A stretch of DNA of 23,756 nucleotides from Ginkgo biloba (GCA_024626585.2 JANKJI020000002.1:108208565-108232320), one strand, 5' to 3'; numbered from the stretch's first letter, positions 1 through 23,756 are shown. Notes: generated by a model from the sequence alone, not told the origin. Made by a program: numbers and translations.

Positions 1-956
1 TAATTTGATCACCTAAAATCAAATCAAACAATTATAATCGTAGTTATAGGACCAAATTCAATTCCATTTGGATTTTCCTAATATGAGAATTATGGATTCA
101 ACCTAGGAGCAGTACTAATAATGTAAATCTAATTATGGTTTTAGAAGAGGATTCCCTTATGCCCTATATCCTACTGCAAATTGCCACTTCAATAACATGA
201 TGCAATATCCCATGGTAAAAAACCCATTTAGTTTTGTAGGTCCCTTTGCCCCACCATTTACCAATAATAATGGAACACCTCACATGTCAACCCCAAGCAA
301 TAATTTCAAAGGTATCAACAATAATGGTCATAATTATAATGGAGGTCATTGAGAATATAATAATAGAAATAATAATTTCATTGATCACAATTGTGGCATA
401 AATAACAATAGTAACAACCATAATAATAACAATAGAGGCGGCACTAATAATTGTCAAGATGCGTTCTAATTCCCCAAACCTCCCTTCAACACCTCAAATA
501 TGAAGGATACGAAGATCTGTCTAAGCACTTGGCCCTATTTTTGAACAACATAGCACAACGAGGGATCATGGCTGAGACTATGATTAAACAAAGATTCCTC
601 TCAATTTCTCAAACATTCCTAAGATCACACTACAATGGTATGAATGCATCAAGGAGAATTCTTGGCCCATGATCAAGGAGCAATTCCTTGACCGTTTCCA
701 AACACTCTGCAATCCATCAGCAATCTATAAGGCCCTCCATGAGATCAAGCAAGCCACCGAAGAAAAGATTCAAAACTACAATGGTACACTCTAGGTGTTA
801 GTAACCAAATTGAAAGAAAGCAACACAATACTATCGATTACCTTAATGAACTTTTTCGTCGATGCATTATTACCCACTTACCACAAAAAAATCAAACTCC
901 ATCAGATGAGGTTATATGAGCAAGTTCAAAATCTAACATTTGAACACAAAAAATAA
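1..956 (+). mobile_element. Decayed Ty3/Gypsy gag remnant with Asn/Gly-rich N-terminal region
   Basis: Manual translation across a frameshift near 600 gives KYEGYEDLSKHLALF...TLQWYECIKENSWPMIKEQFLDRF...IYKALHEIKQATEEKIQNYNGTL*VLVTKL...LMNFFVDALLPTYHKKIKL. This is the W..W..F...Q...E...Y pattern of retrotransposon gag capsid domains. It has in-frame stops and is cut off by an LTR at 967. Confidence 0.75.
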
Positions 957-966
957 GGTCGAAACA

Positions 967-1293
967 TGTTTTTTTCCAGAATTGTAGAATGTTTTGGGTA
1001 ACTTTGTTGTGCTTATGTAGGTTATTCTAGTAGTTTGGTTATTTGAGTCACAATTCTTGTTTAGTAGGGGAGCTGGATGTTAATAAATCTTCCTTGGAAA
1101 GTTGGGGACAGCATGTTGGAATTTTGTCTGGTTTGTATTTTGCAGGTCCTTCTATTGTAGTCAATCTGAGTTTGATCTCTTTTCATGTGTTTTGTTTACT
1201 AGTTAAATCTTCTGTATATATGTGCATGTAGTGCATAGAGAAATCTGCAGGGTTATTGTTTGAAGCAGAGAGAGAAGGTTCTGGTATGCTTCA
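967..1293 (+). mobile_element. LTR (~327 bp, TG...CA) inserted at the end of the gag remnant
   Basis: Composition switches abruptly from A/C-rich to T/G-rich at TGTTTTT (967). The segment ends ...TTCA (1293) and a PBS follows 2 nt later. Confidence 0.6.
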
Positions 1294-1295
1294 AG

Positions 1296-1307
1296 TGATA
1301 TCAGAGC
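1296..1307 (+). promoter_or_regulatory. Primer-binding site (tRNA-iMet)
   Basis: TGATATCAGAGC, one transition away from the canonical plant PBS TGGTATCAGAGC. Confidence 0.7.
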
Positions 1308-2533
1308 TTAGATTCACAGGTGATAAAACTAAATTGATTTCTATAGGCAAGATTTTCAAAGTTTAAATATTTGAGCTATGTGTTAATACTCTACTTGCAA
1401 ACATTTTACAAACACTTGATTGACGCAAGCAAACCACCTCTTTTGTCAAATTGCAGTCAGCATGGTGCAAAATCTTCCATCTGTTATCGGGCACCTGCCC
1501 ACGCCAAAACCACCCATTGCCTGAAATTGCCAAAATTTCCCTCTGCACAAAATGTAATTGATTACATCATCCACCTCCAGCAATTGTCCCCATCCATGAA
1601 CTGACCACTTTCCAAAATCTTCTGAATTCTGCCTTCNNNNNNNNNNNNNNNNNNNNNNNNNNNNNNNNNNNNNNNNNNNNNNNNNNNNNNNNNNNNNNNN
1701 NNNNNNNNNNNNNNNNNNNNNNNNNNNNNNNNNNNNACAATGGAATTCATAGTCTGACCCTCTAAAATTTAGAATTTGGTCACCTTATTTGATCATTTCA
1801 CTATATTAGGCATGTTTAATTCAAATGAAGTGTCTTCCCTACCCTAAAAATATCTATTTAAGTTAAAATTTCCTTGTTACATCATCCACTATATCATAGT
1901 CGATGTCAGTGACTACATTGTCTGCTTTGTCTTTCTTTGATCTGAGTCTCTAATTTCATCATCTTCTCTCATTTAGTGCGGAGTCCCAACACATCGGATT
2001 TTGCTTTGTTATTATTTTTTTTTGTTCAGTTTTGTCTATGTTTTTTNNNNNNNNNNNNNNNNNNNNNNNNNNNNNNNNNNNNNAAAATTGTTTTCATATT
2101 TTTTGAAACTGATATGTATTGGATAGAAATTTGTTGAAAAGTTGGCCAAAAGTTTTCCAAGTTCTCTGAACTTTGAGTTTCTAACCCAAAATCTGTGTAA
2201 TGTGCTCAAATCTTCGTCGAATAAAAAATTGAAATTTAGCTGCAAAAACGATTCCAGAGTTCGGCTGTGAATTATGTTTGCATAATGCTTCGTATTTTAG
2301 ATATTTGTTTCCCTTGAAGGGTTAGTACAATTGGTGCTGAATTGCATCTTTGGCCCTGATGTCTGACCATGTGCACAGGTTAGTTGTACATGGGGTTAAT
2401 GATCTCATCACATGAAACAGATGGTACAGAAATTTTGAGTAGCAGGTGCTTTTGTTTTCCATATAGTCAGCCAGGACGTTTTATGCTACAATACATAATT
2501 TGCAAAAGTCCATCATGTTTTTTCCTTTTTCAG

Positions 2534-2653
2534 GTGGCTCCTTTCCCAGGAGCTGAAACTGGTGCCGGAGGGCGCATACGAGATACCCATGCAACAGGAA
2601 TAGGATCTCTTGTTGTTGCCTCAACTGCCGGTTACTGTGTGGGAAATCTACAG
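2534..2653 (+). CDS. PUR4: Phosphoribosylformylglycinamidine (FGAM) synthase, internal exon (40 codons)
   Basis: Polypyrimidine tract and acceptor tttccttttttcAG, then VAPFPGAETGAGGRIRDTHATGIGSLVVASTAGYCVGNLQ, which carries the large-PurL signature P.PGA.TG.GG.IRD..ATG.G. Phase 0 at both ends. Confidence 0.95.
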
Positions 2654-2878
2654 GCATGTTCAATGATTTTGTTTTCATGTGTGAATGGTGATGTTTCTAA
2701 TCTAGCCGCACTAGTGTTGCACAGACTCTAATCTAGCTGCACTAGTGTTGTGCAGACCCCCAATTTTTGTCTTGTAACTACCGGGCACATAAAGTGTGTC
2801 TTACCTTTCTTTCCTCCCATTTTTGATATGTTTATCATTTCTCTAATATTTGCCTTCTCACTGTAATCTTCTGTTCAG
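2654..2878 (+). other. 225-nt GC-AG intron of PUR4
   Basis: Donor CAG|GCATGT and acceptor ctgttcAG|CTT. Splicing here gives GNLQ-LEGSFAPWED, colinear without gaps with plant PUR4 (GNLxxEGSxAPWED). No GT donor in frame gives this junction. Confidence 0.88.
2696..2757. repeat. 2 x 31-bp tandem duplication inside the GC-AG intron
   Basis: tctaatctagccgcactagtgttgcacagac and tctaatctagctgcactagtgttgtgcagac, 28/31 identical. Confidence 0.9.
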
Positions 2879-2950
2879 CTTGAAGGTTCATTTGCTCCAT
2901 GGGAGGATCCTTCTTTTACATATCCATTGAATTTGGCATCTCCCCTGCAG
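2879..2950 (+). CDS. PUR4: FGAM synthase, next internal exon (24 codons)
   Basis: LEGSFAPWEDPSFTYPLNLASPLQ, bounded by AG and a CAG|GTATGG donor. It matches the conserved PurL segment PWE...YP..LASPLQ that precedes ILIDASNGASDYGNKFGEP. Confidence 0.93.
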
Positions 2951-4194
2951 GTATGGTTCTTTTGGGAGCTTATGAAATTTTGTGAGTGACTTATTTTAAT
3001 TGCCTTGGGCATTGGTGCAAGCTTCAGTTTGCTTTTATATGACTGACTTGGTTTAGTGGCTGGTTTTATCTCTGAAAGAAATAACTATTGTGTGCTAGTC
3101 TAGGCAGTCCATGCTGGGTGCATCTTGAAGGTATTGGTTTTGTGGTTGTGAATATTGCAGACTCGTATCTTCATCTGTAGTAGCATGCATCACAACACAA
3201 TTCAAGGTACCTGTTAATTGTTAGAACTGCATCAATACATAGCTTGCCATGGCAGGCATTGATGGCCTTCGCAACTCTGCATCACTTAGTATTGTATGAT
3301 ATCAAATATAATTAGTGCACCAAGCAAACTAACTACTCTAACACTTTCTAGCAAATTCTTAATCATGACATATGTAAGCATAGGGATTGATTCTGGACAT
3401 CTTTGCAAAGCTAGGGCTTATACATATGATGGTTCCCTGGTATCTTTCATGTAGAAATACCAGTATCTTACAATCCACTTCACCCCATACCATCAATTAG
3501 GTACCCTAATATACTCGAGCATAAGAGCATGAATGCAGTCATCTGACCTTTCTGATGCGATGCAATCTTGCCGCTTTTGAGAGAAGAGGCCACCTTTTTG
3601 GTGCGGAGAGTGAATTGTTTTTTTGACTGTTCTACCCTTGCCATTATGCTGCCCAACTTTGAGGTCTTGCATGCATACTGCTCACTTTTATTGGAGACTG
3701 ATGTACGCTCTCACTTAGTTACACTTTCATTGAAGACTTTTACACATTTACAAGAAAGTTAGGTGATTGCCTCACTCCTACCAAAGACTTTTGGCCCAAT
3801 CTAACCTTGGCAAAATGAAATTCTTGCTTTCGATATCCATGCTTGTGTCAATCATAAACCAAGGACCACTTGGCTTCCAAGCATGCATTTACTCATACAG
3901 GTATCAACCATGACAACCATTTAGAAAATTATAAATTTATCTTAAGCTGCCATTCCACTTGGTAGAAAGTACACATGGATAACTTAGTCCAATGATGCAT
4001 GCAATTCAGTCAACAACTAAACCTTAATGAAGTCAAAATGATATAAATTAGACAACCCTATTACTTTCCTCACAAGGGCTTGTCCAAGCATGAATTGATA
4101 TAACATCAAATAAAGTGACCACAAATTAATAAAGAGCAGTAGAGATAGCATCGGATTAAGTCTTAGTTTAGGCTTGCAAGCCTAAAGACTTGAT

Positions 4195-4850
4195 TGTAAC
4201 ACCCCCAAACAATTTCTGGTCCTTTAACTGTCCCAACAATCGATAATAGCAGCTCAAACCCTTCTTGGGCCCCTTCTTGGCAAGCCAAAACCTTTTATGG
4301 TCATTATAGTAACCTTAGAAACAACCTTGGACATGAACAACTTCAACATCAATTTCAGCAGCTCCAACAACTCCAGCATCAACTTCAGTAGCCTCAACAA
4401 CCCTAGCAACAACTTCAGTCATTTCAGCAACTCTAGCAGCAACTTCATCAAGTTCATGCCATCCTCAACAGGATAAATTAGTAAAACAACAACTTCAATA
4501 AAAAGCTGGCGCCTTTGTAGACCAAAAACAATCTGACACCTTTGTAGGCCAAACACAATAGATTGAACCCTGCAGGTTGACTGTTGCAAGTTAAACCCAA
4601 ACCTCTCTGGAGCTCATTTTCAAGAGGCTGAACCCTCTAGGAGGTGGGAAACAACAGATTGAACCCTTGGGAGGTAGCACAGTGAGAATCTTCTAGAAGG
4701 TAAGAAACAACAAGTCGGACCCTGACATGTAACATCTATGGTAGAGTGAAACCTTGATAGGGTAGTAGGGCGACATACATATCAACAACAGAAACCAGCT
4801 TTCGGGCACATCAATGGCATGTCAGTCTCATAAATGCTGAGTACAAACAA
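4195..4850. mobile_element. Probable Gypsy LTR fragment with CAA/CAG-rich tract and internal subrepeats
   Basis: Begins TGTAACACCCC, a typical Gypsy LTR terminus. Degenerate (CAA/CAG)n at ~4335-4450 and repeated GAACCCT...GGAGGT / ACAACAGATTGAACCC units at ~4555-4720. The right boundary is uncertain. Confidence 0.5.
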
Positions 4851-5299
4851 ACTGTAGTTACCATAAAATTCATTTTGCATTAGTGGGAGGCTCATTTTCG
4901 AGTACCTTTATGGGAATGGAATGTTGCACCCTTAGAAACGCTTGGGAAATGCCAAAGTTTAAAAGTTATTTCTTTTTCTTTATGAAGCTCACCTAATATT
5001 AACCTTGGAACCTATGTTTAGTTATTTTAATCAATTTCTCTTTTTTTCGTGATTGCAGTCTTCTCTATTTGTAATTCTTCTCCATTCTTCTTCGTCAAGG
5101 TGGTTTCTTCTCTGTTTTCTTTGTTGAGGTGGATTTCTGTCAAGAATTTCACCTTCTTTCGGAATCCAGTCTTTTTTTCTCCTTCATCCTCTAAGTTGGC
5201 TTTTCTAACTTTCTACCTTTTTTTTTGGAGGGATACTTCTTTATGGATTCATGTATTGATGTTCTTGTCATTCCAGACAGCTAATTTCTTCCCTTTGCT

Positions 5300-5870
5300 T
5301 AGGAGTCTATTTGTCCATTTTGCATTTTTTTGCAGTTCTCATACTGTTTGTTACAATTCTTTTGTTTTTCCTGTGCATCCAGCTCCGTCTAGTCTGCCTC
5401 AGCATTTATGTGAATAGTTTTGTGCAAAGTTTCTTTGTATGTTACTTAATCCCCTTGCTTAATTTCTGCTTATTCCTTGAAGATGCTAGTTCTCATATTT
5501 CCGCTTTATTTTTTATCTTAAAGAAAATGTTGCATTATTGTACAGGAAAGTTTCCTAACACTCCCTTTACTTTCATATCATAATCTTTAATGGACTTATC
5601 TCTCTTCTACTATAGTTTTTTCAGGTCATGAAAAGTTGATGAGATGGTTCAGGGTTGGCATATGACTCATTGTACCCTTTCTATACTTCTGCCCAAATGT
5701 TACATGTATTTAGACTGTTAGCCTTACAGTAATAGTCCTGTGCTAGACATCTAACATAGCTACAAACTCTACACTTTTGGTATTGTCATATTTGACATTT
5801 TTGGCTTTCCAATTGAGTCACATGTACATGTGTCTTTGACCATCCCTTGATCTATCAATTAGCAGAAATT
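5300..5870 (-). mobile_element. Decayed Ty3/Gypsy gag remnant
   Basis: Minus-strand translation with frameshifts: DGQRHMYM*LNWKAKNVKYDNTKSVEFVAML / AQDYY...IWAEV*KGYNESYANP / TFHDLKKL**KRDKSIKDYDMKVKGVL, the gag capsid motif pattern. Boundaries approximate. Confidence 0.65.
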
Positions 5871-6523
5871 GCAAGGTTGTATCTCTAGCCGTGTCCTTGC
5901 TGCAACCATTGCAGAATTTGCAAATGTGGTGGAATAGTTGATGATGAAGGATGCACTGCCATCCTCTGTGTTTTCTTTGGCTGCACAATAATTAGTGGCA
6001 ATCTTTTGCCTCTACAATCTTTTTGTTGCCTTGAACATTCTGCCCTCTCATCTNNNNNNNNNNNNNNNNNNNNNNNNNNNNNNNNNNNNNNNNTGACTTT
6101 TCCACCTTCCTTGACATGTAACTAAAGCCTTAGGACTCAACTTCTTGAGGCTTTCTAACCTGATAATTTATTGTGATTTGTGGGACACTCCTCGTTTAGT
6201 GTCCACAGGTTATTGAATACCATGGTACAACATTATACCCGCCTTATTTGATGTTTTTTATGCGTCCTTGAAATCGCTTGTTAGAACGCTTTTCATGCCG
6301 AATCTTCTATCTGTAGTGACAATTCATTTACTGAGTACTTGATGTTACATATGCCTCCTATCAGAACTTCTTTAAGCATACCTTTTGATGCTATTTACCT
6401 TGATGCCTATTGAGCTTGGTCTGAGCATGATATGGAGATCACACTTGATAAATTGGAAATAAAAAATCAGCAAGGATGTAGTTTGGAAAAACTATCATAA
6501 GTTCCAAACTAGTTAGCAGATTT

Positions 6524-7256
6524 TGTTGATGGAAACGAAACAGAGTAATGTACAACTTTCATCTTGGACTCATTCTCCAATTTGTACTAGATCAGTAGCA
6601 ATTCATCATTGAATATAGGGTAACTGTTCACATTCAACATAAAGGACAATTTCGACCAAGTCTTGGTATTTTGGACATATCTTTCCACCCAAATCTCTGC
6701 TTTTCAAAAACTTTATATCGTCGGAAAGCTTAAAAGATTATCTACAACTTTTCTGAAGATATCAGGATCTAATTTTTAACGTATTAGCACCAAAAATGTG
6801 ATGAACAGTCAGGGAAGACATAAAATTAGTGACTAGACAGTGGTTACAGATTTTATTCATGCTTTGGCTTCTTGGCTTTTCAATTCTCAAACCTGTAAAT
6901 AAGTGCATACGAATTTCATACATCCTTTATATACTTTGTTTTGATGTATAGAGGGCTTCCTTGGCCTCTTATATAGATTGTTCTCCAAAGGCATGTTTGG
7001 TTCTCACATAGCAACAAAACTTTGAACCATTAGAAGAAGAAGCTCTCTCTTTGCTATATTATGCTTGATTAAGCTTCAATTTCATCTATGTACAAAGATT
7101 GAATATAGCGAAGGATTCTTTATGCACATATTGTTATGTTAATTATCTTCTATGACCTTGCATGCATTTTTTTATTTACAAAATAATTAAATATTTTTTT
7201 CTTAATTTTTGTATACCTATAAATAGATTTATTAATCTATTTGTCCCCCTCCAACA
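6524..7256 (+). mobile_element. Possible solo LTR remnant
   Basis: TGTTG...CAACA termini. Contains GAAAGC...CTACAACTTT motifs commonly seen in plant LTRs and ends TGTCCCCCTCCAACA. No TSD found and the start is uncertain. Confidence 0.35.
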
Positions 7257-7478
7257 TAAGAGATCACAGTGGTTAGATCAATTTACTTTAATAGCAAAAT
7301 CAACTTTGTTACTCTGGCATTCTTTATAAGTTTGTTGATCATATATATATATAATGGTTACAAGGTCATTATGTACAANNNNNNNNNNNNNNNNNNNNNN
7401 NNNNNNNNNNNNNNNNNNNNNNNNNNNNNNNNNNNNNNNNNNNNNNNNNNNNNNNNNNNNNNNNNNNNNNNNNNNNNN

Positions 7479-8521
7479 CATAAATTAACATAAATAGTAT
7501 GAGCTTGAAATTTATATTCTATTAGGATAACTTTTCATAAATTGTTGAAAACCCTAAGTAGGGAAAATGACTTATACCTGGTAGGGCGACTATCGAAGGG
7601 ATCTAGGTGTTGCATTATGGGTATTTATTGATTTTATGGTGTTAGATAAGTTGGTTTAATATAGGAAACTATTGATTTGTCAATCATGCAAGTAATTTTT
7701 GTAGTTGATAGTAGAAACTCTAGAGGCCAATCTAGGAAAATATAGAAATAGGCAAGTAACCTGTTGAGGGTTAGTGTGTCCTAATTTGGATGTCTCTATT
7801 TGACTATTCTTTATCCCTATGCATGCATCCCTTATGGACTAACTAGTAGTGGGTTGAGATATGCCTAATTAGGGGTTGAGTTGGTGATCATAGTTTACCC
7901 TCATTATGATCGACTTTATGGATTGTCGTTGTGGACATAGAGTTTGTTGACCATGTCGGTGCATTGTGGTACTAGGGATATTGGTGTAGCCTCAAGGTTT
8001 GGTGACCATATTTGAAATCAATATAGATAAATAATTGCTAGTAGGGATGGACATCCTTGTTGCTAGGAAAATACTAGTGCCAAAGAGGTGTTGAAATAGA
8101 CCTATGCATTGCACCCTTTATAACATTGGTATTAAGGAATGGAGTCCAACAAATCAATCATAATCGCTAGGTATTGATGGTAAATGTGTTTCGCTATCTC
8201 AATTTTGGCTACCAACATAGTAATCCCTTTTAAGTGGCTTCCATAGCCAACTACAGGGCATTAAGGTTACTGCTACAAGTTGACCTAAGTTATACCAATT
8301 TTGTTTCTAAAACCTACCATTAATCTATATGGTGCATTTTGCTGCCATAAATTAGCATAAATAAATACTTACAATGTATGAGCACTAGTAGTCGTGCATT
8401 TTCATAGTTGAAACTAATATCTGATTATTGTATGCCAGTCACCTTGCCTATATCTCAATAGTGATGTATTTGTAGGTCTAAGATATCTTTTGATGCAACT
8501 TTAGAAGGTAGGATTGTTATA
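7479..8521 (+). repeat. 5' LTR of element 1 (start lost in gap)
   Basis: 8345-8521 matches 10987-11166. 7598-7730 is homologous to the reverse complement of ~21900-22035 (LTR of element 3). Ends TGTTATA just before the PBS. Confidence 0.8.
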
Positions 8522-8522
8522 G

Positions 8523-8534
8523 TGGTATTGGAGC
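8523..8534 (+). promoter_or_regulatory. PBS (tRNA-iMet) of element 1
   Basis: TGGTATTGGAGC, 1 nt after the LTR end. Confidence 0.75.
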
Positions 8535-8537
8535 TCG

Positions 8538-10700
8538 ATGAGAGTAGAAAGATTCCAAGAACGAAATCTAAAATTTTGAAGAAATTGGAGGAAAGGAAGA
8601 AAGGAAGAAGCTGAGATTAAACAACGGAAGGAAGAAAGGAAGAAATTAGAGAACCTAGTCTTGACTTATGAATGAAGAAGGAAATGAGGTGAACAAGAAT
8701 CGGTAAGAGAATCTTTAGCAGAATCAGGAGAAGAGGTAGGGCCATTTAATTTTGAAGAGCATGAGGAGGTACAAGAGTCGTCTGACAATTTAGAGGATCA
8801 AGAACTAAAGCACAAGAAGAGATAAGCGGGAATAGAAATTGCTTCAAACCACGAAGCAATTCAAGAATGTGCAGATTATAATGGTCAGGCATTGGGATTG
8901 TCATTTTGGTCGTGGGTGAGAGTTGTGGAAACCTTCTTTTTATCCTTGGACATTTTGGAGGCGAATAAAGTTATAGTGGTTTCTTATGCTTTGATAGGAC
9001 CTGCTAGGGAGTGGTGGAATGCTACACATATTGAGATCAAGGATGGCATGATGTAGTTGATTATTATATGGTGGGAGATGAAGGAAGCAATGCTCAAGAA
9101 GTATGAACTATAGATGATACGTAGGAGGCTTATAGTCAAGTGTTTGTGATGAAGCAAACATGTATGGTGCAAGAGTATAAAAATAAATTGGATGCCCTCT
9201 TTGCATGATTGTCAGATTTAGGTTTGATGTATATGATATATCATTTCCTTCAAGGATTGAAGCCTCACATTTGGCAGAGTATTGAGGTCACAAGACCCTA
9301 AACCATAGAGGAAGCAGTTAGCGATGCTTTACAGCTGGAGGTTGCCCAGTTTAATTATGCATCACCATTCAAGAAGCCATTCTAGCTAAAGAAGGAATCC
9401 CCATCCTTTAAAAATCCCTTTGTTAAGATTGGTAAGAAGCCCTTTTTCTAGAAAAAGTTNNNNNNNNNNNNNNNNNNNNNNNNNNNNNNNNNNNNNNNNN
9501 NNNNNNNNNNNNNNNNNNGAGAGAAGTTGTCTCAACCCAAAGGAGAGAAGAAGCCGCCAATTAAGTGTGGAGGAGACCACTACAAGTGATCATGTCCCTG
9601 CCTCTGACAGAATAATAATGTCAAGCATGACAAGAAAGCAGTTATAGTGGTGTGCAAAGAGAAGATGCTCCCTCAAAGTGTATGTTTGAGACCATTTGAG
9701 AGATTTAATGATGTTGAATTATTTGTGGTTAAGGATAAGATCAATGGGTATGAAGCCACTATTTTGGTTGATAATGGTTGTACTCAAAATTTTGCATTTG
9801 AGGATTTTGCATATAGGGAAAAATTGAGAACTTAGGAAGTCCCTTATTCCCATGAAGTAGAGGAATCTTGTGGGAAGGAGACTCAGTCATGGGAGGCATT
9901 TACCGTGTAGGTTCACATCGTCTTTTGTGAGTATGAAGATCACTTATATTTTGACATTATGAAGACTGGTCGTTATGACACAATCTTACATTTCTGCAAG
10001 GGTAACAAGTTGAAGCTATAAAGTGATAGTGATTCAAGACAAATCCCATTGGTTTCAATAGTTTAATTAGTTGGGCTATTTGTAAAGGAAGTACCACAAG
10101 AAGAGAAAACCAAGGGAATTCTAGTAGAGATGGCATTGTTGTCGTTTGAATATGAGGATGTTTTTCTTGATGTGCTTCTAAGGTTCTTGCCCATTGAGAA
10201 GTAGGTGGACCACTAGATTGAGCTAGAAGACAGTTCTAGACCCTCTTACAAATTACCTTATAGATTGAGCCATGCATAGAAAGAAGAGGTTGATAAACAA
10301 ATTCATGAGTTATTGGATCAAGCTTTCATGATACCTTCCAAATCTCCTTATGGTGCACCAGTTTTACTTGCAAAGGAGGAGGATGGATCAATGTGCATAT
10401 GTGTAGATTACTAAGCATTGAAAAATTACCATTAAAGACAAGTACCCTCTTCTAATAATTGGTGAGATTTTGGATAACATGAAGAGAGCCACAATTTTCT
10501 CCAAGATACATCTAAGGAATGGTTATCATCATATTTGTATACACCCTAAGGATGTGGAGAAGATAGCTTTTACCACAAGGGGTGGCTATTATAAATACTT
10601 TGTTATGCCCATTGGGTTGACTAATTCTCTAGTTACATCTATGAGGTTGATGAATAATATCCTCAACCCTTATTTTGAGAAATTTGTAGCAGTTTTCTTG
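8538..10700 (+). pseudogene. gag-pol pseudogene: gag, Zn knuckle remnant, aspartic protease, N-terminal RT
   Basis: Gag SFWSWVRVVETFF...AREWWN; knuckle CGGDHYK*SCP (9566-9598); protease ILVDNGCTQNF; RT KSPYGAPVLLAKEEDGSMCICVDY and FSKIHLRNGYHHI...AFTTRGGYYKYFVMPIGLTN...FVAVFL. Many stops and frameshifts; ends just before the catalytic DD. Confidence 0.9.
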
Positions 10701-10880
10701 TGAACTTAGGATCACGGACGATAACAAGGAATTTCGAGAATACACAAGAATCAACACACTACACTAGATGTCTGGGTAGAATTGGTCTACTGTAGGTTTT
10801 CTTATTGCAGTACTCTGAATTGATTGTATAATGGGTACAGGGTCTATTAAATAGACGGCCCAACAATAACTTACTAATAA
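10699..10880. mobile_element. Nested insertion, probably the end of another LTR, interrupting RT
   Basis: RT homology stops abruptly at TGTGAACTTAGG. The following non-coding sequence has LTR-like character and runs into a 100-N gap. Confidence 0.5.
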
Positions 10881-10980
10881 NNNNNNNNNNNNNNNNNNNN
10901 NNNNNNNNNNNNNNNNNNNNNNNNNNNNNNNNNNNNNNNNNNNNNNNNNNNNNNNNNNNNNNNNNNNNNNNNNNNNNNNN

Positions 10981-11166
10981 ATGGTACCATAAATTAACAT
11001 AAATAGATACCTCCAATGTATGAACACTTTTATTACTGCATTTTCATAACTGAAACTAATCTCTGATTTTTATATGCAAGTCACCTTGCCTATATCTACA
11101 TAATGATGTATTCTTTGTAGCTCTAAGATATCTTTTGATGCAGGTTTAGAAGGTGAGACTGTGACA
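10981..11166 (+). repeat. 3' LTR tail of element 1
   Basis: Direct repeat of 8345-8521. Ends GACTGTGACA and is not followed by a PBS. Confidence 0.85.
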
Positions 11167-12708
11167 AATATACAAGAGATTAGAAGCTTCAACAAAGTTG
11201 GCAAGCTTCTCTAGAGAAATTTACTTCCTTGAACATCAAAAGCATTGAAAAGGCTATTGTAGTTCAAAAGGACTAGTAACAAACAGACCTGTTTTAAATC
11301 ATTGGAAAAATAAACAAATGGAAGCTCCTATGATGACAACTTCAGAATCTTTACTAGTGCAAATAAAATAGGATCAATATCCATACAAGAAGGGAAAGTA
11401 ACAACATATAGAAGTAGAAAGACTAAATGAAGTGGGCTAAACATACGTAAAATTACTAACCACAATACGTGGGTATGAGATATCATCGTAGAAACAATGA
11501 TAAAACCCCTTCTGAGCTTTCAAAAGGAAAAATGGACGTCTAGACAATATGAATGAGCCATCTAATTTTTAGATCAAATCCTCAGAGCAAACAAGTATTT
11601 AAAGAAGCAATGAAAAATTCACAACTCTTACTAGAAAATCCCTGCTCATTGAGGGCAATGATCTTCAAAGGGTGACCTAAGGTCAGCCAGATAAAGGCTA
11701 AGGTTGGTCTGAAACCAACCTAGAAAGAATGGGAGNNNNNNNNNNNNNNNNNNNNNNNNNNNNNNNNNNNNNNNNNNNNNNCTAAATTAACCAAAAGTGC
11801 AACCCTAATTGTCTATTTTTATGTCGGCCAAGGACTATGTCTAAAATTGATATTTATTGACCATAAAAGGACACCTTAACATGAGTTGGAGGATTATCAT
11901 TATTATTATTGTGCCTCGGAGCAGAACTTGTTAAGGAGTCTGAACCTGTTGAAGAAGTCAACTTGCAGCCATAAGTTAACAACCGAAATCACACCCTACC
12001 CGCAATAGTTTCCAGATTTATTGTAGGTTGAAGGTACGTTGGACTCTACAATTGCATGTTCAGGAGCAGTAGACTATAAGACAGTCGAAGGGGGCATTGA
12101 TTGAAGGATTATGACCTCATTATGATAGTCAGATTGCATTACTTACANNNNNNNNNNNNNNNNNNNNNNNNNNNNNNNNNNNTAGATCTGAAAGAAATCA
12201 TTACTTGTAGGTACATTGATGATTAGTATGACCTAGTACAGGGTTGTAAGATTTCAGTACTGTAATGATGACAAGCACTTTTAGTCAGAAATGTTGCCAG
12301 ATTGAAGTTATGACCAAGATTTCGGAAAAATGAATGTAAGTACTGTATATATAAAGAATGCATAAATGGTCATCATGAGGCAGTACAACCTCTAGCTTAC
12401 ATGTCATGCAGTATGATTTGGACAATGAATACAACCTATTCTGATTGCACATCAGATTGGTTGGATTTCTCTAACCCTTAACAACTTCTTGTTTGTACAT
12501 GCTTTTTAAGTGTAATGAATGTTATGCATGCTACCTTGATGTTTGTACTGTAGAAGTATAAAGTAATGAATGCTAGTAGACATGAATTAATGTATGTTGC
12601 TGGAAGAATGCATGAGTGATGGGTACTTGTTTTTAATGACCTTGATAATGTAAGCTGAAATGGCACCTAGATGATAGGCAAAACTCTAACATTAGTCTCT
12701 TGTTTTTA

Positions 12709-13143
12709 TGTTACACTCAAGGGAAGTCTACAGGGTAAAGTAGCTATCTATACCAACCTCCTCAGCTGGGTAAGGTCTTAACCGTCATCGACATCCTTGG
12801 TTGGGTAAGGTAGCTCTGTTTGCATGTAAGGCCTGTAGGAAGCATTGCCACCACGTAAGGCCTAGGTAAGTAGTGGAAGATAGCTTGGCATGGAAGGACT
12901 CTACAAGCATTACAAGGCCTATGCAGGATGTGGACCACCAAGGCTTATATGTAAGTGTATGGAAGCGCCTTATAGATGAAGGGGCAGTGGAATTCTCGAC
13001 TACAGTCAAGGGACAATCTAGCATATAAGTCCTATATAATGGGAGATGGTGATAGTCTAAATAAATCAAGAGTTCTAATGTTTACTGACCTTTATGTGAG
13101 CTACTTGTATGTACTACAAGTGTTGAAGAAAGGAGCTCTAACA
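12709..13143 (+). repeat. 5' LTR (435 bp) of Gypsy element 2
   Basis: TGTTA...TAACA inverted termini, immediately followed by a PBS. Its 3' part (12970-13143) is homologous to 15767-15960. Confidence 0.8.
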
Positions 13144-13144
13144 A

Positions 13145-13155
13145 TGGTATCAGAG
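13145..13155 (+). promoter_or_regulatory. PBS (tRNA-iMet) of element 2
   Basis: TGGTATCAGAG, 1 nt after the LTR-terminal CA. Confidence 0.85.
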
Positions 13156-13179
13156 TGGAAGAGATTAAAATTTAGATGC

Positions 13180-13880
13180 TTCATGATGGCATCAAGAGAA
13201 GAAGGCTGGTAATAGGCAATTAAAGGAAAGAGTAGATCAGTTTGACCAGATGCTAAAAGATAATGCTGAAGGGAAACAATTTGTAAGAAATTTCACTAGA
13301 AGAACACAAGGAGAACAGGGGACAACCCTAGAGTTCGTGAAGGGCAGCATCCAAAACAAGAACAAAGTAATAAAGCTCAAATGAAGGAATGGAAGAATGT
13401 GACTGTAGCATTGAAATAGGTAGCAGTAGAAAAGTCAATCAAGAAGTGAAAAAAGAAAAAAATGATTGGAAAAGGTTGACAAATACCACACAACGAAGGT
13501 CATTCAGACCACAAATGTGGAGTTTAAATCTTGGATCCAAGCTTTAGAAGATTACTTTGAGGCATTTGAGATAGCCCCCCAAAATAAACTTTTAATGGAT
13601 GGGTTAGCATTAAATGGGGAAGCGCCAATGCAGTGTAGTAGTAGAGAACCTTCCCCGCTTGAGAACAATTAAAAACCTTAATGACAACTAGATATGCCCC
13701 TAAAAATAACATAATGGATGCTCTTACTCAACTAACGCACTACAAATAGTACGAGACAATGATAGATTATAGCCAAAGAATGTAGGCTTATTTTGCTAAA
13801 GTGTTAGAAATGTCACTAGAACATCAAGTGCAAGGATTAAGAGTCACACTTAGGAGTCTGGTTAACCTAGCAATCCCTTC
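13180..13880 (+). pseudogene. gag remnant of element 2
   Basis: VEFKSWIQALEDYFEAFEIAPQNKLLMDGLALNGEA, related to the gag of elements 1 and 3. Contains stops and frameshifts; end approximate. Confidence 0.7.
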
Positions 13881-14638
13881 CAAGGCCACATGATCTTATA
13901 ATTTCCTTCTCTACATCAGTAAGCTATAGATACATGCTGCAAATTTCATCGATGTCTCTCTCTCTCTCTATTTGAGATTCTCACAAGCACCTATAAGAAG
14001 ATATTTTATGCTAATTATCCTTTGGGAAATAAATCATTAATCATTTTTTTATTTCTTCATTTTACAACTGGTCTCTATCATACCATGGAAATGCACAAAT
14101 TACAATAGATACCATGGAATCACACACTTTTTGAGTGCACATTTCCAAGACACCTTAAGCATTCACATGTTTTCATGGTATGCCCTAGGGCATCAAAAAA
14201 TAAATAAATAAATAATTTTGCATGCATTAGGGTCATGGGCACCATAAGAAGGTTTCATGAAGACATTATCAAATTCAAATAGTTTAATTTGATGATTTAA
14301 TCATTTTCATCTCGTTGCCCCCCAAACCCTTCAAAAATTATTTTTCATAAATAATTTAGCAGAAAGACGAGAAAACCTATCGGATACTCGAGGGTAGGGT
14401 CCTCCTCATCCACTTATAAGTGATATATCTCATTTTGTTGAATTTGGTAGCTCTGGGTCAAAGTTCTCTCCACTTTTCCAAATTTACAAATGGTAAAATG
14501 AAATGAACAGGTCACTTTTTGGATTTTTATATACATTTNNNNNNNNNNNNNNNNNNNNNNNNNNNNNNNNNNNNNNNNNNNNNNNNNNNNNNNNNNNNNN
14601 NNNNNNNNNNNNNNNNNNNNNNNNNNNNNNNNNNNNNN

Positions 14639-14828
14639 AGTACAATTAGATAGCCAAGTGACATGTGGCAAACATTAAATTATCCAACACCCCTTGTAAT
14701 GTGAGCCTCATTGGCTTTCTGACTGTAAGCTCAGTTATAAATTTCTGTAACTTTTTTCGACCAAGTGGCTTGGTAAAGATGTCAACCAACTGCTCCTCTG
14801 TGGGATTATGAACTAAGTTCACAACACC
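14639..14828 (-). mobile_element. Ty1/Copia 3' end: RNase H C-terminus, PPT and start of 3' LTR
   Basis: VVNLVHNPTEEQLVDIFTKPLGRKKLQKF (Copia QLADIFTKPL motif), then AAGGGG followed by TGTTGGATAA, with the LTR starting at 14689 on the minus strand. Confidence 0.85.
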
Positions 14829-15595
14829 ATGCTGATTTGGGCAGGGGGAAGGAGGGGAATTCAAGGGCAGGATGTTAAAATCGTAGTAGATAATGGTTGT
14901 ATTCATAATTTTGTGTTTGTTGAGTTTGTAAAGAAAATCCACTTGAAAACTACTCAAATTGATCATGAATATGAGTGGAAATGGGTGATGGTGGGGGTAT
15001 ACAAAATTGGGATCAAATGGCAAGGCAAGTGCTTATCACCATTCGAGTGTATAATAACAAACTCAATTCTACCTAGTGGACATAGGAAGATATGATGCCA
15101 TACTAGGACAAATATGGCTATGGTATTATGATGTGTATATTTTATCTAGAGGTCATGTTTTGCATTTCTTCCATGAAGATAAGCAAACTATATTGCAAGG
15201 AGACCATGATTTAAACAAATGTCCCTTGTCTCCTATGTTCAACAAAAGAGACCAACAAGAACAAAGGCAAGGTGTTACATCATTTTTAGATTATAAGTAG
15301 ATAAATCTGAGAGGAAGAATCACTTGAGCTAATACAATCTTTATTGGAACAATATAAAGATGTGTTTCTAGAAGAATAACCTAGCCATGTATAGGGCTGT
15401 AGATCATCGCATTGAATCGGACCTATATCCAAATCTACATATAGATCAGCCTATAGATTAAGTCACAATAGAAGGGAAGAAGTTCAAAGTCAAATTGAAG
15501 AATTGTTATCTAAAGGATAATACACTGTTTGGAGCTCTCATTTTACTAGTTTAAAAAAAGGATGGGTCGATGAGAATTGTTGTGGACCACATTTC
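14829..15595 (+). pseudogene. Gypsy protease and start of RT (element 2)
   Basis: KIVVDNGCIHNF; DIGRYDAILGQIWL; DHRIE...PYRLSHNRREEVQSQIEELLSKG; KKDGSMRIVVDH. Truncated afterwards. Confidence 0.85.
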
Positions 15596-15766
15596 ATTGT
15601 TAACTTTGAAATGACATACACAAAAAACTAGATTTTAGATTTCAAGAGAATAAATTTCAAAGTTCAACTAAGAATGAAAAGTTTTGCATGTGAAACATTT
15701 TGCTAAGAATGAAACCACGAGAAATAGTAAAACAAATTCCGTGATACTGTTTTGCCACTACTATGC

Positions 15767-15960
15767 TATAGATGGTAAGGGAGTGGAATTCTTGATTGTG
15801 GTTGAGGGCCATAAAATGTGTAAGTCCCACAATGGGAGACAGTTTTATTCCTGTACCCTAGTCTAATAAATCAAGAGTGCTCTAATGTTTTCTGACCATT
15901 GTGTGAGTTTGGTGTACGTAGGTTCCAACAAGTGTGGGGAAGCTGTAGCACCCTACAACA
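15767..15960 (+). repeat. LTR 3' portion related to the element-2 LTR
   Basis: Shared blocks ATAGATG..GG.AGTGGAATTCT, TAAGTCC...AATGGGAGA, TAGTCTAA(A)TAAATCAAGAG, CTAATGTTT.CTGACC and ACAAGTGT. Ends CAACA. Quite diverged and no TSD, so it may be a separate family member. Confidence 0.7.
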
Positions 15961-16063
15961 TGCCACTATTCCTAAAACAAGCAGACACAAGTGTAAGATC
16001 CTAAAACCTAAACCATCCATGATCCATGGTTTGTATGTGTATGAGCTAATCTTTTGATTTGGT

Positions 16064-16293
16064 TTGTTGAAGCATTTATGTTGTATATGGTACACGTGTC
16101 ATTTTTTTACAAGAGGCTAGCTACAAATGTTCTAGAAAACCAAGCATTGCTTGGTGATTTGTTGATTCACATAGAGCATTGTTGAAGCATTGGTGTTGTA
16201 CATGGTACAACTGTCATTGTTTTACAAGAGGCTAGCTACAAATGTTCTAGACAACCAAGCATTGCTTGGCAATTTGTTGGTTAACATAGAGGA
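16064..16293. repeat. 2 x 115-bp tandem duplication
   Basis: Units start TTGTTGAAGCATT at 16064 and 16179 and share the core TTTTACAAGAGGCTAGCTACAAATGTTCTAGA.AACCAAGCATTGCTTGG. Confidence 0.92.
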
Positions 16294-17614
16294 TTGGAAG
16301 AACTATCCTCGTGAGGGTCATTTTGAAGTAGTCAATCCCTGTGATTCCCATTTCTAAGTAGTCATCTAATAGGAATAGCTCAATGAATTTCTTACTTGAT
16401 GCTCACATTGCATCTATGTCTAGTTTAACTAAGCTCTAACAAAACAAATTAAACTTCAAACAAAATACTTGCAGTTTTCAGGACTTCCCTTTAAAAAATA
16501 TGCTCAAGCTTCTTGTTGATTCTATTTGATTTCCTTTTGGGAATGGCCATCAAGATTGTAATAAAAGAAATCCCAAGGTACATAGATTTTCTATACTATG
16601 ATTGTTGGGCCAATTTTATCCTCAGTGAAATGATGAGATGAATCAGTGTAGGTGCTGGTCTAGTTCAGACCATTCTAACCCTCCTCTTTGTACAGGAGTG
16701 ATGCAGCTGGGGCTCTGGTTTCCAAGCTGCTATATCATTGTGTAGGAATCAGAAGGGGAGGAAAAAGAAGTCATATGTGACATGAGATACTTGTACAAAT
16801 CTCAGTGATCTACATAGGCTCATGCTAGCACAAAGATGGGTAGTGCCATGCTGTATGTCTAATTTGTTGAAGTGCACACTTGCCTTGAATAGGTAGCCCT
16901 GCAAAATATTGTTTTTTTGGTCAGTCCAGAAATTGGCTAGATTTCGTTATCCTATATCCATTCCGCATTGTTACCGAGAGATCTTACTAAATCAAATGGA
17001 GATGTTGGAAGATGGACTTAATTTTATGATGTTAACCAGTATGCTACACCACAACCGTGAGATACAATATAATTTCCTCAGTAGTTGTTGTATAGAAGAT
17101 TGAATCTCAGCTGTTATGGAGGCAGTTAATGGAGTGTGTAAAGTTCTTGTCTTTCTGTTGTATGATGGTTAGTAATGTATGTTTCTTGAGTTTGTGGCAT
17201 TTATGATTCAACAGGCATTGTTTTTTGAGTTCCAGTCAGGAGATAGCATGACATCCTAGTTGCAGGAATTCTGGCCTTGCATCGGGAAAGTTCAGGATTG
17301 GTAGGATGTTTCCCCCACTTTCTATCTGCCCAAACTATGGAAGAGAATGCATTCAACCAGCAAGTAGATGCTGCTCATTCTTGATGTTTGAGCCAACTCA
17401 AAGTAAGAGGGTTTGGAATGAAACAATAGCAATTTAATAAAGTCGCCAAAACTCCTAGTATGAAGACTATTTATGGTTATGGTTGGCAAAATGCAGTATT
17501 TTAATTCTTGAAACNNNNNNNNNNNNNNNNNNNNNNNNNNNNNNNNNNNNNNNNNNNNNNNNNNNNNNNNNNNNNNNNNNNNNNNNNNNNNNNNNNNNNN
17601 NNNNNNNNNNNNNN

Positions 17615-18497
17615 CCAATGAAAAATCTTGCTTCTCCATGGATGTATATCAGATTTGGCAGTCTTTCAGGGATATGCTTCAGAATGCAATGGGATTCTCC
17701 TGGCCTTGATCATCCTCTTGCATTAGCGTGGCAATGTAGGCCTCCTCTGAGGCATAGGAATAAATTATGAAATCCTTATTGAACATAGGCCCTTTTAAGA
17801 TGAGAGAAGCTACAATACACTCCTTGATTCCCTTAAATGCATCCTTTTCCTCTTAGCTCCATTTGAAGTCTACAACCTTTCTTAACATATTGTTGATTGG
17901 GAGAGTGATGCAAGCAAAATCTAGAATGAAACACCTCAGAAAATTGATCTTTCCAAAGAAGGATTGGACTCCTTTTTTGCTAGTAGGTAATAGGAGCTCC
18001 CTAATGGATCTAACCCTATCAGGGTTGATGGATATCCCTTCCTTGGAAATGGTGTGCCCTAATATCTTTCCCTTTGTCACTCTAAGGACTGATTTCTTTG
18101 GGTTTAGAGAGATACCCCACTTTCTACACTTTTGAAAGACTTATTGAAGGTGCATAAAATACTCTTGGTAATCTTTAGAGAAGATAATGAGGTTGTATAA
18201 ATATACAACCATAGTCTTCCTTATGATTTCTCTGAGTGCAAAGTCCATTACCCTTTAAAAGGTGGCACTCACATTGATCAAACCAAAGGGCATCCTCTTG
18301 TAGGCAAAGGTGCCCCAAATAGTGGTGAAGGTGGTTTTATGTTAATCTCCTTCAATAACTAGGATTTTGTTATAGTTTAAGAAACCATCCAATAGTGACA
18401 TCAATTCTGATCCAATTATTGCTTGTAGGAGTTTCTCCATCATGGACAGGGGATAATTATCCTTCATTGGCTCCCTATTAAGTTTTTGATAATTAAA
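17615..18497 (-). pseudogene. Ty3/Gypsy (non-chromovirus, Tat/Athila-type) reverse transcriptase-RNase H remnant
   Basis: KDNYPLSMMEKLL...SLLDGFLNYNKI...KTTFTTIWGTFAYKRMPFGLINVSATF*RVMD...VVYLYNLIIFS (YLDD decayed)...GKILGHTISKEGISINPDRV...VQSFFGKINFLRCFI...FKWS...YTSMEKQ. Multiple stops. Confidence 0.92.
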
Positions 18498-18643
18498 ACT
18501 AAACCTTGGTTTTGCAGCAGTTGTTTTAGGATGCTTAAAATTAGGTTTTCTTGTTTTTACCAATTACTTCTCGGCAAGACCCTCATTTTCTGGATGAATG
18601 TTTATGTTAATGGAGTTTCCCCTTTTTGGTTTTCACTGTTCAG

Positions 18644-18747
18644 AGGTCTCAAAGACAGAGGGCAGAGTTGCACAGACGACAAATGTAGTAATAGGAGGTA
18701 CAATAACTGGGGAATCAGCAGATGAATGGAAGGTTTTAGATCAAAAG
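18644..18747 (+). CDS. Internal exon of a plant DUF493/YbeD-like protein (At1g27385-like)
   Basis: Acceptor ttttcactgttcAG and donor AAG|GTATGT. Phase 1 in, phase 0 out; encodes (E)VSKTEGRVAQTTNVVIGGTITGESADEWKVLDQK with no stops. Recognised from the conserved plant motif KAISEVSKTEGRV..TTN..IGGT....S..EW..LDQKVN.YP. Absent from the supplied ORF track in this frame. Confidence 0.85.
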
Positions 18748-21052
18748 GTATGTTTTGATGTTGTGATATAAATCTATAAACAAGAATTGAGACTGTTGAT
18801 GGACATCTGAACTGTTCTAGCTTATTGGATGTAACACTTTTTTCTTATTTCTTTTCTGTGAAAATAGTTTACAAAGTCCTCTTTCTTATGTTGTTTTCTG
18901 CTCTTGTTCTGTCTGTGGGAAGAACTCAGTGATGCAACAATGCCTCATTCTCATTCATAAAGCATTGATATGATTGCTGCATTACTGCTATATAAAATAT
19001 ACTGAACAGGAATGGAGTTGACACACCAAAGGGCTGTGAACCGCATGGTGCTTCTTCATGATTGATGCTCCATGATTTTATTGTTTGACATGACAAAGCA
19101 GGAGGTTATAGAACTAACCAATTAAATGTGAAACATGAACTACCAGACGGTCAGCTCACTCACTGTATGTAGAACACCCAAACTTGCCATCAACCATTCT
19201 TACTAATGATTATAATGAACTTGAAGGCTAAATTTCTATGCTAAGGCATTAGTATTATATCTATTGTGAGTCATGATTGTTATCAATATGTGGCATGCGT
19301 AGTGGTATTATATCTCTGTTGCTATTGAAACCTGCTATTTCATTTTTTGGATTCTTTTTGTTTTTTTTGGAAACGCCCAAAATCTTGGCTTCTATTAACA
19401 ATCTGATGCATGAATGCATTAGAATAAAAATGGAGATCTTGTCCCCTCTAAAATAGTACTGATAGAAGGACTTATAGACATGTAAACATTTTTATCCTTT
19501 CTTCAAGCTATAGTGCCCCAAAACCAGTTTCTCTGAATTCTTACAAAACATTTTTCTACCTAAATCAACGANNNNNNNNNNNNNNNNNNNNNNNNNNNNN
19601 NNNNNNNNNNNNNNNNNNNNNNNNNNNNNNNNNNNNNNNNNNNNNNNNNNNNNNNCCATTAGTTCACTAAGAAGCATTTAACAGGTTGCACTGCCAAAAC
19701 CTGTTGCTTTTACAATAAATCCCCAGAGGGAAAGCCACTGCATAATTGTAAAAACAGTTTTAGAAAGCTACAGCTGGAAAGATTGCACAAAAACTGAGGA
19801 GTGAATCTATTTAGAACTTGCGTTTTCCAGGTCTTTTGAGTGTTGTTCCATCTGTCAGGTATTTGTAGTTTCAGATTGAGGATTTGGCTCTACTTGGAGC
19901 TGAGGAGGTGTGATTGCGGCTGGAGCTGCTGGTTCCAGCTGTGTCCAGGGACTTGTCACTGCCCTTGTGTTACAGAAGAGGCTACGTTGCACATGCCTTT
20001 TGCATTGCTAAAGATGGAAGAAATCATGGTCCAAGCATTCATCCCTCCCCCATCATTTGTATTTGTAATTTTGTACTGATAGTGGCCTGACTGTTGAGGA
20101 GTGCTTGTTTTAGAACCCAATATGTAGCTGTCTTCAAAGATGGGTACATGCCCTTGATAGGCATAATGGCTAAGAGATTATGCATAATCTCCAAAATGAA
20201 GTTGCAAATATTTTGGATGTACTCTCAGGCTGCTTTCAAAGCTTATTAGTATTCTGAGATAAGATCTTTGAACAGATGTGAAACCTCTTATATTTAAGAG
20301 ACGTGTTTTCTGCTTGCATTTTGTATGCCTCTTTAGGGGTGAAACTTTGACTTTTCAGGAAATTGGCAACTATGATTACAGTCATCGAGCAGAACTCAAC
20401 CTCAAAATTATAAATCAACAGACTTTAATGGAGCTTTCTTCTTTTAATATTCTGGAGATCGTGAAGAATTTCCAAGTTAGACTGCCCTATACTGTTTCCT
20501 ATCTTAGATTCTTGGAATTGAACTGCATGATTGTGAATTTCTAATTCTGCATGTGGAGCGGGATTCTTTAGGCCAAGTCTTTTCTTAGTCTGTCGAACAA
20601 TTACCTTTGCAGTACGTGTTAAAGAGAAGGGATAGTGCATTTTATCACCTGTTAGGCCACTGTTTTTTATTTGCACTGAAAACTATCAATCTGCATTCTT
20701 AAGCATCACTTTGATGCCCCTCATCACTACATTTGCATCCAAGGTCTTGATGTTAGCATCAGTAATAATTTGTTTGGCGGTTTCCTGCTTTCTGCCGACA
20801 TATTATAAGCAAGTTCTGCCTGAAAGGCATTCTGCATGGCTTTCTTATCTTCTGAAGAGGTGTCATTAGATATCTGGCAAGAAAACCCTGTCTAATTTTC
20901 CCTCCAGCCACTGGCACATGAACTGCCTGTTGTTCTGGTCCTTTGATGCCGTGACAGATGAAAATGAAGCAAATGAAGAGAGTCCTGGGAGCCTATTGAT
21001 TGGCACTGCATGAGGTGGCCCAACTGGGAGCCTGCTATTAGCCCCTTTGTCT

Positions 21053-22245
21053 TGTAACAGCCGGTCCTCTAAGCCTGCATCACAAATCGGTTTAGACCTG
21101 TAATGCACATAGTACAACAGAGATATAAACATGATTACATCCACATAATGATCAAGCATAAGTTTCAGCCACAAAATACAGTAGTAAGCATACACATATA
21201 TTGCAAATTTTTATTTATGTCAATTTATGATAGCATCATGCATGGAGTTGACAAATGATATGTTTTAGAAGAGAAACTATTAGGAAATAGGTTGACTTGC
21301 AACAATGACCTTAACCTCTCTATTGGCCATGGGAACCACCTAAAATGGCTTATCATGTTGGCAACTAAACCTCCTATGATAACAAAGTGCACATAGTTAG
21401 CACCTAGGAGCTATTAGTGCTTTGCTAGATGTCAACACTTAACCTAGCATTAGTAAGAATGCCTGGCATAAGTCTATTCACAACCTCTTATTTAGCACTG
21501 GGATTGTCCTTTTATATAGGAAATCCACCTCCATAGGAAGTTATATATATATATATATATATATTGATTTATGTAGTCTGGCTACCGTTGGTACAATATA
21601 CAACCTTATACCTGCAAATACAATGTACATAATTGGTTAAAAATAGAAATCAAGGACAAGCCTCAATCAAACTAGGGCACTGGTATGGTCTACAAACCCT
21701 ATGTCCAGATAACAACTCCATAGAACCAATCCTCTAAGGGTTACTAGAGAATAGCTCTCCCTCCAAGGGTATCTCTCAACCCTACCACCAGTTAGCCCTA
21801 AATAAAATGCATGCACATGGTAAAGTAGTAATGGAAAACTGTTCGTCCATTATAGGACACATCAATTCCCTAGTAGATCACTAGCTATTGCCTTACAACC
21901 TTAGACTGGTCTCTAGGGTTTCTACAAAAATTAGGATGAACCAACTTGCATGGTGTAAAGGAACAATTTCCTATATCAATTTTAATTATCTAAGACCAAA
22001 GAAAATTTAAATAATCATAATTGCAACATTTAGATCTCTGAGACAGACTCTCTAGGATGTAGTTGCCATGAGAAGGCTAGTATCTGAGAATGAACAAAGG
22101 TTCACACATAAAATATATGGATTGATGACTTATGCATGAATGATAATGTTACATACGGTTTGATAGTTACATGATCAATTCGTGTCTATTCTATAGGGTC
22201 ATGACCATTTAGTAAATAATTAATATTCTAATTGGATCCATAACA
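21053..22245 (-). repeat. Complete 3' LTR of element 3 (1193 bp)
   Basis: Minus strand begins TGTTATGGATCC (22245) 2 nt after the PPT and ends GGCTGTTACA (21053). Confidence 0.85.
21542..21563. repeat. (TA)11 microsatellite within LTR
   Basis: Direct reading. Confidence 0.95.
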
Positions 22246-22247
22246 AG

Positions 22248-22259
22248 TCCCCCCTTCTT
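22248..22259 (-). promoter_or_regulatory. Polypurine tract of element 3
   Basis: Plus-strand TCCCCCCTTCTT, i.e. AAGAAGGGGGGA on the minus strand, directly upstream of the LTR TG. Confidence 0.8.
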
Positions 22260-23393
22260 AAAATGCTTTTCTCTCAAAGCATTGATACGATGAGTGTTGT
22301 GCCCAATGAGATTCTTTTATTCAAGATGTGTTTAATAATTGGCACATGTTTGAAAAGTTCTATTTCCTTTTGCATTAAGTTGATNNNNNNNNNNNNNNNN
22401 NNNNNNNNNNNNNNNNNNNNNNNNNNNNNNNNNNNNNNNNNNNNNNNNNNNNNNNNNNNNNNNNNNNNNNNNNNNNNNNNNNNNTTTCTTCTAGAAAAAG
22501 TGCTTTTTACCTTGCTCAAAGAATGGCTTCTTAAAGGATGAAGACTCTTTCTTTGGTTGGAGTGGCTTCTTGGATAACTTTGCTTGTTTATATTGGGCAG
22601 TCTCTACTTGCAAAGAACCATTTCCTACCTCCTCTTTGTTTGTGGTCTTGCTACCACAATTCCCTACTAATATGTGGCTTCAATCCACGAATGAAGTGGA
22701 ACAATCTATANNNNNNNNNNNNNNNNNNNNNNNNNNNNNNNNNNNNNNNNNNNNNNNNTGGCAAACTCATGCATAGTACCCATTTGCCTCAAAACAAGCA
22801 CCTGACTGAATGCCTAACATGTCATCCTGTAGTGTATATTTCTTATGCATCACTTCATTCATCTCCAACTGTATGCTAATTCATCGCCTCATGCCTTCCT
22901 CTATTTCTATTTGAACACCATTCCCCCATTCTTTGGCATGTTTTTTGAGAGCAAATGTGACCATAGTAACGTTATTTTCTTCTAGAATATTAACATAAGT
23001 TAAGAATGTCTCCACTACTCTTACCCATGATCGAAATGATGATCCCATTGTTCTGCGATCAAAATCTAGAATTTGCATATTCTTTAGTTGCTTTGTGGTT
23101 TGACTCAACTTCCATTCTCACAAGGCTTTTTGGTTCATGCTTCTGAGTACTGTCAGATTGCTCGTACAGTTCCTCATGCTCTTCAAAATTAGGCAATTCT
23201 TCATATTCTAGTGGGTTTATTGAAGGATTCCTCGCCAATTCTTGTTGCTTCTGCTCCCTCCTATTTTCATAGGTCAGGATCATGTTCCTTGGCTTCGACT
23301 TGCCCTCCTTCAACTTCCAAACTTTAGCTTCAATGACTTTTAACTTCTTCAAGATATTACATTCTATCCTTGGAATCTTTTCTACTCCCGTAG

Positions 23394-23405
23394 GCTCTAA
23401 TACCA
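23394..23405 (-). promoter_or_regulatory. PBS (tRNA-iMet) of element 3
   Basis: GCTCTAATACCA is the reverse complement of TGGTATTAGAGC. Confidence 0.8.
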
Positions 23406-23756
23406 CTACAACAACTTTCCTTCTAAACTTACACCACAAATCAGTTTAGTCCTGCAATATACATAGTAAAATAGAGACATAGACATGATTACATCCACAT
23501 AATGATCAAGTATTAGTTTCAACCACAAAACATAGTAGTAAGCATACACATATATTGCAGATATTTATTTATGTTAATATATGACAATGTTAAATAGATA
23601 TTAGACATGATAGGTTTCAAAGGGAAAATTGCTAGGAAACAGGTCGTCTTGTAGCAATGACTCAAACCTTTTTTTGTTGTCTGTGGCGATTGCCTAAAAG
23701 GGCTTACTATGTTGGTAGCTAGACCTCTTCTGGCAACGTAGTGCAAATAGTTAGTG

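Follow-up and report, generated by a model that had tools for sequence, protein, structure and literature searches.

The DUF493/YbeD-like family of plants includes Gb_36147 of Ginkgo biloba, a protein of 194 amino acids, and the DUF493 gene consists of five exons. In Prunus, exon 1 encodes a transit peptide of its own together with the conserved motif PPQEAVLKAIS, and homologous N-termini are found in the Ginkgo, Picea, Araucaria, and Welwitschia proteins. Dozens of plant proteins of roughly 200 amino acids that contain DUF493 only bear the name 'Phosphoribosylformylglycinamidine synthase', a PUR4-like label that an initial annotation of the locus described here had mentioned and that was confirmed. 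In conifers the gene can be very long, spanning 215 kb in Cryptomeria and 161 kb in Taxus (a partial gene), for proteins of less than 200 amino acids. Introns of Ginkgo have a mean length of 7.9 kb, and 12.45% of them exceed 20 kb; SOAPdenovo2 and GapCloser were used to build the draft genome out of short reads (PMC5118899).

Here we describe a window of Ginkgo DNA, i.e., the whole analysed stretch of 23,756 nucleotides (23.8 kb), in which a pair of PUR4 exons and a single DUF493 exon lie on the same strand, 15.7 kb apart as scaffolded. The window most likely lies inside a DUF493 gene with giant introns, and the two PUR4 exons probably represent either an incomplete copy within DUF493 intron 1 or a misplaced contig. 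Nothing shows functional coupling of PUR4 and DUF493, and giant introns, gene fragments, or assembly would seem to have brought the arrangement about by ordinary accident.

Materials and Methods

Exons were delimited by translation and tblastn, and the window was searched with E. coli PurL, five plant PUR4 fragments, and DUF493 proteins. Pfam domains were sought in 98 open segments of the window. The peptide encoded by the DUF493 exon was searched against 1.84 billion representative proteins at a cut-off of E<=1e-3. Linkage was compared in seven other seed plants, comprising five angiosperms and two conifers.

Results

Two PUR4 exons and a GC donor

The 5' part of the window contains the following features:

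2534-2653, plus strand: mid-gene exon of PUR4 (FGAM synthase), 40 codons, starting and ending in phase 0 (translation and tblastn)
2654-2878, plus strand: PUR4 intron of 225 nt, donor GC (GCATGT), acceptor AG
2879-2950, plus strand: PUR4 exon of 24 codons ending in ASPLQ, donor CAG/gtatgg

The first exon follows the acceptor ttttcag/GTG, and its translation of 40 residues begins with VAPFPGAETGAGGRIRD and ends in GNLQ; it matched residues 307-341 of E. coli PurL (tblastn, E=1e-7) and shared 95% identity with P0276, a PUR4 fragment from plants (E=7e-21), both of which matches bear out the conserved FGAM synthetase-domain motif. The second exon was 75% identical to residues 38-65 of the same fragment (E=9e-11). 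These results bear out the initial annotation of two mid-gene PUR4 exons that end in ASPLQ at 2950, with the end of the first exon corrected to 2653, where the donor is GC (cag/GCATGT), not GT. In homologues GNLQ is followed by V at the same position, which corresponds to a GT donor. Within the intron, a stretch of 31 nt is duplicated in tandem (2696-2757).

Neither the upstream PUR4 exon (...FPCA) nor the downstream exon (ILIDASNG...) was found in the 23.8-kb window with E. coli PurL and the five plant PUR4 fragments, and the rest of PurL (N-terminal, linker, AIRS, AIRS_C, and glutaminase parts) had no match in the 23.8 kb and may lie beyond the window. About 70% of PUR4 is expected 3' of ASPLQ, and none of it was detected in the next 20.8 kb in the E. 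coli PurL and plant-fragment searches. In the Pfam sweep only retroelement domains were significant, besides three weak matches at chance level.

Several observations argue against reading the pair as a fragment. Every conserved residue within the 64 codons is preserved, only one of the four splice sites departs from the canonical form, and the two exons may just as well belong to the functional PUR4 gene. Moreover, working plant genes do contain GC-AG introns, and transposon termini were looked for around the PUR4 piece and not found.

Exon 2 of the Ginkgo DUF493 gene

The 3' part of the window contains one exon of the second gene:

18644-18747, plus strand: 104-nt exon 2 of Gb_36147, the DUF493/YbeD-like gene of Ginkgo, starting in phase 1 and ending in phase 0

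Translation of 18646-18747 yields VSKTEGRVAQ...KVLDQK, and the exon is flanked by a pyrimidine-rich acceptor (...ttcag/AG) and the donor AAG/gtatgt. The peptide shows 100% identity to Gb_36147 (P0234) over residues 75-111. For the corresponding segment of other gymnosperms, a fern ally, and angiosperms the identity is 74-91%, the other gymnosperms reaching 91% at most. The search of the 1.84 billion representatives (E<=1e-3) returned 92 matches, and full-length relatives contained DUF493 as their only Pfam domain. Both the intact 104-nt exon and its assignment to the plant DUF493/YbeD-like family, as proposed initially, are thus supported. The exon 2 boundaries are the same in Prunus, Amborella, Nymphaea, Populus, and Wolffia, and residues 76-111 form a separate exon in six angiosperm loci (tblastn with the Prunus and Ginkgo proteins).

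Exon 2 encodes a linker and a helix immediately N-terminal of the Pfam DUF493 domain. PF04359 itself is not encoded in the window; the domain begins at residue 111 of P0234, and exon 2 alone has no Pfam match because the domain starts in the next exon. Exons 1 and 3-5 were not found in the window with DUF493 proteins, in agreement with the earlier observation that the upstream and downstream neighbours of this exon are missing. A single DUF493 exon in a 24-kb window is to be expected in view of the spans of 161-215 kb in conifers. Elsewhere in the family, a Tanacetum gene model contains two tandem copies of the exon-2 segment, and in a model from Rumex DUF493 is joined to RanBP1.

In the AlphaFold2 (AF2) model of the full Ginkgo protein, which forms a beta-alpha-beta-beta-alpha-beta domain, residues 111-194 have pLDDT values >90, residues 98-111 form a helix, and residues 77-93 are of low confidence. 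The top Foldseek matches of the model were 2JOQ (HP0495) and 1RWU (YbeD), both with a probability of 1.00; regulatory domains of the ACT, PII, and PGDH types ranked next. The full-length protein is predicted from this model to adopt a YbeD/ACT-like fold, as had been anticipated. A PurS-like origin of the label was considered and found no support: hhalign of DUF493 against the PurS-like N-domain of PurL gave a probability of 0.06, and PurS was absent from the Pfam matches of the DUF493 protein at E<=10 and from its top 50 fold matches.

Retroelement remnants and gaps between the exons

The sequence that separates the PUR4 pair from the DUF493 exon has the following features:

2951-18643, no strand: TE-derived sequence of 15.7 kb with eight N-gaps, continuity unproven
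6054-6093, 7379-7478, 9460-9518, 10881-10980, 11736-11781, 12148-12182, 14539-14638, and 17515-17614: N-gaps between the features
10422-10700, plus strand: reverse-transcriptase fragment of another degraded LTR retroelement (Pfam RVT_1, E=6.2e-10)
14649-15032, minus strand: remnant with the motif TEEQLVDIFTKPL (translation), which we take to be the C-terminus of a Ty1/copia polyprotein
17615-18520, minus strand (antisense): degraded Ty3/gypsy-type RT-RNaseH remnant (Pfam)

This stretch contains no long ORFs and only RT, RNaseH, and gag remnants; a weak chance match to PUR4 (tblastn, E=0.008) falls inside the putative Ty1/copia remnant. The RT-RNaseH remnant, with RT_RNaseH_2 at 17682-17852 (minus strand; E=3.8e-11) and the C-terminus of RVT_1 at 17856-18140 (minus strand), follows a single reading frame with a few stops, enters the gap at 17515-17614, and stops approximately 120 nt before the acceptor of the DUF493 exon. 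The proximity of this antisense, 5'-truncated element, together with the exon-2 duplication and chimeric models in Tanacetum and Rumex, would fit a stray exon 2, duplicated or captured beside the truncated element, with the working DUF493 gene at another locus. This is quite improbable, given the 100% identity to the annotated Ginkgo protein and the intact splice sites, and retroelement remnants in introns are the norm in Ginkgo.

The window contains 13 N-gaps, with contigs averaging less than 2 kb. Overlapping gap ends were looked for and not seen, and no gap between the features could be bridged; the colinear retroelements initially thought to bridge the gaps at 10881 and 14539 were not confirmed by Pfam domains or repeat comparison. 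Because eight unbridged gaps separate them, the order of the PUR4 and DUF493 contigs may be wrong. The PUR4 contig (2084-6053) and the DUF493 contig (17615-19571) could derive from different loci and have been joined by repeat-derived mate-pair links, in which case the two would not be neighbours in the actual genome; we consider this assembly artefact doubtful, yet a real possibility. Besides the density of gaps and the short-read assembly (PMC5118899), it is favoured by the position of both exon-bearing contigs as islands between gaps with retroelement remnants on either side, by the lack of any recognisable element running across a gap, and by two repeat copies, 8208-9456 and 22486-23719, in both of which a gap interrupts the repeat at an identical point, as is typical of repeat-collapse breakpoints. 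Against it, gaps of variable length (35-84 N) imply that paired reads gave size estimates across them, and misplacement is rarer for unique contigs of 2-4 kb than for repeats. Moreover, the gap at 22711-22758 is bridged colinearly by comparison with the other repeat copy, and the scaffolding is therefore sound at least in part.

Reading frames and linkage in other seed plants

The PUR4 exon at 2950 ends in phase 0, and in that frame the 104-nt DUF493 exon leads to a stop after 14 codons. Among the 92 relatives of the exon peptide in the 1.84 billion representatives, none is PUR4-sized or carries PurL, all being at most 527 amino acids long. A chimeric or alternatively spliced PUR4-DUF493 transcript found no support on either ground, and neither did the alternative splicing of one locus suggested initially. 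In Prunus (two assemblies), Amborella, Nymphaea, Populus, and Wolffia no PUR4 was found within 10 kb on either side of DUF493 (gene calls and tblastn), and no other genes were called inside or beside DUF493 in Cryptomeria (215 kb) and Taxus (161 kb).

These data bear on a functionally coupled locus, in which a shared first exon, alternative splicing yielding either PUR4 or a small ACT-like regulator, or co-transcription would unite the genes and conserved linkage would explain the label. The two features do lie close together on one strand, the PUR4-like label on DUF493 exists, and an ACT-like fold is compatible with a small-molecule sensor. However, the first exon of DUF493 is peculiar to the family and has been conserved between ferns and angiosperms; it encodes its own transit peptide and PPQEAVLKAIS, with homologous N-termini in gymnosperms, which speaks against a shared 5' transit-peptide exon. 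Stand-alone DUF493 transcripts are represented by a cDNA-derived protein of Picea sitchensis and by transcript-derived proteins of Araucaria, Welwitschia, and Psilotum. PUR4 and DUF493 have incompatible reading frames, the 1.84 billion representatives yielded no fusion protein, and the linkage is absent in the seven other seed plants. Conserved linkage as the source of the label is thus not supported. Arabidopsis At1g27385 and At1g74260, which presumably lie far apart on chromosome 1, also count against coupling. This possibility is largely refuted, and we regard it as extremely improbable.

True same-strand interleaving of two working genes, devoid of functional coupling, is unlikely. A PUR4 intron of more than 20.8 kb would then hold DUF493 exon 2, DUF493 intron 1 would hold the PUR4 exons, and each pre-mRNA would skip the exons of the other. 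Both exon sets are intact with usable splice sites, and introns of giant size are commonplace in Ginkgo as well as in the DUF493 genes of gymnosperms. Because the 104-nt exon shifts the PUR4 frame, it would have to be skipped, and mis-spliced products would probably be cleared by nonsense-mediated decay. In contrast to nesting, such an order of two multi-exon genes is difficult to reach without one of them breaking; moreover, the arrangement is missing in Cryptomeria, Taxus, and the five angiosperms, and continuity over the eight gaps is unproven.

Discussion

In our preferred explanation, the window would lie within Gb_36147, a gene of five exons for a chloroplast-targeted protein of roughly 194 amino acids, with introns of tens to hundreds of kb full of decayed retroelements. 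The segment 18644-18747 would be its genuine exon 2, joined to its own exon 1 (transit peptide and PPQEAVLKAIS) far upstream and to exon 3, which begins with VNSYP, past the window end. The PUR4 pair would be an unrelated passenger 15.7 kb upstream in DUF493 intron 1, most likely a partial genomic PUR4 copy of two exons and a short intron, which has no downstream exons nearby and would appear in no DUF493 transcript. Such a pair is probably a dead-end fragment, not part of a working PUR4, and the scaffold order is taken to be correct. The PUR4-like label on DUF493 would be a propagated database name and not a reflection of gene linkage.

This explanation is preferred because the peptide equals Gb_36147 at 100% and other gymnosperms at no more than 91%, because five angiosperms have the same exon 2 boundaries, and because Ginkgo introns are long (PMC5118899). 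It is further favoured because the remaining 70% or so of PUR4 is missing from the next 20.8 kb, because one PUR4 donor is GC and that of homologues GT, because a spliced PUR4-DUF493 frame would stop after 14 codons, and because PUR4 is not near DUF493 elsewhere and the 92 relatives lack PurL. A working PUR4 at this position would demand interleaving with DUF493, beyond nesting, and a rearrangement leading there without breaking one gene is hard to envisage. As a whole, the view of a DUF493-gene window with the PUR4 pair as an unrelated passenger fragment is held tentatively, at somewhat less than even confidence. It is highly probable, on the other hand, that the truth lies with the fragment, the misplaced contig, or true interleaving taken jointly, none of which involves functional coupling.

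The locus resembles the giant, TE-filled introns with lodged genes or gene fragments of gymnosperms in its TE-rich setting and in short exons lying multiple kb apart, as in the 215-kb DUF493 gene of Cryptomeria; it differs in that the putative guest in Ginkgo shares the strand of its host and amounts to no more than two exons. With PUR4 and the large PurL (E. coli PurL; Arabidopsis At1g74260) the Ginkgo exons share the conserved motif around PFPGAETGAGGRIRD and the next FGAM synthetase segment, and with genomic PUR4 fragments of the green lineage they share introns before VAPFPG, after GNLQ, and after PLQ. Unlike these genes, the window holds only 64 of roughly 1400 codons, and one donor is GC. 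The DUF493 exon agrees with the plant DUF493/YbeD-like family (PF04359; At1g27385; Gb_36147) in peptide identity and conserved exon boundaries, whereas it encodes the plant-specific segment before the Pfam domain and not the YbeD fold itself. Finally, bacterial YbeD (PDB 1RWU) and HP0495 (PDB 2JOQ) are the closest structural matches of the modelled Ginkgo protein, and they differ from the plant proteins, which have a transit peptide that the bacterial proteins lack.

The PUR4 Exons

Translation of the AT-rich window (23,756 nt, containing 13 N runs) and tblastn searches recovered the two mid-gene exons of PUR4, encoding FGAM synthase, that the initial annotation had described as ending at ASPLQ:

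2534-2653, plus strand: PUR4 exon, 40 residues by translation, starting VAPFPGAETGAGGRIRD and ending GNLQ
2654-2878, plus strand: PUR4 intron with a GC donor and a 31-nt tandem duplication at 2696-2757
2879-2950, plus strand: PUR4 exon, 24 residues by translation, ending ASPLQ

Residues 307-341 of Escherichia coli PurL match the exon at 2534-2653 (tblastn E=1e-7), and plant PUR4 fragments from a large protein collection (63-201 aa, the best 98% identical, none from Ginkgo) align to the two exons with 95 and 75% identity (E=7e-21 and 9e-11, respectively). Several genomic read-through PUR4 fragments share breakpoints before VAPFPG, after GNLQ, and after PLQ, and the PUR4 intron positions are therefore old. 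The exons stand as initially drawn except in one detail: the donor after GNLQ reads cag/GCATGT in the window, where homologues continue with V, that is, GT.

The exon preceding this pair (ending FPCA) and the one following it (starting ILIDASNG) are absent from the whole window in tblastn searches with E. coli PurL and the plant fragments. Approximately 70% of PUR4 is expected beyond ASPLQ, and none of it was found in 2950-18644 or in the 5 kb past the DUF493 exon, in agreement with the earlier observation that the next exon and the remainder of the enzyme are missing from the rest of the window. A minus-strand PUR4-like match at 14895-15014 (tblastn E=0.008, across an exon junction) was rejected as a chance hit, its frame being that of a copia polyprotein C-terminus. 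Both the orphan state of the exon pair and its GC donor argue for a partial genomic copy of PUR4. Against such a copy stand the 64 PUR4 codons, in which all conserved residues are intact, and the failure to find convincing terminal inverted repeats or Helitron-like ends flanking the piece.

The DUF493 Exon and Its Protein Family

The second gene is represented by one exon of 104 nt at 18644-18747, with a pyrimidine-rich acceptor (ttcag/AG at 18643/18644) and the donor AAG/gtatgt:

18646-18747, plus strand: DUF493 exon peptide, reading VSKTEGRVAQ...KVLDQK

The acceptor region at 18641-18645 reads CAGAG and is a possible tandem acceptor, at which splicing to the second AG would shorten the exon by 2 nt and change the reading frame.

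Exhaustive phmmer searching of 1.84 billion representative proteins with the exon peptide yielded 92 matches, the full-length members of which carry DUF493 as their sole Pfam domain. The peptide shares 100% identity with Ginkgo biloba Gb_36147 (P0234, 194 aa), which identifies the window as Ginkgo, and 85-91% with proteins of Cryptomeria, Araucaria, a Picea cluster, and Welwitschia; its proposed membership of the plant DUF493 family is borne out. Ginkgo residues 76-111 correspond to a separate exon 2 in Prunus, where the gene has five exons, as well as in Amborella, Nymphaea, Populus, and Wolffia. The two PUR4 peptides and the DUF493 peptide, searched singly, gave no Pfam match because they are too short and, for the DUF493 exon, because the Pfam domain starts at residue 111, within exon 3. 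In the AlphaFold model of Gb_36147, residues 111-194 are confidently predicted as beta-alpha-beta-beta-alpha-beta, whereas the exon-2 segment is modeled as a linker of low confidence that leads into a helix. Foldseek ranked HP0495 (2JOQ) and YbeD (1RWU) first for this model and, behind them, ACT, PII, and phosphoglycerate-dehydrogenase regulatory domains, so that the ACT-like fold named in the initial annotation holds for the predicted structure.

Some relatives have unusual models. The exon-2 segment occurs twice in tandem in a Tanacetum coccineum protein (P0001), and a RanBP1 domain is fused to DUF493 exons 2-3 in one of Rumex salicifolius (P0007); these models reflect either duplicated or shuffled exons or chimeric annotation. 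Moreover, a 533-bp cDNA-like contig encoding a DUF493 protein (L002; GCA_005048345.1, SUSR01002118.1) has been deposited under the bacterium Soehngenia saccharolytica; its product is 100% identical to a Cryptomeria japonica protein over the 90 residues compared, and it is probably plant contamination in a bacterial assembly.

DUF493 exons 1 and 3-5 were not found elsewhere in the window by searches that were all run exon by exon, without a joined spliced model; that the exon found is itself a stray copy is considered very unlikely. Since exon 1 is absent from the 18.6 kb upstream, a correct scaffold would place the PUR4 pair within intron 1 of DUF493. The window would then be the interior of the DUF493 gene and the PUR4 pair a partial genomic copy within its intron 1, an explanation that we regard as quite possible, rank first among those considered, and put forward tentatively.

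Tests of a Connection Between PUR4 and DUF493

The initial annotation had proposed that the two genes are nested, interleaved, or co-transcribed, and that conserved linkage, a shared 5' exon, or alternative splicing of one locus could explain why small plant DUF493 proteins are called phosphoribosylformylglycinamidine synthase. No PUR4 gene was called within ±10 kb of DUF493 in two Prunus assemblies, Amborella, Nymphaea, Populus, or Wolffia, and tblastn of the same six angiosperm loci with PurL and the plant PUR4 fragments gave no match. Likewise, no other gene was called inside or beside the DUF493 loci of Cryptomeria (215 kb) or Taxus (161 kb, partial model). Conserved physical linkage, and the microsynteny suggested as its check, are thus lacking from the gymnosperm and angiosperm loci examined.

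Sharing of a first exon with PUR4 is ruled out. Exon 1 of the Prunus DUF493 gene encodes the family's own N-terminus with the motif PPQEAVLKAIS, which hardly varies between Psilotum and the angiosperms, and stand-alone DUF493 architecture is found in a cDNA-derived protein of Picea sitchensis and in transcript-derived proteins of Araucaria, Welwitschia, and Psilotum. Alternative splicing fared no better: with a PUR4 exon ending in phase 0, translation of the 104-nt exon in the matching frame meets a stop after 14 codons, so that splicing of PUR4 into it could give a truncated product only. In addition, none of the 92 relatives of the peptide contains PurL domains; all are ≤527 aa, and the longer ones combine DUF493 with unrelated or no domains. 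Conserved linkage, a shared exon, and alternative splicing are therefore not supported as explanations, and functional coupling of PUR4 and DUF493 is judged extremely improbable.

With the rest of PUR4 absent from both sides of the DUF493 exon, a working PUR4 at this locus would have to be interleaved with DUF493 and not merely nested, the same-strand exons of each gene lying in the giant introns of the other. Such an arrangement could hardly arise without disrupting a gene, and neither Cryptomeria nor Taxus shows it; it is deemed improbable. If true, the spliceosome must separate two overlapping pre-mRNAs over >100 kb, and exon definition in giant-intron genomes could be studied here as a natural test case; the locus would hold moderate interest for splicing biology only if true interleaving were proved by long reads.

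A conserved neighbor of DUF493, unlike PUR4, is a 2OG-Fe(II) oxygenase gene. In Prunus and in the monocot Wolffia this gene (PF13532, ~360 aa) sits on the opposite strand, upstream of DUF493, and its name is borne by two Hibiscus DUF493 proteins. Its positions in the comparison loci are:

L003, 2029-4245: 2OG-Fe(II) oxygenase neighbor
L004, 6716-8965: 2OG-Fe(II) oxygenase neighbor
L008, 1-15: 2OG-Fe(II) oxygenase neighbor

Origin of the Label

The purine-enzyme label is real: it is borne in UniRef or NCBI by dozens of ~200-aa plant proteins containing DUF493 only, for example from Cannabis, Parasponia, Quillaja, Melia, Thalictrum, Citrus, and Wolffia. The initial observation was real and accurate, with both the exon identity and the odd label confirmed. 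An origin of the label in a PurS-like domain was rejected: comparison of the DUF493 profile with the PurS-like N-domain of E. coli PurL gave an hhalign probability of 0.06, PurS was not among the Pfam (E≤10) or fold-search matches of DUF493, and a profile search of PDB sequences for such an origin returned no match. No literature was found on DUF493 together with the label or on Gb_36145 to Gb_36149, and At1g27385 turns up solely within a gene list. The bacterial gene context points toward lipoate, not purines (PMC4398509). The label behaves like a propagated submitted name; neither gene linkage nor fusion nor any detectable homology supports it, and it is best regarded as a propagated misannotation.

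Surrounding Sequence and Scaffold Gaps

The DNA between the PUR4 and DUF493 exons is decayed retroelement sequence, and the following remnants were located in the window:

588-791, plus strand: gag-like piece
10422-10700, plus strand: reverse transcriptase (RT) fragment
about 14649-14800, minus strand: copia polyprotein C-terminus
17615-about 18520, minus strand: degraded gypsy-type RT-RNaseH remnant, antisense to DUF493 and truncated on its 5' side

The RT-RNaseH remnant ends ~120 nt from the DUF493 exon 2 acceptor and on its other side enters the gap at 17515-17614. Pfam searches of the whole window turned up no integrase, Rfam gave no match, and a 115-nt unit occurs in two tandem copies of 90% identity at 16064-16293.

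Eight N-gaps separate the PUR4 and DUF493 exons, and at no gap were overlapping ends found that would prove adjacency. The gaps at 10881 and 14539 had been described as bridged by colinear elements, which was not confirmed: past the gap, the RT fragment at 10422-10700 gives way to a different repeat, also present at 8345-8517, and no integrase was found. Furthermore, one repeat occurs in inverted orientation at 8208-9456 and 22486-23719 (66-71% identity), and an N-gap interrupts each copy at the same point of the repeat (9460 and 22484), which suggests assembly breakpoints at repeat boundaries. Together with the finding that the two contigs carrying the exons are short, isolated pieces with retroelement remnants at their borders, these features argue for a scaffolding error, which we consider a somewhat unlikely but serious explanation of the juxtaposition.

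Giant Introns and Implications

Coupling of the two genes, if real, would have provided the first functional clue for the uncharacterized plant DUF493 family and an explanation of its puzzling name; the tests led us to judge this clue false. Each exon is an ordinary part of one of two known, unrelated genes, and giant introns, fragment duplication, or scaffolding brought them together.

The locus is a cautionary example, as a gymnosperm gene for a 200-aa protein can stretch over >200 kb, and isolated exons of unrelated genes can then adjoin, as fragments or via scaffolding. Introns of Ginkgo have a mean length of 7.9 kb, and 12.45% are longer than 20 kb (PMC5118899); given these and the huge DUF493 introns of other gymnosperms, exon 2 standing alone in a 24-kb window is expected. 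Among five sampled angiosperms, the five-exon DUF493 gene measures 12.4 kb in Amborella and 1.5-5 kb in the other four; that of Cryptomeria japonica (isoform X1) spans 215 kb for a protein of <200 aa, and the partial model of Taxus chinensis spans 161 kb, both of which are extreme intron expansions.
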